In this document: one piece after another, positions 1-64,000 of the stretch
Layout of the letters: every line of letters starts with the position of its first letter
Position numbering within the stretch: position 1 is the first letter of the stretch
Source of the DNA: an uncultured Dehalococcoidia bacterium
GTDB taxonomy: Bacteria; Chloroflexota; Dehalococcoidia; Lucifugimonadales; UBA826
NCBI GenBank assembly: GCA_964394975.1
Contig: CAYMZR010000002.1
Span: 8,979 to 72,978, forward strand
Length of the DNA: 64,000 nucleotides
Reading direction: 5' to 3'
Program-made: the position numbers and the translations under genes
Notes under the pieces: generated by a model
The model's database searches: none
Seen by the model: the letters and a program-made list of their open reading frames with translations, nothing else
What the model was told of the DNA's origin: nothing

Positions 1-177
1 GGTAGAATCAAAACTCCCGGTAACATATGGGCTGAAAACGATCCTGAAAACCCCTCACTTGAGTTTGAGGCTGCTGACGAAATGGGTAAAGCTGGAGTTT
101 GGATCTGCGAGCAACCAGCGACGTACACAGGCCATATATTATTCGATCAAGATGTCTGTTACGAGCAAAATTTATAG
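1..177 (+). CDS. C-terminal fragment of an unidentified protein (gene runs off the 5' edge of the window)
   Basis: Frame 1 is open from base 1 to the TAG at 175-177 (GRIKTPGNIWAENDPENPSLEFEAADEMGKAGVWICEQPATYTGHILFDQDVCYEQNL). I recognise no family. Confidence 0.35.
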   Translation, partial: GRIKTPGNIWAENDPENPSLEFEAADEMGKAGVWICEQPATYTGHILFDQDVCYEQNL

Positions 178-203
178 CCCACCTTTCGCTTGTCTATAAA
201 TAA

Positions 204-926
204 ATGGCTCTGCAGAATCTACGACTTATACACACTTCGGACACCCATCTTGGTGACGAATTAGGTCATCCTGCATCGAATGACGCATTGGCAAAAGTTA
301 TATCTGAAACAATACTATTGGGAGCCGACTTCCTTTTAATCGCGGGAGATGTTTTTGATAACGAAAGGATCTCAAACGATCCTATAAAAAATTTTCTGAC
401 CCAAATCTCAAAGCTAAACATCCCTGTAGTTTTATTACCCGGCAATCACGATTTGATGCACCAAACATCCATTTATCGAAGGCCAATTTTCAGGGATTCT
501 CCCGGTAACCTTAATATCTTCAAAAAAGAACAAGGAGAAATAATTGATTTCAAAGAGAAAGGAATAAAATTTTGGGGCAAAGCCATGTATGAACACGGTC
601 CTCTTTTTCATCCTCTCTCCCCTACTCCAGCACAAGTCAAAGATACCTGGTTCATAGGTATGGCTCATGGTCACTTTGAAGAAAATGGAACTAATTCTGG
701 TAGGTCTTCATTAATATTCCCGAATGAGATAGCTGACTCACCTTTTGATTATATCGCCCTTGGTCATTGGGATCTCTATACGGACATATCACAGGGAAAC
801 ACTTCAGCCGTTTACTCGGGATGTCCAATGGTAGTTGGTAATAGAAATGAACCAGGTTCTGTAAGCCTGGTAGATTTAGACCCCAATAAAGGCCCAGTAC
901 ATAAACAGTGGTACCTTAAATCCTAA
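204..926 (+). CDS. calcineurin-like metallophosphoesterase (Mre11/SbcD-related fold)
   Basis: Ordered motifs HTSDTHLGD, AGDVFDN, PGNHD, GMAHGH and GHWD. The stop codon overlaps the stop of the convergent SDR gene. Confidence 0.8.
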   Translation: MALQNLRLIHTSDTHLGDELGHPASNDALAKVISETILLGADFLLIAGDVFDNERISNDPIKNFLTQISKLNIPVVLLPGNHDLMHQTSIYRRPIFRDSPGNLNIFKKEQGEIIDFKEKGIKFWGKAMYEHGPLFHPLSPTPAQVKDTWFIGMAHGHFEENGTNSGRSSLIFPNEIADSPFDYIALGHWDLYTDISQGNTSAVYSGCPMVVGNRNEPGSVSLVDLDPNKGPVHKQWYLKS

Positions 927-1684
927 CCCAGACTAACAGTCGCACCACCATCAATCACGATCGACGCACCTGTTACAAAGGATGCTTCATCCGAGGCCAA
1001 AAATAACGCCAAATTAGCGACTTCTTTGGGTTCTCCTACCCGGTTTAATAGTGAGTTGGCTGAAGCTTCTCGTAAGAATCCTTCTCTATCGGAAGGATCT
1101 ATATTTTCTTGTCTTTCGATCCCTCTTTGGTACCAATTGTTTGTGTTTATATCACCAGGGCAGATACAGTTCACTCTTATTCCATACTCACCAAAATCCA
1201 TAGCCATACACTTAGTCAATTGAGCCAGCGCTCCCTTTGAGGAGTTATATGGCAAGGAATTCGGCTGAGCAATAAAGCTACTTAAAGAAGCAATATTAAT
1301 CACGGAAGAATTTTCACTGTCTTTCAGATGATCCAAAGTAGCCTTACACACATTTGCCGCGCCAATAACGTTTACTGATATCGCCTTCATCCATTCATGT
1401 TTATCCAGATCACTCACGGCACCAAAAGTGAAAGAGGCAGCATTGTTTACCACAATATCGACACCTCCCATCAGCCCAGTTGCGTAATCAACCATTTCAG
1501 TTACATTTTTTTCATCGGAGACGTCGGTCTTATAAAAGTAGTCCCCCGAATACGAATCAAATGCCGGTCGGTTGAGATCAGCTATAAGTACATTTGCACC
1601 TTCCCTAGAGAAGCGCCTAGCAATCGCATTCCCGATACCTGACCCTCCACCAGTGATGATCGTTCTTTTGCTCTTGAGCCTCAT
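923..1684 (-). CDS. short-chain dehydrogenase/reductase (SDR family)
   Basis: TGGGSGIG cofactor motif, NNAA, and the catalytic YNSSK (YxxxK) motif. The length of 253 aa is typical. Confidence 0.9.
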   Translation of the reverse strand: MRLKSKRTIITGGGSGIGNAIARRFSREGANVLIADLNRPAFDSYSGDYFYKTDVSDEKNVTEMVDYATGLMGGVDIVVNNAASFTFGAVSDLDKHEWMKAISVNVIGAANVCKATLDHLKDSENSSVINIASLSSFIAQPNSLPYNSSKGALAQLTKCMAMDFGEYGIRVNCICPGDINTNNWYQRGIERQENIDPSDREGFLREASANSLLNRVGEPKEVANLALFLASDEASFVTGASIVIDGGATVSLG

Positions 1685-1705
1685 GTCCGAAAAACCCTGA
1701 TCTCC

Positions 1706-2395
1706 CTAACCTTTTTTATTATTTTTTATTCGCTCTAAATCTACTTCCGTAAGATATGGCTCAATTAAATTTACAATTTTTAACAGAGTTTCATCAGGAC
1801 TATCAATAGATGTATCCACTTGCACTACTGGCCCTATATCACTCTTGTCGATAAAGTATTGATATTCATCCATCACATTTTCTATGTCGGCAACAAGAAG
1901 AGGGCTGTTCGTATGATCGGAATGGTCTTTCAAATCAAACATTCGAGCTTCTATTACCTCTCTAGAGGCAACCATATGTATAGTTATAATAGGATCTCTT
2001 GTGATTTGTTTGATTCTATTTTCAATACCGACAAACACATTATTTCTGTCAAACTGCTCCCCATCCAAGCCATACCCATAATATCGCCTAGCGTACACAG
2101 CTTCTTCTATGTGAAATCCTACGGTTAGATCATCCTCTTGAACGTAGTGATGCAAATGATAGTACATCCCATAACGATGATACATTTCCTTTAATTTTGG
2201 TGATAAGTTAAGTATCTGCTCCTGTTCTTCTAAGGTAGTATCATCAGGATGGCCAGAGGTGTGCGGCAATTTCGAATGATCGTGTATCAAACCCATATAA
2301 AACGGTTCCCCCATCACTCTTAATTTCCAATCGTTGAGCATTCTAGAAATTGTTGTGGTTCCAACATATTCAATACCAGCAAGTATTATTTTCAT
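1706..2395 (-). CDS. hypothetical His-rich protein with a degenerate P-loop-like N-terminus
   Basis: The ORF track gives 1706-2428. The ATG at 2395 (MKIILAGIEYVGTTTIS...) is preceded by AAGGA. The N-terminus looks like a beta-strand plus GxxxxG[K->T]T[TS] loop. I recognise no family. Confidence 0.5.
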   Translation of the reverse strand: MKIILAGIEYVGTTTISRMLNDWKLRVMGEPFYMGLIHDHSKLPHTSGHPDDTTLEEQEQILNLSPKLKEMYHRYGMYYHLHHYVQEDDLTVGFHIEEAVYARRYYGYGLDGEQFDRNNVFVGIENRIKQITRDPIITIHMVASREVIEARMFDLKDHSDHTNSPLLVADIENVMDEYQYFIDKSDIGPVVQVDTSIDSPDETLLKIVNLIEPYLTEVDLERIKNNKKG

Positions 2396-2585
2396 CGTCA
2401 GCGTCCTTAAGCGATTTTTTTCAATCAATATTTAGTGGATATTTACATATAGATTTAGATTTGTATAGGTAGGATAAGTTCCATGGAATAAAGTTTTTGC
2501 AATTGCTACACATAAATCATAGCTATAACATCAATTACCTCTGATATACTTGAGATCCCATAATTCGTACATAGGAAGCATAACA

Positions 2586-3926
2586 TTGGCCGAAAATAAT
2601 TCACCTTTAGACGTAGAAAAAATAAGCTCACTTTGCAAGCGAAGAGGTTTCATTTTTCAGAGCAGTGAAATTTATGGAGGATTAGCCAGCACCTGGGATT
2701 ATGGCCCGTTAGGTGTGGAACTGAAAAGAAACGTAAAAGACCACTGGTGGAACACGATGGTTTGGGAACGCGATGATATGGTTGGTCTAGATGCTTCCAT
2801 ACTGATGCATCCGGATACCTGGCGTGCAAGCGGACATTTGGAAAGTTTCACAGACCCCCTAGTAGAGTGCAACGATTGCAACAGGCGGTACAGGGAAGAC
2901 CATATTGATACTGAAGTCTGTCCTGAATGCTCAGGAAAATTAACCGAACCTCGTCTTTTTCACCTCATGTTCAAAACTTTTATGGGACCAGTTGAAGAAG
3001 ACGCTTCTATTGTTTACCTAAGGCCAGAAACCGCTCAAGGAATCTTTGTAAATTTTAATAATGTGATCAACTCCACTAGAAAAAAACTTCCATTTGGTAT
3101 AGCACAAATTGGCAAGTCTTTCCGAAACGAAATAACCACGGGAAATTTCATTTTCAGGACCAGAGAGTTTGAAATGATGGAAATCGAATATTTTGTAATG
3201 CCAGGCGAAGATGAAAAAATTCACGATAACTGGATTCAAGATTGTCTGTCATGGTACGGTGACATAGGATTAAACCCTGAAAATTTGCGAGTCAGACCTC
3301 ACGATGAAGATGAACTGTCTCACTATGCTAAGGCCACTTATGATATTGAGTATAGATTCCCGTGGGGCTGGGGCGAGATCCAAGGAATAGCCAACCGCAC
3401 AGACTACGATTTGAAATCCCATATGGCAATGAGTGGCGAAAAACTCACTTATTTCGATGATTCTTCAAGTCAACATGTCATACCATATGTGATAGAACCA
3501 TCATTCGGTGTAGACAGGGCTGTGATGGCTCTTTTGGTTGATGCCTACATAGAAGAAGAAATTACTTCGGCATCAGGAAAGACTGAAACACGAGTACTAC
3601 TCAGATTAGATCCTTCTATCTCTCCGGTCAAAGTTGCGGTATTACCTTTAAGTAGAAATGAAAAGTTGACCCCGCTAGCCAAGTCGGTCTTCGACACACT
3701 TCGTAGATCCAATTTGATTGGAGGACATGTGCAATACGACGATGCTCAAAGTATAGGAAGAAGATATCGCAGGCAAGATGAAATAGGAACTCCATTATGT
3801 GTGACTGTCGACTTTGATTCCCTTGATGATAATGCCGTTACCATCCGGGAAAGAGATTCGATGGGGCAAACTAGAGTTAGTTTGGATGCTTTAGAGTCAG
3901 AGCTAGCACTCAAATTAAAAAGCTAG
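2586..3926 (+). CDS. glyQS: glycine--tRNA ligase, dimeric class II (GlyQS type)
   Basis: CKRRGFIFQSSEIYGG...WDYGPLGVELKRN N-terminus, class II motifs (YLRPETAQG, FRNEI, GVDR), and a CxxC...CxxC insertion. The ORF is open from 2550, but the TTG at 2586 has an AGGAAG SD 7 nt upstream. Confidence 0.92.
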   Translation: MAENNSPLDVEKISSLCKRRGFIFQSSEIYGGLASTWDYGPLGVELKRNVKDHWWNTMVWERDDMVGLDASILMHPDTWRASGHLESFTDPLVECNDCNRRYREDHIDTEVCPECSGKLTEPRLFHLMFKTFMGPVEEDASIVYLRPETAQGIFVNFNNVINSTRKKLPFGIAQIGKSFRNEITTGNFIFRTREFEMMEIEYFVMPGEDEKIHDNWIQDCLSWYGDIGLNPENLRVRPHDEDELSHYAKATYDIEYRFPWGWGEIQGIANRTDYDLKSHMAMSGEKLTYFDDSSSQHVIPYVIEPSFGVDRAVMALLVDAYIEEEITSASGKTETRVLLRLDPSISPVKVAVLPLSRNEKLTPLAKSVFDTLRRSNLIGGHVQYDDAQSIGRRYRRQDEIGTPLCVTVDFDSLDDNAVTIRERDSMGQTRVSLDALESELALKLKS

Positions 3927-3986
3927 TTTTGGCTTTATAGTTCCCTTAGATCAGCCGATAATAGGAAATGACAAAAAGTGGTTTAA

Positions 3987-5222
3987 ATGCTAATAATTCA
4001 TACCGCTGACATACATATAGGAGTCGAAAATTACAGTAGGCCAGATCCAAGAACTAGAACATCATCACGACTTCAAGATTTTTTAAGGTCCTTAGACGAA
4101 CTGGTTGATTATTCAATAGATAATGAAGCAGATTTAGTACTGATTTGCGGAGATGTATATAAAAGTAGAAACCCGACACAAACTCATCAAAGAGAATTTG
4201 TAAAAAGAATTTCTAGGCTTGCCAGAGAAGGGATCAAGGTTTTTCTATTGGCCGGCAACCATGATTCCCCAAACGTCCCAGGCCCAGCAACTACACTGGA
4301 CATATTTCCTACACTAGACATAGAAAATGTGCAGATCGCCAACGAACTAAACACCCAGGTAGTTCAAACCCGTAATGGATCCATTCAAGTAATATCATTG
4401 CCGTGGATTAGAAAAGGCGACTTTATGTCCCATGAGAAATATAACCAACTATCGAATGAAAAATTTAACTCAGCTATTGAGGAAAAATTAATTGACGACC
4501 TAAATAAAGAAATAGCTAATTTAGATCCCTCAATGCCAAGCATATTAGCTTCTCATGTATCGACAGACCTGGCTAAAACAAGCTCAGAAAAATCTATGAC
4601 CCTTGGAAAAGACTACCTCTTGCCAACTAAATTTTTAGCTAATCCAAAGCTAGATTACATAGCCCTTGGTCATATCCATAGGCACCAAGTACTAAACGAA
4701 GAACCGCCGGTAGTGTACTCAGGTAGTTTAGAAAGAATAGATTTTGGAGAAGAAAAAGATTCTAAAGGATTTTGTGCGATAGACATTTCCACTACCCCAG
4801 ATAAAAAAAATAGATTGAACTCCTATGAATTTATTGAGGTAAATGCAAGAAGGTTCAGAACTATTTCAACAAAGATAGAAGAAAGTGATGAATACCCTAA
4901 CGAGAAAATTTTAGCCGAGATAGCAAAACACGACGTAAAAGGCGCCATCGTGCAAGTAATAATTGAAGTCAATTCGGCACGGTACAGAGAAATATCTGAC
5001 AAGAAGATCAGGGAAAGTCTGTCTGAAGCAAATTTTATAGCTGCAGTAAGAAAAAATGTCATTACCGAAAGCAAAAACAGATTGGGGAAGGAGTTACATG
5101 AATCAATCCCTGTAATTGAAGCTCTAGAAACCTATTTAAAAGAACGCCAAATAGATGACCGGAGAATACGATTGCTACTTGAGAAAGGTCAGAATCTTAT
5201 ATCAGAAAACCCACCCCAATGA
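3987..5222 (+). CDS. sbcD: SbcD/Mre11-family DNA repair exonuclease
   Basis: HTADIHIG, CGDVYKSRNP, AGNHD, SH and GHIH phosphoesterase motifs, plus a C-terminal capping region. No sbcC follows. Confidence 0.8.
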   Translation: MLIIHTADIHIGVENYSRPDPRTRTSSRLQDFLRSLDELVDYSIDNEADLVLICGDVYKSRNPTQTHQREFVKRISRLAREGIKVFLLAGNHDSPNVPGPATTLDIFPTLDIENVQIANELNTQVVQTRNGSIQVISLPWIRKGDFMSHEKYNQLSNEKFNSAIEEKLIDDLNKEIANLDPSMPSILASHVSTDLAKTSSEKSMTLGKDYLLPTKFLANPKLDYIALGHIHRHQVLNEEPPVVYSGSLERIDFGEEKDSKGFCAIDISTTPDKKNRLNSYEFIEVNARRFRTISTKIEESDEYPNEKILAEIAKHDVKGAIVQVIIEVNSARYREISDKKIRESLSEANFIAAVRKNVITESKNRLGKELHESIPVIEALETYLKERQIDDRRIRLLLEKGQNLISENPPQ

Positions 5223-5263
5223 TACTGATTTCTCAACAGGGACATCATTCGAAAATCTACCCG

Positions 5264-5770
5264 ATGAAACCCTCATTATTGTTACTATTTGCATTAATTC
5301 TGATGGGGGGCTGCTCACTTATGAATCCTCATCAAACAGCACCGCCATTCATGATTGATCTCTACCATACAACTGATCACAGTGAGCACGAGGTATTCAA
5401 TTTGGAACAGCACAAGGGAACCCCTACATTTATAAATTTTTGGTTCCCTTCTTGCCCTCCCTGTGTTGCGGAAATGCCTCAACTTAATAAGTTTTATTCA
5501 CAACACAAAAATGACGTAAATGTGGTAGCGATTCAACTTATCGGGCTCGACTCCATGGAAGATGGACAAAAGTTTGTAAAGGAAAAAGGTATCCATTTTG
5601 CAGTTGGCCCAGATCCAATGGGAAAAGTCTCAGTCGATTACCAAATCAGTGTGTATCCAACCACTATATTTGTAGACTCAGAGGGAAACATAGTGGATTA
5701 TTGGCAGGGAGAGATCAATGCCGAAGAACTCAAACAAAAATTTACGGATATACAAAACCCTGAGGATTGA
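5264..5770 (+). CDS. TlpA/ResA-family thiol:disulfide oxidoreductase, probable lipoprotein
   Basis: WFPSCPPCVAEMP thioredoxin-fold CxxC motif. MKPSLLLLFALILMGGC looks like a signal peptide with a lipobox. The ORF is also open from the ATG at 5219, which overlaps the sbcD stop (ATGA). Confidence 0.85.
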   Translation: MKPSLLLLFALILMGGCSLMNPHQTAPPFMIDLYHTTDHSEHEVFNLEQHKGTPTFINFWFPSCPPCVAEMPQLNKFYSQHKNDVNVVAIQLIGLDSMEDGQKFVKEKGIHFAVGPDPMGKVSVDYQISVYPTTIFVDSEGNIVDYWQGEINAEELKQKFTDIQNPED

Positions 5771-5773
5771 AAT

Positions 5774-6274
5774 TTGGATATAACTGACTTGTTCCATGTT
5801 TTCGTCAGATGGGCCCATCTTGTATCTGCTGGTGCGTGGGTGGGGGGTAGTATTTTCTGGATTCTTGTCTTAAACCCTTCCACAAGACAATTTGACTCGG
5901 ATTTTGTCAGTCAATTACAAGGCCAAATTTCCACTGAATTCCGAGGATTAGTTGACACCTGTATATTCATTCTTTTGACAACCGGCGCCATAATGACATT
6001 TAACAGACTTACACCTGGAAATATAGGTTACCAATATGTATTAGTTTTAGGTTTAAAAATCATTTTTGCGGCGGCAATGTTCTATTTGATAAGAGCCAAA
6101 CGCCAATCAAAAACAACTCGTGTTAAAACAAATTCCAACAATACTCCGAAAGGCACACTAGGACAATTTACAAAAATGGCAACTGCCTATAATTTGGTGT
6201 TACTACTGGGACTAATGGTATATCTGTTATCAGATTTGATGAACATGATCTACATGGCAACTGTATCAAATTAA
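5774..6274 (+). CDS. integral membrane protein, CopD-like (about 4 TM helices)
   Basis: A TTG start lies 7 nt after a GAGGA SD. The RWAHLVSAGAWVGGSIF segment resembles the CopD-domain signature (from memory). There are four hydrophobic helices. Confidence 0.55.
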   Translation: MDITDLFHVFVRWAHLVSAGAWVGGSIFWILVLNPSTRQFDSDFVSQLQGQISTEFRGLVDTCIFILLTTGAIMTFNRLTPGNIGYQYVLVLGLKIIFAAAMFYLIRAKRQSKTTRVKTNSNNTPKGTLGQFTKMATAYNLVLLLGLMVYLLSDLMNMIYMATVSN

Positions 6275-6301
6275 AATGAAATTATTGATAGAGGTTAATT
6301 G

Positions 6302-6487
6302 ATGAAAAAGTCATTTTTGGACGTCATTAGATGTCCTCTATGCAAATCTAACTTCGATGCCCATGCGGATGTGGAAAAGGGAGATGACATAATTCAAGGC
6401 ACCCTAATTTGTAGCGGATGTGGAGAAATATTTCCAATCGATAAGTCAATCCCAAACCTACTCCCTCCGGAATTGCGCAGCAAATGA
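6302..6487 (+). CDS. Trm112-family small zinc-ribbon protein
   Basis: CPLCKS...CSGCGEIFPIDKSIPNLL matches the Trm112/DUF343 pattern. An AGAGG SD lies upstream of the ATG at 6302. Confidence 0.7.
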   Translation: MKKSFLDVIRCPLCKSNFDAHADVEKGDDIIQGTLICSGCGEIFPIDKSIPNLLPPELRSK

Positions 6488-6494
6488 AAACAAA

Positions 6495-6992
6495 CTACCT
6501 AATTGGAATTGGATACCCTACGGGTATACATATGTCCGATGGTTGATCCTCTTTTAATTTGCAAATCATCTGTCGCACATTCACATCCAGCACCGGATGA
6601 ACTAAATCAGGTGCTATTTCAGACAATGGCTCCAAAACAAACAATCTCTCTGGAAGTCTGGGATGAGGAAGAGTCAAAGTTTTACTTTGAACAATAAAAT
6701 TCCCCCATATTAAAATATCCAAATCAATTGACCTAGGAGAGTTAGGAAATACCCTATGTCTATAAAAATATGTCTCAATCTCCTTTAACCGGTGAAGAAA
6801 AATCCAGGGACTCAAAGCCGTTGATAATTTGCACACAGAATTCAAAAAGTTTGGCTGATTAGAAAATCCTTTTGGAGTGGATTCATATATTTTTGAAGAC
6901 TTCAATTCCATAGAAATCAAACCAAGCATGCTAATAGCCTGCGAAATACTACCTTTCTGATCACCTAAATTACTTCCTAAACCTACATACAC
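6495..6992 (-). CDS. folK: 2-amino-4-hydroxy-6-hydroxymethyldihydropteridine diphosphokinase (HPPK)
   Basis: VGLGSNLGD, PRSIDLDIL and LTLPHPRLPERLFVLEPL motifs. It lies immediately downstream of folP. Confidence 0.9.
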   Translation of the reverse strand: MYVGLGSNLGDQKGSISQAISMLGLISMELKSSKIYESTPKGFSNQPNFLNSVCKLSTALSPWIFLHRLKEIETYFYRHRVFPNSPRSIDLDILIWGNFIVQSKTLTLPHPRLPERLFVLEPLSEIAPDLVHPVLDVNVRQMICKLKEDQPSDICIPVGYPIPIR

Positions 6993-7012
6993 ATCAGTTG
7001 AATTTCGGATAT

Positions 7013-7873
7013 CTATCCCCTCCTCACAATTGCATCAGTCATCTTAGATACTCGGTACATTTCTTTGACATCATGAACTCGAACCATATCGGCTCCTCGT
7101 GAAATAGCTACTGCTACTGTGGCAGCAGTGCCTTCAATCCGGTCATCAACTGTCAAATCTAAAACCTCCCCAATGGTGGCTTTTCTAGACGTACCTACAA
7201 GTAAGGGAAGTCCTATTTTTTTGTATTCTTGCAGTCGATTTAAAATTTCGAGGTTCTCAGTAGTTCTTTTGGAAAACCCTATGCCTGGGTCTATGATGAT
7301 TTTATCTTGGTGTATGCCACTATCCACTGCAAATTCCACTTGAGCTTTTAGAAAGTCCAAAGTGTCTAATACCACATCACGATATCTCGGTTCTTTTGCG
7401 TTATGCATTAACACCACAGAAACTCCAGTATCGGCAATAAGAGGAGCCATTTCTGGGTCTCCAGAAAGTCCCCATATGTCATTTACGACATGAGCCCCTG
7501 CAGCAATCGCTGCTTCTGCCACCTTTGATTTGTATGTGTCAACACTGATCAAGCAGTTAGCTTTATTCGCCAACCCATGTATGGTTGGAATGACTCTATC
7601 CAACTCTTCATCTAGCGATATTTTATCCACTTCCCCATAGACCGCGTGAGGTCTTGATGACTCTCCTCCAACATCTAATACATCGGCCCCGTCGGCTAAC
7701 ATATCAATCCCTTTATCAACCGCCAAGTCCACGGCCGAATAGATACCATCATTAGAAAAAGAATCCGGAGTAGTATTCAATATTCCCATCACATAAGTTC
7801 TTGATCCCCAATTAAACAAGGTCGACTCCAAACTAATCCTCATGCACTCCCTTAATATGCTCATAATAGGCAT
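7013..7873 (-). CDS. folP: dihydropteroate synthase
   Basis: MGILNTTPDSFSNDG, DVGGESSRP, NDIWG and DPGIGFSK motifs. Confidence 0.92.
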   Translation of the reverse strand: MPIMSILRECMRISLESTLFNWGSRTYVMGILNTTPDSFSNDGIYSAVDLAVDKGIDMLADGADVLDVGGESSRPHAVYGEVDKISLDEELDRVIPTIHGLANKANCLISVDTYKSKVAEAAIAAGAHVVNDIWGLSGDPEMAPLIADTGVSVVLMHNAKEPRYRDVVLDTLDFLKAQVEFAVDSGIHQDKIIIDPGIGFSKRTTENLEILNRLQEYKKIGLPLLVGTSRKATIGEVLDLTVDDRIEGTAATVAVAISRGADMVRVHDVKEMYRVSKMTDAIVRRG

Positions 7874-7910
7874 TGATGGCTAACTGAAAATATCCACCTT
7901 CACACCATGC

Positions 7911-7939
7911 CTGACATACTTTTTGGGGTGAGATATAAT
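7911..7939 (+). promoter_or_regulatory. candidate sigma70-type promoter for the carboxyltransferase operon
   Basis: CTGACA (7911-7916), a 17-nt spacer, then TATAAT (7934-7939), about 70 nt upstream of the ATG at 8009. Confidence 0.35.
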
Positions 7940-8008
7940 TGTGCTCTAGGGAAGCATATTAACATTTCAACAATTACCTTTAATGATCTAACATTTTAAT
8001 CTAGCTAC

Positions 8009-9571
8009 ATGACACTAGAAAACTCAACATCTAAAAAGCACGCAGAATTACTTGATAAGAAAGCCCTAGGCCTAAAGGGTGGTGGGGACAAACGAGTCGA
8101 AGCTCAACACAAAAGAGGCAAGTTAACTGCTAGAGAAAGGATTTCCCTACTCTTAGATGAAGGGACATTTGAAGAATTAGACCCCTTAGTATTGCACCGG
8201 TCTGCCGATTTTGGTCTTGAAAACCAGCAGTACCTCGGTGACGCGGTCGTGACTGGATATGGCGAAGTAAACGGCAGACTAACATTTGTATATGCCCAAG
8301 ATTTTACCGTTCTGGGAGGTTCACTATCAGAGGCAGTGGCAAATAAAATATGCAAAGTCATGGACAGAGCCATGGATAATGGTGCCCCAATTGTCGGTCT
8401 AATTGATTCCGGTGGAGCTAGAATCCAAGAAGGTGTAGACAGCCTGTCTGGATATGGAGCTATTTTCCAAAGGAACGTGATGGCTTCAGGAGTAATCCCG
8501 CAGATATCAGTAATGATGGGACCCGCCGCAGGAGGAGCAACCTATTCACCTGCCTTAACAGACTTCATTTTTATGGTGGAAGGACTAGGCCAGATGTACA
8601 TAACAGGCCCTGACGTTATTAAAGCCGTGACAGGAGAAGAAATTTCCCATGAAGATTTAGGGGGAAGTGAAGCTCACACAGTAAAAAGTGGCGTCGCTCA
8701 TTTCGCTGACGACACTGAGGAATCTTGCATCTCTAAGGTCCAAAACCTGCTAAGTTTTCTACCCCAAAACAATATGGAAAATCCACCTGCTGCCGCGGTT
8801 ACTGACCTTTCAGATAGATATGCAGACTCATTGAATAAAATTATCCCAGACAACCCTAACCAGCCCTACAACATGTTAGATGTTATTCATACAGTTGTAG
8901 ACAACAAAGACTTCTTACAAGTACATCAAAAATTTGCTCCTAATATTTTAGTTGGCCTAGCAAGATTCGACGGTAACCCTGTAGGAATAGTGGCCCAGCA
9001 GCCTGACCATAACGCAGGTGTTTTAGATATAGATGCGTCGGTGAAAGCAGCGCGATTTGTAAGATTTTGTGATGCTTTTAACATTCCGTTAGTCACTTTT
9101 ATTGACGTACCTGGATTCTTGCCAGGGAGCTCTCAAGAATATGGCGGCATTATTAGACATGGAGCAAAACTGATATTTGCTTACGCTGAAGCCACCGTCC
9201 CTAAAATAAGCGTCTTGACTAGAAAGGCTTACGGTGGAGCATACATCGTGATGAGCAGCAAGAATCTAAAGGGCGACATTAACTATTCTTGGCCAACTGG
9301 ACAAGTCGCCGTTATGGGCGCTGAAGGAGCTGTAAACATAATTCACCGTTCAAAAATTATGGATTCAGACGATCCCAAAAAGTTGACTGCTGAACTAGTG
9401 TCAGAATATGAGGGAAACTTGATGAACCCTTATATAGCGGCTAGCAGAGGTATGATAGATGATGTTATAGAACCCGGCGAAACGCGCACAAAAATTATTA
9501 AGGCACTTAAGATGCTGGCAAATAAAAGAGACAACATGCCCCCGAAAAAGCATGGAAGTATCCCTTTATAA
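8009..9571 (+). CDS. acyl-CoA carboxyltransferase (propionyl-CoA carboxylase beta / methylmalonyl-CoA carboxyltransferase 12S type)
   Basis: RGKLTARERISLLLDEGTFEE N-terminus. It has two crotonase-like CT halves and reads like the PccB/MmdA family along its full 520 aa. Confidence 0.92.
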   Translation: MTLENSTSKKHAELLDKKALGLKGGGDKRVEAQHKRGKLTARERISLLLDEGTFEELDPLVLHRSADFGLENQQYLGDAVVTGYGEVNGRLTFVYAQDFTVLGGSLSEAVANKICKVMDRAMDNGAPIVGLIDSGGARIQEGVDSLSGYGAIFQRNVMASGVIPQISVMMGPAAGGATYSPALTDFIFMVEGLGQMYITGPDVIKAVTGEEISHEDLGGSEAHTVKSGVAHFADDTEESCISKVQNLLSFLPQNNMENPPAAAVTDLSDRYADSLNKIIPDNPNQPYNMLDVIHTVVDNKDFLQVHQKFAPNILVGLARFDGNPVGIVAQQPDHNAGVLDIDASVKAARFVRFCDAFNIPLVTFIDVPGFLPGSSQEYGGIIRHGAKLIFAYAEATVPKISVLTRKAYGGAYIVMSSKNLKGDINYSWPTGQVAVMGAEGAVNIIHRSKIMDSDDPKKLTAELVSEYEGNLMNPYIAASRGMIDDVIEPGETRTKIIKALKMLANKRDNMPPKKHGSIPL

Positions 9572-9576
9572 ACTGT

Positions 9577-9768
9577 ATGAAACCAACCCAAAAGCATATA
9601 GCAGCCATATCAGCGGCTATTCACATGTATCTAAGTGAAGGCATAAGACGCTCTAAGGAAAATAACAAGATCTTGATATCTCCCTGGAGACACACAATCT
9701 TGGATCATATGCCATACTCTCATGACCGCCAAATAAGAGGTTGGACTGGCAAAGATCAGTACTTATAA
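9577..9768 (+). CDS. small protein with an OadG-like AAISAAIH motif (possible carboxylase/decarboxylase accessory subunit)
   Basis: This 63-aa ORF is wedged between the two carboxyltransferase genes, with gaps of 5 and 25 nt. HIAAISAAIHMY resembles the conserved C-terminal motif of decarboxylase gamma/delta subunits (from memory). It has no TM helix. Confidence 0.5.
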   Translation: MKPTQKHIAAISAAIHMYLSEGIRRSKENNKILISPWRHTILDHMPYSHDRQIRGWTGKDQYL

Positions 9769-9793
9769 ATAATTCGAGGATTCACCTGATTAT

Positions 9794-11641
9794 ATGATTA
9801 CACTTAAGTCTTTTGGAATAACTGACACTACATTCCGCGACGCCCATCAAAGCCTTCTTGCCACTAGATTAAAAATGGAAGATATGGAACCAATCGCGTC
9901 TGAAATGGATCAGGTTGGTTTTACTTCAATGGAAGTTTGGGGAGGAGCCACATTTGACGCTACTACCAGATATTTATCCGAAGATCCGTGGGAACGTTTA
10001 AGAAGATTTAAAAAACTCATAACTAAAACACCTTTATCGATGCTGTTGAGAGGACAGTCACTGGTCGGGTACAAGGCCTATGCGGATGATGTAGTGGATG
10101 CCTTTATAGAAAGATCTGCCACGAATGGGATAGATATTTTTAGAGTGTTTGATGCCTTAAATGATGAATGGAACCTGGAAAGAGCCGCTGCTGCAGTTAA
10201 AAACAACCAAAAACACTTACAGATGACGATCTGCTATTCCGTCACAGAAAGTGGAAAAATGGAAGGTCCAATTTATGATTTGGATTACTACCTTGATAGA
10301 GCCAAATCCTTCCAGAATATGGGTGCAGACAGTATCTGCATTAAAGACATGGCCGGATTATTATCCCCATACGATGCATTTAAGTTGGTTTCAGAGTTGA
10401 AAAAAGTAATAGATGTCCCAATTCAATTGCATACTCATTATACGAGCGGCATGGCATCGATGACCGTTTTAAAGGCCATTGAAGCAGGAGTCGACGTAGT
10501 AGATACCTGCTTGGCACCTCTAGCGTTGAGGACTTCTCAGCCCGCTGTAGAACCCCTTTTAGTCACCCTACGAGGAACAGAATACGACCCCAAATTGAAC
10601 CTGGATACTCTTATAGAGCTAGGTGATTATATGGAATCAATCTTGCCCAAGTACAAAGAGTACATGGAAACACCGAGGGCTGCTGTGATAGACGCTAAAG
10701 TCTTGAGTCACCAGATCCCAGGCGGAATGGCAAGCAACTTAATTTCACAACTTAGAGAAATAGGTTCACTAGATAAACTAGAGGATGTACTCGAAGATAT
10801 ACCTGTCACGAGAAAAGAGCTTGGTTACCCTCCTCTCGTAACCCCGATGAGTCAAATGGTAGGATCACAAGCAGTTAGTAATGTCATTTTCGGCAGATAC
10901 AAAATGGTCTCCAACGAGGTTAAAGAATATCTGAGTGGTATGTATGGGAGATCGCCAGGGAAAGTTGATATTTCAGTCAAAGGGACCGTCTTCGAATCTG
11001 AAAAAGAAACGGAAATGACCACTATCACTGAGCGACCCGGCAATATTTTAGAACCTGAACTCAAAAAAGCGGAAGATGGATTGAAAGACATCACTAGAGA
11101 TATAGATGATGTGTTAATTTATGCCTTATATCCCACTACAGGAATGAAATTCCTCCGTATAAAGCATGGAATAGACTCTTCAGAAGAAGATGCGGATGAA
11201 GATGTTGAAAACAAGCAACCATGTAGTTTAGACACGAACTCTGAAGTAGCGGGGCGGCCTGCAACAAAAAGCTCAAACATCCGCTCATTTAACGTATACA
11301 TAGATGACACTTTATTCAAAGTAGAAGTTGACCCTACCGACCAAAACTTAATAGCAATATCTGATGGCATAAAAACTCAAAAAGGTAACGAAACAAAACC
11401 GCCCGTTGACAGTCATACAGAAAATTCTGACGGGCAACTAGAATCCCCCATGCCTGGTGTAATTTTGAGATACCTAGTCGAAGTGGGGCAAGAGGTCAAA
11501 CAAGGTGATCCAGTGGCAGTTTTAGAGGCTATGAAAATGGAAAACACCCTACCTGCACCTAAAGATGGCAGCATTCAATCGTTGGAAGTAGAACCCGGTC
11601 AAACTGTTGTGAAGGGAGACCTACTAGCTATAATCACGTAA
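9794..11641 (+). CDS. oxaloacetate decarboxylase alpha / pyruvate carboxylase subunit B-type carboxyltransferase (5S) fused to a biotinyl carrier domain
   Basis: ITDTTFRDAHQSL and MEVWGGATFD TIM-barrel CT motifs. The C-terminal biotinyl domain carries EAMKMEN. Confidence 0.92.
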   Translation: MITLKSFGITDTTFRDAHQSLLATRLKMEDMEPIASEMDQVGFTSMEVWGGATFDATTRYLSEDPWERLRRFKKLITKTPLSMLLRGQSLVGYKAYADDVVDAFIERSATNGIDIFRVFDALNDEWNLERAAAAVKNNQKHLQMTICYSVTESGKMEGPIYDLDYYLDRAKSFQNMGADSICIKDMAGLLSPYDAFKLVSELKKVIDVPIQLHTHYTSGMASMTVLKAIEAGVDVVDTCLAPLALRTSQPAVEPLLVTLRGTEYDPKLNLDTLIELGDYMESILPKYKEYMETPRAAVIDAKVLSHQIPGGMASNLISQLREIGSLDKLEDVLEDIPVTRKELGYPPLVTPMSQMVGSQAVSNVIFGRYKMVSNEVKEYLSGMYGRSPGKVDISVKGTVFESEKETEMTTITERPGNILEPELKKAEDGLKDITRDIDDVLIYALYPTTGMKFLRIKHGIDSSEEDADEDVENKQPCSLDTNSEVAGRPATKSSNIRSFNVYIDDTLFKVEVDPTDQNLIAISDGIKTQKGNETKPPVDSHTENSDGQLESPMPGVILRYLVEVGQEVKQGDPVAVLEAMKMENTLPAPKDGSIQSLEVEPGQTVVKGDLLAIIT

Positions 11642-11704
11642 TAATGCACGATTGTGCATAATAGATAACCCAGACTATTTGAAATTAAAACAAAGAAGGA
11701 TTAT

Positions 11705-12637
11705 ATGAGAAACAAAGTAACTGTAGTTGGAGCGGGCAACGTCGGCGCCACTACAGCACAACGGATTTTCGACAGGGGATATTCTGATGTAGTGTTAGTC
11801 GATATAGTCGACGGATTACCACAAGGAAAAGCATTAGACATGCTGGAATCTGGACCAATTTTAGGAACAGATGCGACAATAGTTGGAACCAACGGCTACG
11901 AAGAAACAGCATCTTCTGATGTAGTTGTTGTTACATCTGGGATAGCGCGCAAACCAGGTATGAGCAGAGATGATTTGCTACTCACTAACATGAAAATAGT
12001 ATCCAGCGTAGTTGAACAAACAGCAAAATTTTCGCCAGACAGTGTCCACTTGATAGTCACTAACCCTCTGGATGCAATGGCCCAACAGGCCCTTGCAGTC
12101 ACTGGATTCCCTTCCAATAGGGTTGTAGGTATGGCAGGAATATTAGATACAGCAAGATACAGAACTTTCCTTGCGGCAGAACTGGGAGTGTCAGTAAATT
12201 CAGTGTCTGCATATGTGCTTGGTGGTCATGGAGACACAATGGTACCTGTGGTTGAAAGTACCAATGTAGCGGGAACCCCGGTGTCGAAGTTAATTGACCC
12301 CGAAAAGTTAGAAGAAATTGTACAAAGAGCACGAGATGGGGGGGCAGAAATAGTTAACTACCTTAAAACAGGGAGTGCATTCTATGCTCCTTCGGCCTCA
12401 ATAGTTCAAATGGTCGAAGCTATTATTTTTGACAAAAAGGAAATACTTCCCTGCACAGCATATCTGGAAGGGCAATATGGTATTAATGATCTTTATGTAG
12501 GGGTGCCTGTTAAACTGGGAGCCGATGGCGTAGAAGAAGTTGTGGAATTAAACTTGAATGACGACGAACTGATTGCTCTTAGAAAATCAGCAGATGCTGT
12601 TCAAGAATTAATAGATGTTATGGCCGGAGCACAATAA
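11705..12637 (+). CDS. mdh: malate dehydrogenase (LDH-like family)
   Basis: [15 protein letters not shown]ossmann motif, [13 protein letters not shown], and GGHGDTMVP. Confidence 0.92.
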
Positions 12638-12670
12638 GTTCCATCTGTGGCATTTCTAATAAGGTGACAC

Positions 12671-13141
12671 TTGATCATTGCTGTTATAGGTGAAAACACA
12701 GTATCTTCCGAAAATGCCATACTTGCTGAAAAGGTGGGTCGGCTGCTGGCAAAGGCTAAGGTAACTATAGTCTGCGGTGGACAAGACGGGGTCATGAGAT
12801 CCGTATGCAAAGGCGCAAAAGAATACGGTGGGACCACCATTGGAATATTGCCGGGGCTGGATCCTATCGATTGTAATGAATATATAGACATTCCCATATG
12901 CACAGGACTTGGCACTGGTAGGAACTTGTTGGTAATAAGAGCTGGTAAGGCCATTATTGCGATTGGTGGCGCATATGGCACATTATCTGAAATTGGGCTA
13001 GCCCTTTCAGAATCAAAGCCGGTAATCGGCTTAAACACATGGAGTTTACTGAGAAATGAAAAAGTAGATTGTGGAATAGTAGTGGCAGATAGCCCTGAAC
13101 AAGCCGTCAAAATTGCCATTTCTCAAGCAGGCGAAAATTAA
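12671..13141 (+). CDS. TIGR00725/LOG-like Rossmann-fold nucleotide-binding protein
   Basis: IAVIG...IVCGGQDGVMRSVCKGA...GGTTIGILP...GGAYGTLSEIG pattern. A TTG start follows an AAGGTGA SD. Confidence 0.7.
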   Translation: MIIAVIGENTVSSENAILAEKVGRLLAKAKVTIVCGGQDGVMRSVCKGAKEYGGTTIGILPGLDPIDCNEYIDIPICTGLGTGRNLLVIRAGKAIIAIGGAYGTLSEIGLALSESKPVIGLNTWSLLRNEKVDCGIVVADSPEQAVKIAISQAGEN

Positions 13142-13154
13142 GATAGGACTTGCA

Positions 13155-14447
13155 ATGACAACAATTGACAATATACATGCACGAGAAATTCTCGACTCGA
13201 GGGGAAATCCAACAGTGGAGGTAGATGTTGTGCTGAAAGACGGATCTGTAGGGACATCTTCAGTACCTTCAGGTGCCAGTACAGGTCAATATGAGGCGGT
13301 TGAACTGAGGGATGTAGATGGTGGTAGATACCACGGCAAAGGGGTACTTAAAGCGCTCAATAACATTACCAAGATCATATTTCCGCACATAAAAGGAATG
13401 AATGCCTACGATCAAGAAGAATTAGATTCAACACTTATTGAATTAGATGGAACGGAAAATAAAGGCAATTTGGGAGCAAACTCGATATTAGCTGTATCAC
13501 TGGGTACAGCAAAAGCAGCTGCGAAATCTTGTAATCAGGAAGTATATGCTCACATTTCAAGATCAGAAAATTATATTATTCCCGTTCCTATGCTAAATGT
13601 TATTAATGGCGGCAAACATGCAGAACATTCCAGTGATATTCAAGAATTCATGATCGTTCCTGCTGGATTTGAAACTTTCGCACAATCCATAAGGGCAGGA
13701 TCAGAAGTCTATCAATCTCTCCAAAAAATTCTGAGTGGAAAGAATCTCAGTACAACAGTAGGAGATGAAGGAGGATTTGCTCCTAGTCTTACATCAAACG
13801 AAGCCGCCTTAGAACTGTTGGTCGACGCTATAACCGATTCAGGATATGAATGCGGTGTTGACTTTTTCATCGCTCTTGACACTGCTGCCGCAGAGCTTTT
13901 TGACCCAAAAGATAAATTATATAAACTGGAGTGCGACGGTATATCTGTTTCAGGAACTGCCCTAACTAGCACCTACCAAAAATGGTCTGCTAAGTATCCA
14001 ATCATTAGCATCGAAGATGGGCTGGCAGATGATGAATGGGATGACTGGAAAGAAATGACTCAGACACTAGGCAGCGAAATACAGTTGGTGGGGGATGACT
14101 TACTTACCACAAATCCATCCAGAATAACAAAAGGAATTGAATTTAAAGCGGCGAATGCCGTGCTCGTCAAACCAAATCAAATTGGTACTCTGACAGAGAC
14201 AATGGAGGCTATCAAATTAGCTCAATCAGTAGGATGGGGAACTGTCATGAGCCATAGATCAGGAGAAACTGAAGACACATTGATCTCTGACTTAGCTGTA
14301 GCCACGAACACTGGGCAAATAAAATCTGGTGCCCCTGCAAGAGGGGAAAGAACCGCCAAATACAACCGTCTTATACGAATAGAAGAGAGATTGAGAGGAA
14401 GTTGTACCTTTGCGGGAAGTGATGTTTACTCTCGCTACATAAACTAG
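13155..14447 (+). CDS. eno: enolase (phosphopyruvate hydratase)
   Basis: IHAREILDSRGNPTVEV N-terminus, SHRSGETED, and IKSGAPARGERTAKYN. The ORF is open from 13113, but the ATG at 13155 matches the canonical enolase N-terminus. Confidence 0.95.
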   Translation: MTTIDNIHAREILDSRGNPTVEVDVVLKDGSVGTSSVPSGASTGQYEAVELRDVDGGRYHGKGVLKALNNITKIIFPHIKGMNAYDQEELDSTLIELDGTENKGNLGANSILAVSLGTAKAAAKSCNQEVYAHISRSENYIIPVPMLNVINGGKHAEHSSDIQEFMIVPAGFETFAQSIRAGSEVYQSLQKILSGKNLSTTVGDEGGFAPSLTSNEAALELLVDAITDSGYECGVDFFIALDTAAAELFDPKDKLYKLECDGISVSGTALTSTYQKWSAKYPIISIEDGLADDEWDDWKEMTQTLGSEIQLVGDDLLTTNPSRITKGIEFKAANAVLVKPNQIGTLTETMEAIKLAQSVGWGTVMSHRSGETEDTLISDLAVATNTGQIKSGAPARGERTAKYNRLIRIEERLRGSCTFAGSDVYSRYIN

Positions 14448-14494
14448 TTAAATATACACGGAGATACTTAGTAGATTAGAAGGGTTCAAATTAA

Positions 14495-15508
14495 ATGAAA
14501 ACACGGATCGGAATTAACGGATTTGGCAGAATAGGTAGGTTGGTGCTAAGGGCTGTTTTGCAAGAAGGATATGAAAATGTGGAAGTTGGAGCTATAAACA
14601 GTTTTGCAGACCCTGCAAATAATGCTCATATGTTCAAATACGACACAACCTACGGAACCTATAAAGGAAATGTTTCCTCGACGGAAGATTCAATAGTGAT
14701 AGATGGCAGATCTGTAGCTTGTTTAAATTCTGAGAACCCACCTCAATTACCATGGGGCGACCACGGCGTAGATATCGTAATCGAATGCACAGGAAAATTT
14801 ACTGACTCAGCCAAGGCGTCTGGGCATTTGGAAGGCGGCGCAAAAAAAGTCATTATTTCAGCCCCTGCCAAAAATGAAGACATTACGATAGTGATGGGGG
14901 TCAACGAATATCAATATGACAAAAACAAACATCACATATTGTCCAACGCCTCATGTACCACTAATTGCGTTGCACCCCTTGTGAAGGTATTAGACGATTA
15001 CTTCGGTGTACAACAGGGAATGATGACAACGATCCATTCATATACTAATGATCAACAGGTACTTGATAAAAGACATAAAGACATGCGACGAGCACGTGCG
15101 GCAGCTATGAATATCATTCCAACTACCACTGGGGCGGCCAAAGCAGTAGGGCAAGTTTTGCCAAATCTATATGGAAAAGTGCACGGCATGGCATTTAGAG
15201 TACCAACCGCTACCGTATCTGTAACGGATTTTGTCACGACACTTAAAAACAAGGTGACCGCAGAAGATATTAATCAAGCATATATGGAAGCTTCCCAAAA
15301 CAAACTTAACGGCATCCTCAACTATTCTGATGAACCATTAGTCAGTTCTGATTATCGTGAAAGTCGCTTTAGTTGTACCGTTGACGGCCTGTCCACCATA
15401 ACTTTGGAAGATACTATGGCAAAAGTGGTCGGATGGTACGACAATGAATGGGGATACAGTTGCAGAACGGTAGAACTGGCAAAACTTGTTGCTGATGCTG
15501 GCATATAA
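14495..15508 (+). CDS. gap: type I glyceraldehyde-3-phosphate dehydrogenase
   Basis: INGFGRIGR, the catalytic SNASCTTNC, and WYDNEWGYS. Confidence 0.95.
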   Translation: MKTRIGINGFGRIGRLVLRAVLQEGYENVEVGAINSFADPANNAHMFKYDTTYGTYKGNVSSTEDSIVIDGRSVACLNSENPPQLPWGDHGVDIVIECTGKFTDSAKASGHLEGGAKKVIISAPAKNEDITIVMGVNEYQYDKNKHHILSNASCTTNCVAPLVKVLDDYFGVQQGMMTTIHSYTNDQQVLDKRHKDMRRARAAAMNIIPTTTGAAKAVGQVLPNLYGKVHGMAFRVPTATVSVTDFVTTLKNKVTAEDINQAYMEASQNKLNGILNYSDEPLVSSDYRESRFSCTVDGLSTITLEDTMAKVVGWYDNEWGYSCRTVELAKLVADAGI

Positions 15509-15530
15509 AAGGTAAATTTAAGGCTCTTAA

Positions 15531-15560
15531 TTGAAGCCAAGTAGTGTGTGGCGTTATAAT
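15531..15560 (+). promoter_or_regulatory. candidate sigma70-type promoter upstream of pdxS
   Basis: TTGAAG (15531-15536), an 18-nt spacer, then TATAAT (15555-15560). Confidence 0.3.
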
Positions 15561-15607
15561 TCAGGTAAGTGTTTTCATTTTGCAAAATTGACCACGGAGG
15601 CTAATAG

Positions 15608-16507
<900 letters not shown>

Positions 16508-16509
16508 GG

Positions 16510-17091
16510 TTGACAGCCATAGGCGTCTTGGCTATCCAAGGCGACTTTCTAGAACACAGGAAAATGCTTAATTCAATTGAGGTTGAATCAAGAGAAGTGC
16601 GTTTGCCGCAAGAGCTAGAAAATTTAGACGGCTTGATCATACCCGGCGGTGAAAGTACAACAATAGTCCAACTGATAGACATATATGGACTGCGGGGACC
16701 TCTTGTAGACAAAGTGCATAAAGGTCTTGCTATTTGGGGGACTTGTGCAGGAATGATAGTTATCGCTAAGAATCTTAACGACAAAAGGCCGACCCCTCTA
16801 GGGTTGATGGATATTGAGGTTAGCCGCAACGCTTTCGGCAGACAAATAGACAGTTTTGAAACTGATTTGGATATACATGGAATCGAAGGCCCCCCAATGC
16901 ATGCCATTTTCATAAGGGCGCCTCTTGTTACTCAAATCGGAAGTGGTGTCGAAATACTAGCTGAGGTAGGTGAAGGGAAACCCGTGGCAGTAAAACAAAA
17001 CCGAGTTCTTGCCACTTCCTTTCATCCTGAATTAACAGCAGATTCACGAATGCATTCAATGTTCGTAGATATAGCCCATTCGAAAGCATAA
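16510..17091 (+). CDS. pdxT: pyridoxal 5'-phosphate synthase glutaminase subunit
   Basis: IGVLAIQGDF, GGESTT, the catalytic WGTCAGMI, and FHPELT. It starts 2 nt after pdxS. Confidence 0.93.
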   Translation: MTAIGVLAIQGDFLEHRKMLNSIEVESREVRLPQELENLDGLIIPGGESTTIVQLIDIYGLRGPLVDKVHKGLAIWGTCAGMIVIAKNLNDKRPTPLGLMDIEVSRNAFGRQIDSFETDLDIHGIEGPPMHAIFIRAPLVTQIGSGVEILAEVGEGKPVAVKQNRVLATSFHPELTADSRMHSMFVDIAHSKA

Positions 17092-17114
17092 AGCTTGGGA
17101 GGACCACCACAGTA

Positions 17115-18683
17115 GTGATCCAAGAAACAGATATAGATCTTAATGTTCTAATGGATGTGATCCCTGAAAGATTACGGACACTTCTGTTGGCCCAGAAAAA
17201 TATCGGGGAATTATTGGAGGTAGTCTTAGATTTAGGTAGGCAGCCTGAAGCCCGATTCCTAGGAGAAAACAAACTTCTGGAAACTGACGAAGTAACCAAT
17301 CATGACCTTGAATATGCTATTGGTAGAATCGGTCTTTTTGGAGCCGATAATAGGGCCGGTATAGAACGAACGCTTCATCGGATCTCTGCAATAAAAAACC
17401 GTGCTGGAAAAACAGTTGGAATTACTTTTAGAGTGGGAAGGGCCGTCTACGGCACTGTAAAAATCATAGAAGACTTAATTCTTTCCGGGGAAAGTGTATT
17501 ACTGCTAGGAAAACCAGGGGTAGGAAAAACCACAATGCTGAGAGAAGTAGCGAGAGTGCTAGCAGAAGACGCTGGGAAGCGAGTGATAGTAGTAGATACA
17601 TCTAATGAAATAGCTGGCGATGGAGACATACCGCATAAAGCTATTGGCAGAGCTCGAAGAATGCAAGTCCCATCTCCTACAAAACAGCACGATGTAATGA
17701 TAGAAGCTGTGGAAAACCATATGCCAGAAGTCATTGTTATAGATGAAATTGGTACTGAACTGGAAGCAAATGCAGCTAGAACGATCGCTGAAAGAGGTGT
17801 CCAGTTGGTAGCCACAGCTCATGGAAACACACTTGAAAACCTGATTATGAATCCTACTCTATCTGATTTGGTCGGTGGTATACAGACTGTTACTCTGGGA
17901 GATATCGAGGCCAGAAGAAGGAGGACTCAAAAAACTGTCCTAGAAAGAAATGCCCCTCCAACTTTTGAAAAACTGGTTGAAATACAAGGCTGGAATCTAG
18001 TAACAGTCCACTCCGACGTGACCTCAACAGTGGATAGAATGCTGAGAAAACAGACAGTTAATTCAGAAGTGAGGTCAGTAGAAGAAGACGGCACAATCAG
18101 AAAGCATATGAGTTCATTTAAGTCTAATGAAGTAAATCGAGGTCTCGATTCTCAAGAAACAAATTTTGAGGCGTTAAATGGTAGTGACCATTTGCCAAAT
18201 GAAGCTACAAAACTGACTCCCATCATGCCCTACGGTGTTAATAAGGGCAGATTTGACCAAGTAATCAGATCGCTAAATGCTCCCATAACTCTAGTCGGGG
18301 ACATCAAGAAAGCAGAAATGTTAGTAACAACAAAGAATTACCATCGAAGAGGAACCCACGCCCTGAAAAATGCCGAGCAAATGGGTAAACCAGTATTTGT
18401 ATTGCGAAAAAATACAGTTCATCAAATCGAGCAATTCGTGAGAGCTGTGACGAAAAATGAACAAACTTATATAGGTTCAGAATCAGAAAGGTCATTAGCT
18501 TTATTAGAAGCCGAACAAGCGGCTCAAAAAATAACCAATGGCGAATCGGAAATCACTCTCAGAGCTCAAAATTCCTATGTGAGAAGACTCCAGCATCAAA
18601 TAGCTAGCGAATATGGGCTTGAATCCAGTAGCGAAGGGAAAGAGCCTCATAGATCAGTCTTGATACAAAAAGTCGATGCCTAG
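17115..18683 (+). CDS. SpoIIIAA/Ycf45-like P-loop ATPase with a C-terminal R3H nucleic-acid-binding domain
   Basis: GKPGVGKTTMLRE Walker A, VIVIDEIG Walker B, and a C-terminal VRRLQHQIASEYGLESSSEGKEPHRSVLI segment with an R3H-like pattern. Confidence 0.7.
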   Translation: MIQETDIDLNVLMDVIPERLRTLLLAQKNIGELLEVVLDLGRQPEARFLGENKLLETDEVTNHDLEYAIGRIGLFGADNRAGIERTLHRISAIKNRAGKTVGITFRVGRAVYGTVKIIEDLILSGESVLLLGKPGVGKTTMLREVARVLAEDAGKRVIVVDTSNEIAGDGDIPHKAIGRARRMQVPSPTKQHDVMIEAVENHMPEVIVIDEIGTELEANAARTIAERGVQLVATAHGNTLENLIMNPTLSDLVGGIQTVTLGDIEARRRRTQKTVLERNAPPTFEKLVEIQGWNLVTVHSDVTSTVDRMLRKQTVNSEVRSVEEDGTIRKHMSSFKSNEVNRGLDSQETNFEALNGSDHLPNEATKLTPIMPYGVNKGRFDQVIRSLNAPITLVGDIKKAEMLVTTKNYHRRGTHALKNAEQMGKPVFVLRKNTVHQIEQFVRAVTKNEQTYIGSESERSLALLEAEQAAQKITNGESEITLRAQNSYVRRLQHQIASEYGLESSSEGKEPHRSVLIQKVDA

Positions 18684-19290
18684 AAAAAAAACTTTTATAG
18701 TGCTGGAAGGAGTGGAAGGAAGTGGAAAAAGTACTCAGTCACTTCTTCTTTCTGAAAGACTCACTTTGGAAGATAGAGATAATTTATTAGTTAGAGAACC
18801 TGGAAGTACAAAGACGGGGGAAAAAATACGAAACCTGATTTTACAAGGTACGGAACTAAACCCATTATCTGAACTATTATTATTTTCAGCAGCGAGATCT
18901 GAACTCATCCAAAACGAAATTTTACCTGCCCTCAATTCCAATTCAGTGGTCGTATGCGACAGATATATATATTCCTCAATCGCCTATCAGGGACATGCTA
19001 AAGGGTTGGATCTAAATGTTATAGCCAAGATTAATTCCATCACCACATCGCAATTAGATCCAGACTTGGTATTTTTGTTAGACATCGAACCCGAACTGTC
19101 CTTTGAAAGAAAAAAATTAGCCCCAAAGGATCGATTTGAAAAAGAATCGATGGAATTCCATAATCAAGTCAGAAAAGGTTATCTAAGCCTCGCAGAATTA
19201 AATCCGGACGTGTGGGTCATCATAGACGGTCAAAAACCAACTGAAGAGATCAGAGAGCTAATTTGGGGAAAAGTTTCGGAGATTATTTGA
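18676..19290 (+). CDS. tmk: thymidylate kinase
   Basis: LEGVEGSGKSTQ P-loop, REPG, and DRY motifs. It overlaps the upstream gene by 8 nt. Confidence 0.92.
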   Translation: MPRKKTFIVLEGVEGSGKSTQSLLLSERLTLEDRDNLLVREPGSTKTGEKIRNLILQGTELNPLSELLLFSAARSELIQNEILPALNSNSVVVCDRYIYSSIAYQGHAKGLDLNVIAKINSITTSQLDPDLVFLLDIEPELSFERKKLAPKDRFEKESMEFHNQVRKGYLSLAELNPDVWVIIDGQKPTEEIRELIWGKVSEII

Positions 19291-19294
19291 TAAA

Positions 19295-20023
19295 TTAGAT
19301 TTTCTGATTTTCGAAGACGGCCCGAGGGTTTGTCGAACACATCCTCGTAGCAATATCTATTCCCACCATACGTGTAGCATGAATGAAACCCAGTTCCATG
19401 TCATAGCATCTTTGCCCTGCAACCATATGAGTATCAGAAGCAATTATATGTGCTAATCCTTGCTTCATAATATCAATAGAATTATTCAACGCAGTATCGC
19501 CGAATTTGCCATATAGACTACTCGCCGTCAGTTGTGTTAGGCAGCCCATTTGAATGAAATCAAATAATAGATTAGGTTCTTTTTCAAACACATTCATTCT
19601 TTCGGGATGTGCCAAAACTGGAGTCAAACCATAATTCAACAAATGTGCAATAATTTCTTCTATATAGGGAGGGCGTCCTTCCCATGGCATTTCAACTAAT
19701 ATGTATTCACTATCATTTAATGTTAGAGCCCTACCTTCCTCTATGTCTCTAAGTAACCCCAAATCAATATGATTTTCCATTCCTAATTTGATCTCAATTT
19801 CTACCCGATCTTCCTTGAGGATTTGATTTAAATGGGAAACTAAGTCCTTTACTATGTTTACCGAAAGATTCTCATTAACATCTTTGCGGTGAGGGGTCAC
19901 AATCACTGATTTCGTATTCTGACTTTCAGCTATTTTGCATATTCTGATTGCTTCTGGAAACTCCTCGGGGCCGTCATCAACGCCTGGCAAAAGGTGGTTG
20001 TGAATATCATAAATATCAATCAT
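19295..20023 (-). CDS. PHP-domain tyrosine-protein phosphatase (CpsB/YwqE family)
   Basis: DIHNHLLPGVDDGP N-terminal motif, TPH, AHPER, and SDTH metal-binding motifs. Confidence 0.8.
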   Translation of the reverse strand: MIDIYDIHNHLLPGVDDGPEEFPEAIRICKIAESQNTKSVIVTPHRKDVNENLSVNIVKDLVSHLNQILKEDRVEIEIKLGMENHIDLGLLRDIEEGRALTLNDSEYILVEMPWEGRPPYIEEIIAHLLNYGLTPVLAHPERMNVFEKEPNLLFDFIQMGCLTQLTASSLYGKFGDTALNNSIDIMKQGLAHIIASDTHMVAGQRCYDMELGFIHATRMVGIDIATRMCSTNPRAVFENQKI

Positions 20024-20098
20024 AGTTCTTAATTAGACCTCTAAATTAATTCCGGTTACTCTGATAGAATCACTGCTTAAATAATTTTTTTATATCAA

Positions 20099-21004
20099 AT
20101 GATCAAAATCACAAATTTTTCAGCCCCTTATCAAACAAAACTCGTAGAATTCATTAATTCAGTTAACGGGTCCTTGAATTCACCCAAAGAATTATCTCAA
20201 ATTTTGTTCGATCAAAGCATTAATATACCTCCTTCAAAACCAGAAAATGACTGTTATTTAGCGATGACGGAAAATGAAATTGTTGGATTTCTTCAATTGG
20301 TTGCAGAAATCCCTATCGGAAGGCTGGTCGGCCTTCAAACCATCAAGCCGGGCCCATATTCTGGCGACGTATTACAAAAATTTATTGATCTCTCAGTAAG
20401 AAAAGCCTCCAAAATAGAGACCAAAATAATCAATTTTCAAATCTCACAATACGATAAAACCTCCGCGAAAATTTTTGAAAACAACGCTTGGACGAAAATC
20501 AAAACATACTGGAACCTAAAATTTGAAAACACTGAAATCGAAGATTTGATACTACCCCAAGGATATTCTTTACGCCACTTCAATAGTAAAAAGGATCTGA
20601 AGGCACTAATGGAAGTTCAAAATCAGTCTTTTGGAACTCATTGGGGGTTTTCGCCGAACGATATAGGGCAGATCGAATATAGAACTCGGATGGAACGAAC
20701 TACTGAGCAAGGAATTATATTTATAGAAAAAGACCGTGAAATAGCCGGGTATAACTGGACAATGGAATCCCGCAAAGCTGATTCAGCTGTAGGTTGGATA
20801 GCCATGACTGGAGTGCATCCAAGCTACCGGGGGTTGCGATTAGGGAGAGCGGTGGTCCTTGCAGGAATGCATTATTTAATGTCCAGAGATATCCCACACA
20901 TAGAACTTGAAGTCGATTCTGAAAATATCCCCGCAACCCATCTGTACGAAAGTATCGGATTCAAAAAGGTAGATCAGACCTACTGGTACCAAAAAGATTT
21001 ATAA
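20099..21004 (+). CDS. two-domain GNAT N-acetyltransferase, MshD (mycothiol synthase)-like architecture
   Basis: At 301 aa it has two GNAT-like halves. The C-terminal half contains GVHPSYRGLRLGRAV...ELEVDSENIPATHLYESIGF, which resembles the MshD C-terminal domain (from memory). Confidence 0.6.
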   Translation: MIKITNFSAPYQTKLVEFINSVNGSLNSPKELSQILFDQSINIPPSKPENDCYLAMTENEIVGFLQLVAEIPIGRLVGLQTIKPGPYSGDVLQKFIDLSVRKASKIETKIINFQISQYDKTSAKIFENNAWTKIKTYWNLKFENTEIEDLILPQGYSLRHFNSKKDLKALMEVQNQSFGTHWGFSPNDIGQIEYRTRMERTTEQGIIFIEKDREIAGYNWTMESRKADSAVGWIAMTGVHPSYRGLRLGRAVVLAGMHYLMSRDIPHIELEVDSENIPATHLYESIGFKKVDQTYWYQKDL

Positions 21005-21006
21005 GG

Positions 21007-22227
21007 CTAAACAGCTTGGCTGTCTGCGGATTCTAGGACAATTTCCGCATAGTAATTGGATACTATTTGCGCAGTAAAATCCCAACTTAAGGAGCATGAC
21101 TTCTTTAGAGCTTGTTCAGCCATAAACCCATTTAAATCTTCATTTTGTAATAAGACTTCTATCTGACCAGCGAAAGCTTCTGGGCAGCGCCAAGGAATAA
21201 GATACCCTGTGGACCCATGGTCAACTATTGAAGGTATTCCCCCCACCCTAGAGGCCACGACTGGGGTTCCACATGCCATTGCTTCTATAGCTACGAACCC
21301 CAAACTTTCGTAATGTGAAGGTAAGACAAAAACATCTGCAGCACTGTAATAAGTCCTTAGTTCATCATGTGCGATCGGTCCTGTAAACATCACCTTTTTG
21401 ATCAATCCAGTTTCTTGGACTAAGGATTTGATAGACCTTAAATATTTATCTCCTTCATCAGCTCCTCCGACAATATAAAGTAAAACATCCTTTTGTGTGG
21501 CGATCGAGGATACCGCCTTCACCAAAATTTCAAGACCTTTAATAGGATCAATTCGACCCACAAAAAGGATCATCTGAGTGCCTTTAGGTATATTTAATTC
21601 ATCTCTCGCAACATCACTATCGCAAGGATAAAACATTTCTAGATCTATACCAGGTGGCACAACGGCGATCTTATTTGTAAATTCTCCATACAATTGTCGG
21701 ATATCTTGGATCTCTTTTTGCGTCAACACAAAAATTCCATCGGTACTGTCCATCAACCTATATTCTGAATCACTTCTGGAGAAATGTTCTTCCCCAACTG
21801 TGAGAGCTCTCAATTTGGTCTTTGCCAAAGTGTGGAAGGTAATCACATGAGGGATTTTCCATGATTCGGTCAGTAAATCGCCAATCAACCCTGAAAGCCA
21901 ATAATGGCTATGCAATATGTCCAAGTCTACTCCTTCGTGGAGCATATAGGTTTGCAGGTTCCTAGAAAACTCAAAGACTAAATTGATAAAGTCATCTTTG
22001 GATACTTCCTGATCTCCGCCATTTATGTGCACAAGTTTTGATCTCGCTCCGATGTTAAATTCGACATCTTCTTGAAAGTCATGTTTACGAGTAAAAACAT
22101 AGACTGTATGTCCAATCGAATCTAGGCTTCTAGCGAGATTGTCAAGGTATACATTCATTCCCCCCGCATCTTTTTCTCCAAGATTGGCCATCGGGCAAGT
22201 ATGAAAACTAACTAATCCTATTATCAT
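21007..22227 (-). CDS. GT4-family glycosyltransferase, MshA-like
   Basis: The N-terminal FHTCPMANLGEKDAGGMNVY closely resembles the MshA HTSPLxQPGxGDAGGMNVY signature (from memory). There is also a C-terminal EX7E motif (YESLGFVAIEAMACG). Confidence 0.75.
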   Translation of the reverse strand: MIIGLVSFHTCPMANLGEKDAGGMNVYLDNLARSLDSIGHTVYVFTRKHDFQEDVEFNIGARSKLVHINGGDQEVSKDDFINLVFEFSRNLQTYMLHEGVDLDILHSHYWLSGLIGDLLTESWKIPHVITFHTLAKTKLRALTVGEEHFSRSDSEYRLMDSTDGIFVLTQKEIQDIRQLYGEFTNKIAVVPPGIDLEMFYPCDSDVARDELNIPKGTQMILFVGRIDPIKGLEILVKAVSSIATQKDVLLYIVGGADEGDKYLRSIKSLVQETGLIKKVMFTGPIAHDELRTYYSAADVFVLPSHYESLGFVAIEAMACGTPVVASRVGGIPSIVDHGSTGYLIPWRCPEAFAGQIEVLLQNEDLNGFMAEQALKKSCSLSWDFTAQIVSNYYAEIVLESADSQAV

Positions 22228-22239
22228 TGTTCCATCATG

Positions 22240-23211
22240 TTACCGAGTTATTGTGAGGTCATAAACAGTGCGGTCATTTGCTCCCAAATGGTATTTGTAA
22301 CGCTCAGTACCTCTAAGAAAATTATATTCTTTTATGTCCCGTGATATGGCTTCCTGAATGGTTAATGCCTTATTAAGTAGTCCTACGCTTAAGGAAGACT
22401 TTTCCGGGTCATAGCCGCTGTTATATAGAAGATATGTTCCATCGTAGTCAAAGCAAATGCAGCTAGCGACTCTAATCCCATCTACCTCCATAAAAAACAA
22501 TTTATAATTCCCTAGTTTTGAAAAATGTAACGCTAAATCAACGAAAAAATCCTTGTTTTCTTGTGTGAGAAATTCGCTCTTATCACCACTGCTCAAAGCC
22601 ATAAGACGAAAAAAATCGTCCATATCTCTTCTCACTGAGTCGTCGCTAATTTCAACAACGTACTGTTTAAAATCTGTGTTGGCTTCCAAGCGTCTTAGTT
22701 TCCGTCTCAACTCATGTCGATCCTTCTTTCTCAACCCAGCTAAATATTCTTCCCAAGAATCAGGCAACCCCATACAAGGAGTGGTATCTGAATTATGTAA
22801 GTCGACTGTATGCCCATTCTTCCTTGCCATTTCAGGTAAGTACTCTAAAGTAGGGGAACTTTCAGGTATGGATTCTAGACGAAGCGTAACCCAATCCATC
22901 TCCAAGAGGTGATCCCAGGCCATTGAAAAAAATTCCTCGCCACAACCTTGTACAACCGGAAAATCCATATAGTCATATACGTCAGAGTCTCCAATAAATG
23001 TTGCTTCTTTATCCTCCAGTAGTAATGGAAGTATTCCTATAGTTTTGCTTCCCGAGGCCAACACTTTTATTATAGGTTTCGTATCTTTCTTGAACCTTTG
23101 CCACCAAGTACCTTGCCATTGAGGAGTAATAAATATTGTATTCACATAGCAGTCGTTCATTATGTTTGACCAGGTCAATTCAACTTGATCAATATTTTCA
23201 AAATAGCTCAT
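22240..23211 (-). CDS. CelD/BcsL-like (FemAB-type) GNAT-fold acyltransferase
   Basis: The C-terminal FLRGTERYKYHLGA matches the typical CelD-like ...YKxxxGA ending. The length and two-lobed organisation fit the Acetyltransf_6-type family (from memory). Confidence 0.55.
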   Translation of the reverse strand: MSYFENIDQVELTWSNIMNDCYVNTIFITPQWQGTWWQRFKKDTKPIIKVLASGSKTIGILPLLLEDKEATFIGDSDVYDYMDFPVVQGCGEEFFSMAWDHLLEMDWVTLRLESIPESSPTLEYLPEMARKNGHTVDLHNSDTTPCMGLPDSWEEYLAGLRKKDRHELRRKLRRLEANTDFKQYVVEISDDSVRRDMDDFFRLMALSSGDKSEFLTQENKDFFVDLALHFSKLGNYKLFFMEVDGIRVASCICFDYDGTYLLYNSGYDPEKSSLSVGLLNKALTIQEAISRDIKEYNFLRGTERYKYHLGANDRTVYDLTITR

Positions 23212-23219
23212 TCCGCCTC

Positions 23220-23813
23220 TTATGACTTTGACAAATCTATAATTTTTATAAGTTTTTTTACTTCATGAACTTCTCCTCTATGGGCAGAAGTGATTATTTT
23301 GCTTTCAGCTTTCTTTACCCCTCGCAAAGTCATACACATATGTTCAGCAGACACAAATACGTAAGCAGAACTCGCATTAAGGATACGATAGATAGCATCG
23401 ACAATTTGAGTGGTCAGCCTTTCTTGAATTTGTGGTCTTTTAGATAAGACATCTACTAAACGGGCAACTTTACTCGCCCCAACTACTCTGCCATTTGGGA
23501 CGTATCCAACATGTGCATAACCATAAAAAGGAAGAAGGTGATGTTCACATATTGAATTGAAGGCAATATCCGTAAAAGCTATTGGATCTGTATGGTTTTC
23601 CTCAAAAAAGACATTTAAAACCTCTACAGGGTCACATCTCATTCCAGAAAACAAATCCCGATACAACTCTGCCACTCGGTCAGGAGTACTCCTTAGTCCT
23701 TCCCTGTCAGGATTGTCTCCTATTGCCTCTAAAATGTCGCGAACAGCCATGCTGATTTTGCTAGAGTTAAAATAGGCGTCGTTTGAGCTGTCATTTGACT
23801 CATTATTGCTCAT
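23220..23813 (-). CDS. folE: GTP cyclohydrolase I
   Basis: CEHHLLPF zinc/active-site motif, QIQERLT, and HMCMTLRGV. Confidence 0.93.
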   Translation of the reverse strand: MSNNESNDSSNDAYFNSSKISMAVRDILEAIGDNPDREGLRSTPDRVAELYRDLFSGMRCDPVEVLNVFFEENHTDPIAFTDIAFNSICEHHLLPFYGYAHVGYVPNGRVVGASKVARLVDVLSKRPQIQERLTTQIVDAIYRILNASSAYVFVSAEHMCMTLRGVKKAESKIITSAHRGEVHEVKKLIKIIDLSKS

Positions 23814-24865
23814 GCCAGTGACAGCGCATCTTCAACCGATTCAATTCTAGCCTCATATTCCTCTAAGGAGACCGGCTCTATTTCATTCGCGATGTCAGGA
23901 TCTTTAAGTCCATTGCCTGTCACTACACATACAATATCCTTATTTTTAAAAGATTCGCCAGCATTAACTCTTTTAAGCAAACCTGCCAAAGAGGCAGCAG
24001 ATGCCGGTTCACAAAAAACCCCTTCTTCAGCTGCTAATCTACGATAGGCAGTCAAAATCTCGTCATCATCAACTTTGCCAATAACACCATTTGATTCATT
24101 CCGAGCCTTTATAGCCGATTCCCAACTAGCTGGATTCCCAATCCTAATAGCAGAAGCTACTGTGTGAGGATGGTCCACGATACGTCCGTCAACTATTGGC
24201 GATGCTCCTGATGCCTGGTATCCGTTCATCGCAGGTAGGTTACCTGAAAGCCCCTCTTGTTGGGCTTCAAGAAAACCTTTCCAATATGCTGTAATGTTGC
24301 CGGCATTACCAACTGGAATAAAAAGATGATCGGGGGCTTTTTTCAGTTCCTCAATAATTTCAAAAGACGCTGTCTTCTGACCTTCGATGCGATTAGGGTT
24401 TAGGGAATTTACCAGTTCAACAGGATGTCTTTCACACAACTCACGGGTAATTTCCAAAGCTCTATCGAAATTACCGTCAATTAACGCTATATGGGCTCCA
24501 TAGGCTACTGCCTGAGCCAACTTACCTCTAGCTACATTCCCTTTCGGGACAATCAAGGTGGTTCGCAATCCAAGATGAGCTCCATATGCTGCCGCAGAGG
24601 CACTTGTGTTACCAGTGGAGGCGCAAGCTATAGAACGTATCCCTTTTTCCACAGCCTTGGCAACTGCTACAACCATACCTCGGTCCTTGAACGAACCAGT
24701 TGGGTTACATCCCTCTAGCTTAAAAAATAATGCGTTGCACCCTATTTCCTTCGCAATATTCCGCGATTCGACCAACGGAGTATTCCCTTCACCCAGGGTA
24801 AAAATTGGGGTTTCAGAGGTAATGGGAAGGAATTTTTTATAAGTTTCTAGAATACCTTTGCCCAT
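23810..24865 (-). CDS. thrC: threonine synthase
   Basis: NPTGSFKDRG PLP-lysine motif and the GNAGN loop. It overlaps folE by 4 nt. Confidence 0.92.
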   Translation of the reverse strand: MGKGILETYKKFLPITSETPIFTLGEGNTPLVESRNIAKEIGCNALFFKLEGCNPTGSFKDRGMVVAVAKAVEKGIRSIACASTGNTSASAAAYGAHLGLRTTLIVPKGNVARGKLAQAVAYGAHIALIDGNFDRALEITRELCERHPVELVNSLNPNRIEGQKTASFEIIEELKKAPDHLFIPVGNAGNITAYWKGFLEAQQEGLSGNLPAMNGYQASGASPIVDGRIVDHPHTVASAIRIGNPASWESAIKARNESNGVIGKVDDDEILTAYRRLAAEEGVFCEPASAASLAGLLKRVNAGESFKNKDIVCVVTGNGLKDPDIANEIEPVSLEEYEARIESVEDALSLA

Positions 24866-25092
24866 CTTGGAAGGCCGCCATTTCCTTTTGTGCCAACTTG
24901 ATTATACCTGCCACAGACATGATAAATATCTGCAAGTACTCTACAGGAGCAATAGTAGCTAGGCAAGACAAGGTGGTTCAAGAGTTTTTATTTAAATGCC
25001 AAATTCTGTATCTTACTTTTTCCACCATCTTTACCTTCCAATAGATTAATATTAAGAAGATAGGGTTTTATGGACTGGTAAAGGAAAAATAG

Positions 25093-26334
25093 ATGAATTT
25101 ACAGCATATCGATTCTGAAATATCTGATGCGATAAAAAATGAAAAAAGGCGCCAAAAGGATAATATCAACCTAATAGCTTCGGAAAATTACGCTAGCTCA
25201 GCCGTGTTAGAAGCTCAAGGATCGGTGTTCACCAACAAATATGCTGAAGGCTACCCTGGTCGAAGATACTATGGAGGGTGCGAATTCGTTGACATAGTCG
25301 AACAGTTGGCGATAGAGAGGGCAAAATCCCTTTTTAACGCAGACTTCGCAAATGTACAACCGCACAGTGGAGCGCAAGCAAATATGGCTGGATATTTTGC
25401 ATCACTACAGCCTGGAGACACCGTAATGGGTATGGGCTTGGACCACGGAGGCCATTTAACCCACGGAAGCCAAGTGAATTTTTCGGCCAAACTTTACAAT
25501 TTTGTGACATATGGAGTGGATCGCGAACTCGAAACTATCGACTTTGCAGAAGTAAAAAAACTAGCTGAAGAGAACAAACCAAAATTGATAGTAGCAGGCG
25601 CCTCAGCATACACAAGAACAATAGATTTCAAAGCATTCCAAGAAATATGTGATTTAGTAAACGCAAAACTTATGGTTGATATGGCTCATATCTCAGGTTT
25701 AGTGGCCGCTGGGTTACATCCATCACCTGTAGAAAATGCTGATATTGTCACGTCCACCACTCACAAAACATTAAGAGGCCCAAGGGGGGGAATAATTTTA
25801 GGCAAACCTGAACTTGGCAAAAATTTGAACAGCGCAGTATTTCCTAATATGCAAGGTGGGCCGTTGGAACATACCATCGCAGCTAAGGCCGTTGCTTTTA
25901 AAGAGGCAAAATCAGAAGGTTTTATAGAATATCAAACTCAAGTGATTGATAACGCCAAAGCGCTAGCAGACACATTGCATAAAGGGGGACTACGCTTGGT
26001 TTCAGGGGGCACAGATAATCATATGACTCTTGTGGACGTCACACCAATGGGATTATCAGGTAAAGAGGCAGAAGAATCTCTAGGAAGAGCAAACATCGTA
26101 ATAAATAGAAACGCCATACCATTCGACACAAAACCACCTAGACAGGCAAGCGGGATCAGGCTCGGTACCCCTGCTATAACCACTAGGGGAATGAAAACCG
26201 AAGAAACCAACAATATAGGTACCCTTATTTTAAAAGTACTCCAAAATATCAAAGATCCTAAGGTTGAAAATGAAGTAAAAGAAGAAGTTCTAGATTTAAC
26301 CAGTCGGTTCCCCGTTCCGGGTATTGTCAGCTAA
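25093..26334 (+). CDS. glyA: serine hydroxymethyltransferase
   Basis: [19 protein letters not shown], and the [17 protein letters not shown]-lysine motif. Confidence 0.96.
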
Positions 26335-26372
26335 CACCGTAAGAGCTAACTGACAATCAGACAAAGCTCCAT

Positions 26373-27740
26373 CTAGGAATCCCAGGGGGTAATTCCTTCC
26401 TTTAACGCTTTATAGCCTTCAAGGAACCCAGGTCTATTCTCTCCATAAATACTGTCAAAGACATCGAGGGCGTTGTCCAACCATTCCTTCAATTGGGTAT
26501 CCCCGGGATTGGCATCTAGATATGCATCACGTATCAATACAAAATGGATACGTGGATCGTAAGGTCTTTTGGTCCCCCCCATAGATTCATCACCGTCCAG
26601 TAAGCGTAACAACATGGCATCTGCAGACCCGAGAGTCTGCTCGTGTATAGGCGGGCCATCCATTCGGTGCATGACAGAGGTCATATCTCTTCCATTACCA
26701 GTTGTATATCCCATTTCAGACCATGCATCCCACATGCTGACATCTTTACCGACATGCTGAACCACTTTGTCCCCGAAGGCACGCAAGGGATCCGAAATAT
26801 CAGCTAACAAGTCCGTTAATCTATCACCGTCCAGGTCAGTTGCAAGGACTATCGTGTCTCTTTGCTCAATAAGATCCCATATCAACAGACCATAGTTAGT
26901 ATCTGAAATATGTTGTTCGACCCGACCTCCCCAATTTTCCATCCCTTCTTTAAAATCAGATGGAAGCAGTGAAACTATCTGGTCTATACGATCTTTATGT
27001 TCTTCATATGGGTCTACCGCATACCGTCTACCCACCTCAAATTTGGTGTCCTTCAATAACCATGAATGCAGTCCTGCGTTAATTCCATCCTCCATCGCCT
27101 GAGTAGGCTTCATCGCAACACGACCCAAATGTCCGCTATCATTTACCATTTTAAGGAATAGCCTATTGGCGTAGGCCATTTGAACTCCCGGAGTATTCAT
27201 TTCTGAATGGACAATACCCGCTTCATTCACTCCAAATTTATCTTTGTCTTGAGAGTAAGGAAGACAGGGCATGCACCGAACAACAGTAATTGGCCCGTAT
27301 GGTCTTACGTTGCAGTAAACCCCAGCTTGTGTTCTCAAAGGCGCATTTCCTGATTTCCCCATCACGACAACCCTGTTCCCATTACCATCATTTACATATG
27401 CATCACCCGCAGTGGACCATTTAATAGATGTACATGGCATGTTACCAAACCACCCTAATGAAGCGAGTTCGGTGTCATGTCTATATTGTGACCACATAGG
27501 TACTGCATAAAAAGGGAGTCCCAATATATCCGCAGCAGCTATAGTTCCTAGCAATGCATAGGCATCAGTCAAAGAATGTGCCACTGGATTGAGGTTGCTA
27601 TCATGGTTTCCACCTTGCCAAACTACTGCGTCCGAATAGCCTTCTGGTCTTACATCTGAAGACTCAAACAGGTCCGAAAGCAAGCCAAGCAAATCTCCTC
27701 CACTTGCCTCTGTTCGAGCAATCGACAGTAAATCAATCAT
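26373..27740 (-). CDS. hypothetical protein, no recognisable family (455 aa)
   Basis: A long uninterrupted ORF co-directional with the upstream ThDP enzyme. The composition looks soluble and is rich in Asp, Gly and Trp. I cannot place any motif. Confidence 0.6.
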   Translation of the reverse strand: MIDLLSIARTEASGGDLLGLLSDLFESSDVRPEGYSDAVVWQGGNHDSNLNPVAHSLTDAYALLGTIAAADILGLPFYAVPMWSQYRHDTELASLGWFGNMPCTSIKWSTAGDAYVNDGNGNRVVVMGKSGNAPLRTQAGVYCNVRPYGPITVVRCMPCLPYSQDKDKFGVNEAGIVHSEMNTPGVQMAYANRLFLKMVNDSGHLGRVAMKPTQAMEDGINAGLHSWLLKDTKFEVGRRYAVDPYEEHKDRIDQIVSLLPSDFKEGMENWGGRVEQHISDTNYGLLIWDLIEQRDTIVLATDLDGDRLTDLLADISDPLRAFGDKVVQHVGKDVSMWDAWSEMGYTTGNGRDMTSVMHRMDGPPIHEQTLGSADAMLLRLLDGDESMGGTKRPYDPRIHFVLIRDAYLDANPGDTQLKEWLDNALDVFDSIYGENRPGFLEGYKALKEGITPWDS

Positions 27741-27896
27741 CTAGACACCTCTTTTCTAATATATTTTCTTGGTTTATATCTAGGTTAAGAAAACGTCAGT
27801 TCTCCGCTATGACGTACGGAGCTATTTTCCTGTAACGGTCTATTCACAAAGGGGTCGGTAGTCCAACATTCCTGAGACAACCTGTAACCTTTGTCA

Positions 27897-29540
27897 TTAT
27901 TCCATTCTTGAACCGCCCCATGATCTAGATACACCAGCTGCCGTTGGCTCTACCTTCACATTTACGACTGCTGCCTTTCCGCTAGAAAAAGCTCTATCAA
28001 GGGCAGGTTTTATTTCAGCCGGATCCTCGACCTTTTCACCATAACCGTGTAAAGCTTCAGCCATACGATCAAACTCTGTAAAGCCTAATTCTCTACCTGG
28101 TTTCCTTTTCCCTGGCGTTCGAGCTGTCCATCCTTCGTTATTACTTATAACAGTCACTACCGGCAGGTTGTGGCGCACCGCGGTGTCTATTTCCATTGCA
28201 TTCATTCCCATGGATCCATCACCATGGAGAACAAGAACTTGCTTATCTGGTTTAGCAACTTGAGCACCTATCCCGTATGGTAATCCAACTCCCATCGTAC
28301 CCGTCACTCCTGAGTTTAAACGATGGCCCGGTACATATGTAGATATTGATTGTCTCCCAAAATGTAAAATCTCATTTCCGTCGACAGAGACAATCGCATC
28401 TCTATCCAAAAACTCGTCTATTTCTTTGCAGAGTCTCAAAGGGTGAATCGGTATTTGGTCAGAATTCAACAGTGGGGCGGTTTGAGCCATTCTTTTTTCG
28501 TTAGCTTCACGCAATCCAACTATCCAAGGAGACTCCAAAGCACCTGCGAAGTCAGGGCTCCTTTGCTGAGCTGCTTCCAATAACTGACCCATCACAGCTT
28601 TTGCGTCTCCAAAAATCCCCATTTCTATGTCTCGGTTATGCCCAAGCTCACCTTCATTTATATCTATCTGAATAATCTTTGCATTGGGAGAAAAGCGCTG
28701 CCCGTAATTCATCATCCAGTTCATCCTAGTCCCAACAACCAAAATCACGTCTGACTCTCTCATGGCAGTAGACCTAGCTCCTTGGAAGGAAACGGCATGG
28801 TCCTCCGGAATCAGACCCCTGGACATTGGGGCTGTATAGAACGGAATGTTTGTAATATCCACAAAACTTCCCAACTCGGGAGCTGCTCCTGAGAAAAAAG
28901 CTCCTCCTCCAGCAAATATCATTGGTTTTTCCGCATCCGCTATGAGAGAAATGGCCTTTTCAATGTCTCCGATGGTAGCCACCGGCCTAGTTCGTTCTAC
29001 AGCCCTAGATGGTGTAGGCACTGATTCTTCATCTACCTCTTCGTAGAGCACATCTCCACCGCAATCAATGTACACAGGTCCGGGCCTCCCAGTCTGGGAT
29101 TGCCTATATGCAGTGCTGACGATTTCCGGAAAACGGGAAGCCATTGTTGGTCTATGCCAGTATTTACATAGAGGCTGCATTATGCCTACCTGATCTACCT
29201 CTTGGAAGGTGTCTCTACCTATTTCATGAACAGCACTCGCTCCACCTAGAACCACCATGGGAGCGCAATCGATTGAGGCGGTATAAACACCAGTCAATAG
29301 ATTTAAAGTACCTGGTCCAGAAGCAGCCATCACCACACTAGGTTTTCCTGTGACACGAGAGTAGGCGTGTGCCGCCATAGCAGCCGCCTGTTCATGCCTG
29401 AAATCTATCGTCTTAATACCTACATCCTGGCACTCCATTATCGTGTCGAAATTGGGACCGCCCATTAGGTAGAAAAGCGTATCAACCCCTTCTTCTTTTA
29501 AGGTTCTAGCGATAAGATGATTGCCGCTCACTTTTGCCAT
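27897..29540 (-). CDS. thiamine diphosphate-dependent enzyme (acetolactate synthase / oxalyl-CoA decarboxylase / 2-hydroxyacyl-CoA lyase superfamily)
   Basis: FRHEQAAAMAAHAY, GPGTLN, and the ThDP motif GDGSMGMNAMEIDTAVRHNLPV. The ATG at 29540 (MAKVSGNHL...) fits the family N-terminus better than the ORF-track start at 29561. Confidence 0.85.
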   Translation of the reverse strand: MAKVSGNHLIARTLKEEGVDTLFYLMGGPNFDTIMECQDVGIKTIDFRHEQAAAMAAHAYSRVTGKPSVVMAASGPGTLNLLTGVYTASIDCAPMVVLGGASAVHEIGRDTFQEVDQVGIMQPLCKYWHRPTMASRFPEIVSTAYRQSQTGRPGPVYIDCGGDVLYEEVDEESVPTPSRAVERTRPVATIGDIEKAISLIADAEKPMIFAGGGAFFSGAAPELGSFVDITNIPFYTAPMSRGLIPEDHAVSFQGARSTAMRESDVILVVGTRMNWMMNYGQRFSPNAKIIQIDINEGELGHNRDIEMGIFGDAKAVMGQLLEAAQQRSPDFAGALESPWIVGLREANEKRMAQTAPLLNSDQIPIHPLRLCKEIDEFLDRDAIVSVDGNEILHFGRQSISTYVPGHRLNSGVTGTMGVGLPYGIGAQVAKPDKQVLVLHGDGSMGMNAMEIDTAVRHNLPVVTVISNNEGWTARTPGKRKPGRELGFTEFDRMAEALHGYGEKVEDPAEIKPALDRAFSSGKAAVVNVKVEPTAAGVSRSWGGSRME

Positions 29541-29635
29541 GCAAAATCTCCTGAAAATCAAAATTAATGAATTAACAGGGGCAAGGTTATCATAGACCCA
29601 AAAAAAGCTACAAAACTTGAAGTGGGACCAAAAGT

Positions 29636-30301
29636 CTAAATGTGCCGAATAGCCTTTGATGCGGCTTCTTTTTCCGCGCGATTTCTACTAGTACTCTTGC
29701 CTGTTGCGATGACTTTCTCACCAATCAGAACTTCAACGATAAATGTTGGCTTATGTGGAGGCCCATATTTGCGGGCAATTCTGTAATGCGGTGATACTGA
29801 AAACTTACTTTGAGTTATTGACATCAGTTCAGTTTTTGGGTCATTTTTGCTAGCAATCCTTTGAGAACGTTTGGACATTACATCCAAATTTTCCAATATG
29901 AATTCTTTTGCATTTAGATACCCACGGTCTAAGAAAAAAGCCCCCACCAAAGCCTCAAATGCATTGGCCAAATTGGAGTCTTTATTTCTTCCACCAGAAC
30001 CTTCTTCACCGTTACCTAGTAGCAACTGATCCCCTATCCCCAGTTTCCTAGATACTTTCGCTAGGTAATCCCCTTTTACGACACTACTCCTCAAAGTAGT
30101 TAATTCTCCCTCATCGAAATCTGGATATTTTTCATACACAGTTTCGGCTATCACAGCATAAATAACGGCGTCTCCCAGAAATTCAAGGCGCTCATTAGAT
30201 TCTTGTTTCGGGTTTTGGGACTCGTTAACCCAGGAGGGATGCCTCATACTCAAATCAAACAAATTTCTATTGGTAAATCTATCCTTCAGATTATGAGGCA
30301 T
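29636..30301 (-). CDS. rnc: ribonuclease III
   Basis: ERLEFLGDAV signature and a C-terminal dsRBD (KTELMS...GKSTSRNRAEKEAASKA). Confidence 0.92.
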   Translation of the reverse strand: MPHNLKDRFTNRNLFDLSMRHPSWVNESQNPKQESNERLEFLGDAVIYAVIAETVYEKYPDFDEGELTTLRSSVVKGDYLAKVSRKLGIGDQLLLGNGEEGSGGRNKDSNLANAFEALVGAFFLDRGYLNAKEFILENLDVMSKRSQRIASKNDPKTELMSITQSKFSVSPHYRIARKYGPPHKPTFIVEVLIGEKVIATGKSTSRNRAEKEAASKAIRHI

Positions 30302-30323
30302 CTAATCAATTATCCAAACGGCT

Positions 30324-30953
30324 CTACACCGCGCCTTTGGGCCAAGGTGGCTGAGGACGTTTGACTTCCCCTATATAGGACCTGCTTTCAAACAGACCAA
30401 GAAAATGTGTGAATGCATCTAGCGATTCCTCTTCAGGCGGAATAAATGTTTTCAAATAGGCAGATTGCCCATTATCAAAAATAAAAGTTGGGGTTCCAAA
30501 GGCTCCATGAACCTCCGTTGCTTCGGTATGATCTCCCGCAATTATTTTTACTAACTCAGAATCCTTCATATCGGATTGAAACTTCTCAGCATCCAATCCA
30601 CATTCTTCAGCTATTTGAACAAACAAAGATTCATCGTTAAGCGGAGCTCTATCCCCACCGTGCCTTGCAGTAAGAAGGGCAAGGAAAAATTTATCGAATA
30701 GCTCCGGACCTTGTCTTTTCGCTGCCTCACCTGCTATTGAGGCCATTAAAGACCTGGTTGTACTATAATCCTCTTCCTGCCAAACTCGCCAATCACCTGG
30801 ATCTTTTGCGTTTATTTGTTGCAGTGAAAAATTCCTCCAATTAAGTTGAAGATTTTCACCATAATGTTCTTTGACTTTATCCAGCCACACGGCTGCATTG
30901 TAAACATAAGGTCAAGCAAAATCGAAAAATACGTCGAATTCCATTTTATCCAT
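30324..30953 (-). CDS. DsbA-fold (FrnE / HCCA isomerase / GST-kappa-like) protein with an in-frame TGA at the active-site position; candidate selenoprotein
   Basis: The ORF track starts at the GTG at 30890. The same frame upstream reads ATG(30953)...MDKMEFDVFFDFA-TGA(30914-30912)-PYVYNAAVWLDKV. This restores the missing N-terminal FDFx[C/S]P[FY]xY motif with TGA on the nucleophile. GGGAGAG lies just upstream of the ATG, and a hairpin lies 16 nt after the TGA. Confidence 0.6.
30879..30898 (-). promoter_or_regulatory. candidate bacterial SECIS hairpin
   Basis: The mRNA reads 5'-AAUG CAGCC GUGU GGCUG GAUA-3'. It forms a 5-bp G/C-rich stem with a GUGU loop, plus 2 further A-U pairs below a G.G mismatch. 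The stem starts 16 nt downstream of the in-frame UGA. Confidence 0.45.
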
Positions 30954-31074
30954 GTGACTCTCCCGTTTTTGTAAGTACGCTATCGTTAGTTTACCGTAAT
31001 TTATCAGCAATAATAAAACAATTTCTGAAAACTGATTTATTCCCCGATTTATTCAATGTTGTTGCTCTCCGAGT

Positions 31075-31092
31075 TGTTACACTTCGTTAACA
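31075..31092. promoter_or_regulatory. inverted repeat TGTTA-N8-TAACA (possible operator) in the long glnA upstream region
   Basis: TGTTACACTTCGTTAACA was read directly. It resembles, but does not match, the TnrA/GlnR (TGTNA-N7-TNACA) and NtcA (GTA-N8-TAC) site geometries. Confidence 0.2.
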
Positions 31093-31283
31093 TGGACGCA
31101 ATATGAAGGCAACAAAGCAATTAGATAATCGACGATCATTAAATCATTAATAGGGAGCACCAATAGTAAGCTCGGTCCAGCAATAATATACAGGAAAGTA
31201 GAAAAATACGAAGGATTGCTAATATCGCAAGCGAGTCAGCAGAATTACTTAAATTAATGAATATTAATGGTTGTAAAATTTGT

Positions 31284-31312
31284 TTGACACTTTTTTCACA
31301 AATGATTACTCT
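31284..31312 (+). promoter_or_regulatory. candidate sigma70-type promoter for glnA
   Basis: TTGACA (31284-31289), a 17-nt spacer, then TACTCT (31307-31312), about 70 nt upstream of the ATG at 31383. An AAAGGA SD precedes the start. Confidence 0.4.
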
Positions 31313-31382
31313 TTAATGCCTATATTTTGGCTATACACGAAGCAAAAACAACACACCAGAGCCCTCTAAAAAGGATTTCTGT

Positions 31383-32720
31383 ATGCTGGAAAGGAACGGT
31401 GAAGCAGTTGAATACGCTCTTAGAGAAGCGCGGGAAAATGACGTAAAATTCATCCGTCTCTGGTTCACCGACATTTTAGGCAGCATCAAAGGTTTCGCAA
31501 TTACCGTTGAAGAACTCGAGAACGCTCTTACAAGAGGCATGGGCTTTGACGGGTCTGCCATCGAAGGATATGCGAGGGAGGATGAAAGAGACCTGTACGC
31601 GCTCCCCGACCCTACAACCTTCAACATATTACCTTGGCGCCCAAAAACTAACGCCGTTGCAAGAATGTTCTGCGACATTGTCACACCTGATGAAAAGCCA
31701 TTCGAAGGTGATCCTAGAAATGTGCTAAGAAGAAACTTGAAAAAAGCTTCAGATAAAGGTTATACCTATTATGTGGCTCCTGAGATTGAGTATTTTTATT
31801 TCAAAGACGAAAAAAGTACAGATTTTCTCGATTCCAGTGAATACTTTGACCAAATAACTCCTAATCCAGGAACTGACCTTAGAAGAGAGACCGTTCTCAC
31901 CCTGGAAGAATTAGGTATACCTGTTGAATCAAGCCACCATGAAGCAGCACCAAGTCAACACGAGATAGATTTGAGGCATACCGACGCGTTAACGATGGCC
32001 GATACTGTTATGACTTACAAATTAGTTGTAAAAGAGATCGCCTCCAGCCATGGCTATTTCGCCTCCTTTATGCCGAAACCTGCCTCAGGGATAAATGGAA
32101 ACGGAATGCACACACAAATGTCTCTGTCCAAAGGGGACGAAAACATTTTTTATGGAGAAAATGATCAACATCGTCTCTCGGACACGGGACGTCAATTCTG
32201 CGCAGGTCTGTTAAGGCACGCTAGAGAAATAACACTGGTTACCAACCAATGGGTGAATTCATATAAACGCCTGGTTCCAAGCTACGAGGCCCCGACCTAC
32301 GTAACTTGGGCTGAAGTTAACAGGTCAGACTTAATCAGAATCCCATCATACAAGCCAGGGAGAGAATCCTCACGAAGAATAGAGTACAGAGCACCTGATC
32401 CTGCCTGCAATCCATACCTTGCATTCAGCGTTATGCTATCTGCAGGATTGGAAGGAATAGAAAAGGAATACGAATTACCTCGGTCTCTAGAAAAAAGTGC
32501 TCATGATATGACAAGTTTTGAGCTTAAAGAGTTAGGCATAGAATCCTTACCAGGAAACCTTTGGGAAGCTATTCAAGTTACAGAACAAAGTGACTTAGTA
32601 AAAAAAGCTCTCGGGCAGGATGTTTTCAATAGTTTCATAGAAAATAAAAAGATTGAATGGGATAGATATAGCGGACAAATTTCACAATATGAATTAGACA
32701 GGTATTTACCCACCCTATAA
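31383..32720 (+). CDS. glnA: glutamine synthetase, type I (short, about 445 aa form)
   Basis: FIRLWFTDILGSIKGF beta-grasp, NGNGMHTQMS, and RIEYRAPDPACNPYLAF. Confidence 0.95.
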   Translation: MLERNGEAVEYALREARENDVKFIRLWFTDILGSIKGFAITVEELENALTRGMGFDGSAIEGYAREDERDLYALPDPTTFNILPWRPKTNAVARMFCDIVTPDEKPFEGDPRNVLRRNLKKASDKGYTYYVAPEIEYFYFKDEKSTDFLDSSEYFDQITPNPGTDLRRETVLTLEELGIPVESSHHEAAPSQHEIDLRHTDALTMADTVMTYKLVVKEIASSHGYFASFMPKPASGINGNGMHTQMSLSKGDENIFYGENDQHRLSDTGRQFCAGLLRHAREITLVTNQWVNSYKRLVPSYEAPTYVTWAEVNRSDLIRIPSYKPGRESSRRIEYRAPDPACNPYLAFSVMLSAGLEGIEKEYELPRSLEKSAHDMTSFELKELGIESLPGNLWEAIQVTEQSDLVKKALGQDVFNSFIENKKIEWDRYSGQISQYELDRYLPTL

Positions 32721-32742
32721 CGGAGTTTGAAATAGAATCCAA

Positions 32743-35700
32743 ATGAAAAGACCGTATCAACACCCAGATTTACAGCGACCTACGAAACAAGGGCTTTATG
32801 ATCCGGCTTTCGAACACGATGCCTGTGGTGTGGCAATGGTAGCCAATATAAAAGGCGTAAAATCACACCAAATCGTAAAACAAGGCCTTGAAGCATTAAC
32901 CAATTTAGAGCACAGGGGAGCTGCTGGTGCTGATCCTGAGACAGGAGATGGGGCTGGAATCTTGGTCCAAATTCCAGATGATTTCTTTAGATCGCAATCA
33001 GAGATCTGGGATACCACCTTACCAAAACAAGGAAAATATGGCGTAGGAATGACCTTCTTACCGATGGACACTGAAGTATCAAGTGAATGTAAACAAATAA
33101 TAGAAAAATGTGTCTCTGAAGAAAATATGGAATTGCTGCGATGGCGAACAGTTCCCGTCGACACCATCAAAATCGGAGTCTTAGCTAATCAATCTATACC
33201 AAGAATTGAACAGTTTTTTGTCCAGCCGGTAAATCAAACTGACGAACAAGCCTTTGAAATAAATTTATTCATTCTGAGACGTTCTATTGAGAAGGCAATA
33301 GCTGAAGTTATCTCTCCTGACTATGAGGAAGATTTCTATATCTGCTCATTGTCATGCAACAAAGTAGTATACAAAGGGCTTGTAATGGCCCATCAACTAG
33401 AAGGGTTTTATCCTGATTTGGTGGACGCCAACTTCAAGACTTCTTTCTCATTAGTGCACTCAAGGTTTAGTACCAATACTCTAGGCACTTGGAAACTTGC
33501 ACATCCATACAGATATGTAATCCACAACGGCGAAATCAATACTCATAGAGGAAACGTCAATTGGATGTCTTCTAGAGAAAAAGTTTTCCAATCCGATGAT
33601 ATGGGAGATGGTATAGAAAAAATTACCCCCTTAATTCGACCAGATCAGAGTGATACAGCATCTCTCGACAATGCCCTAGAACTACTGCTGTCGACTGGTA
33701 GATCAATAGAACACGCGATGATGATGTTGATACCAGAGGCATGGGGCGATCACATACCAATGGACCAGACCAAAAAGGATTTCTATGAGTATCATGCCAG
33801 CATGATGGAGCCTTGGGATGGTCCTGCCCTGGTAATTGGTACGGACGGTACAAAGGTATGCGCCGTTCTAGACAGAAATGGTCTGAGGCCCTGCAGATAT
33901 TTGGTCACGGCTGATGATTTATTGGTGATGGGTTCTGAGACAGGCATAATCGACATACCCGCAGAAAAAGTGCTCTTTAAAGAAAGAATCTACCCTGGAC
34001 GAATGTTTTTACTGGATACAGAAAAAGGGGAAATAATTAATGACTCAGAGTTGAAAAGGAACCTCTCCAAACAAAAGCCTTATGGGGAATGGTTGAAAAC
34101 CAATCGAGTGTTTTTAGACGACCTGCCGACCGGTCCGGTTTTGCCGACTAATGATCATGAAACCCTTAAAAACAAACAAAACACTTTTGGATACACTTTG
34201 GAAGATTTCCGGATAATTATGGAACCAATGGCTAGTAATGCTTATGAACCTACAGGTTCCATGGGTAATGATGTCCCACTAGCGTTTCTTTCAGACAAAA
34301 ACCCTATTCTATTCAATTATTTCAAACAACTTTTTGCCCAAGTGAGCAACCCTCCGTTAGATGCAATTAGAGAGGAGTTGGTCACTTCGCTTAGAGCAAC
34401 CATTGGTGAAGAAAGAAATCTGTTTACAGAAACTCCGGAACATTGCCGGCAAATAACCTTAAAAAGACCCATTATAGACAATGAGGAGCTTTCCAAAATA
34501 CGGGCTTGCACTCTCGATGGTCTAAATTCTGTCACGATAGACATGGTTTTTGACCCAAACGATGACAACGGTCTAAAAAAAGCAATGGATGCAGTGCAAG
34601 CGCAATCTTCAGCAGCAATTCAAAATGGTGCCAATATCATCATTTTATCCGACAGAGAAATTAACGAAGAAAAAGCGCCAATACCAAGTCTTTTAGCAAC
34701 ATCAGGCGTTCACCATCATTTGATAAAAGAAGGAATTCGTAGCAAGGTTGGCCTCGTAGTGGAAACCGGAGAGGCGCGAGAAGTAACACATTTCGGATTA
34801 CTTATTGGGTTTGGTGCAGGAGCCATTAACCCATATCTAGCATTTGAAACTATCTCCGACCAGATAAATAACGAAGAATACCTAATTGATATAAGCCCTG
34901 AAAAAGCAGTCGACAATTTTCTCGCCGCATCTCAAAAGGGTGTCTTGAAAATAATGTCTAAAATGGGAATTTCCACTATACAAAGTTACAGGGGGGCTCA
35001 AATTTTTGAAGCTGTTGGCTTAAACCAACAAACCGTTGAAGAATACTTCACTGGCACCCCTTCCAGAGTTGGTGGAATAGGGATCAAAGAACTTCAAACA
35101 GAAGCTGTAAACCGACATACAGTGGGTTTTGGAAATACCAAATCTGAAAGGAACCTTGAAGCCGCCTTAGAAATAGATCCTGGAGGGCAGTATCAGTGGA
35201 GACGAGATGGTGAATTTCACATGTGGAATCCGACCACAATATCCTCCTTGCAACACGCTGTTAAGACCAATAGTTGGAATTCATATGAAGAATTTGCTGA
35301 ACACGTAGATGATGAGAGCATAAGATTAAGCACCATTAGAGGTCTTTTAGATTTTAAATACGCCCAAGACTCCATCTCGATTGAGGAAGTAGAAGATGCA
35401 TCAGAAATAGTGAAACGGTTTGCTACAGGCGCAATTTCATTGGGATCTATAAGTAGAGAAGCCCATGAAACTATGGCTATTGCGATGAACCGAATTCAAG
35501 CGAGAAGCAATACAGGGGAAGGTGGAGAGGACTCCACCCGATACATCCTTGACGATAACGGCGACTCCCGAAATAGCGCTGTAAAACAGGTCGCATCAGG
35601 CCGATTCGGCGTAACCATAAATTATTTGTCAAATGCAAAAGATCTACAAATTAAGATGGCTCAAGGTGCAAAGCCGGGTGAAGGTGGACAGTTACCTGGA

Positions 35701-37287
35701 CACAAAGTAGACGATTATATTGGTGGAGTAAGGAATTCGACGCCAGGGGTGGAGCTCATATCACCTCCCCCTCACCATGATATTTACTCAATAGAAGACC
35801 TTGCTCAACTTATCCATGATCTTAAAAATTCAAACCCCGAAGCTCGTATCCATGTAAAACTTGTGGCGGAGTCAGGAGTCGGAACGATTGCCGCGGGAGT
35901 TTCAAAAGGCCATGGTGATGTAGTCCTAATAAGTGGCCACAGCGGGGGTACTGGTGCATCTCCAGAATCCTCAATTAAGCATGCAGGATTGCCATGGGAG
36001 TTGGGGGTAGCAGAAACGCAACAGGTCCTAGTGATGAACGATTTGAGAGGCAGGATAGTTGTCCAAACAGATGGTCAAATAAAAACGGGACGAGATGTGG
36101 CCATAGCGTGCCTACTAGGTGCGGAAGAATTTGGTCTTGCCACAGGACCTTTAATTTCGATGGGATGCATAATGCTAAGAAAATGCCATCTGAATACCTG
36201 TTCAGTTGGAATTGCTACTCAGGACCCAGAACTTCGTAAGAAATTTGCCGGTCAGCCTGAACACGTTATCAACTACTTTTTCTTCATTGCTGAACACTTA
36301 AGACAAATAATGGCAGATCTAGGGTTAAGAACTGTAAACGAGATGGTTGGAAGGGTGGATTTATTGGATTCCAAAGCAGCGATTGATCATTGGAAAACCA
36401 ACGGATTGGATTGGTCCCACTTGCTTCACATGCCTGCAGTTCCAAAAGGAGTGGCTAGGTATTGCATTACAGATCAAGACCATGGGCTGGAGAAGGCACT
36501 AGATAACACTTTGATAAAAGAAGCCGATGAAGCTTTAAAAAATGCATCTAAAGTTACGATCAGCAAAAGCATAAACAATTCCCATAGAACTGTAGGGACT
36601 ACTTTGAGTCACAAAATTGCGAAAGAATATGGTGAAGATGGTCTGCCAAATGAAACTATAAATTTGGATTTTGAAGGTTCAGGGGGACAGAGTTTTGCGG
36701 CTTTCCTTAGTAAAGGTATATCCATACATTTAAAGGGAGATGCAAACGACTATTTTTGCAAAGGCCTTTCTGGAGGCCACGTCACTATAGAACCTCCAAA
36801 TGCTTCAAAATTCATTCCTGAAGAAAACATAATTATTGGGAATGTCGCATTGTATGGAGCAACTGGAGGGCAAGTTTTCATAAGAGGGATAGCTGGTGAA
36901 AGATTTGCCGTCAGAAATAGTGGAGCAGAAACGGTTGTAGAAGGTGTGGGAGACCACGGCTGCGAGTATATGACAAGAGGCAAGGTAGTGGTATTAGGGC
37001 CTACGGGAAGAAATTTTGCAGCTGGTATGAGTGGCGGAGAAGCGTATGTGCTCGATGAGGCGGGAAATTTTGAGTCTCTCTGCAATAAAGGGTTGGTAGA
37101 TTTAGATCCAGTAACAGCAGAAGATGACATAGCCAATTTAAAGAGACTTATAGAAAAACATAAAAATCAAACAGGTAGCCAAAATGCTATCCGTATATTA
37201 AAAAACTGGGATGAAAGTTTGGGCAAATTCGTGAAAGTAATGCCAAGAGATTACAAACGCGTTCTCGCAGAAAAAAATAAATTATAA
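32743..37287 (+). CDS. gltB: glutamate synthase large subunit
   Basis: FEHDACGVAMVA Ntn-amidotransferase cysteine, an FMN/synthase domain (GEGGQLPG, SGHSGGTGASP), and a C-terminal beta-helix domain. The protein is 1514 aa. Confidence 0.97.
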   Translation: MKRPYQHPDLQRPTKQGLYDPAFEHDACGVAMVANIKGVKSHQIVKQGLEALTNLEHRGAAGADPETGDGAGILVQIPDDFFRSQSEIWDTTLPKQGKYGVGMTFLPMDTEVSSECKQIIEKCVSEENMELLRWRTVPVDTIKIGVLANQSIPRIEQFFVQPVNQTDEQAFEINLFILRRSIEKAIAEVISPDYEEDFYICSLSCNKVVYKGLVMAHQLEGFYPDLVDANFKTSFSLVHSRFSTNTLGTWKLAHPYRYVIHNGEINTHRGNVNWMSSREKVFQSDDMGDGIEKITPLIRPDQSDTASLDNALELLLSTGRSIEHAMMMLIPEAWGDHIPMDQTKKDFYEYHASMMEPWDGPALVIGTDGTKVCAVLDRNGLRPCRYLVTADDLLVMGSETGIIDIPAEKVLFKERIYPGRMFLLDTEKGEIINDSELKRNLSKQKPYGEWLKTNRVFLDDLPTGPVLPTNDHETLKNKQNTFGYTLEDFRIIMEPMASNAYEPTGSMGNDVPLAFLSDKNPILFNYFKQLFAQVSNPPLDAIREELVTSLRATIGEERNLFTETPEHCRQITLKRPIIDNEELSKIRACTLDGLNSVTIDMVFDPNDDNGLKKAMDAVQAQSSAAIQNGANIIILSDREINEEKAPIPSLLATSGVHHHLIKEGIRSKVGLVVETGEAREVTHFGLLIGFGAGAINPYLAFETISDQINNEEYLIDISPEKAVDNFLAASQKGVLKIMSKMGISTIQSYRGAQIFEAVGLNQQTVEEYFTGTPSRVGGIGIKELQTEAVNRHTVGFGNTKSERNLEAALEIDPGGQYQWRRDGEFHMWNPTTISSLQHAVKTNSWNSYEEFAEHVDDESIRLSTIRGLLDFKYAQDSISIEEVEDASEIVKRFATGAISLGSISREAHETMAIAMNRIQARSNTGEGGEDSTRYILDDNGDSRNSAVKQVASGRFGVTINYLSNAKDLQIKMAQGAKPGEGGQLPGHKVDDYIGGVRNSTPGVELISPPPHHDIYSIEDLAQLIHDLKNSNPEARIHVKLVAESGVGTIAAGVSKGHGDVVLISGHSGGTGASPESSIKHAGLPWELGVAETQQVLVMNDLRGRIVVQTDGQIKTGRDVAIACLLGAEEFGLATGPLISMGCIMLRKCHLNTCSVGIATQDPELRKKFAGQPEHVINYFFFIAEHLRQIMADLGLRTVNEMVGRVDLLDSKAAIDHWKTNGLDWSHLLHMPAVPKGVARYCITDQDHGLEKALDNTLIKEADEALKNASKVTISKSINNSHRTVGTTLSHKIAKEYGEDGLPNETINLDFEGSGGQSFAAFLSKGISIHLKGDANDYFCKGLSGGHVTIEPPNASKFIPEENIIIGNVALYGATGGQVFIRGIAGERFAVRNSGAETVVEGVGDHGCEYMTRGKVVVLGPTGRNFAAGMSGGEAYVLDEAGNFESLCNKGLVDLDPVTAEDDIANLKRLIEKHKNQTGSQNAIRILKNWDESLGKFVKVMPRDYKRVLAEKNKL

Positions 37288-37306
37288 AACAGGGCAATAT
37301 TAGTTA

Positions 37307-38764
37307 ATGGGTAAACCAACAGGTTTCAAAGAATTCAAGAGGTCAACACCAGATCGGTTTCCTATATCTCTTAGATTGGGCAACTATGACGAATTTTATA
37401 AAGAATGGGACGAAAAAGATGCCCAGGACCAGGGAAGCAGGTGTATGAACTGCGCAGTACCTTTTTGCATGGGAGGGTGCCCTCTCGGAAACATCATCCC
37501 GGATTTTAATGACCTCGTATATAAAGGGAAATGGGAAGAAGCACTAAAAGAGCTGCATTCTACGAACAACTTTCCCGATTTTACGGGCAGAATATGCCCT
37601 GCACCTTGCGAGGCATCATGTGTGCTTAACATAAACGAAGATCCAGTAACCATCGAGTATATTGAAAAAGAAATCGTAGACAGAGGATGGCGGGAAGGTT
37701 GGATAAGTTCCTCTCCACCTAAAATACGTACAGGCAAGATGGTAGCGGTAGTGGGGTCCGGTCCCGCTGGTTTGGCTTCAGCCCAACAACTAAACAGAGC
37801 AGGGCATCAGGTTACTGTATATGAAAAAAATGACAGAATTGGCGGTCTTCTAAGACTAGGAATTCCAGATTTCAAATTAGAGAAGAAAGTCGTGCAAAGA
37901 CGAGTGGACCAGATGGAAGCAGAAGGAATCACATTCATCACCAATGCCTACATTGGAAGAGATATTCCAATAAAACGTTTGATTGACGAAAATGACGCAG
38001 TGATACTCACGGGAGGATCAACTATTCCGAGAAATCTGCCCGTGGCTGGAAGAGATCTGAATGGCGTTCATTTCGCGATGGACTTTCTAACTCAGCAAAA
38101 TAAGATCAACAGTGGAGGCAACGTTGCCCCATCAGAAAGAATATCCGCCGAAGGAAAAAGAGTGGTGATACTTGGTGGAGGAGATACAGGTTCAGATTGT
38201 CTCGGCACGGCCCATCGCCAAGGAGCCGAAATAGTCCACCAACTTGAATTATTACCCCAGCCTCCGTTGGAAAGACAAGATGAGGACATGTGGCCCAATT
38301 GGCCCATGACTTTAAGAACTTCTTCATCTCACGAAGAAGGAGGGCACAGAGATTACAACATTCTTACAAAAAAATTTTCCGGTGAAAATGGCCAATTAAA
38401 AAAATTACATGGGGTCAGGTTGGAATGGGGAGACCCAGACGAGAGTGGTCGCCCGAAAATGATTGAAACTGACGGAAGTGAATTCGAGCTAGAAGCCGAT
38501 CTTGTACTTTTAGCCATGGGATTTTTACATCCAGAACATGATGGAATGCTAGCTGACGCTGGAATCGAATTAGACGGTCGTGGGAATGTGGGTACTGACG
38601 AAAACAAAATGACAAACATCCCTGGTGTTTTTGCTGCTGGAGATATGTCCAGAGGCCAATCATTGGTGGTCTGGGCTCTAGCCGAAGGACGGGAAGCCGC
38701 GCGTGGGGTAGACCAGTACTTGATGGGATCATCCACATTACCTAGGTCAGCCAGTACTTATTAG
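37307..38764 (+). CDS. gltD: glutamate synthase small subunit (NADPH-dependent)
   Basis: CMNCAVPFC and CPLGN Fe-S motifs, VAVVGSGPAGLA, and AAGDMSRGQSLVVWA. Confidence 0.95.
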   Translation: MGKPTGFKEFKRSTPDRFPISLRLGNYDEFYKEWDEKDAQDQGSRCMNCAVPFCMGGCPLGNIIPDFNDLVYKGKWEEALKELHSTNNFPDFTGRICPAPCEASCVLNINEDPVTIEYIEKEIVDRGWREGWISSSPPKIRTGKMVAVVGSGPAGLASAQQLNRAGHQVTVYEKNDRIGGLLRLGIPDFKLEKKVVQRRVDQMEAEGITFITNAYIGRDIPIKRLIDENDAVILTGGSTIPRNLPVAGRDLNGVHFAMDFLTQQNKINSGGNVAPSERISAEGKRVVILGGGDTGSDCLGTAHRQGAEIVHQLELLPQPPLERQDEDMWPNWPMTLRTSSSHEEGGHRDYNILTKKFSGENGQLKKLHGVRLEWGDPDESGRPKMIETDGSEFELEADLVLLAMGFLHPEHDGMLADAGIELDGRGNVGTDENKMTNIPGVFAAGDMSRGQSLVVWALAEGREAARGVDQYLMGSSTLPRSASTY

Positions 38765-38845
38765 TTCCTTCTTAAGAAACAAACTCACAGAAATATCAAT
38801 CAAAAAATCGAGGTGACACGAATTACTCAAAATCAGGAGGATACT

Positions 38846-39859
38846 ATGAGTAAATTAAAGGTAGCTATGATATCCAGAAGTACGCCGGAAACAGGTCTGG
38901 TAGAACAACAGCTGGAAGGAATTGATTGTGAATTTGACAGTTATGTTTGTCAAAGTGAAGGTGAAACGATAGAGGCTGTGAAAGGGGCTGATGTAATAAT
39001 CAATCAAGGGGTCCCAATGCCTAACACAGTGATAGATGAAATAGATTCCGCACAAGCAATTGTCAGTTTCGGACATGGCTTTAACCATATCGATCATGAG
39101 TCAGCTACTGAAAATTCAGTTATGGTGGTAAATACGGCAGGTTTTTGCACAGAAGAAGTTTCAAACCACGCGATAATGTTCATATTGTCTTGTGCAAAAA
39201 AACTTACCCTACTCAATGACCTAACAAAAGCTGGTAAATGGGGTTCTGAAACTGGGCCTGTTATTTCTAATATGGTGCCCATTACAGACCAAACGCTTGG
39301 CCTTGTATCTTTAGGTAACATAGGACGAGCCGTTGCCAGAAAAGCGCAGGCTCTAGGTATGGATGTTATCGCATACGACCCCTATGTCCAACCTTGGATC
39401 GCAAAAGAATACCGTGTGGAATTAGTCAGTTCTCTCAAAGAACTTGCATCAAGATCCGATTTCGTTTCCATGCACACCCCATTGAACAATCAAACTAGGC
39501 ATTTAGTAGGGGCCGACTTTTTCTCGGCCATGAAACCAACCGCCTATTTCATAAATACCTGCAGAGGAAGTACTGTTGACGAAGAAGCTTTAATAAAGGC
39601 ACTGGAAAATAACCAATTTGCGGGAGCCGGCCTAGATGTTTTTGATATTGAACCAACGACAGATAATCCATTATTTCATATGGACAATGTTATGGTTACA
39701 CCACACTCAGCCGGGACGTCAAACAGGGCGATAGTTGCGTCTCAAATACAGGTCGGCCAAGAGGCCGCTCGACTGCTGAAAGGATCTTGGCCTATGTCGT
39801 TAGTTAATCCTGAAGTGAGATCTAGTATTGACATTCGGTCTCTCGCCACTAGAGACTAA
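38846..39859 (+). CDS. D-isomer-specific 2-hydroxyacid dehydrogenase (SerA/CtBP-like)
   Basis: GLVSLGNIGRAVARKA NAD motif, SMHTPL, FINTCRGSTVDEEAL, GAGLDVF..EP, and TPHSAG. The ATG at 38846 follows an AGGAGG SD, whereas the ORF-track start is the GTG at 38813. Confidence 0.88.
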   Translation: MSKLKVAMISRSTPETGLVEQQLEGIDCEFDSYVCQSEGETIEAVKGADVIINQGVPMPNTVIDEIDSAQAIVSFGHGFNHIDHESATENSVMVVNTAGFCTEEVSNHAIMFILSCAKKLTLLNDLTKAGKWGSETGPVISNMVPITDQTLGLVSLGNIGRAVARKAQALGMDVIAYDPYVQPWIAKEYRVELVSSLKELASRSDFVSMHTPLNNQTRHLVGADFFSAMKPTAYFINTCRGSTVDEEALIKALENNQFAGAGLDVFDIEPTTDNPLFHMDNVMVTPHSAGTSNRAIVASQIQVGQEAARLLKGSWPMSLVNPEVRSSIDIRSLATRD

Positions 39860-39864
39860 ATGCA

Positions 39865-39931
39865 TAACTTGGCTGCCTACATTTACGGAACCGCATTCCG
39901 TCGGGTTCCGTAAATGTAGGCAGCCAAGTTA
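39865..39931. terminator. perfect 28-bp inverted repeat (11-nt loop) between convergent genes; putative bidirectional terminator or protein/RNA target
   Basis: The left arm TAACTTGGCTGCCTACATTTACGGAACC (39865-39892) is the exact reverse complement of 39904-39931. It sits 5 nt from each flanking stop codon and has no flanking U-tract. Confidence 0.5.
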
Positions 39932-39936
39932 CCAAT

Positions 39937-40977
39937 CTAATCAACGGTTACAACAAGTTTACCGAAGAAATCTAAACCCTCCATATCTTCGTGGGCTCTT
40001 CTTACATCCTCCAAGGAATATTCTGAGTCCACTATCCCTTTTATGGTCCCTTGCCCAGCATGGTAAATAATTTGTTCCAAATCCTCACTCCGCCCCATAA
40101 ATACCCCAAACATAGTCAAATGGTTAGTAAACATTGCCCCCATTTGTAGCTCTGCCTTATACCCAGAAGTTACGCCGCAAATCCCATACCTTGCTCCCTT
40201 GGCAAGCCGTCTGTTTGCAGCGTTCCATAAATCCGTTCCAACATGATCTATCACAACATCAACTCCTCTCCCTCCAGTAATATCCTTCAATTGCTCTGAT
40301 ACATCTTCTGATTTGTAATTAATAACATGATCTGCTCCCAAAGCAGAGGCTTTATTTGCCTTTTCAGCAGTACTAGTAGTCGTAATAACCGTGGATTTAG
40401 CTATGTTCTTGGCCACTTGTATGGCAGCCGTACCAACTCCACTGGAAGCTGAGGGCACCAATGCCGTTTCCCATGGTTTCAGGTTTGACCTTCGAATCAA
40501 AATATTCCAACTTGGCATGAATACAGTGGGCAAGGAAGCTGCCTGAACATAAGTCAAGGAAGTTGGGATGGGAAAGACACTGGAGGCAGGCACTACTGTA
40601 AATTCTGCATATCCTCCTCTCGTAGCTGATCCTACCATACCTGATTTATCACAGTATTCGCTTTGATTTGACTGGCAATGACTACACTGCATACAAGTAA
40701 TCCTTGGATTCACTACAACTCGATCACCTACTGAGATTTTGGTCACACTCGACCCAACTTCTACAACTTCACCAGAGACATCCGCTCCTAGTACATGCGG
40801 CTCCGTAAGATCCATCTTGGTTCCACGAACACCTGCTCTGGTATAAACATCCAATCGATTAAGTGCGCAAGCCCGTACCCTGATTTTAACCTCATTTGTG
40901 TTGTGAACTGGTTCTGGCAGGTCTCCATACTGCAATACCTCAGGACCACCATGCTCAGTAAAATAGACGGCCTTCAT
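39937..40977 (-). CDS. zinc-binding medium-chain alcohol dehydrogenase / quinone oxidoreductase family protein
   Basis: GADVSGEVVEVG, a structural-zinc CMQCSHCQSNQSEYC motif, and a Rossmann region SASSGVGTAAIQ. Confidence 0.88.
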   Translation of the reverse strand: MKAVYFTEHGGPEVLQYGDLPEPVHNTNEVKIRVRACALNRLDVYTRAGVRGTKMDLTEPHVLGADVSGEVVEVGSSVTKISVGDRVVVNPRITCMQCSHCQSNQSEYCDKSGMVGSATRGGYAEFTVVPASSVFPIPTSLTYVQAASLPTVFMPSWNILIRRSNLKPWETALVPSASSGVGTAAIQVAKNIAKSTVITTTSTAEKANKASALGADHVINYKSEDVSEQLKDITGGRGVDVVIDHVGTDLWNAANRRLAKGARYGICGVTSGYKAELQMGAMFTNHLTMFGVFMGRSEDLEQIIYHAGQGTIKGIVDSEYSLEDVRRAHEDMEGLDFFGKLVVTVD

Positions 40978-41120
40978 TTAAATCCCCTTATAAAACATTT
41001 CTCGTATTTAGAATGCAAGGTCATTTCCAATACGGGAAAGTTTGCTATTCTGCATCACATTGTATCCTTACCAATAAACAGTTGCTACGAATTGACAAAA
41101 GGCTTTTACTCTAAGTATTA

Positions 41121-41978
41121 ATGGTGTATTTCATGATAATTGATAGCCACACTCATATCCTTCCCTCCGATATCGTTAAAAGAAAAGAACACTATATGGA
41201 TAAGGATCTAACTTTCCAGATGCTATTCAGTTCCAAAAATTCCACCATAGTGACAGTGGAAACATTAATCACCACAATGGATCAAAATAGAATATCAAGC
41301 TCTGCAGTTTTAGGAATGGGATGGAAAGATGATAGCCTAAATTCTTATGTGAATGACTACATTATGGAAAGCTCACTCAGATATCCAGGGCGAATTTATC
41401 CATTTACAGGTATAAACCCATCTTCAAAAAAACTAGGGTTACGAGAGGCTCAGAGATGTGTTGAACTAGGAGCATATGGGTTTGGAGAGGTACATCCTTC
41501 ATTCCAAAATTTTGATTTGGGAGACAAGGCCCTAATGTCAGAATATATGAATCTTCTTAAATTCAAAAACTTACCTATTGTGATCCATTGTTCCGAACCT
41601 GTTGGACACCAATATCCCGGTAAAGGTGCGTCGAAAATCAAGATGATTGAAACCTTGGTTAACAATTTCCCAAATAACAAAATAGTCTTGGCCCATTGGG
41701 GTGGAGGATTGCCCTTTTTTGAATTAATGCCTGAAATTAGAGCGGCTTTTAAAAACGTATATTATGACTCTGCCGCTTCTCCATTTTTATATAACTCTAA
41801 TGTTTTCTCAGATGTGATAAAACTTGTGGGTGTTGAAAAGGTATTATTCGGAAGCGATTATCCTGTAATCACTCAAAATAGAGTTCTCAAAGACTTAGAA
41901 GAAAACTTGCTAACTCAAAGCCAAATGCACTCTATTTTGGAGATCAATTTCAAGCATTTGATGGGGTCAATCCTTTAA
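41121..41978 (+). CDS. amidohydrolase-2 family metal-dependent TIM-barrel hydrolase
   Basis: IDSHTHI N-terminal metal motif, VIHC, AHWGGG, and GSDYP near the C-terminus. An alternative start is the ATG at 41133. Confidence 0.75.
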   Translation: MVYFMIIDSHTHILPSDIVKRKEHYMDKDLTFQMLFSSKNSTIVTVETLITTMDQNRISSSAVLGMGWKDDSLNSYVNDYIMESSLRYPGRIYPFTGINPSSKKLGLREAQRCVELGAYGFGEVHPSFQNFDLGDKALMSEYMNLLKFKNLPIVIHCSEPVGHQYPGKGASKIKMIETLVNNFPNNKIVLAHWGGGLPFFELMPEIRAAFKNVYYDSAASPFLYNSNVFSDVIKLVGVEKVLFGSDYPVITQNRVLKDLEENLLTQSQMHSILEINFKHLMGSIL

Positions 41979-42020
41979 ATAATTTGGCTCTCTATTTAAT
42001 ATTTGGCGAGCATTTTCTGG

Positions 42021-42050
42021 TTGTTAAATTTGTCACAATCCTGTTATAAT
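42021..42050 (+). promoter_or_regulatory. candidate promoter with extended -10 for the small zinc-ribbon gene
   Basis: TTGTTA (42021-42026), an 18-nt spacer ending in TGT, then TATAAT (42045-42050). Confidence 0.35.
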
Positions 42051-42096
42051 TTTAAGCAATTCAAACACCGAAGGGCGGTGGAAAAGAGGAGAAAAA

Positions 42097-42309
42097 ATGT
42101 CAGAGAATTCATATCCTGAATGTAAAGATTGTGGAAAAGGCAGCCTATTGCCCCTGTCTGATTTTGGGAGCCAAGGAGCCCCCATTCATTATAAGGCTTG
42201 GGTTTGCAGTGATCCTGACTGCGGATTTAATATCAAAATCAGAAACGGAGATGTATATTTAAACGAACCTATTGCTAGTGGAGCTTCGCATTCCCCGCGA
42301 ATGAGATAA
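42097..42309 (+). CDS. small zinc-ribbon protein (70 aa), function unknown
   Basis: CKDCGKG...CSDPDCG four-Cys ribbon and a GGAGAAAAAATG SD region. It is a monocistronic unit with its own terminator. Confidence 0.55.
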   Translation: MSENSYPECKDCGKGSLLPLSDFGSQGAPIHYKAWVCSDPDCGFNIKIRNGDVYLNEPIASGASHSPRMR

Positions 42310-42336
42310 CAACAGCAAGACGACCCAATTAAAAAA

Positions 42337-42364
42337 GCCCTTCAATATGAAGGGCTTTTTTTTT
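42337..42364 (+). terminator. Rho-independent terminator
   Basis: GCCCTTC-AATAT-GAAGGGC hairpin followed by a T9 tract, and preceded by A6, so it is potentially bidirectional. Confidence 0.8.
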
Positions 42365-42403
42365 GTTACTGCTGTACCATACTAGTCGTACAGGATACTT
42401 AAC

Positions 42404-43387
42404 ATGACCAGTTCAGAATCTCATACACCTGCGAACAATAGCCCAAATATTGGAAAACTTGTCGGCATAACACTAGTGTCAGCAGGGATATTGATTATCG
42501 GCGTCGTCACAATAGTTTGGTTGTCAATAAGAACCCCACACGACGAACTTGAATCTCTAAATGTCAAATATGAAAGTCCTACTATAAATATTCCAGTCAT
42601 TCCAAGCACCGCACCAATGGATGGTATAAAACCCCAGGTGATAGAAAAAGAATCTTCTAAAGGTTCTACCCTAGTGATTTCCTCTGAACAATCAGTCCCA
42701 TCGGTAAATTCAGAACTCACTTTAAAAAACGAACAGTCTGAAGTGGAAACTGAAGTAGAAAATTTCTCAAACCTTCTGGATGGTTACGGAAATGATAGTT
42801 TCCTCATAAATATAGCCCCGAAAAGCTGGTCAGACCATGATTGGCTTCTATCCGACCAGTTTGGCGAACAAGTCGATAGTTTCGACGATTTTAATTTAGA
42901 ACTAATAGGGAAGTCGGAGGTAACCGTAGATTTGATATCAGGGCTACCGGAAAAAATCTCTATACCAATCCTGGGCATGACTGCTCCCGTCGAAAATTTA
43001 GGAATTGTAGAAAAAGACGGACGGCAAGTTTATGAAACCCCAAAACATTTAGTGGGGCGCATACCTTCTTCCCCTGAAGAATCTGACAGCTTTAAAGGCT
43101 GGTATTTCGGTCATCTTGAAAGTCCTATAAAGGGAGAAGGGAACGTATTTCATGACTTGCCAGAAATTGCAGAGCACCTGCTCAACGGCAACAAAGTATT
43201 GATTTCACTGGAGAAATCCGGGAAAGAACTTATATACCAAGCAACCCGATCCGAGGTGGTTCATGAATCAGATTTAGAACTCTATGACCCCGGCAATGAC
43301 AAGATTGTGTTGGTAACGTGTTCCAACCGACCTTTATACGACCACCGACAGTTAGTCACAGCCACTTTAGTAGGGCTGGTAAAATAG
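42404..43387 (+). CDS. membrane-anchored sortase-family transpeptidase-like protein
   Basis: An N-terminal TM helix (LVGITLVSAGILIIGVVTIVWL), a long acidic Ser/Glu-rich linker, and a C-terminal domain with FGH, LVTC (TLxTC-like) and a downstream Arg (HRQLV). Confidence 0.55.
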   Translation: MTSSESHTPANNSPNIGKLVGITLVSAGILIIGVVTIVWLSIRTPHDELESLNVKYESPTINIPVIPSTAPMDGIKPQVIEKESSKGSTLVISSEQSVPSVNSELTLKNEQSEVETEVENFSNLLDGYGNDSFLINIAPKSWSDHDWLLSDQFGEQVDSFDDFNLELIGKSEVTVDLISGLPEKISIPILGMTAPVENLGIVEKDGRQVYETPKHLVGRIPSSPEESDSFKGWYFGHLESPIKGEGNVFHDLPEIAEHLLNGNKVLISLEKSGKELIYQATRSEVVHESDLELYDPGNDKIVLVTCSNRPLYDHRQLVTATLVGLVK

Positions 43388-44269
43388 CTATTTATGAGTC
43401 AGCATCTTTCTCATTACGGTCATAAATTTCTCTGCTGGCTCAGAAATGTTCTTTCCTGGAAGAGTCAGAATACCAGCTTGGTCAACTGGCAAAAAGTTTG
43501 CAAGCGAAACCATACCTAGTTTAGATAAATCGTCTTCGTCTATGGCCAATCTGGGTCCGATTGAGACTCCCATGCCAAGAGATACATATTTCTTGATCAT
43601 GTCCATACTTTCTAATTCCATAATAACTTCGTACCTGAGAGCAGCTTTCTGCAATTGATCCTCCAAAATAGTGCGAGTATAGGTACCTTTGGCCATCAGA
43701 ATTAGAGGATACCTCGCGATAGGTTCCAAGGACTGTATATCCGTCGATAAAAGTTCGTGGCCTTTAGGTGTTATCAAAACTCTCTCATAAAGAAATAAAG
43801 GTTCAAAACTCAAATCATCCCCTCTTTCCGGATGTTGGATTATCCCAATATCTACTTCACCCGTTCGTACCAGATTAGTGACCTCGTTTCGATTGGCTGA
43901 TTGAATCCGCAGATACACAGCCGGATATAATTCATTAAATTTCTGCACAATGTTCAACAGAGTGTGAGGAATAATATCTGGGGTCGAGGCAATTGTTACG
44001 GGGCCTCTTTCCTCAGCCAACGAAATTATTGAAGAGAGTGACTCTATTCCTTCCAGCAAGGGATTTGAAAGCTCGTATATTGTTTGACCTGTAAGTGTCA
44101 GCCTAATAGGTCTTGTTACTCGATCAAAAAGAGGCACTGAAAGTTCTCTTTCCAATTTTTTAATATGAGTAGTAACAGTAGGCTGGCCTATATTTAGTTC
44201 TTTCGCAGCTTTAGAAATACTTCTCAATCTAGCGGCAGTGACAAAACTTTTTAATTCTCTTAATTCCAT
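43388..44269 (-). CDS. LysR-family transcriptional regulator
   Basis: MELRELKSFVTAARLRSISKAAKELNIGQPTVTTHIKKLE winged-HTH followed by a substrate-binding domain. The ATG at 44269 is preferred over the ORF-track start at 44284. Confidence 0.9.
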   Translation of the reverse strand: MELRELKSFVTAARLRSISKAAKELNIGQPTVTTHIKKLERELSVPLFDRVTRPIRLTLTGQTIYELSNPLLEGIESLSSIISLAEERGPVTIASTPDIIPHTLLNIVQKFNELYPAVYLRIQSANRNEVTNLVRTGEVDIGIIQHPERGDDLSFEPLFLYERVLITPKGHELLSTDIQSLEPIARYPLILMAKGTYTRTILEDQLQKAALRYEVIMELESMDMIKKYVSLGMGVSIGPRLAIDEDDLSKLGMVSLANFLPVDQAGILTLPGKNISEPAEKFMTVMRKMLTHK

Positions 44270-44417
44270 AGGGTAGAATATCACCTTATTCGAAATCTCA
44301 ATGAGTAATAGTGTACATTATTTGCTGGGGCCATACAGACACTAAACGGTCACAATCTATCTCACATAGCACTAAAATCATATATAGAATTCACAATAAC
44401 TTCCAACAGGGTCAAAA

Positions 44418-45341
44418 ATGAACATTTTCAAGAAAAAAAACCCAGACCGATTAACTAACTCTCTTGAAAAAACTCGAACTTCGTTGTTCGGACAGCTGGT
44501 AGATTTATTCGGAACCAATGAATTAGACGATGAGTTCTGGGAAAATCTCGAAGATACCCTTATCTCCGCGGACACAGGGATAGTAGCTGCCGAAAATGTG
44601 GTATCTAAGTTGAAGGACATTGCAAAAACAAAAAAGATATCCTCAACACAGCAGTGCTTAAGAGAACTTCGGGAGGAGTTACTAAGCATACTTAACCTCA
44701 ATAAACTAAATCTACATGAGGAAATTGAGAACCCAGCCGTATTCATTATGGTGGGGGTGAATGGAGTAGGCAAAACCACCTCAATAGCCAAACTAGCCCA
44801 TTTGCTATTGGATATGGAATTAACAGTAATTCTGGGCGCCGCGGATACTTTTAGAGCAGCAGCGGCAGACCAACTACAAATATGGGGTCAGCAACTTGGT
44901 GTGCACGTTATTACTCAAAAACCAGGTTCTGATCCTGGAGCAGTAGCCTTTGACACCATTGGCGCTGCTAAAAGCAGAAATATAGATGTAGCCATCATAG
45001 ATACAGCTGGCAGACTTCAAGATAAATCAAATTTAATGGAAGAACTTAAAAAAATATCCCGAATAGCTAAAAGAGCATCTGTCGAAACCTCAGTGAAAAT
45101 CATTCTCACTATAGATGGAACAACGGGGCAAAATGGGCTATTACAAGCTGCAGAATTTACTAAATTTGTAGAGCCAGACGGGATTTTCCTCAGCAAACTT
45201 GACGGAACCTCTAAAGGTGGGATAGCTATAGCGATTGCTGATCAATTAAGAATACCTATTTGGTTTATCGGTACTGGAGAGCAGCCTGATGACATTGCAG
45301 TTTTTGATCCCGAATTATTCATTTCCGGAATAATCGATTAA
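44418..45341 (+). CDS. ftsY: signal recognition particle receptor FtsY
   Basis: GVNGVGKTTSIAKLA, DTAGR, and SKLDGTSKGG SRP-GTPase motifs. Confidence 0.93.
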   Translation: MNIFKKKNPDRLTNSLEKTRTSLFGQLVDLFGTNELDDEFWENLEDTLISADTGIVAAENVVSKLKDIAKTKKISSTQQCLRELREELLSILNLNKLNLHEEIENPAVFIMVGVNGVGKTTSIAKLAHLLLDMELTVILGAADTFRAAAADQLQIWGQQLGVHVITQKPGSDPGAVAFDTIGAAKSRNIDVAIIDTAGRLQDKSNLMEELKKISRIAKRASVETSVKIILTIDGTTGQNGLLQAAEFTKFVEPDGIFLSKLDGTSKGGIAIAIADQLRIPIWFIGTGEQPDDIAVFDPELFISGIID

Positions 45342-45362
45342 TTCATTCTATATAATTCAAAC

Positions 45363-47654
45363 ATGTTGTACGGCATAGTCTGGCTACTCTTAATAGAATT
45401 GATAGGAGCCTCCGCCTTTGTAATTTTTCTGAAACCCTTTAAAGCAATGCCTGATAAGGGGTATTCCATCAGCAAGCCATTGGGCATTCTTTTTCTGTCG
45501 TTAACCACCTGGTTAATTTCCTCTTCAAAAACAATCCCTCTCACCGAAACCTCGGCTTTATTACTCTTAATCGGGTTAGTCGCATTTTCTGCACTAATCG
45601 GAACGATTAAATGGCGCTCTGTAAAACAGGTAGTCAAGCGCAATTACAGAATCATCTTGCTAACAGAGATTGTGTTCATATTGACTTACCTGATTTTCTT
45701 CACAGTAAGGTACTTAGACCCAGGAATAGATCACACAGAGCAACCGATGGATTTCGCCTTTCTGAATGCCTCAATAAATACACTTAGCGGGCAGCCTGTA
45801 GATCCATGGTTCAAGGGTGAAGGAATCAGCTACTATTATTTCGGATATTGGATTTTTGGAACACTAGCAAAAATTTCGCAACTCCCATCATTCGCGTCTT
45901 ATAACTTGGCACTGGCAACAATACCTGCCATGACAGCATCGATTCTATTCGCTCTGACTGCCATATTTCTAAAAATATCACGTGATAAATTTGATTTAAG
46001 TGTAATCGCCTGCAGCCTCACTGCAACAGCCTGCGGTGTGTTTATGGCAAATCTTCAAGGAATTCTCGAATTTTTCCGAATTAATTCCGTCGGCTCAATT
46101 GGATTTTGGAAAAGAATTTGCATCGAGGGCATGCAAAATCCAATGATAAATTCAGTCGACAGTTGGAGGCCTACAGAGTTCTGGTGGTGGTTTAAGACTT
46201 CTAGAATTATCAACTATTTTGGTCCGACATGCGAAGGTGAAGGCCGCGATTACACCATTAATGAATTTCCTTTTTTTAGTTATCTTCTAGGTGATTTGCA
46301 TCCACACGTTATGGTCACACCTTTTTTACTGGTTTTCCTTTACTTCGTCTATGATTTATACAAGCAAGATGCGCCGACGCAGCCCGACACAACATACTGG
46401 TCTAAAGTTGTGCTTATTGGAGCCACCTTAGGCTGCGTTTGTTTCATTAATATGTGGATGTTGCCGGTCTGTGCATCTACACTGATAGGTATTTCCCTCT
46501 TAAAGTGGTTGTCCCCACAACCTTTTGACAGAATTACATTTGTAAAATCTATATCCCTCGTCTTGGGTGTATCCCTACTGATACTGCTACCTTATCTTTG
46601 GTCTTTTCAATCATCTGTGAGTGGTTTATCAAGAGCTGAATATCAAACTTCGGCAATACATGGATTTATAGTCTGGAGCCCTTTACTAATCCTCTCTCTA
46701 CCACAAGTAATATGGAATTTTTGGACAACTCCAATAGGCAAAACTTGGAAATCTAACGTAGCCCTTTCACTTGCCATAACGAGTCTACCTTGGTTTATCC
46801 GATTCTTGATACCTGCACCAAATATAGGTGTGGAAGCAAACAGCATGGTCAGCTTTGCTATACCAATAACAATTTTCTGTCTTATATCTAATCTCACTTT
46901 ATTGAATCTAGCCCGTCAAGAAGGTCTAACTCCCAGAAATATAATTTTATCGATTTTTTCTCTATCTATGCTGTTGATATTGGTACCGGAACTTTTTTAC
47001 ATTGGTGACGTCTATGGAAATCGGATGAATACGGTCTTCAAACTGCATTATCCTGTATGGATTTTATTATCAATATGCTCAGCCTATTCCATTTACCACT
47101 GGACAACAGGAAGTATGCGAACTCCAAAATTGCTCAAGTACCCGTACACTCTTATAGCTTGCCTGCTACTTATTTGCGCTTTTTATTACGGTCCCGCTGC
47201 TGCTATGACCAAAATTAGCGAATCTAATATTTCAGGTTTCAAGGACTCCGATTCAGGCCTTAAAGAATCTGAGTTGTTAGCACTTAAATATGCAAAGACT
47301 AATATAGCTATCAATCAGGGGATATTAGAATCAGTCGGAGAATGGGACGGGTCAGGGTTCATATCCAGAAATACAGGCATCTCCAATTTGGTCAATTGGC
47401 CAGGACACCAAAATCAATGGAGAGATTCTAATCCTGAGGTATATCAAAGAGCCACAGACGTAGAAATCATTTACTCAACCGAGAATATAAACCAGGCAAA
47501 ATCTCTTTTATCTAAGTACAAAATAGATTTTGTTTATATTGGCAATCAAGAATTAAATCAATATTCCAATAATCAATTAGCCAAATTCGAATCCATGGGA
47601 ACTTTGGTTTTTGGTAGTTTAGACAACGTCAGAATCATTGAGATAAAGCATTGA
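45363..47654 (+). CDS. polytopic membrane protein with YYY domain (DUF2298 / TIGR03662-type)
   Basis: More than 15 hydrophobic helices. The GEGISYYYFGYWIFG motif is characteristic of the Chloroflexi/Archaea YYY domain (from memory). Confidence 0.75.
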   Translation: MLYGIVWLLLIELIGASAFVIFLKPFKAMPDKGYSISKPLGILFLSLTTWLISSSKTIPLTETSALLLLIGLVAFSALIGTIKWRSVKQVVKRNYRIILLTEIVFILTYLIFFTVRYLDPGIDHTEQPMDFAFLNASINTLSGQPVDPWFKGEGISYYYFGYWIFGTLAKISQLPSFASYNLALATIPAMTASILFALTAIFLKISRDKFDLSVIACSLTATACGVFMANLQGILEFFRINSVGSIGFWKRICIEGMQNPMINSVDSWRPTEFWWWFKTSRIINYFGPTCEGEGRDYTINEFPFFSYLLGDLHPHVMVTPFLLVFLYFVYDLYKQDAPTQPDTTYWSKVVLIGATLGCVCFINMWMLPVCASTLIGISLLKWLSPQPFDRITFVKSISLVLGVSLLILLPYLWSFQSSVSGLSRAEYQTSAIHGFIVWSPLLILSLPQVIWNFWTTPIGKTWKSNVALSLAITSLPWFIRFLIPAPNIGVEANSMVSFAIPITIFCLISNLTLLNLARQEGLTPRNIILSIFSLSMLLILVPELFYIGDVYGNRMNTVFKLHYPVWILLSICSAYSIYHWTTGSMRTPKLLKYPYTLIACLLLICAFYYGPAAAMTKISESNISGFKDSDSGLKESELLALKYAKTNIAINQGILESVGEWDGSGFISRNTGISNLVNWPGHQNQWRDSNPEVYQRATDVEIIYSTENINQAKSLLSKYKIDFVYIGNQELNQYSNNQLAKFESMGTLVFGSLDNVRIIEIKH

Positions 47655-49831
47655 AACACCTTTTAAAACATCTTAAAGGTAAGAATATTCCAAACCCATT
47701 ACGATTAGAATGGGCCATATACACCTGCATTCTTGTCGTCGCCATTTTTATGAGGTCCTACGAATTAGCAAGCAGGGCCATGCATCATGATGAAAGTCTT
47801 CACGCCTATTATTCGTGGGAATTATTCCAAGGCTCTGGACTTATACATAACCCCATGCTCCACGGTCCACTACAAATGGAATTAACCTCATTGATTTTTT
47901 TCATTTGGGGGGACACAGACACGACTTCCCGACTTATATATGTAATTGCTGGAAGCACTTTAGTGATATTACCTATTTTTATAAAAGATTTATTGGGGAA
48001 ATATGGAGCCATCTCTGTATCAATTCTATTAACCATATCTCCCACAATGGTTTACTTCAGTAGATTTGCTAGAAACGATATTCTTATGGGCGCATTTGCA
48101 CTTGGACTTGTCTTAGCCATGTGGAAATATTTAATGTACGGGCATAAAAGATATCTTTACGTTATGTCCGCCCTTCTTGCATTAAGTTTTTCAACAAAAG
48201 AAACTGCCTATTTGATTGTAGGAACACTGGGATTATATTTAACTGCATTCACTCTCCACGATGCGTTAAAACCCTCAATTTCCGATTCTGAAACAAAATC
48301 CCTATCCTATCCAAGCTTCGCGTGGTTTTACACCGTGAGGATATTCAGAGCGACAAAGGATTGTTTTTACACCCAACCGTATAGTAGATCCTTTACCCTA
48401 CTTATCCTACTAATTTCGCTGACTTTACCCCAATGGTCCGCTTTCACAAGTATTTTTCAAAACACGCTATTCCTGGGATGGTCGAATATTGTTTTGGCGT
48501 CGGGAGAAGGAACTTCTAATATCGGTATGCCGTCCCATGGTGGAAAAGTACTGGCTTTCTTAATCGTAATCGGATTATTGATAACTTCGGCCTACGTGGG
48601 GTCCAAATGGCATTGGAAAACTTGGTGTAAATGCGCTCTAATTTTTTATGCAATATGGTTAGCGGCCTACACCACTATGTTTACAAACATTATCGGAGGT
48701 GTGCAATCGGGAATATGGCAATCGCTGGGCTACTGGATAGTACAACAAAGTGAAGGGCGAGGAGGACAACCAACATCATATTATCTATTTCTCATCCCAA
48801 TCTATGAATATTTACCAGCTATATTTGCCACCCTCGCAACCTTGTATTACATAAAATCTCGGGAGAAATTCAATCTGTTCCTTGTTTATTGGATGATAAC
48901 AACACTATTGATATATACCGTTGCCAGTGAAAAAATGCCGTGGCTCCTAGTGAATATAGCATTGCCAATGATAGTGCTTAGTGGAAAATTTATAGGGGAT
49001 TTAATCGGCAAGATTCTTTTATTAGGCAAACCCGCTATCTATCAATCGATTATTTTTGTAACCCCCACTTTGGTTTTCGTCACAATTGTTATTATCTCGA
49101 AATACTCTTCTAAGCTAGATCAAGGGTTAAGAATTACCATCGCCTTAGCAATGATTTTATGTATTATTTCAGCTTTGATATACGTGGTAAAAATTTCCAG
49201 GAATTCAGAAAATAACAGGGCATTGAGCTTTTTGTTTGTTGGTGCAGCTACCCTTTTCTTAATTTTAACAATAAGAACAACCGTTTATACAAATTATGTA
49301 CATTCAGATATACCGGTCGAAATGCTCGTTTATACACAGACTTCACCTGATATACATCTATTACACAATACTATTAGAGAAAATTACTCTTTGGACGAAT
49401 CTAGAAATAGCGACTTATTTGTCATAGATCAAACTAATGGATTCACTTGGCCATGGTCTTGGTATCTAAGGAACTATAAAAATGTCCAATACCCTAAACT
49501 AAATCCTGAATCATATAGCTCAGATAATGAGGCTGCGATGGTCATGGTCCATTCATCGAATCATCTTGCTGCGGATAGAGCTTTATCCAAGGATTACTCT
49601 ACTCCAATTAGAATACCTCATAGATGGTGGTTTCCTGAACACACATATAGGAATCTTAATACTCTAGAACTGTTCAAGAAATTAGTGGATATAAAGCATT
49701 GGAATGCCTATTTTGAATACTGGTTATTCAGAACGGGAGTCGCCAAGAGTATCGGAAGCGAAGATTCATATCTTTATACTAAAACCGATTTCCCAAAAAT
49801 AAATTTTATAGGCGATACTTACAGAAAATAA
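47651..49831 (+). CDS. GT-C-fold (ArnT/PMT-like) polytopic membrane protein, TIGR03663-type
   Basis: MHHDESLHAYYSWE acidic first-loop motif, many TM helices, and a soluble C-terminal domain. The start overlaps the upstream stop by 4 nt. Confidence 0.65.
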   Translation: MKHLLKHLKGKNIPNPLRLEWAIYTCILVVAIFMRSYELASRAMHHDESLHAYYSWELFQGSGLIHNPMLHGPLQMELTSLIFFIWGDTDTTSRLIYVIAGSTLVILPIFIKDLLGKYGAISVSILLTISPTMVYFSRFARNDILMGAFALGLVLAMWKYLMYGHKRYLYVMSALLALSFSTKETAYLIVGTLGLYLTAFTLHDALKPSISDSETKSLSYPSFAWFYTVRIFRATKDCFYTQPYSRSFTLLILLISLTLPQWSAFTSIFQNTLFLGWSNIVLASGEGTSNIGMPSHGGKVLAFLIVIGLLITSAYVGSKWHWKTWCKCALIFYAIWLAAYTTMFTNIIGGVQSGIWQSLGYWIVQQSEGRGGQPTSYYLFLIPIYEYLPAIFATLATLYYIKSREKFNLFLVYWMITTLLIYTVASEKMPWLLVNIALPMIVLSGKFIGDLIGKILLLGKPAIYQSIIFVTPTLVFVTIVIISKYSSKLDQGLRITIALAMILCIISALIYVVKISRNSENNRALSFLFVGAATLFLILTIRTTVYTNYVHSDIPVEMLVYTQTSPDIHLLHNTIRENYSLDESRNSDLFVIDQTNGFTWPWSWYLRNYKNVQYPKLNPESYSSDNEAAMVMVHSSNHLAADRALSKDYSTPIRIPHRWWFPEHTYRNLNTLELFKKLVDIKHWNAYFEYWLFRTGVAKSIGSEDSYLYTKTDFPKINFIGDTYRK

Positions 49832-49874
49832 CATTCAACCTAGATAACCTAAGTTACACTGACAAGGACAGGGC

Positions 49875-50903
49875 TTGAAAAGATCTTCATTATTGCTGAT
49901 CTCCGGACTAATACTATTGCTGATATTCGCATTGACCACCGATCTCGGAGAAATGTGGAGCACCTTTCATAATGCAAATTATCTGGTTCTTATACCAGGA
50001 ATCGTAGCCTACTTCATAGGAGTATGGTTCCGTACATTAAGATGGCAAGTGCTATTGCGAGGGATAAAAATTATCAATATGGGAACTTTGTTTCCGATAG
50101 TGGTAATCGGATACATGGCAAACAACATACTCCCATTTCGGTTAGGAGAACTGGTAAGAGGATATTACCTCAAAAATAAAGAGGAAGTTTCAACAGCCAC
50201 TGCGTTGAGCACAATATTTATTGAGCGAATCATGGATGGTTTAGCTCTTATTGTAATCCTCATTGGGACCTCTGTATTTGTACCATTTGACGAAATCTTC
50301 ACAAGATTGGCCAACATGACCAAGATAAATGAGTTAATTTTGGTTGCACTTTTCACTTTGCCGTTTGCGATAGCATTCCTTCTATTGATAGCAATCGCTG
50401 TAAATGCTCAACAATCTCTAGATATCTTCACCAAACTAACTTTCCGTTTACCAAATAGCCTGGCATCAAAAATTAACCAATTTATGGAAGAGGTAATCAC
50501 CGGGCTAAAATCTTTGACGAGCTGGAAGATCACATGCAAAGCTTTGATTTTATCCTTCCCGATATGGATACTTGAAGCCATTCTATTTCATTCAGTTTTG
50601 ATTAGTTTAAATATCATCCCAAGCGGTACTAGCGTTTTACAGGTATTTTTCTCAGCCGCCAGTGTTACTGCTATAACTAACATTGGAGCATCGATTCCAT
50701 CACTGCCAGGGGGAATTGGATTATTTGAGTTATTAGCACGTGAGAGTCTGATGGTAATTGAAACAGTACGAGTTTCCAGATCAGAAGCTGCGGCTTTTGC
50801 TACCCTCACCCATTTTTGTTTAATACTGCCGATTGTTTTGTTAGGCCAGTTATTTCTATGGAATGATGGTCTCTCAATGAAAAAACTTCACCGTCAGATA
50901 TAA
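49875..50903 (+). CDS. UPF0104 / lysylphosphatidylglycerol-synthase-TM-region (flippase-like) membrane protein
   Basis: 8 predicted TM helices, FRTLRWQVLL, and NNILPFRLGELVRGY motifs typical of TIGR00374-like proteins (from memory). Confidence 0.65.
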   Translation: MKRSSLLLISGLILLLIFALTTDLGEMWSTFHNANYLVLIPGIVAYFIGVWFRTLRWQVLLRGIKIINMGTLFPIVVIGYMANNILPFRLGELVRGYYLKNKEEVSTATALSTIFIERIMDGLALIVILIGTSVFVPFDEIFTRLANMTKINELILVALFTLPFAIAFLLLIAIAVNAQQSLDIFTKLTFRLPNSLASKINQFMEEVITGLKSLTSWKITCKALILSFPIWILEAILFHSVLISLNIIPSGTSVLQVFFSAASVTAITNIGASIPSLPGGIGLFELLARESLMVIETVRVSRSEAAAFATLTHFCLILPIVLLGQLFLWNDGLSMKKLHRQI

Positions 50904-50932
50904 ACTCAACCAAATAGGCAAAAAGAGGACAC

Positions 50933-52252
50933 ATGAAATTTGGGATTATAGGAGCTGGAGCCACAGGATTGGCAGCCGCCTACGATCTTTCTCGTAAGGG
51001 TCACCAGGTTAAAATCTTTGAGTCTTCTGATTTCATTGGTGGACATGCTTCAACTTTTGAAATCGCAGGGGCTGAACTTGAAAAGGGATATCATCATTGG
51101 TTCACAAATGATGCAGACATACTTTCCTTAATAAATGAAATTGGACTGCGCGAAATTATTGAATGGTTCCCTTCCAGCGTAGGAACCTACCAGAATGGCC
51201 AAATTTATGATTTTCTTACTCCCTTGGACCTAATGAAATTCAGCCCTCTCAGTTTATTGAATAGAGTGAAAATGGGCCTATCATCACTGAAAATAAGATA
51301 CATAAAAGAATGGCAATACCTCGAATCCATATCTGCAAAAGAATGGTTAACTCAAAACACCAATCAAGAAATTTATGATTCATTTTGGCAACCAATGTTA
51401 CGTGGCAAATTTGGGGAGGAAAACCACGATAAAATAAGTATGGCGTGGATATGGGGAAAAATGACCACACGATTTGCCTCTAGAAAAAACCTCCTTGCAA
51501 AGGAAGTTTTGGGCTATCCCCGAGGAAGTTTCTCTCACCTATTTCGAAAATTAGCTGAATCCTGTGAGGCCAATGAAGCTGAATTTTTTTTGTCCAGCCG
51601 GGTCAATAGAATAAAAGGGTTGGATTCTGGGCAGATTTCGATGTCAATTGGGCATCCAGAATCGGAAGAAATTTTTGACGCTGTCATAGCCTCAACCCCG
51701 TCCCAGATTTTCAACCGTGTCACAGAAGGGCTTTCAGAAAAATACAGAACTAAGCTTTTAAACATAAAATACATGGCTGCAGTATTAATAATCCTTGTAA
51801 TGGATCATCCTCTGTCCGATGTATATTGGCTGAACATAGCTGATAGATCTATACCATTCATAGGAGTCATCGAACATACAAACTTGGTAGGATCAGAAAT
51901 CTATGGAAACAACCGGATAGTCTATCTATCAAACTATTTGGCAGAAACCGACCCGCTTTACATAATGAGTGATGAAGAATTGTTTAATATCTACCTACCC
52001 CACTTAAAAAAAATAAATCCGAAATTCGATCGTGACTGGGTAAAAGAATATCATCACTATAAGATCCCGAATGCTCAACCTGTAGTCGATACAAACTACA
52101 GCAAAAATATACCCGACCATGAAACTGGAATTCAAAATCTCTACCTAGCAAACACCTCGCAAGTTTACCCTCAAGATAGAGGCACAAATTACAGCGTTGC
52201 TATGGGTAGAAAAATGGCAGCTTTAGCTTTGCAAAATCTTAAAATAAAATGA
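50933..52252 (+). CDS. FAD/NAD(P)-dependent oxidoreductase (amine oxidase / phytoene desaturase / PPO superfamily)
   Basis: MKFGIIGAGATGLAAAYDLSRKGHQVKIFESSDFIGGH dinucleotide-binding motif. Confidence 0.8.
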   Translation: MKFGIIGAGATGLAAAYDLSRKGHQVKIFESSDFIGGHASTFEIAGAELEKGYHHWFTNDADILSLINEIGLREIIEWFPSSVGTYQNGQIYDFLTPLDLMKFSPLSLLNRVKMGLSSLKIRYIKEWQYLESISAKEWLTQNTNQEIYDSFWQPMLRGKFGEENHDKISMAWIWGKMTTRFASRKNLLAKEVLGYPRGSFSHLFRKLAESCEANEAEFFLSSRVNRIKGLDSGQISMSIGHPESEEIFDAVIASTPSQIFNRVTEGLSEKYRTKLLNIKYMAAVLIILVMDHPLSDVYWLNIADRSIPFIGVIEHTNLVGSEIYGNNRIVYLSNYLAETDPLYIMSDEELFNIYLPHLKKINPKFDRDWVKEYHHYKIPNAQPVVDTNYSKNIPDHETGIQNLYLANTSQVYPQDRGTNYSVAMGRKMAALALQNLKIK

Positions 52253-52317
52253 ATTGTCCGAGTAAGGCCCCTATGATATGCTTGTGACAATTTTTACAAA
52301 GATCAGGATAGGCATCT

Positions 52318-52806
52318 TTGACAACCGAAAAAGACAATCTCAGGATTAGTATTAAAGAGGCCATTGATTCTCAAAAACGGCCTACTGTCACTGTATTATC
52401 ATCTTTGCTAGCAATTCAGGACTCAATAGGTTACATCCCTGACGAGGCAATAGAAGAAGTAGCAGTTCACTCCAACACCTCAATTAATTCTGTATTTGGA
52501 GTGGCCTCCTTTTACCCTAATTTCAGATTTACACCGCCGGGAGAACATTCAGTCGAAGTCTGCTGGGGACCCACCTGCCACCTGAAAGGATCTACTGAAA
52601 TATTGGAATCAGTTCTTGCCAAACTAGGCTTGGCGTCAGAAGGTGACACCGAAGACGGCAAGGTGTCATTCAGATTCAATACATGCCTAGGGGCTTGTTC
52701 ACAGGCTCCAGTTTTGAGTGTCGACCATGAATTATACGGAAAAATTGATCCGGGAATGGCCGCTAAATTATTAGGCGATCTTGATCAAAAAGACACAACC
52801 CACTGA
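52318..52806 (+). CDS. nuoE: NuoE-like [2Fe-2S] thioredoxin-fold subunit
   Basis: CWGPTCHLKG ... CLGACSQAP four-Cys pattern. It has a TTG start. Confidence 0.85.
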   Translation: MTTEKDNLRISIKEAIDSQKRPTVTVLSSLLAIQDSIGYIPDEAIEEVAVHSNTSINSVFGVASFYPNFRFTPPGEHSVEVCWGPTCHLKGSTEILESVLAKLGLASEGDTEDGKVSFRFNTCLGACSQAPVLSVDHELYGKIDPGMAAKLLGDLDQKDTTH

Positions 52807-52822
52807 CAGGCCAAAGTAGTCA

Positions 52823-54571
52823 ATGAATTACGAAGAAATTGCCTCTAACGCTAAAACTGAATGGGACAACATGACTAATGGCAGAGTCCCTTTGATTAGA
52901 ATCGGTACGGCCATGTGTGGACACGCTGCTGGTGCTTTCAGAGTCTTAGACACGTTGAAAAAACATATTGCTGAAAAGGAAATAGAAGCCAATATACAAG
53001 AAGTTGGATGCCTTGGTCTTTGCTATGCTGAGCCTCTTATAGACATAAAAAAGCCGAATAAATCAAGGCTTTTCTTCAACAACGTAACCCCTGAAGATGT
53101 TGGTGAAATAATTGACGAGTATTTAGTCGCTAATGGATACCCAAAAGAAAAAATTTTCGGGTATATCGGAAACGAAGGGCCGGTCAACGATGAAGCTTCT
53201 CTTGAATCAATGCCATGCCTGAAGCTCCAAAACAGAATAGCGCTTAGAAATGCGGGACACACATCGCCGTATGACATAAACCAATACATAGCCAATGGTG
53301 GCTACAGCGGGCTACATAAGGCGCTGTCCAATATGTCTCCCTCAGACGTTATAGACGAAGTAAAAAACTCAGGACTTAGAGGACGAGGAGGAGCTGCATT
53401 CCCAACAGGTGTGAAATGGAGTTTCTTGGTAGGGTCTCCAGGCCCAACCAAATACATCTTATGCAATTGCGAAGAGGGAGATCCAGGTGCTTATAATGAC
53501 AAAGGAATATTAGAGAGCGATCCACATACCTTGCTGGAGGGACTCGCTATTGCTGGATACGCCACTGGAGCATCCAATGGAATAGTTTTCATAAGACATG
53601 GACATGATGGACCAATTGATAGAACTGAAAAAGCTATCGAGCAAGCTTACGAATCCGGTTTACTAGGAAAAAATATCTTAGGAACAGATTTTAGCTTCGA
53701 TATAGAGGTGGCTCTAACTGGTGAATCTTATGTTGCCGGTGAAGAAACAGCTCTAATGGAAGCCGTAGAAGGCAAAAGATCTATGCCCAGATACCGGCCT
53801 CCATTTCCTGCAGCGTTCGGAGTTTGGGGAAAGCCAAGCAACATTAACAATGTCAAATCCTTGTCGTATGCCCCAGAAATAATCTCAAAGGGAGCAGACT
53901 GGTTTTCTTCCATTGGTGTCAATCAAAGCACTGGCACTGCAATAGTATGTCTAAGTGGAGATGTAAACAGGCCAGGCCTCTATGAAGTGCCTATGGGATT
54001 GACTCTAGGAGAAGTTATAGATGACTTGGGAGGTGGTGTGAGTGACGGCGGCCAACTAAAACTCCTGCAGACAGGAGGGCCTTTAGGGGGGGTGTTAGGC
54101 CCAGATAGTAAGGATATTCATATAGATTTTGACGAAATGCGAAGCGCAGGTGCTATATTTGGATCTGGTGGAATAATTGTTGGAAGCAATAGGGTTTGTG
54201 CTGTCGATTTGACCAGAATACTAGTCGCCTTCTGCCAATTTGAATCTTGCGGAAAATGCTTTCCGTGCAGATTAGGGATGGAACATTTACTAGAAATTGT
54301 AGAAAGAATATCGAGCTACCGCAGCAAACCAGGTGATATGGATCTAATGAAAAGCGTCGGCGGAACAATGGAAGCCGGTTCACTTTGCGGACATGGCCAA
54401 TTAGGTTTTGGGCCTATCCGATCTGCTATCACACATTTCGAAGAGGATTTCAGATTACATATAGAGGAAAGCAGATGCCCAACAGGCAGCTGCGATCGTT
54501 CAAAAATCGTACCAAAAAATACCCGGCCATATGCTGCTGACCACGTAATTGGAGAGTACCATGTCAGATAA
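52823..54571 (+). CDS. nuoF: NuoF-like NADH/FMN-binding subunit with an extra N-terminal [2Fe-2S] ferredoxin-like domain
   Basis: GLRGRGGAAFPTGVKW, CNCEEGDPGAY, and ESCGKCFPCRLG. The N-terminal domain carries MCGH...GCLGLC. Confidence 0.88.
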   Translation: MNYEEIASNAKTEWDNMTNGRVPLIRIGTAMCGHAAGAFRVLDTLKKHIAEKEIEANIQEVGCLGLCYAEPLIDIKKPNKSRLFFNNVTPEDVGEIIDEYLVANGYPKEKIFGYIGNEGPVNDEASLESMPCLKLQNRIALRNAGHTSPYDINQYIANGGYSGLHKALSNMSPSDVIDEVKNSGLRGRGGAAFPTGVKWSFLVGSPGPTKYILCNCEEGDPGAYNDKGILESDPHTLLEGLAIAGYATGASNGIVFIRHGHDGPIDRTEKAIEQAYESGLLGKNILGTDFSFDIEVALTGESYVAGEETALMEAVEGKRSMPRYRPPFPAAFGVWGKPSNINNVKSLSYAPEIISKGADWFSSIGVNQSTGTAIVCLSGDVNRPGLYEVPMGLTLGEVIDDLGGGVSDGGQLKLLQTGGPLGGVLGPDSKDIHIDFDEMRSAGAIFGSGGIIVGSNRVCAVDLTRILVAFCQFESCGKCFPCRLGMEHLLEIVERISSYRSKPGDMDLMKSVGGTMEAGSLCGHGQLGFGPIRSAITHFEEDFRLHIEESRCPTGSCDRSKIVPKNTRPYAADHVIGEYHVR

Positions 54572-57236
54572 GGTTAACCTCACAATAGACGGAGTAGAAG
54601 TCCAAGCAGAGCCAGGCAGCATGATAATACAAGCTGCAATGGATAATGGTATGTACATACCATATCTATGCTATTACCCTGGAATGAAACCTTATGGAGC
54701 TTGCAGAATGTGCGTAGTAAAGGCAGAAGCTCCTACCCCAGACGGCAGCTATCGACCCTTGCCCGGCAGCCCAGCCTCATGCACAACCCCCATATCTGAA
54801 GGCATGAGAGTCGAAACAAACGCCGAGGATACCGTCGGGCTTCGGAAAGGAATAATGGAACTGCTCATATCAGAACATCCCCATGGTTGCCTTAATTGTC
54901 ACCGAATAGAACTTTGTGGCCCAACTGATGTTTGTCTTAGGCATGTTTCAGTTAACGATCGGTGTGTAACATGCCCAAAAAACGAAAGATGTGAATTAAA
55001 AGATACTGTGAGGTATATGGAAATGGAGCTTACCACTCCGCTTACGTATAACAATCGGCATCTCCCGTTAGAAGTCAAAGATCCTTTTTGGGACATGGAC
55101 ATGAATTTATGCATAGTATGTTCCAGATGTGTCAGGGCATGCGACGAGGTCAGAGGAGACAGTGCCATCACCCTAAAAGAGCGGTCTGGCAGAAGTATAA
55201 TTGGTACAGCAGCAGGAACCTCTCTGCTCGAGTCCGGATGCGAATTCTGTGGCGCATGCATAGATGTCTGTCCTACTGGAGCAATTGTGGAGAGAGAGTA
55301 CAAATGGGACAAAGCGGTTGAGCAGGTCTCAACCACCTGCCCTCATTGCCCAGTCGGATGTCAATTAGATCTTGATGTCAACAAAAGAAACAAGGTAGTA
55401 CGATCTATACCAAACCGTCACGCTGAAGCGAATATGGGTATGGCTTGCTTCAAAGGTAAATTCGGGTTGGACTTTGTTAACAAAAGAAATAGACTCAAAA
55501 AACCCATGCTCCGTAGAAATTCAGAACTCAAAGAAGTTACGTGGCCTGAAGCTTTGGATTTTCTATCTGAAAAGTTGGACGGTTATACAAATGACGATTA
55601 TGCCTTAATAGGTTCTACAAGAGGAACTAATGAGGATAATTATGTCGCACAAAAATTTGCACGAAGAGTGATGAAGTCAAACAACATTAATGTTTCATCG
55701 AATTCAAGAACTAAATTAGTGTCTGCTCTACAAAGTGCCATCGGTGACGACTCCGCCACCAACACAATATGGAGTCTACTAAATTCAGAGGTGATCCTAC
55801 TCGTATCAGCCAACATCACAGAAGAGCAAAACGTTGCTTCAGTCCCAATAAAACAGGCCATAGCAAAAGGTTCAAAGCTAATTGTCATTGACCAAAGAGA
55901 GACAGAGCTTACTCGGTATGCTACAAAATGGATTCGCCCTTTTGTTAATTCAGAATCTAACCTTATTGGCGGGCTCCTTAGGAGCATCCTAGATCAATCC
56001 TTAGAAGACCATGACTTCGCTAAGGAACATTGTGAAGGCTATGATGAATTCCGCAATTCTCTCTGGAATTTTGATCTCGTAAAAGTGAGTGCTCAAACCG
56101 GAATACCTCAAGAAGAAATAACTGAGCTAGCTCAGTTATTTGGCAAATCGGAATCATCATCAATACTATATGGGTTAGAAACAGTCTCTGAAGAGTATGT
56201 AGATCCCACAGTTAAATCCCTTGTCAATCTAGCTCTTGTTACAGGAAACATAGGGAAAAAATCCGGCGGTATATACCCTCTGTATGGTGGGGCAAACCAG
56301 CAGGGGGCTAAAGATATGGGCTGTGTACCTGACTTTTTGCCAGGACATAAACCGGTGGACGCCCCAGGTTTAAATTTAGATGAAATATCGAACGCCTGTT
56401 CATCTGGAAAGATAAAAGCCTTACATCTGATTGGTGATGAACTTTTCCACAACACCCACGAGCGACAGAATTTTTTGAAAAAGATAAAACACCTAGAGCT
56501 TTTAGTCGTTCACGAAAGTTTTGAAAGCGACATAACGAGAATGGCGGATGTTGTACTACCCTCAGCTGTCTTCGCAGAAAAAAACGGCACGTACACAAAT
56601 ATGGAAGGGAGGGTTCACCGACTCAGAGCCGCCATAGGACCGGCCGGAGATGAAGATGAAGATTGGAGAATATTATCGCAATTAGCGGCGAGATTGGGAT
56701 CAAATGAACTTTCCTATTCTTCCTATGAAGAGATTCAGACGGAGATAACACAAGAGGTAGATTCTTACAAAAATGTTCCAGTTGAAAACCTTGGAACGGC
56801 AGGACACATTAGGAAAATAGAATCAAAAAAGCGTTACCTTTTTTCACCTCTTGAATTCACTAAAAATGAAGAACCTGAAGTCGATGATAAATATCCACTC
56901 GTTTTTGCTCCAGGCAGAGTTTTATTCGACGCTGACAGAGACGCAGGTATAGTGACTGAGAATGACCAAAACACCATAACAAGAACGGAAATCATTGAAA
57001 TGAATAGAAAGGATGCTGAGGAAGCAGGAATTTCAGAAGGAGACACCGTTAAAATACAGGGGGAAAGTTTCGAACTAACAGGAAATGCCCATCTCAACGG
57101 CCTGCATTCAGGAATGGTGGCCACCACCACCCTGTTTGGCTCTTTAATAGCATCTTTGAATAACAGTACAGAACCAGATCCAATGACTAAAATAGGAAAT
57201 CTCAGGCTTTGCAAAGTGCGGGTCGAAAAAGTTTAA
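54561..57236 (+). CDS. NuoG / formate-dehydrogenase-alpha-like multi-FeS molybdopterin-fold subunit lacking the catalytic Cys/Sec
   Basis: An N-terminal 2Fe-2S motif (CYYPGMKPYGACRMC), two ferredoxin-type motifs (CIVCSRCVRAC, CEFCGACIDVC), and CPHCPVGC...ACFKG. The FdhA active-site stretch reads NNINVSSNSRTKLVSAL, with no Cys or TGA. The ATG at 54561 overlaps the nuoF-like stop. Confidence 0.8.
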   Translation: MSDKVNLTIDGVEVQAEPGSMIIQAAMDNGMYIPYLCYYPGMKPYGACRMCVVKAEAPTPDGSYRPLPGSPASCTTPISEGMRVETNAEDTVGLRKGIMELLISEHPHGCLNCHRIELCGPTDVCLRHVSVNDRCVTCPKNERCELKDTVRYMEMELTTPLTYNNRHLPLEVKDPFWDMDMNLCIVCSRCVRACDEVRGDSAITLKERSGRSIIGTAAGTSLLESGCEFCGACIDVCPTGAIVEREYKWDKAVEQVSTTCPHCPVGCQLDLDVNKRNKVVRSIPNRHAEANMGMACFKGKFGLDFVNKRNRLKKPMLRRNSELKEVTWPEALDFLSEKLDGYTNDDYALIGSTRGTNEDNYVAQKFARRVMKSNNINVSSNSRTKLVSALQSAIGDDSATNTIWSLLNSEVILLVSANITEEQNVASVPIKQAIAKGSKLIVIDQRETELTRYATKWIRPFVNSESNLIGGLLRSILDQSLEDHDFAKEHCEGYDEFRNSLWNFDLVKVSAQTGIPQEEITELAQLFGKSESSSILYGLETVSEEYVDPTVKSLVNLALVTGNIGKKSGGIYPLYGGANQQGAKDMGCVPDFLPGHKPVDAPGLNLDEISNACSSGKIKALHLIGDELFHNTHERQNFLKKIKHLELLVVHESFESDITRMADVVLPSAVFAEKNGTYTNMEGRVHRLRAAIGPAGDEDEDWRILSQLAARLGSNELSYSSYEEIQTEITQEVDSYKNVPVENLGTAGHIRKIESKKRYLFSPLEFTKNEEPEVDDKYPLVFAPGRVLFDADRDAGIVTENDQNTITRTEIIEMNRKDAEEAGISEGDTVKIQGESFELTGNAHLNGLHSGMVATTTLFGSLIASLNNSTEPDPMTKIGNLRLCKVRVEKV

Positions 57237-57268
57237 GTAAGACCCACTAGAGAAAGACAGGAGTAAAA

Positions 57269-58018
57269 ATGGCGACCAGAAAATTCCCTCAAAAAGCACC
57301 ATTGCAAGAAATTAAAATAGTTCGAAGAGAAGATCACACTGAAGACTTATTTTTAATGTGGCTTGAAAAACCTGAAGGGTACAGCTTCAAACCAGGACAA
57401 TATTGCACAATAGGGCATGATGGTGTTGAAAGAGCCTATTCCATAGCATCCGCACCTCATGAAGAACTAATAGAACTATTCATAGAACTAGTTCCTGTTT
57501 CTGAAGGTGGTGTGCTCACACCAATGCTTTGGGACCTACATGAAGGAGACAAAGTAACAATACGGCCGCGTGCTAAGGGGATTTTTACGTTCAAAGATGA
57601 AAAGAAAAACCAATTTCTAGTTTCTACAGTAACAGGGGTGGTTCCCTATGTCAGTTTCCTCCGAGATTATATTAAGAACGGTAAGAGTGGCCACCATTTC
57701 TACGTACTAGAGGGAGCGAGTTACACAGATGAATTTGTTTACGACAAGGAATTTGAAGACTTAAGTGAGGAAAATCCTTCTCTCGTCACCTTTGTACCAA
57801 CCATTAGCAGACCTGATGAAGCCAAAAATTCTAAATGGTCTGGAGATACCGGTAGGGTGAATAATATAGTCAAAGATAAGCTTAACGAATTTAATTTAAC
57901 CACCGATGACACTATGATTTACGCATGCGGCCATCCAGGCATGATTGAAGACGTAAAGGAAAAAGTAACTGTCGACGGGTATGAATTCCTTGAAGAGCGC
58001 TTCTGGAAAGACGACTAA
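57269..58018 (+). CDS. plant-type ferredoxin/flavodoxin--NAD(P)+ reductase-like flavoprotein
   Basis: RAYSIAS FAD motif, VSTVTGVVP NAD(P) motif, and YACGHPGM. Confidence 0.8.
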   Translation: MATRKFPQKAPLQEIKIVRREDHTEDLFLMWLEKPEGYSFKPGQYCTIGHDGVERAYSIASAPHEELIELFIELVPVSEGGVLTPMLWDLHEGDKVTIRPRAKGIFTFKDEKKNQFLVSTVTGVVPYVSFLRDYIKNGKSGHHFYVLEGASYTDEFVYDKEFEDLSEENPSLVTFVPTISRPDEAKNSKWSGDTGRVNNIVKDKLNEFNLTTDDTMIYACGHPGMIEDVKEKVTVDGYEFLEERFWKDD

Positions 58019-58121
58019 CGCTATTTAATACAAATTACCCGATTGTGTTTCAACTATGTAAATGCAATTACTGCCCTATTTTGGTTACAATGCTATTAAT
58101 CACGTTTTGGACCTATGCTTA

Positions 58122-60698
58122 ATGGCGACTCCAGCTCGACAACAATATTTGGATATTAAATCAAACCATCCTAACGATATTTTGTTATTCAGAATGGGAG
58201 ATTTCTACGAAACTTTTGATGATGACGCCAAAGTGGTCGCAAAGGACCTTGAAATAGCTCTTACCTCTCGAGAGATGGGAAAGGGAGAAAAAATACCCCT
58301 TGCCGGCATTCCATATCATTCACTTGACGGATACCTATCTAAATTGATTTCAAAAGGTCACCGCATCGCAATTTGTGAACAAACTAGCGACCCAAGAGAG
58401 TCTAAAGGAATTGTAGATAGAGAAGTTGTTCGCATTGTCACCCCCGGCACAGTCGTGGAAGATCAACTCCTAGAGAGAAACGTAAATAATTATTTAGTTT
58501 CTGTCGTGATTCAGGATAAATATGCTGGGGTTTCATATGTTGATATAACCACTACCGAGTTCCTAACCACAGAGCTACCAATTAGTGATTTGGCAGCGGA
58601 AATAAATAGAATAAATCCTACGGAATTAATAACATCTGAGCCATTACCAAAACATTTTTTAGACCGAATTGATGTCTATATGACTTTGATGGATAAAGGT
58701 TTCTTTACACGATCCGATTCCAGAAAAATAATTGAGCAAAATTTTCAAGTTTCTTCTTTAGAATCCTTTGGTTGCAGAGATCTATCCTTGGCAACCCAAG
58801 CTGCAGCCCTAATAATTGAATATTTAAAAAAACATCAACTTTCAGCCCTAGAAAGTATTCCTACTCTGAGGACCTATTCCACAAAACCATATATGGCCCT
58901 TGACCAACAGACAAGTCGAAATCTGGAGATTTTTTCTACTGGCAGAAATGAATCTCAAGAATCATCTCTGTTTTCAATATTGGATAAAACTGACACTCCA
59001 ATGGGAGGAAGGTTACTCCGCAAATGGTTGGGCCAACCATTATTGGATTTAAGATTACTCAAGGACAGACAAAAGGCTGTCGAATGGTTCATGCGAGAAT
59101 CCATAAGGCGAGGAGAAATATCAGCAGTTCTGAAAAATATTTCCGACATCGAACGCTTAACTACTAAGATAAAAATGAGAACTGCTGGACCGAGGGACTT
59201 AGTAGGTTTAGGAAACAGTTTAGAAATGATTCCTGATCTTGTTAATTTAGCTTCACGGGGTAATGATGTGGACGACATTGCATGGGTTTCAGATGAATTT
59301 AGCGATAACACCAAAACATATGAATTGATAAAAAATTCCATCGACTTGGAAACGCCAGCATTAGTGGGGGAAGGCAAAACAATCAAACCCGGTTTTTCAA
59401 AAACATTGGACTCTCTTAAAAAGGAATCATCTAAAGCCAAAATTAACATGGCTAACATAGAATCTCGTGAGAAGAAAAACACAGGTATTAAATCCTTGAA
59501 AATTGGTTACAACAGAGTATTTGGGTATTACATTGAGGTTAGCAAATCCTATATTGAACAGGTGCCGCCGGAGTATATAAGACGTCAAACTTTAGTTGGT
59601 GGAGAAAGATACGTTACACCAGAAATGAAAGAGTATGAATCGATCATACTTAGCACAAGTTCTAAAATAGAAGACACAGAAAAAAAACTGTTTGAGCAAA
59701 TTTGTTTGGATATATCGTCTCATCTAGAGCCATTACTAAAAACTTCATACGCTGTATCTTTGATGGATGTTTTTCATTCCTTGGCAAAAGTTGCCACAGA
59801 ACGAAACTATATCAAGCCTCACCTTAATAATTCTGACACAATTCATATCAAATCCGGTAGACACCCTGTTATAGAACAAATTGTTGGCCCTGGAGAGTTT
59901 GTACCCAATGACGCGGATCTGTCGAATACAAAAGATCAAATATTACTGATAACAGGTCCTAATATGTCTGGCAAATCAACTTATCTTAGGCAGGTAGGGA
60001 TCCTAACCTTGCTAGCGCAGGTTGGCAGTTTTATCCCGGCTGAATCAGCCACCATAGGGATCGTAGACAGGATATTTACTAGGGTCGGCCTCCAAGATGA
60101 TTTGACGAAGGGTCAGTCAACTTTTATGGTCGAAATGTTGGAAACCGCATACATACTGAACCAGGCAACAAATAAATCTTTGATCATATTAGATGAGATA
60201 GGTCGTGGTACTAGTACCTATGATGGGCTGGCAATTGCTCAAGCTGTTGCAGAGTTTATCCATCAAGAGAGTTCTTTAAGTTGCAAAACTCTTTTCGCCA
60301 CCCATTATCATGAAATGACCGAACTATCTACCTATCTAAAAAGGGTAACTAATTTGCATGTATCCATCTCTGATGTAAATGGAGAAGTGACTTTCTTAAG
60401 GCAATTAATGCCAGGAGGGGCCGACAAAAGTTACGGAATACACGTAGCCAAATTAGCTGGTCTCCCTCCTAAAATTGTGTCAAGGGCTTGGGAAATACTT
60501 ACTATGCTGGAAAATGACAAATACACACGTAATTCCTTCCTGGACGAAAAAGTGGAGAAATCATTCCAGACACAAATGTTTTCAAGTCGAAGTTGGATTC
60601 AAGAAGAGTTAGCGAATATCAATGTAGACGACATGACTCCTTTAGAGGCATTGATAAAGCTACAATCACTAAAGAACCAGGCTGCTCAGTCAGATTGA
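58122..60698 (+). CDS. mutS: DNA mismatch repair protein MutS
   Basis: TPARQQYLDIK...FRMGDFYETF mismatch-binding motif, GPNMSGKSTYLRQ Walker A, and DEIGRGTSTYDG. The ATG at 58122 matches the family N-terminus, although the ORF is open from 58062. Confidence 0.95.
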   Translation: MATPARQQYLDIKSNHPNDILLFRMGDFYETFDDDAKVVAKDLEIALTSREMGKGEKIPLAGIPYHSLDGYLSKLISKGHRIAICEQTSDPRESKGIVDREVVRIVTPGTVVEDQLLERNVNNYLVSVVIQDKYAGVSYVDITTTEFLTTELPISDLAAEINRINPTELITSEPLPKHFLDRIDVYMTLMDKGFFTRSDSRKIIEQNFQVSSLESFGCRDLSLATQAAALIIEYLKKHQLSALESIPTLRTYSTKPYMALDQQTSRNLEIFSTGRNESQESSLFSILDKTDTPMGGRLLRKWLGQPLLDLRLLKDRQKAVEWFMRESIRRGEISAVLKNISDIERLTTKIKMRTAGPRDLVGLGNSLEMIPDLVNLASRGNDVDDIAWVSDEFSDNTKTYELIKNSIDLETPALVGEGKTIKPGFSKTLDSLKKESSKAKINMANIESREKKNTGIKSLKIGYNRVFGYYIEVSKSYIEQVPPEYIRRQTLVGGERYVTPEMKEYESIILSTSSKIEDTEKKLFEQICLDISSHLEPLLKTSYAVSLMDVFHSLAKVATERNYIKPHLNNSDTIHIKSGRHPVIEQIVGPGEFVPNDADLSNTKDQILLITGPNMSGKSTYLRQVGILTLLAQVGSFIPAESATIGIVDRIFTRVGLQDDLTKGQSTFMVEMLETAYILNQATNKSLIILDEIGRGTSTYDGLAIAQAVAEFIHQESSLSCKTLFATHYHEMTELSTYLKRVTNLHVSISDVNGEVTFLRQLMPGGADKSYGIHVAKLAGLPPKIVSRAWEILTMLENDKYTRNSFLDEKVEKSFQTQMFSSRSWIQEELANINVDDMTPLEALIKLQSLKNQAAQSD

Positions 60699-61537
60699 TC
60701 TAGTAATGCTTGCCGGGCAGCAGAAAACATAACGCCAACTGGCGCCTCCTTTCCAGTCCAGAGTTCAAAGGATGCAGCTCCCTGCAGAACAAGCATAGGT
60801 AGTCCGCTTAATATCCTAGCACCTTTGTTTTCTGCGTTTTTCAGCATAGGTGTATCAAGGGGGTTGTAAACCATATCGTTGACCAAAGTGGAGCTATCGA
60901 TATTGAAACCTTCCAACGGGTCAATATGAGCCCCCGAGGTGTGTTTCATACCTAAAGATGTAGAATTGACAATCAAAGACACTGAAGATGAGGATTTGCT
61001 AAACTCTGGGCCATCCAATCCAATTGGTTTAACTTCTCCCATCTGGGAAAACTCGTCAGCCAATCGCTTTGCTCTCTCATAAGTCCTATTAGCTATCCAA
61101 AGAGTATTTACTTTTGCTTCCATCAAGGCATGCGCTGCAGCTCTAGCGGCGCCTCCCGCACCTATTAACAAAACATCCCTGCCAGATGGTTCATAATTTC
61201 CATATTCTGAGATCGCTCTGAGAAACCCTACCGTATCGGTGTTGTAACCTACCAAAACCCCAGATTGGTTGACTATAGTGTTCACTGAACCAATTTTTAA
61301 TGCCCAATCATCTATTTCATCCAGCAGAGGCATCACTAATTCCTTGTATGGGATGGTTACATTGGCACCCAGAAAATCTGATTGACTCAAAGCTTGAACT
61401 GTTTCAGGTAGCCCAACAAGGTCAACAGGCCAAGCCTCGTATGTAGCTTCTATTCCCAGATTGGTAAAAGCTGCGTTTTGAAAGTGTGGCGATATTGAAT
61501 GCGCTAACGGATACCCCAGTATTCCTGATTTTCTCAT
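60686..61537 (-). CDS. aroE: shikimate dehydrogenase
   Basis: GYPLAHSISPHFQNAAF, NVTIPYK, NTD, and GAGGAARA motifs. The 3' end overlaps the mutS 3' end by 13 nt. Confidence 0.9.
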   Translation of the reverse strand: MRKSGILGYPLAHSISPHFQNAAFTNLGIEATYEAWPVDLVGLPETVQALSQSDFLGANVTIPYKELVMPLLDEIDDWALKIGSVNTIVNQSGVLVGYNTDTVGFLRAISEYGNYEPSGRDVLLIGAGGAARAAAHALMEAKVNTLWIANRTYERAKRLADEFSQMGEVKPIGLDGPEFSKSSSSVSLIVNSTSLGMKHTSGAHIDPLEGFNIDSSTLVNDMVYNPLDTPMLKNAENKGARILSGLPMLVLQGAASFELWTGKEAPVGVMFSAARQALLDQSD

Positions 61538-61620
61538 ATGAATATGATTCCGAACCCGATGAGTAGACCTCTCAGATTTGAGTTTAATGGTACCAATATA
61601 TTTAATATATAAGTTAACAT

Positions 61621-62283
61621 ATGAGGCACTTCAATATATCGGTAAATGGAATCCCTAAATTGTTTAATTTGACACCAAACACAATCCCTGAACTAGAAAG
61701 TTACATTGCCCAATGTGCAAATTGTGATTTGTCGAAAACAAGGAATCTCACTGTCCCTGGCAGCGGTAATTACAGTGCGGATATCATGTTGATTGGGGAG
61801 GCTCCCGGCTCTAATGAGGACAAAACAGGGAAACCATTTGCCGGAAGAGCGGGAGGTCTATTAGATGAACTGCTGACAAGCTCCGCGATAAAAAGGTCCG
61901 AGGTATACATCACAAATATGCTCAAATGCAGGCCTCCTAGTAACAGGGACCCCCAATTAGCTGAGATATCTGCATGTCAGCAACATCTCGATCTACAAAT
62001 CTCCTTAGTGAACCCATCAGTCATAGTTACCTTAGGACGATTTTCCTTTGCCAAATTTTTTCCGCAAATAGCACTAAGCGGCTCCAGGGGAACTGTAAGG
62101 GATTGGAAAGGGATTAAGATTCTTCCCGTTTATCATCCCGCCGCGGCTTTATACAATCCAAGTCTAAAGCCAAAATTAATACAAGACTTCCAGAAAATTA
62201 CTACTCTAATAACCAAAAAACAAAATACGAATTTATCTGACATCCAAAGACAGCCTAATACTCAATTAAGTTTGTTTGAATAG
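61621..62283 (+). CDS. family 4 uracil-DNA glycosylase
   Basis: CANCDL Fe-S cysteines, GEAPGSNEDKTGKPFAGRAGGLL, and HPAAALY. Confidence 0.88.
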   Translation: MRHFNISVNGIPKLFNLTPNTIPELESYIAQCANCDLSKTRNLTVPGSGNYSADIMLIGEAPGSNEDKTGKPFAGRAGGLLDELLTSSAIKRSEVYITNMLKCRPPSNRDPQLAEISACQQHLDLQISLVNPSVIVTLGRFSFAKFFPQIALSGSRGTVRDWKGIKILPVYHPAAALYNPSLKPKLIQDFQKITTLITKKQNTNLSDIQRQPNTQLSLFE

Positions 62284-62302
62284 CATCTTGAACGATCTAC
62301 CA

Positions 62303-63607
62303 ATGAAAATAATACCTTTAGGCGGGCTCGGCCAAATCGGCAAGAACATGATGGTTCTTGAATACAACGGTCAAATTTTGGTGATTGATGCTGGAATAGC
62401 TTTCCCTTCTGAAATTAATCCAACCCTTGGTTTTGGAGTAGCTGACACCAAATATTTATCCGACAAAAAAGACATGATTCAAGGAGTATTGATCACACAT
62501 GGCCACGACGATCACATAGGAGGACTTCCATACTTTTTAAATCAATTCCAAGTTCCAGTCTATTCGACTCCTCTGACAAAGAGTTTTATAGAATTCAAAC
62601 TCGGGAATAAAAACAAGGATAACCTCTGTAGTGTAAATTTTTATGAATTCCATAAACTAGGTAAATTTCAATTTCAATTCTTTCCAGTTTGCCATTCAAT
62701 ACCAGATTCAGCAGGCATCTTGATTAAAACAGAGACGGCCTCATTAATTCACACGGGGGATTTTAAATTTGACGATAACCCAACCATTGGGAACCCCATA
62801 AATACAGAATATCTATCAGCCTTGTCTAGTAACAAAAATCTAATACTATGCTCAGATTCTACCTACGCTGAAAAGCCAGGATACACAGATTCCGAATCAA
62901 TTTTAGCCACAAATCTAGAAGTCATTCTTAGTGGTGCCCAAGGCAGAGTATTAATTGCAACATTTTCTTCATTATTGTCTCGAATACAGCAGATTATAAA
63001 CATTTCCGCTAAATTAGGACGTAAAGTAGCTGTAGTAGGTCGTAGCATGGTTAGAAATCTTGATTTTGCATTGGGTGCAGGGTATGTTCTCGATCCGAAA
63101 AACACCGTAATTACTTTGAAAGAATCAACAAATTTAAAAGATGATGAAATTGTACTAATAACAACAGGAGCCCAGGGAGAAGTTAACTCGGCCATGGGAT
63201 TAATTTCTAGTATGCGACATAGTGATGTGAAGATCCAAAAAGGTGACACTGTTCTTATATCTTCCTCCCCTATCCCTGGAAATGAAGTCAGATATTCTCA
63301 CATGATAAATAATCTATTTAGGCAAGGTGGAGAGGTCATATATCAGAACATTTCGCTGGTGCACGTCCATGGCCATGGTAGTCAAAATGACCTTCAGCGC
63401 ATGATAAGCTTGATTAAACCCGAATATTTCATACCAATCCATGGTGAAACCAGACACTTAGTAGCACACGCAAGAATTGCTGAAAACAGTGGAGTGGCTG
63501 CTCAGAATATTTTTTTGATTGAAGATGGCTGCACAGTAGAAATAACGAAACGAAAAGCGTCTTTGGGAACAAAAGTGCATTCTGGAACAACATATATCAA
63601 TGGTTAA
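62303..63607 (+). CDS. rnj: ribonuclease J (metallo-beta-lactamase/beta-CASP), short form without the C-terminal domain
   Basis: MKIIPLGGLGQIGKNM N-terminus, HGHDDHIGG, HVHGHGSQ, and IPIHGE motifs. The ORF-track start is the TTG at 62276, and the ATG at 62303 matches the family N-terminus. Confidence 0.88.
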   Translation: MKIIPLGGLGQIGKNMMVLEYNGQILVIDAGIAFPSEINPTLGFGVADTKYLSDKKDMIQGVLITHGHDDHIGGLPYFLNQFQVPVYSTPLTKSFIEFKLGNKNKDNLCSVNFYEFHKLGKFQFQFFPVCHSIPDSAGILIKTETASLIHTGDFKFDDNPTIGNPINTEYLSALSSNKNLILCSDSTYAEKPGYTDSESILATNLEVILSGAQGRVLIATFSSLLSRIQQIINISAKLGRKVAVVGRSMVRNLDFALGAGYVLDPKNTVITLKESTNLKDDEIVLITTGAQGEVNSAMGLISSMRHSDVKIQKGDTVLISSSPIPGNEVRYSHMINNLFRQGGEVIYQNISLVHVHGHGSQNDLQRMISLIKPEYFIPIHGETRHLVAHARIAENSGVAAQNIFLIEDGCTVEITKRKASLGTKVHSGTTYING

Positions 63608-63729
63608 CCGCCGGTAAAACCACAATAATTTAGTGTAAACTTTGCTAGCACAAACCTACCTAGGTTTACTAGACTATCGTAGATGGACTAATTGACTTTT
63701 CCTGTTTAAACACACTGTACAGGTATGGT

Positions 63730-64000
63730 ATGAATCAACATACTGACAACAACGAACCGACTATTCCTCTTAACCCAACTGCGGCAATTTTATGGGTCGG
63801 CATTGCTGCCTTGCTCTGGTTGCCAATAATCACCACTGCATTTTGGGCCAGTATATTACCTAATTTCATTCTTGAACCCATGGATTCTTTCGTAAATTGG
63901 ACCGGTCTTGGAATCGCCTTGCTTTCTCTATGGTTTATAGTCATTGCGTTTTTTTTCGGGTTGCACAAAATAAATCAGATCAGCTTTAACAATGTTAGAC
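63730..64000 (+). CDS. N-terminal fragment of a membrane protein (runs off the 3' edge)
   Basis: The frame starting at the ATG at 63730 is open to the window end. It reads MNQHTDNNEPTIPLNPTAAILWVGIAALLWLPIITTAFW...GLGIALLSLWFIVIAFFFGL and contains two clear TM helices. It is absent from the ORF track because there is no stop in the window. Confidence 0.5.
   Translation, partial: MNQHTDNNEPTIPLNPTAAILWVGIAALLWLPIITTAFWASILPNFILEPMDSFVNWTGLGIALLSLWFIVIAFFFGLHKINQISFNNVR

Follow-up and report, generated by a model that had tools for sequence, protein, structure and literature searches.

An in-frame TGA in a minus-strand gene on a 64-kb stretch of DNA (the window, 64,000 nucleotides in all) is very probably a genuine selenocysteine (Sec) codon in a DsbA-fold protein of a marine SAR202 bacterium, as judged from comparative sequence evidence. 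The selenoprotein family itself is already known, having been predicted from ocean metagenomes in 2008. New here are its home in SAR202, a 77:3 census of Sec and Cys forms (best 80 of 471 relatives) and the anatomy of the SECIS element. Also new are a structural kinship with DR2335 over kappa-class glutathione S-transferase (GST), the observation that public annotations are all truncated, and a gap in NCBIfam. The features of the locus are collected in Table 1.

Table 1. Features of the selenoprotein locus (positions are those of the window)
Feature	Position	Strand	Remarks
Full-length candidate selenoprotein gene	30324..30953	-	ATG 30953 to TAG 30324; 209 residues, predicted Sec at codon 14
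Start codon ATG	30953-30951	-	Read directly from the window sequence
Shine-Dalgarno-like GGGAGAG	30958..30964	-	Ends 4 nt upstream of ATG 30953; spacer TCAC
Predicted Sec-UGA codon, residue 14	30912..30914	-	N terminus of helix alpha1; Cys in orthologues
Stop codon TAG	30324..30326	-	True gene end
Bacterial SECIS-type hairpin, AU-(G.G)-CAGCC / GUGU loop / GGCUG-(G.G)-AU	30879..30898	-	Codons +5 to +11
Hairpin core stem	30895-30891 paired with 30886-30882	-	5 bp
Hairpin apical loop GUGU	30890-30887	-	Contains the GTG mistaken for a start by ORF callers
RNase III gene rnc	29636..30301	-	22 nt downstream, same strand; Pfam Ribonuclease_3 and dsrm

The reading frame was as the initial annotation had described it in every detail: the minus strand runs from the ATG through a single in-frame TGA to the TAG at 30326-30324. 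The codons between the ATG and the TGA encode MDKMEFDVFFDFA, and those that follow the TGA encode PYVYNAAV, the final codon of which is GTG 30890. This GTG, which lies inside the apical loop of the hairpin, is where the mechanical ORF list begins an ORF of 188 aa. The purine tract that had been noted 4 nt upstream of the ATG is indeed there, and GGGAGA is kept at the equivalent site in two relatives (84 to 86% nucleotide identity), but no comparable motif precedes GTG 30890. When the read-through product was compared with Pfam, it matched DSBA (PF01323) over residues 7 to 162 (E = 5e-17). Since this match begins at residue 7, neither strand beta1 nor the active site is included in the called 188-aa ORF, which bears out the suspicion that the ORF-track start leaves out the active-site strand and helix. 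At the other end of the protein, KRPQPPWPKGAV is conserved in homologues up to the terminus.

A first homologue search returned 358 relatives, most of which are 188 to 191 aa long and cover 90% of the query, and a few of which (208 to 217 aa) cover all of it. The shorter ones are gene calls from the equivalent internal Val or Met. In full-length relatives, the residue aligned with the TGA is Cys, as in FDFACPFVYNAAVWLD and similar sequences; two entries have Trp instead. At the DNA level, an in-frame TGA preceded by a conserved FD.(F/Y)(F/Y)D(F/Y)(A/S) peptide was seen in all four entries inspected, namely, three "truncated" ones and one with "Trp". A scan of one genome per species then gave 471 relatives, of which the best 80 come without exception from SAR202, Dehalococcoidia or Chloroflexota metagenome-assembled genomes (MAGs). 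In these best 80 of 471, tblastn matches to residues 1 to 209 cross the stop; 77 of them have TGA as the active-site codon and 3 have TGT. Complete chromosomes with the TGA form include OZ253472.1, OY762634.1, OY762210.1 and OZ242284.1. TGC or TGT also occupies this codon at four further loci (L086 to L089), one of which, L089 (TGC), is separated from the Sec form L060 by just 27 differences in 633 nt (96% nucleotide identity). Judging from these codons, Sec appears to be the rule in SAR202/Dehalococcoidia, and replacement by Cys an occasional event, in some cases a very recent one.

The peptide upstream of the TGA is also under constraint. Relatives down to about 50% identity keep the FDxxxD[FY]x segment in frame, and homologues do not start at the equivalent of 30890. 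The invariant Asp at -3 of the TGA is written GAC in 53 sequences and GAT in 19; because both codons are used, selection upstream of the TGA acts on the protein and not on the DNA. The locus therefore carries the signature of a bacterial selenoprotein gene, namely, an in-frame UGA that aligns with Cys in homologues and coding conservation on both sides of it. That the TGA recurs in an identical frame and peptide setting in 77 of 80 species-level genomes, and again in six assemblies of this gene, goes far beyond chance. Cys-containing homologues aligning across the TGA are what the initial annotation had predicted, as is the placement of the TGA at the catalytic Cys site, where orthologues have TGC or TGT and where Cys24 of DR2335 aligns.

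A hairpin is present downstream of the TGA, over codons AAT GCA GCC GTG TGG CTG GAT. We compared it with the model of the bacterial SECIS (bSECIS) given in a 2026 review, which specifies an apical loop of 3 to 9 nt with G in the first two loop positions, an upper stem of 4 to 16 bp, a UGA-to-loop distance of 16 to 37 nt and a minimum free energy (MFE) of at most -7.5 kcal/mol. The hairpin falls within the model on every count, as had been anticipated for the region after the TGA. The loop has 4 nt and begins with GU in all 75 distinct sequences; the upper stem has 5 bp, with 7 to 8 bp possible in variants; the loop lies 21 nt from the UGA; and the MFE is -9.8 kcal/mol for the 24-nt element of the window and -7.5 or lower in 70 of the 75 sequences. 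Taken by itself, the hairpin of the window was not significantly more stable than shuffled versions (z = -1.2).

Comparison among relatives speaks for the structure. The core pairs are retained in 72 to 75 of the 75 sequences, RNAalifold found a consensus hairpin across the relatives, and pairing reached 98% for the real structure against 11 to 43% in controls in which the partner had been slid. The lower-stem pair 24-41 changes from U-A to G-C in 4 sequences, and one-sided changes preserve wobble pairs (A-U to G-U, 9 sequences). RNAalifold detected no two-sided covariation in the core helix, which cannot covary because its 3' arm is fixed by the Trp-Leu codons. The hairpin codons are fixed in 88 to 100% of 74 distinct Sec genes, counts that are phylogenetically nonindependent, whereas elsewhere in those Sec genes the same codons make up 17 to 38% of the codons for identical amino acids; the neighboring codons for Pro and Val are free to vary. 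An old, AT-rich Cys clade with TGT (L042, CAJWPE01; L043, JAKUTY01; and L046, QCNV01; 34% GC) has lost the hairpin, while the window, at 41% GC, keeps GCC-GTG-CTG. In the GC-rich Cys forms L087 and L089, every hairpin nucleotide is retained, so that the constraint does not depend strictly on the TGA, unless both forms are recent Sec-to-Cys switches; the small distance between L089 and L060 suggests that they are such switches and that theirs would be a fossil SECIS. Rfam gave no match at gathering thresholds, and a permissive setting returned subthreshold noise alone, so that Rfam seems to hold no model capturing this bSECIS.

We also looked for the Sec machinery and for further selenoproteins. 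ARAGORN found no tRNA-Sec in the window, where it found no tRNA at all, or in 60 related 20-kb flanks, and SelA, SelB and SelD were absent from the 40 Pfam-annotated genes of the window. A scan of the window for TGA-joined ORFs gave no second selenoprotein gene. When TGA read-through was compared all against all across 96 loci (1.67 Mb), the DsbA-like gene alone was found, the other U/C columns being off-frame, low-complexity noise. At the level of the lineage, BSepDB (2026), which is restricted to species with the Sec pathway, places two Dehalococcoidia MAGs among the ten bacteria with the most selenoprotein genes (49 and 46). Peng et al. (2016) scored Dehalogenimonas and many other Chloroflexi as Sec users and one incomplete SAR202 single-cell genome as Sec negative. 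A literature search for work linking SAR202 with Sec returned nothing relevant.

The fold was assessed on P0031, the nearest Cys orthologue occurring in nature (56% identical), as modeled by AlphaFold (pLDDT, 92.1). The model runs through beta1 (residues 4 to 10), Cys14, a helix (residues 15 to 30), beta2, a helical insert and a strand after the GT-P-T cis-Pro motif, and the predicted architecture is that of a canonical DsbA. The window protein is accordingly modeled as a DsbA fold, i.e., a thioredoxin fold with a helical insert, in which Sec14 would sit at the N terminus of helix alpha1; its cis-Pro motif is GT-P155-T. Position +3 from the Sec is Val17, and no other Cys is conserved. No signal peptide was found, the N terminus MDKMEFD leading directly into beta1, and the protein is therefore presumably cytoplasmic. 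The best fold match in the PDB is DR2335 of Deinococcus radiodurans (7DK9; C24S mutant, 7DKA), with a TM score of 0.79, followed by Rv2466c (0.72); FrnE, YjbH, kappa GST and 2-hydroxychromene-2-carboxylate (HCCA) isomerase score about 0.6. The best sequence match in the PDB is also 7DK9 (E = 6e-16), whose Cys24, replaced by Ser in 7DKA, aligns with the Sec. In a profile search of 1.84 billion representatives, 77 clusters were recovered at an E value of 1e-30 or lower. Every distant full-length member carries a lone Cys, within D[FY]xCP[FYW], with no Cys at +3, and an (I/L/V)KRP-type motif stands at the C terminus of nearly all of them. The window protein can accordingly be placed in a broad family of 1-Cys DsbA-like proteins as its Sec-containing form.

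DsbA-like selenoproteins have been known from marine metagenomes, as the initial annotation had stated, since the Sargasso Sea report of 2005, in which the motif is UxxC (PMC1088965), and the Global Ocean Sampling (GOS) selenoproteome of Zhang and Gladyshev (2008), which has three DsbA groups, including "DsbA 3 (UxxV)" (PMC2398784). The UPYV single-Sec variant had been put forward as still worth characterizing, but it was already listed there. DsbA 3 is likewise a marine pfam01323 protein, and its only Sec, within U-P-[FW]-V, aligns with that of the window protein. Its read JCVI_READ_1592875 (Dataset S1 of the GOS study; …FSIYFDFRUPFVYNVAVWL…) shares 43% identity with the window protein across 200 residues (BLASTP, E = 4e-57), with the two Sec residues aligned. 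By the U-P-Y-V motif and this homology, the window protein belongs to DsbA 3, so that its family had already been published as a predicted selenoprotein. DsbA 3 had rested on 5 shotgun reads that lacked an assigned organism, a SECIS analysis, a structure and a function, whereas the window protein is a SAR202 orthologue with an extended KRPQPPWPKG tail. The 2026 review (PMC13188914) lists a "DsbA-like protein form 2" with the motif DxxUP, which the window protein matches in motif and domain (D11-F-A-U14-P15; PF01323). The representative of form 2, MDP6049977.1, is annotated as a crotonase/enoyl-CoA hydratase, whereas the window protein has no crotonase domain. We considered whether form 2 could reflect a crotonase fusion within this family and rejected the idea: the fusions found are with CoaE and not with crotonase.

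DsbA-like protein form 1 and GOS DsbA 1 and 2 (UxxC) share the DsbA fold and the Sec at the first active-site position, but they keep the resolving Cys (U-P-W-C), where the window protein has Val; no family sequence that we examined has Cys there, and the protein falls outside form 1. A dithiol-type mechanism is thus impossible for it. The nearest solved structure is that of DR2335. It has a single Cys in FDFLCPYAW that aligns with the Sec, a C-terminal RRP motif and a predicted cytoplasmic location; it differs in having Cys instead of Sec and is about 26% identical to the window protein. The window protein is of the DR2335 type: it combines the DsbA fold, D[FY]xCP[FYW] with Sec for Cys, the absence of CxxC, (K/R)RP and the absence of a signal peptide. 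We found no functional study of 7DK9/DR2335 in the literature, and two Deinococcus reviews state that functional data for DR_2335 do not exist; expression data have not been reported either. Rv2466c, a mycothiol-dependent nitroreductase (4ZIL/4NXI), has a CPWC dithiol motif, whereas the window protein lacks CxxC and scores 23.0 bits against the Rv2466c-like family PF22234, below the Pfam cutoff of 27. With neither a signal peptide nor a second Cys (no CPHC-type CxxC), it is not a classical periplasmic DsbA.

Several other explanations of the TGA were weighed. The true start could be GTG 30890, or the gene could be a decaying pseudogene, with the upstream 13 codons and the TGA forming an untranslated leader. 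All public gene callers give the 188- to 189-aa form, and the ORF listing agrees with them. We nevertheless regard this explanation as extremely improbable: that form would be devoid of beta1 and of the whole DsbA-fold active site, the upstream peptide is conserved in frame with synonymous variation at its invariant Asp, full-length Cys orthologues exist, and the Shine-Dalgarno motif stands before the ATG and not before the GTG, which lies within a conserved hairpin loop. The preference of the initial annotation for Sec recoding over a truncated gene is thus supported by the 77 of 80 TGA codons, the Cys orthologues, the conserved flanks and the bSECIS fit. A sequencing or assembly error for TGC or TGT would leave a plain Cys protein with a miscalled start; the difference is one base, and a close relative with TGC exists (L089). 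Yet TGA is found in 77 of 80 species representatives, and the gene is identical at 630 of 630 nt, the TGA included, in six independent assemblies from different samples and assemblers. Because of these six assemblies, an error, which had been named as a possible refutation, is excluded, and we assign it practically no weight. The UGA could also be read through without selenium, either under an alternative code (UGA as Trp or Gly) or by suppression with a near-cognate or Cys tRNA, a suppression that the hairpin and the leaky UGA-C context might assist. UGA is followed by C in all sequences, the Sec machinery was not observed directly in the 64-kb window and 60 flanks, and two database entries (P0011 and P0012) have Trp at the site. 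These Trp residues, however, are TGA codons called under code 4, and there is no such product under table 11. A reassigned code is ruled out because TGA serves as an ordinary stop in the window, where it ends 7 of 44 long frames, including those of the Pfam-complete mutS and a NuoE-like gene. Orthologues substitute Cys and never Trp or Gly, the hairpin fits a SelB-type bSECIS model, and Dehalococcoidia are documented as a selenoprotein-rich class. Read-through without selenium is, in our estimate, very unlikely.

A further alternative concerns the enzyme and not the codon. The protein could be of the kappa-class GST or HCCA-isomerase type, with Sec in place of the thiol-activating Ser and with isomerase or transferase activity instead of redox activity. 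Kappa GST and HCCA isomerase (3RPP, 1YZX, and 2IMD) are DsbA-fold proteins of the cytoplasm whose active-site residue lies in an FDFxxP motif at the N terminus, they appear among the structural matches, and the N-terminal motif resembles the FDFLSP of 2IMD, although that match is limited to this motif (residues 6 to 41; E = 0.2). Their catalytic residue is Ser, in contrast to the Cys or Sec of every member of the window family that we examined, and at TM scores of about 0.6 and 13 to 15% identity they are more distant than DR2335 and Rv2466c. Interchange of Sec and Cys is, moreover, a hallmark of redox-active sites. The protein therefore lies outside the kappa GST/HCCA isomerase class, and an activity of that type seems unlikely. 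Of the FrnE/HCCA-isomerase/GST-kappa branch that had been proposed for the gene, the resemblance to a DxxSP-type N-terminal motif stands, but the nearest relatives lie elsewhere, in DR2335 and Rv2466c.

Taking the observed recoding signature, fold and position of the active site as a basis, we infer selenium insertion, substrate and reductant as follows. Translation would start at ATG 30953, and UGA codon 14 would be decoded as Sec, presumably by SelB carrying Sec-tRNA(Sec) and recruited by the short hairpin with its GUGU loop 21 nt downstream of the UGA; translation would then continue to TAG 30324 to give the 209-residue protein of ~23 kDa. As there is no Cys at +3 and no other conserved Cys, the protein would be a one-selenol redox catalyst. 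Its selenolate may attack a disulfide, an S-thiolated substrate or another oxidized sulfur substrate to form a selenenyl-sulfide, which could be resolved by an external thiol, either a low-molecular-weight thiol or a partner of the glutaredoxin or thioredoxin type. In three separate clusters of the 1-Cys family, the protein forms a fusion with dephospho-CoA kinase (CoaE). That the SAR202 protein is a functionally new selenoenzyme with coenzyme A as its external thiol partner is a speculative and rather improbable proposal. Exchange with CoA-disulfide or removal of protein S-CoA adducts would be examples of such an activity. The CoaE fusions and the annotation of the DxxUP representative as a CoA-ester enzyme (crotonase) are hints in this direction; further points are that the gene is near universal in SAR202 (Sec in 77 of 80 species) and that no family member, the crystallized DR2335 among them, has a known activity.

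The gene is followed by rnc, with no terminator-like site between the two, and is probably cotranscribed with it, as far as gene layout can indicate. Adjacency to rnc is conserved in Sec and Cys forms, and a divergent glnA/amt/glnB neighborhood is conserved alongside it; neither gives any hint of function. At one Cys-form locus, a glutaredoxin gene lies immediately downstream.

In NCBI, JGI/IMG, ENA, Tara and Logan, the gene is recorded as a "DsbA family protein" or "hypothetical protein" of 188 to 189 aa, and in every source examined the active site is missing from these records. Because NCBIfam offers no model of this family, automatic pipelines will keep miscalling the gene. The main value of the finding lies in correcting the systematic misannotation of a selenoprotein in nearly all sampled SAR202 genomes. 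Its biological value is modest: a selenoprotein family known before only from GOS reads is now placed in SAR202/Dehalococcoidia.

The active-site codon of the DsbA-like family was compared between two closely related loci, one carrying the Sec form with TGA (L060) and the other the Cys form with TGC (L089). Over the whole gene the two differ at 27 of 633 nt, and the N-terminal peptide and the hairpin are identical between them. This indicates that Sec and Cys are exchanged between very close relatives in this family. An apparent Trp at the active site of two homologous database proteins, P0011 and P0012 (L005, 171-173), was rejected as a third alternative, because the source pipeline had read the TGA codons under genetic code 4. 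The gene start is also prone to misannotation. The apical GUGU loop of the predicted SECIS hairpin (30887-30890, minus strand) contains the GTG taken by gene callers as the start of the truncated 188-aa ORF, and with a start codon inside the SECIS loop, every pipeline arrives at the same wrong N-terminus (MWLD...).

Other features of the window are listed in the table. The 895-aa molybdopterin oxidoreductase, the large subunit of an operon that resembles NAD-dependent formate dehydrogenase, has an uninterrupted reading frame. Should the enzyme be a formate dehydrogenase, it would therefore not belong to the Sec type. A CopD-like gene begins 3 nt past the TGA of the AhpC/TSA-redoxin-like gene, in the same frame. 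The pair (5219-6274, plus strand) look like two ordinary genes rather than a recoding site; the TGA has no Cys-type context.

Window features considered alongside the selenoprotein gene
Feature	Window position	Strand	Remark
AhpC/TSA-redoxin-like gene	5219-5770	+	terminates at TGA
455-aa ORF	26373-27740	-	no Pfam match
Intergenic region, 430 bp	30954-31382		between selenoprotein gene and divergent glutamine synthetase gene
Operon: NuoE-like 2Fe-2S protein, NuoF-like flavoprotein, 895-aa molybdopterin oxidoreductase	52318-57236	+	

The selenoprotein gene lies in a neighborhood of nitrogen-assimilation genes (glnA, gltB, and gltD). In relatives, one or two copies of glnA occupy the corresponding place, in some together with amt and glnB. 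At the Cys-form locus L088, a gene for a 77-aa glutaredoxin (981-1214) is found downstream in place of RNase III. Related SAR202 loci carry a 455-aa gene without a Pfam domain, flanked by TPP-enzyme and SHMT genes (L001, 13169-14536); its likeness to the window ORF is in length and in the absence of a Pfam match.

The selenoprotein gene occurs twice in tandem in one Chloroflexota MAG (L048, about 7595-9220), and each copy has the in-frame TGA as well as the same hairpin. Three clusters from the representative library (P0184, P0187, and P0256; about 415 to 423 aa) are fusions to dephospho-CoA kinase (CoaE), which is matched with E values of about 1e-46 to 1e-49, and their C-terminal part is the 1-Cys DsbA-like domain of the selenoprotein's family. 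These predicted fusions may point to coenzyme A as the thiol partner of the DsbA-like family.

Follow-up and report, generated by a model that had tools for sequence, protein, structure and literature searches.

A small hairpin that follows the in-frame UGA codon of a DsbA-like gene in an uncultured marine SAR202 bacterium is very probably a bacterial selenocysteine-insertion (SECIS) signal, the mRNA being that of a selenoprotein. The gene lies on the minus strand of a 64,000-nucleotide stretch of DNA (the window). The evidence from the single sequence exceeds chance only modestly, and it is the comparison of orthologs that is decisive; the comparative data raise the hairpin far above chance. 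The element is a clear but ordinary instance of a known mechanism that a specialist would expect, and it leaves the understanding of how SECIS elements work unchanged; it is slightly above routine in the quality of the comparative signal, the covariation at its apex and the size of the genome's selenoproteome.

The gene and its hairpin

With TGA translated as U, the frame is open from the ATG at 30953-30951 to the stop at 30324 and contains one in-frame TGA. The read-through product matches Pfam PF01323 DSBA over residues 7-162 (E 5e-17), and the residue context around the Sec is FDFA-U-PYVY-NAAVWLD. The features are the following:

30958-30964, minus strand: GGGAGAG, a purine run of Shine-Dalgarno type that lies 5-11 nt before the start codon ATG 30953
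30324-30953, minus strand: DsbA-like selenoprotein gene, 209 codons, with the motif D-F-A-U-P-Y-V and without a second Cys
30912-30914, minus strand: UGA codon 14, presumably read as selenocysteine; aligns with Cys in homologs
30896-30911, minus strand: 16-nt spacer from the UGA to the upper stem, CCUUAUGUUUACAAUG, read from the sequence
30879-30898, minus strand: probable SECIS hairpin in its extended form, AU-G-CAGCC-GUGU-GGCUG-G-AU, from RNAfold and ortholog comparison
30891-30895, minus strand: CAGCC, alignment columns 20-24, the 5' side of the upper stem
30887-30890, minus strand: apical loop GUGU, with G30890 and U30889 as its GpU
30882-30886, minus strand: GGCUG, columns 29-33, the 3' side of the upper stem, from Trp UGG and Leu CUG
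30881 (G) and 30880-30879 (AU), minus strand: 3' side of the lower stem, read from the sequence

The last three bases of the spacer, A30898, U30897 and G30896, are already taken by the lower stem, and the codons of the hairpin are those of N-A-A-V-W-L-D. RNAfold of 30860-30914 (minus strand, 55 nt) yields the hairpin at -11.5 kcal/mol, with the G.G mismatch and, beneath it, both A-U pairs of the lower stem, and the 36-nt core has an MFE of -9.8 kcal/mol. The UGA-to-loop distance is 21 nt, with the GpU at nt 22-23 after the UGA (G25/U26). An earlier note on this DNA had pointed to the hairpin; the sequence, 16-nt spacing and coordinates 30879-30898 that it gave are exact to the base on the minus strand, the codons A-A-V-W-L-D that it named are borne out, and the two A-U pairs that it placed under the G.G mismatch are present in the RNAfold structure. 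It had also seen a likeness to bacterial SECIS elements in spacing, size and loop G, and here all four rules of the published model hold.

That bSECIS model (Zhang and Gladyshev 2005, bSECISearch, restated in PMC13188914) describes an apical loop of 3-9 nt on an upper stem of 4-16 bp, a G in the first two loop positions that is mostly followed by G or U, a distance of 16-37 nt from the UGA to the apical loop, and an MFE of -7.5 kcal/mol or below. The window's hairpin is located in the coding region directly after a Sec-UGA that aligns with Cys, carries a GU-containing loop of 4 nt on an upper stem of 5 bp, and falls within the range in its 21-nt distance and in both folding energies. The further marks of a bSECIS, i.e. 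selA, selB, selC and selD in the same genome and a structure that is kept in Sec and relaxed in Cys orthologs, are found as well. Within the model's range the element stands at the small end: its upper stem has 4-5 bp, its loop 4 or 6 nt, and the lower stem, with its G.G mismatch, is weak.

Expectation from one sequence

Stability alone does not separate the hairpin from shuffled sequence: dinucleotide shuffles gave a z of -1.04 and 33 of 200 shuffles folded equally well, although this z is uninformative for so short a hairpin within a coding region. Synonymous-codon resampling was used instead, with the protein fixed and the codon usage that of the genome itself. The observed 60-nt MFE of -15.3, against -10.1 +/- 2.5 among the resamples, was reached by 2.8% of them, and all five Watson-Crick pairs were retained in 0.7%; the shuffled-codon control that the earlier note had proposed thus leaves the hairpin in the top 0.7-2.8%. 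Two of the five pairs are dictated by the amino acids, and the remaining three need Ala GCA, Ala GCC and Leu CUG, the last of which makes up ~11% of the Leu codons of the genome. Of random TGA triplets in the genome, 4.8% have, 16-37 nt away, a hairpin with 5 bp or more, three or more of them G-C, and with G as the first or second base of the loop; in 1.3% the loop also starts at 17-22 nt, and in 0.19% it begins with GU as well.

These figures bear on the view that the hairpin is a by-product of the peptide A-A-V-W-L, whose codons GCN GCN GUN UGG CUN tend toward self-complementarity, that it is without a role, and that some other signal drives Sec insertion. The two pairs that come with the amino acids and the small shuffle z are what such a view would lead one to find, but the full stem appears in only the 0.7% of synonymous resamples given above.

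Synonymous sites in Sec-containing orthologs

A scan with one genome per species provided 80 SAR202/Dehalococcoidia loci for analysis (at least 471 relatives were reported). A strict motif search matched 76 of the 80, one of them twice, and the aligned codon was TGA in 74 of these 77 matches and TGT in 3; at the four loci missed by the motif, protein alignment identified TGA as well. More distant forms were added from phylum- and class-level genome searches. The aligned codon is TGA in most of the class-level relatives and TGT or TGC in the rest, with the peptide upstream of the codon conserved. Sec or Cys status was assigned from DNA only, because full-length "Cys" protein entries are unreliable: one such entry (P0095) has an N-terminus identical to that of a TGA-carrying locus (L059), and two others (P0012 and P0013) show W at the Sec site, as expected if TGA is read as W.

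In a codon-by-codon comparison of 75 Sec forms (TGA; 49-94% protein identity), codons +5 to +11, AAT GCA GCC GTG TGG CTG GAT, have a synonymous-site entropy of 0-0.6 bit, and single codons are close to frozen (CTG in 75/75, GCC in 72/75, GTG in 72/75, AAT in 68/71, GAT in 66/68). Third positions vary freely in the spacer (Pro+1, H=1.64 bits; Val+3, H=1.68 bits with four codons used) and again in the downstream flank (Val+13, H=1.92 bits, four codons; Leu+21, H=2.38 bits, all six). The codons AAT and GAT oppose the C-ending preference of the same genes, which is seen in GAC 56 vs GAT 19 at -3 and in TAC 53 vs TAT 13 at +4. Since the element both encodes conserved residues and folds, its only free bases are those at third codon positions, and these are held almost invariant. 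It thus presents a clean natural case of a dual-coding element, in which the synonymous sites of seven codons are frozen in some 120 genomes and decay once Cys replaces Sec.

With a rule that requires a stem of 4 bp or more, of which three or more are G-C, a G as the first or second base of the loop, and a loop start 19-24 nt after the codon, a hairpin was found at the site in 115/120 Sec forms vs 9/29 Cys forms. Conservation of the stem, the other comparison proposed in the earlier note, is upheld: the stem is retained in essentially all Sec-containing orthologs, and the lower stem has compensatory changes. For a by-product of the peptide this is hard to account for, since the three pairs that depend on synonymous choice are kept in essentially all Sec forms, and CTG, although rare among Leu codons, is used without exception. 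Nor was a second conserved structure seen within the 57-nt alignment.

Cysteine-containing relatives

The close Cys forms comprise only L038, L040 and L044 together with five metagenome copies, L123-L127; a metagenome scan with the Cys-clade alignment yielded these five loci, all from the same three lineages. In this clade the sequence reads GCA GCT ATT/GTT TGG TTA/CTA or ACT GCA GTT TGG TTA, and the stem is gone. A maximum-likelihood tree places the clade nested within a well-supported Sec clade that contains the window. Because the Cys forms are nested among Sec forms and have lost the stem, the simplest reading is that Sec was replaced by Cys and that the hairpin then decayed.

The more distant Cys forms require caution. 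Most of those that pass the hairpin rule belong to genomes of high GC content, which prefer GCC, GUG and CUG in any case, and the high-GC Cys relatives L108-L110 form a similar small hairpin, GCC AUG UGG CUG, from codon bias alone, a fact that favors the by-product view. The mean MFE of Sec forms (-11.1) vs Cys forms (-12.4) is likewise confounded by the high GC content of the genomes that supply the distant Cys forms; the position-specific hairpin rule and the close nested Cys clade were used in its place. With the synonymous-choice pairs lost precisely in that nested clade, a hairpin that merely accompanies the peptide is judged to be highly improbable.

Covariation and the apex of the stem-loop

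To return to the probable SECIS element, columns 20-23 pair with columns 33-30 in 95-97% of 119 distinct Sec forms. Counts at individual pairs among these 119 are as follows:

Pair 21:32: AU in 97, GU in 17
Pair 22:31: GC in 115, AU in 2, where Ala has become Thr and CUG has become UUG
Pair 18:35: UA in 85, CG in 7, GC in 6
Pair 17:36: AU in 78, UA in 11, CG in 4
Pair 19:34: G-C or G.U in 41 forms outside the window's clade, which has the G.G mismatch

Wherever coding leaves one member of a pair free, the substitutions found preserve the pairing, and those in the lower stem are true compensatory changes. RNAalifold on 79 sequences gave only a 4-bp stem with zero compensatory changes within it; because Trp UGG and Leu CUG dictate the 3' arm, double changes in the upper stem are nearly impossible and covariation is absent from the RNAalifold result, and pairs were instead counted on named structures. 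Distant Sec forms have other hairpins at the same place, e.g. ACGCGGC-GGUCUG-GCUGCGU (L103), UUGCAGC-AGUUUG-GCUGCAA (L135) and GGGAUA-UGGC-UAUCCC (L089). The "perfect 5-bp stem" with a GUGU loop that had been claimed for the window is correct for the window sequence, but its fifth pair, C24 (C30891) with G29, is specific to the window's clade, and positions 24 and 29 are unpaired in 40 of the 119 Sec forms. The core that is common to the whole family is a 4-bp stem with a 4- or 6-nt loop.

Within the loop, G25 and U26 are nearly invariant in the 119 Sec forms. The columns that flank this GpU, 24 (third base of Ala+7, 30891) and 27 (third base of Val+8, 30888), read CG in 78, AU in 26, GC in 6, UA in 2, GU in 1 and other combinations in 6, and are complementary in 94% vs 51% expected. 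Their mutual information of 0.97 bit is the highest of all column pairs in the 57-nt alignment, with much of the signal coming from a few deep splits. Neighboring third-position pairs have 0-0.29 bit and are at expectation, and base-composition drift therefore does not explain the covariation of 24:27. A hand count on the sequences and the tree found complementary double changes in ~eight lineages and non-complementary states in ~five; the exceptions, five or six in number, are A:C twice, C:U, C:C, G:G, and G:A in L089, whose hairpin is shifted.

On the basis of this pattern, the apex may be a 4-bp stem with a hexaloop N-G-U-N'-U-G in which a cross-loop Watson-Crick pair 24:27 would offer a two-base GpU tip to SelB, a structure to which we give an even chance. 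Where 24:27 is A:U, an alternative is a pair of A24 with U28 that closes a GUU triloop. NMR of the SelB-bound E. coli fdhF element reportedly revealed such a cross-loop pair, with a GpU tip of two bases. If the structure of the apex is as suggested, natural variation in an uncultured phylum would supply independent evolutionary evidence for an fdhF-like apex conformation.

Selenocysteine decoding in the genome

The window belongs to a 2.1-Mb marine SAR202 genome, nearest to MAGs of the SAR202 cluster, in which tRNA-Sec is present together with selB (344 bits vs a cut-off of 242), selA (531 bits) and selD (387 bits), the last with an in-frame TGA of its own. The SelB has the domains SelB-wing_2 and SelB-wing_3 and shows homology to SelB C-terminal chains of known structure (1LVA, 1WSU, 2PJP and 5LZB). 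A scan of the genome for in-frame TGA codons that have potentially coding sequence on either side and are followed by a hairpin was combined with Pfam; with the UGA of selD included, there are 13 further Sec-candidate UGAs (at least 12 further Sec codons), for a genome total of at least 14 Sec codons. A domain spans the TGA in 9 of the 10 candidate proteins scanned with Pfam, and 11 of the 13 UGAs have Pfam support. The candidates are:

GrdB-like, by Pfam, with a second paralog by sequence similarity only
OsmC-like, by Pfam
Thioredoxin-like (S-U-PYC), by Pfam
Rhodanese, by Pfam
UGSC, by Pfam, with a second, partial copy by sequence similarity only
AhpD/CMD-like (CKY-U), by Pfam
Glutaredoxin-like (G-U-GPC), by Pfam
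MerB-like with two TGAs, by Pfam
Ferredoxin-thioredoxin-reductase-beta-like (FTR-beta-like), by Pfam
SelD, by its selD family match

Most of these families are already listed as selenoprotein families (PMC1088965, PMC13188914); no description of a SAR202 selenoproteome was found in the literature. Twelve of the 13 further UGAs are followed by a stem of 5-8 bp with a loop that starts 17-22 nt after the UGA, the exception being SelD, with a GUU loop at 33 nt. Most loops at the further Sec codons contain GU (GUA, GUU, GUG, GGUC, AGUUGA), and the GUGU loop at +21 of the DsbA-like gene fits this consensus of the genome's own Sec codons.

By analogy to the E. coli and Moorella systems, the following sequence of events may be proposed. 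As the ribosome nears UGA codon 14, the C-terminal winged-helix domain of SelB would bind the apex of the stem-loop 16-35 nt downstream, with the GpU as the likely apex contact, and SelB would bring Sec-tRNA(Sec) and GTP. The ternary complex so tethered at the A site would allow the UGA to be decoded as selenocysteine rather than read by RF2, after which the ribosome would melt the hairpin and translate N-A-A-V-W-L-D. The binding of SelB to the apex, the tethering and the actual insertion of Sec are here inferred from the E. coli and Moorella work.

Structural conservation does not by itself identify a ligand, and a conserved mRNA structure could have another role unrelated to SelB, such as a translational pause, an RNase site or an effect on mRNA stability. 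Such a role is very doubtful, in that the hairpin tracks TGA and vanishes with TGT or TGC, and its position and GU loop agree both with the other Sec codons of the genome and with the published bSECIS model.

Relation to known elements and proteins

The SECIS element of E. coli fdhF is a 40-nt hairpin with a minimal upper stem-loop of 17 nt that lies 11 nt after the UGA, and U17, G23 and U24 are needed (PMC8659212). The predicted SECIS element of the window resembles it in being an in-frame hairpin whose apical GpU (G25/U26 vs G23/U24) lies at nearly the same distance from the UGA, with a difference of just 2 nt, and in the presence of a SelB with winged-helix domains in the genome. It differs in that its 5' arm, AUGCAGCC, has no bulged U comparable to U17, which in the fdhF type sits about five pairs below the GpU, the upper and lower stems being split by the G.G mismatch alone, and in that its lower stem starts 13 nt and its upper stem 16 nt past the UGA, against 11 nt in fdhF. 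It is also far shorter, and the two are without sequence similarity. The very small size of the element, ~20 nt that encode N-A-A-V-W-L-D, could interest selenoprotein engineers. An Rfam search found no SECIS family in 30300-31400 at E values up to 10 (noise only) and no gathering-score match in the whole window.

The fdhA SECIS element of Moorella thermoacetica, known in a complex with the SelB winged-helix domains (PDB 1WSU), is said to have the loop C[GGUCU]G. The C-terminal part of the SAR202 SelB is homologous to the 1LVA and 1WSU chains, and the relatives L090, L103, L140 and L169 carry the loop GGUCUG, similar to that of Moorella, unlike the window's own GUGU.

Among proteins, the closest comparison is with DsbA-like selenoproteins, with which the product shares the PF01323 fold and a Sec that replaces the first Cys, the N-terminal one, of CxxC. 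Such proteins have been known since the analysis of the Sargasso Sea, where they are of a UxxC form with a predicted SECIS (PMC1088965), unlike the SAR202 proteins, which are UxxV/CxxV and have no resolving Cys. A DsbA-like "form 2, DxxUP" with the exemplar MDP6049977.1 is tabulated in a 2026 review (PMC13188914); the motif D11-F-A-U14-P15 and the PF01323 match fit this form, the likeness being to the motif as tabulated.

Start codon and gene model

A mechanical listing of open reading frames places the start of the gene at GTG 30890, i.e. at the loop codon GUG 30890-30888, and most database homologs are 188-191 aa long with the N-terminus MWLD. It might be supposed that the nucleotides are frozen because this GTG, found in 72/75 Sec forms and the first codon of most database entries, is an internal start for a truncated, selenium-independent MWLD isoform. 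This is scarcely credible, and the internal start was rejected: no Shine-Dalgarno-like purine run precedes the GTG, unlike the GGGAGAG before ATG 30953, other Sec forms carry GTT, GTA, GTC or GGT at the site, none of them a start codon, the GTG sits within the stem-loop, and a product begun there would be without both the U/C of the active site and the DsbA fold's first beta-strand. The 188-residue product from GTG is a mis-call with its start codon inside the loop of the probable SECIS element, and most database SAR202 copies share this mis-call. The evidence settles the correct gene model as one of 209 residues in which Sec takes the nucleophile position in a DsbA fold of the single-Cys type.

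The only NCBIfam match was a weak one, to another seleno-lipoprotein family (NF041057, 21 bits vs a cut-off of 190). The nearest solved relative is 7DK9, with the active site CPYA, for which a Cys-to-Ser mutant has been deposited as 7DKA; the two are consistent with a single-nucleophile active site. A full-length SAR202 ortholog of 210 aa is present in NCBI as MDP6064713.1.

Covariation and the fate of the hairpin

The third codon positions that flank the GpU of the apical loop (window 30891 and 30888, minus strand; columns 24 and 27 of A4, the alignment of 119 Sec forms) show Watson-Crick covariation, with pair counts of CG 78, AU 26, GC 6 and UA 2, and no other two columns of the alignment share as much mutual information. 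This points to a cross-loop 24:27 pair in place of the C24-G29 pair.

Among the relatives, a SAR202 clade of Cys forms (TGT; loci L038, L040, L044 and L123-L127) lies on a long branch nested inside the Sec-form clade, and in it the hairpin has decayed. Sec and Cys forms switch a second time between L089, which has Sec, and L098 and L101, which have Cys. The DsbA-like gene occurs as two tandem paralogues on one Chloroflexota contig (L047:580 and L047:1539), both with TGA and with an identical hairpin, GCA GCC GTG TGG CTG.

Gene calls and protein

Gene callers take as start codon a GTG that is a Val codon within the SECIS loop (window 30888-30890, minus strand), which yields a product of 188 aa beginning MWLD; truncation at this GTG is common to most database homologues (188-191 aa). 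In a few database homologues the Sec position is occupied by W, the outcome expected had TGA been translated as Trp. The active site of the window protein (30324-30953, minus strand) is U-P-Y-V, with no second Cys, and those of the Cys forms, C-P-F/W/Y-V, likewise lack it. The C-terminus, KRPQPPWPKGA, is nearly invariant. The nearest solved structure is 7DK9 ("DSBA domain-containing protein"), with CPYA, of which 7DKA is the C-to-S mutant.

Selenoproteome of the genome

The selenoproteome of this 2.1-Mb genome (G000) is rich, and searches of the open literature turned up no description of a SAR202 selenoproteome. At least 13 further in-frame UGAs are Sec candidates outside the window, and in nine candidate proteins scanned Pfam domains span the UGA.

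Further Sec-candidate UGAs in G000
Contigs: C4, C11, C12, C21, C22, C24, C36, C97, C109, C136, C147
Genes: SelD, GrdB-like (two), OsmC-like, Trx-like, rhodanese, UGSC (two), AhpD/CMD-like, glutaredoxin-like, MerB-like (two UGAs), FTR-beta-like
C109, TGA offsets 1664 and 1868, minus strand: MerB-like ORF (alkylmercury lyase, PF03243)
C21:18757-19680: selD, itself a selenoprotein gene, motif SCAG-U-ASK

The MerB-like ORF looks like a double selenoprotein: its two in-frame TGAs are separated by 68 codons, and a separate hairpin follows each of them, one with a GUU loop at +18 and the other with a GGUC loop at +19. In selD the structure 3' of the UGA is ambiguous, being either ACCUG-AUG-CAGGU or UGCAG-GUU-CUGCA, the latter with its loop 33 nt past the UGA.
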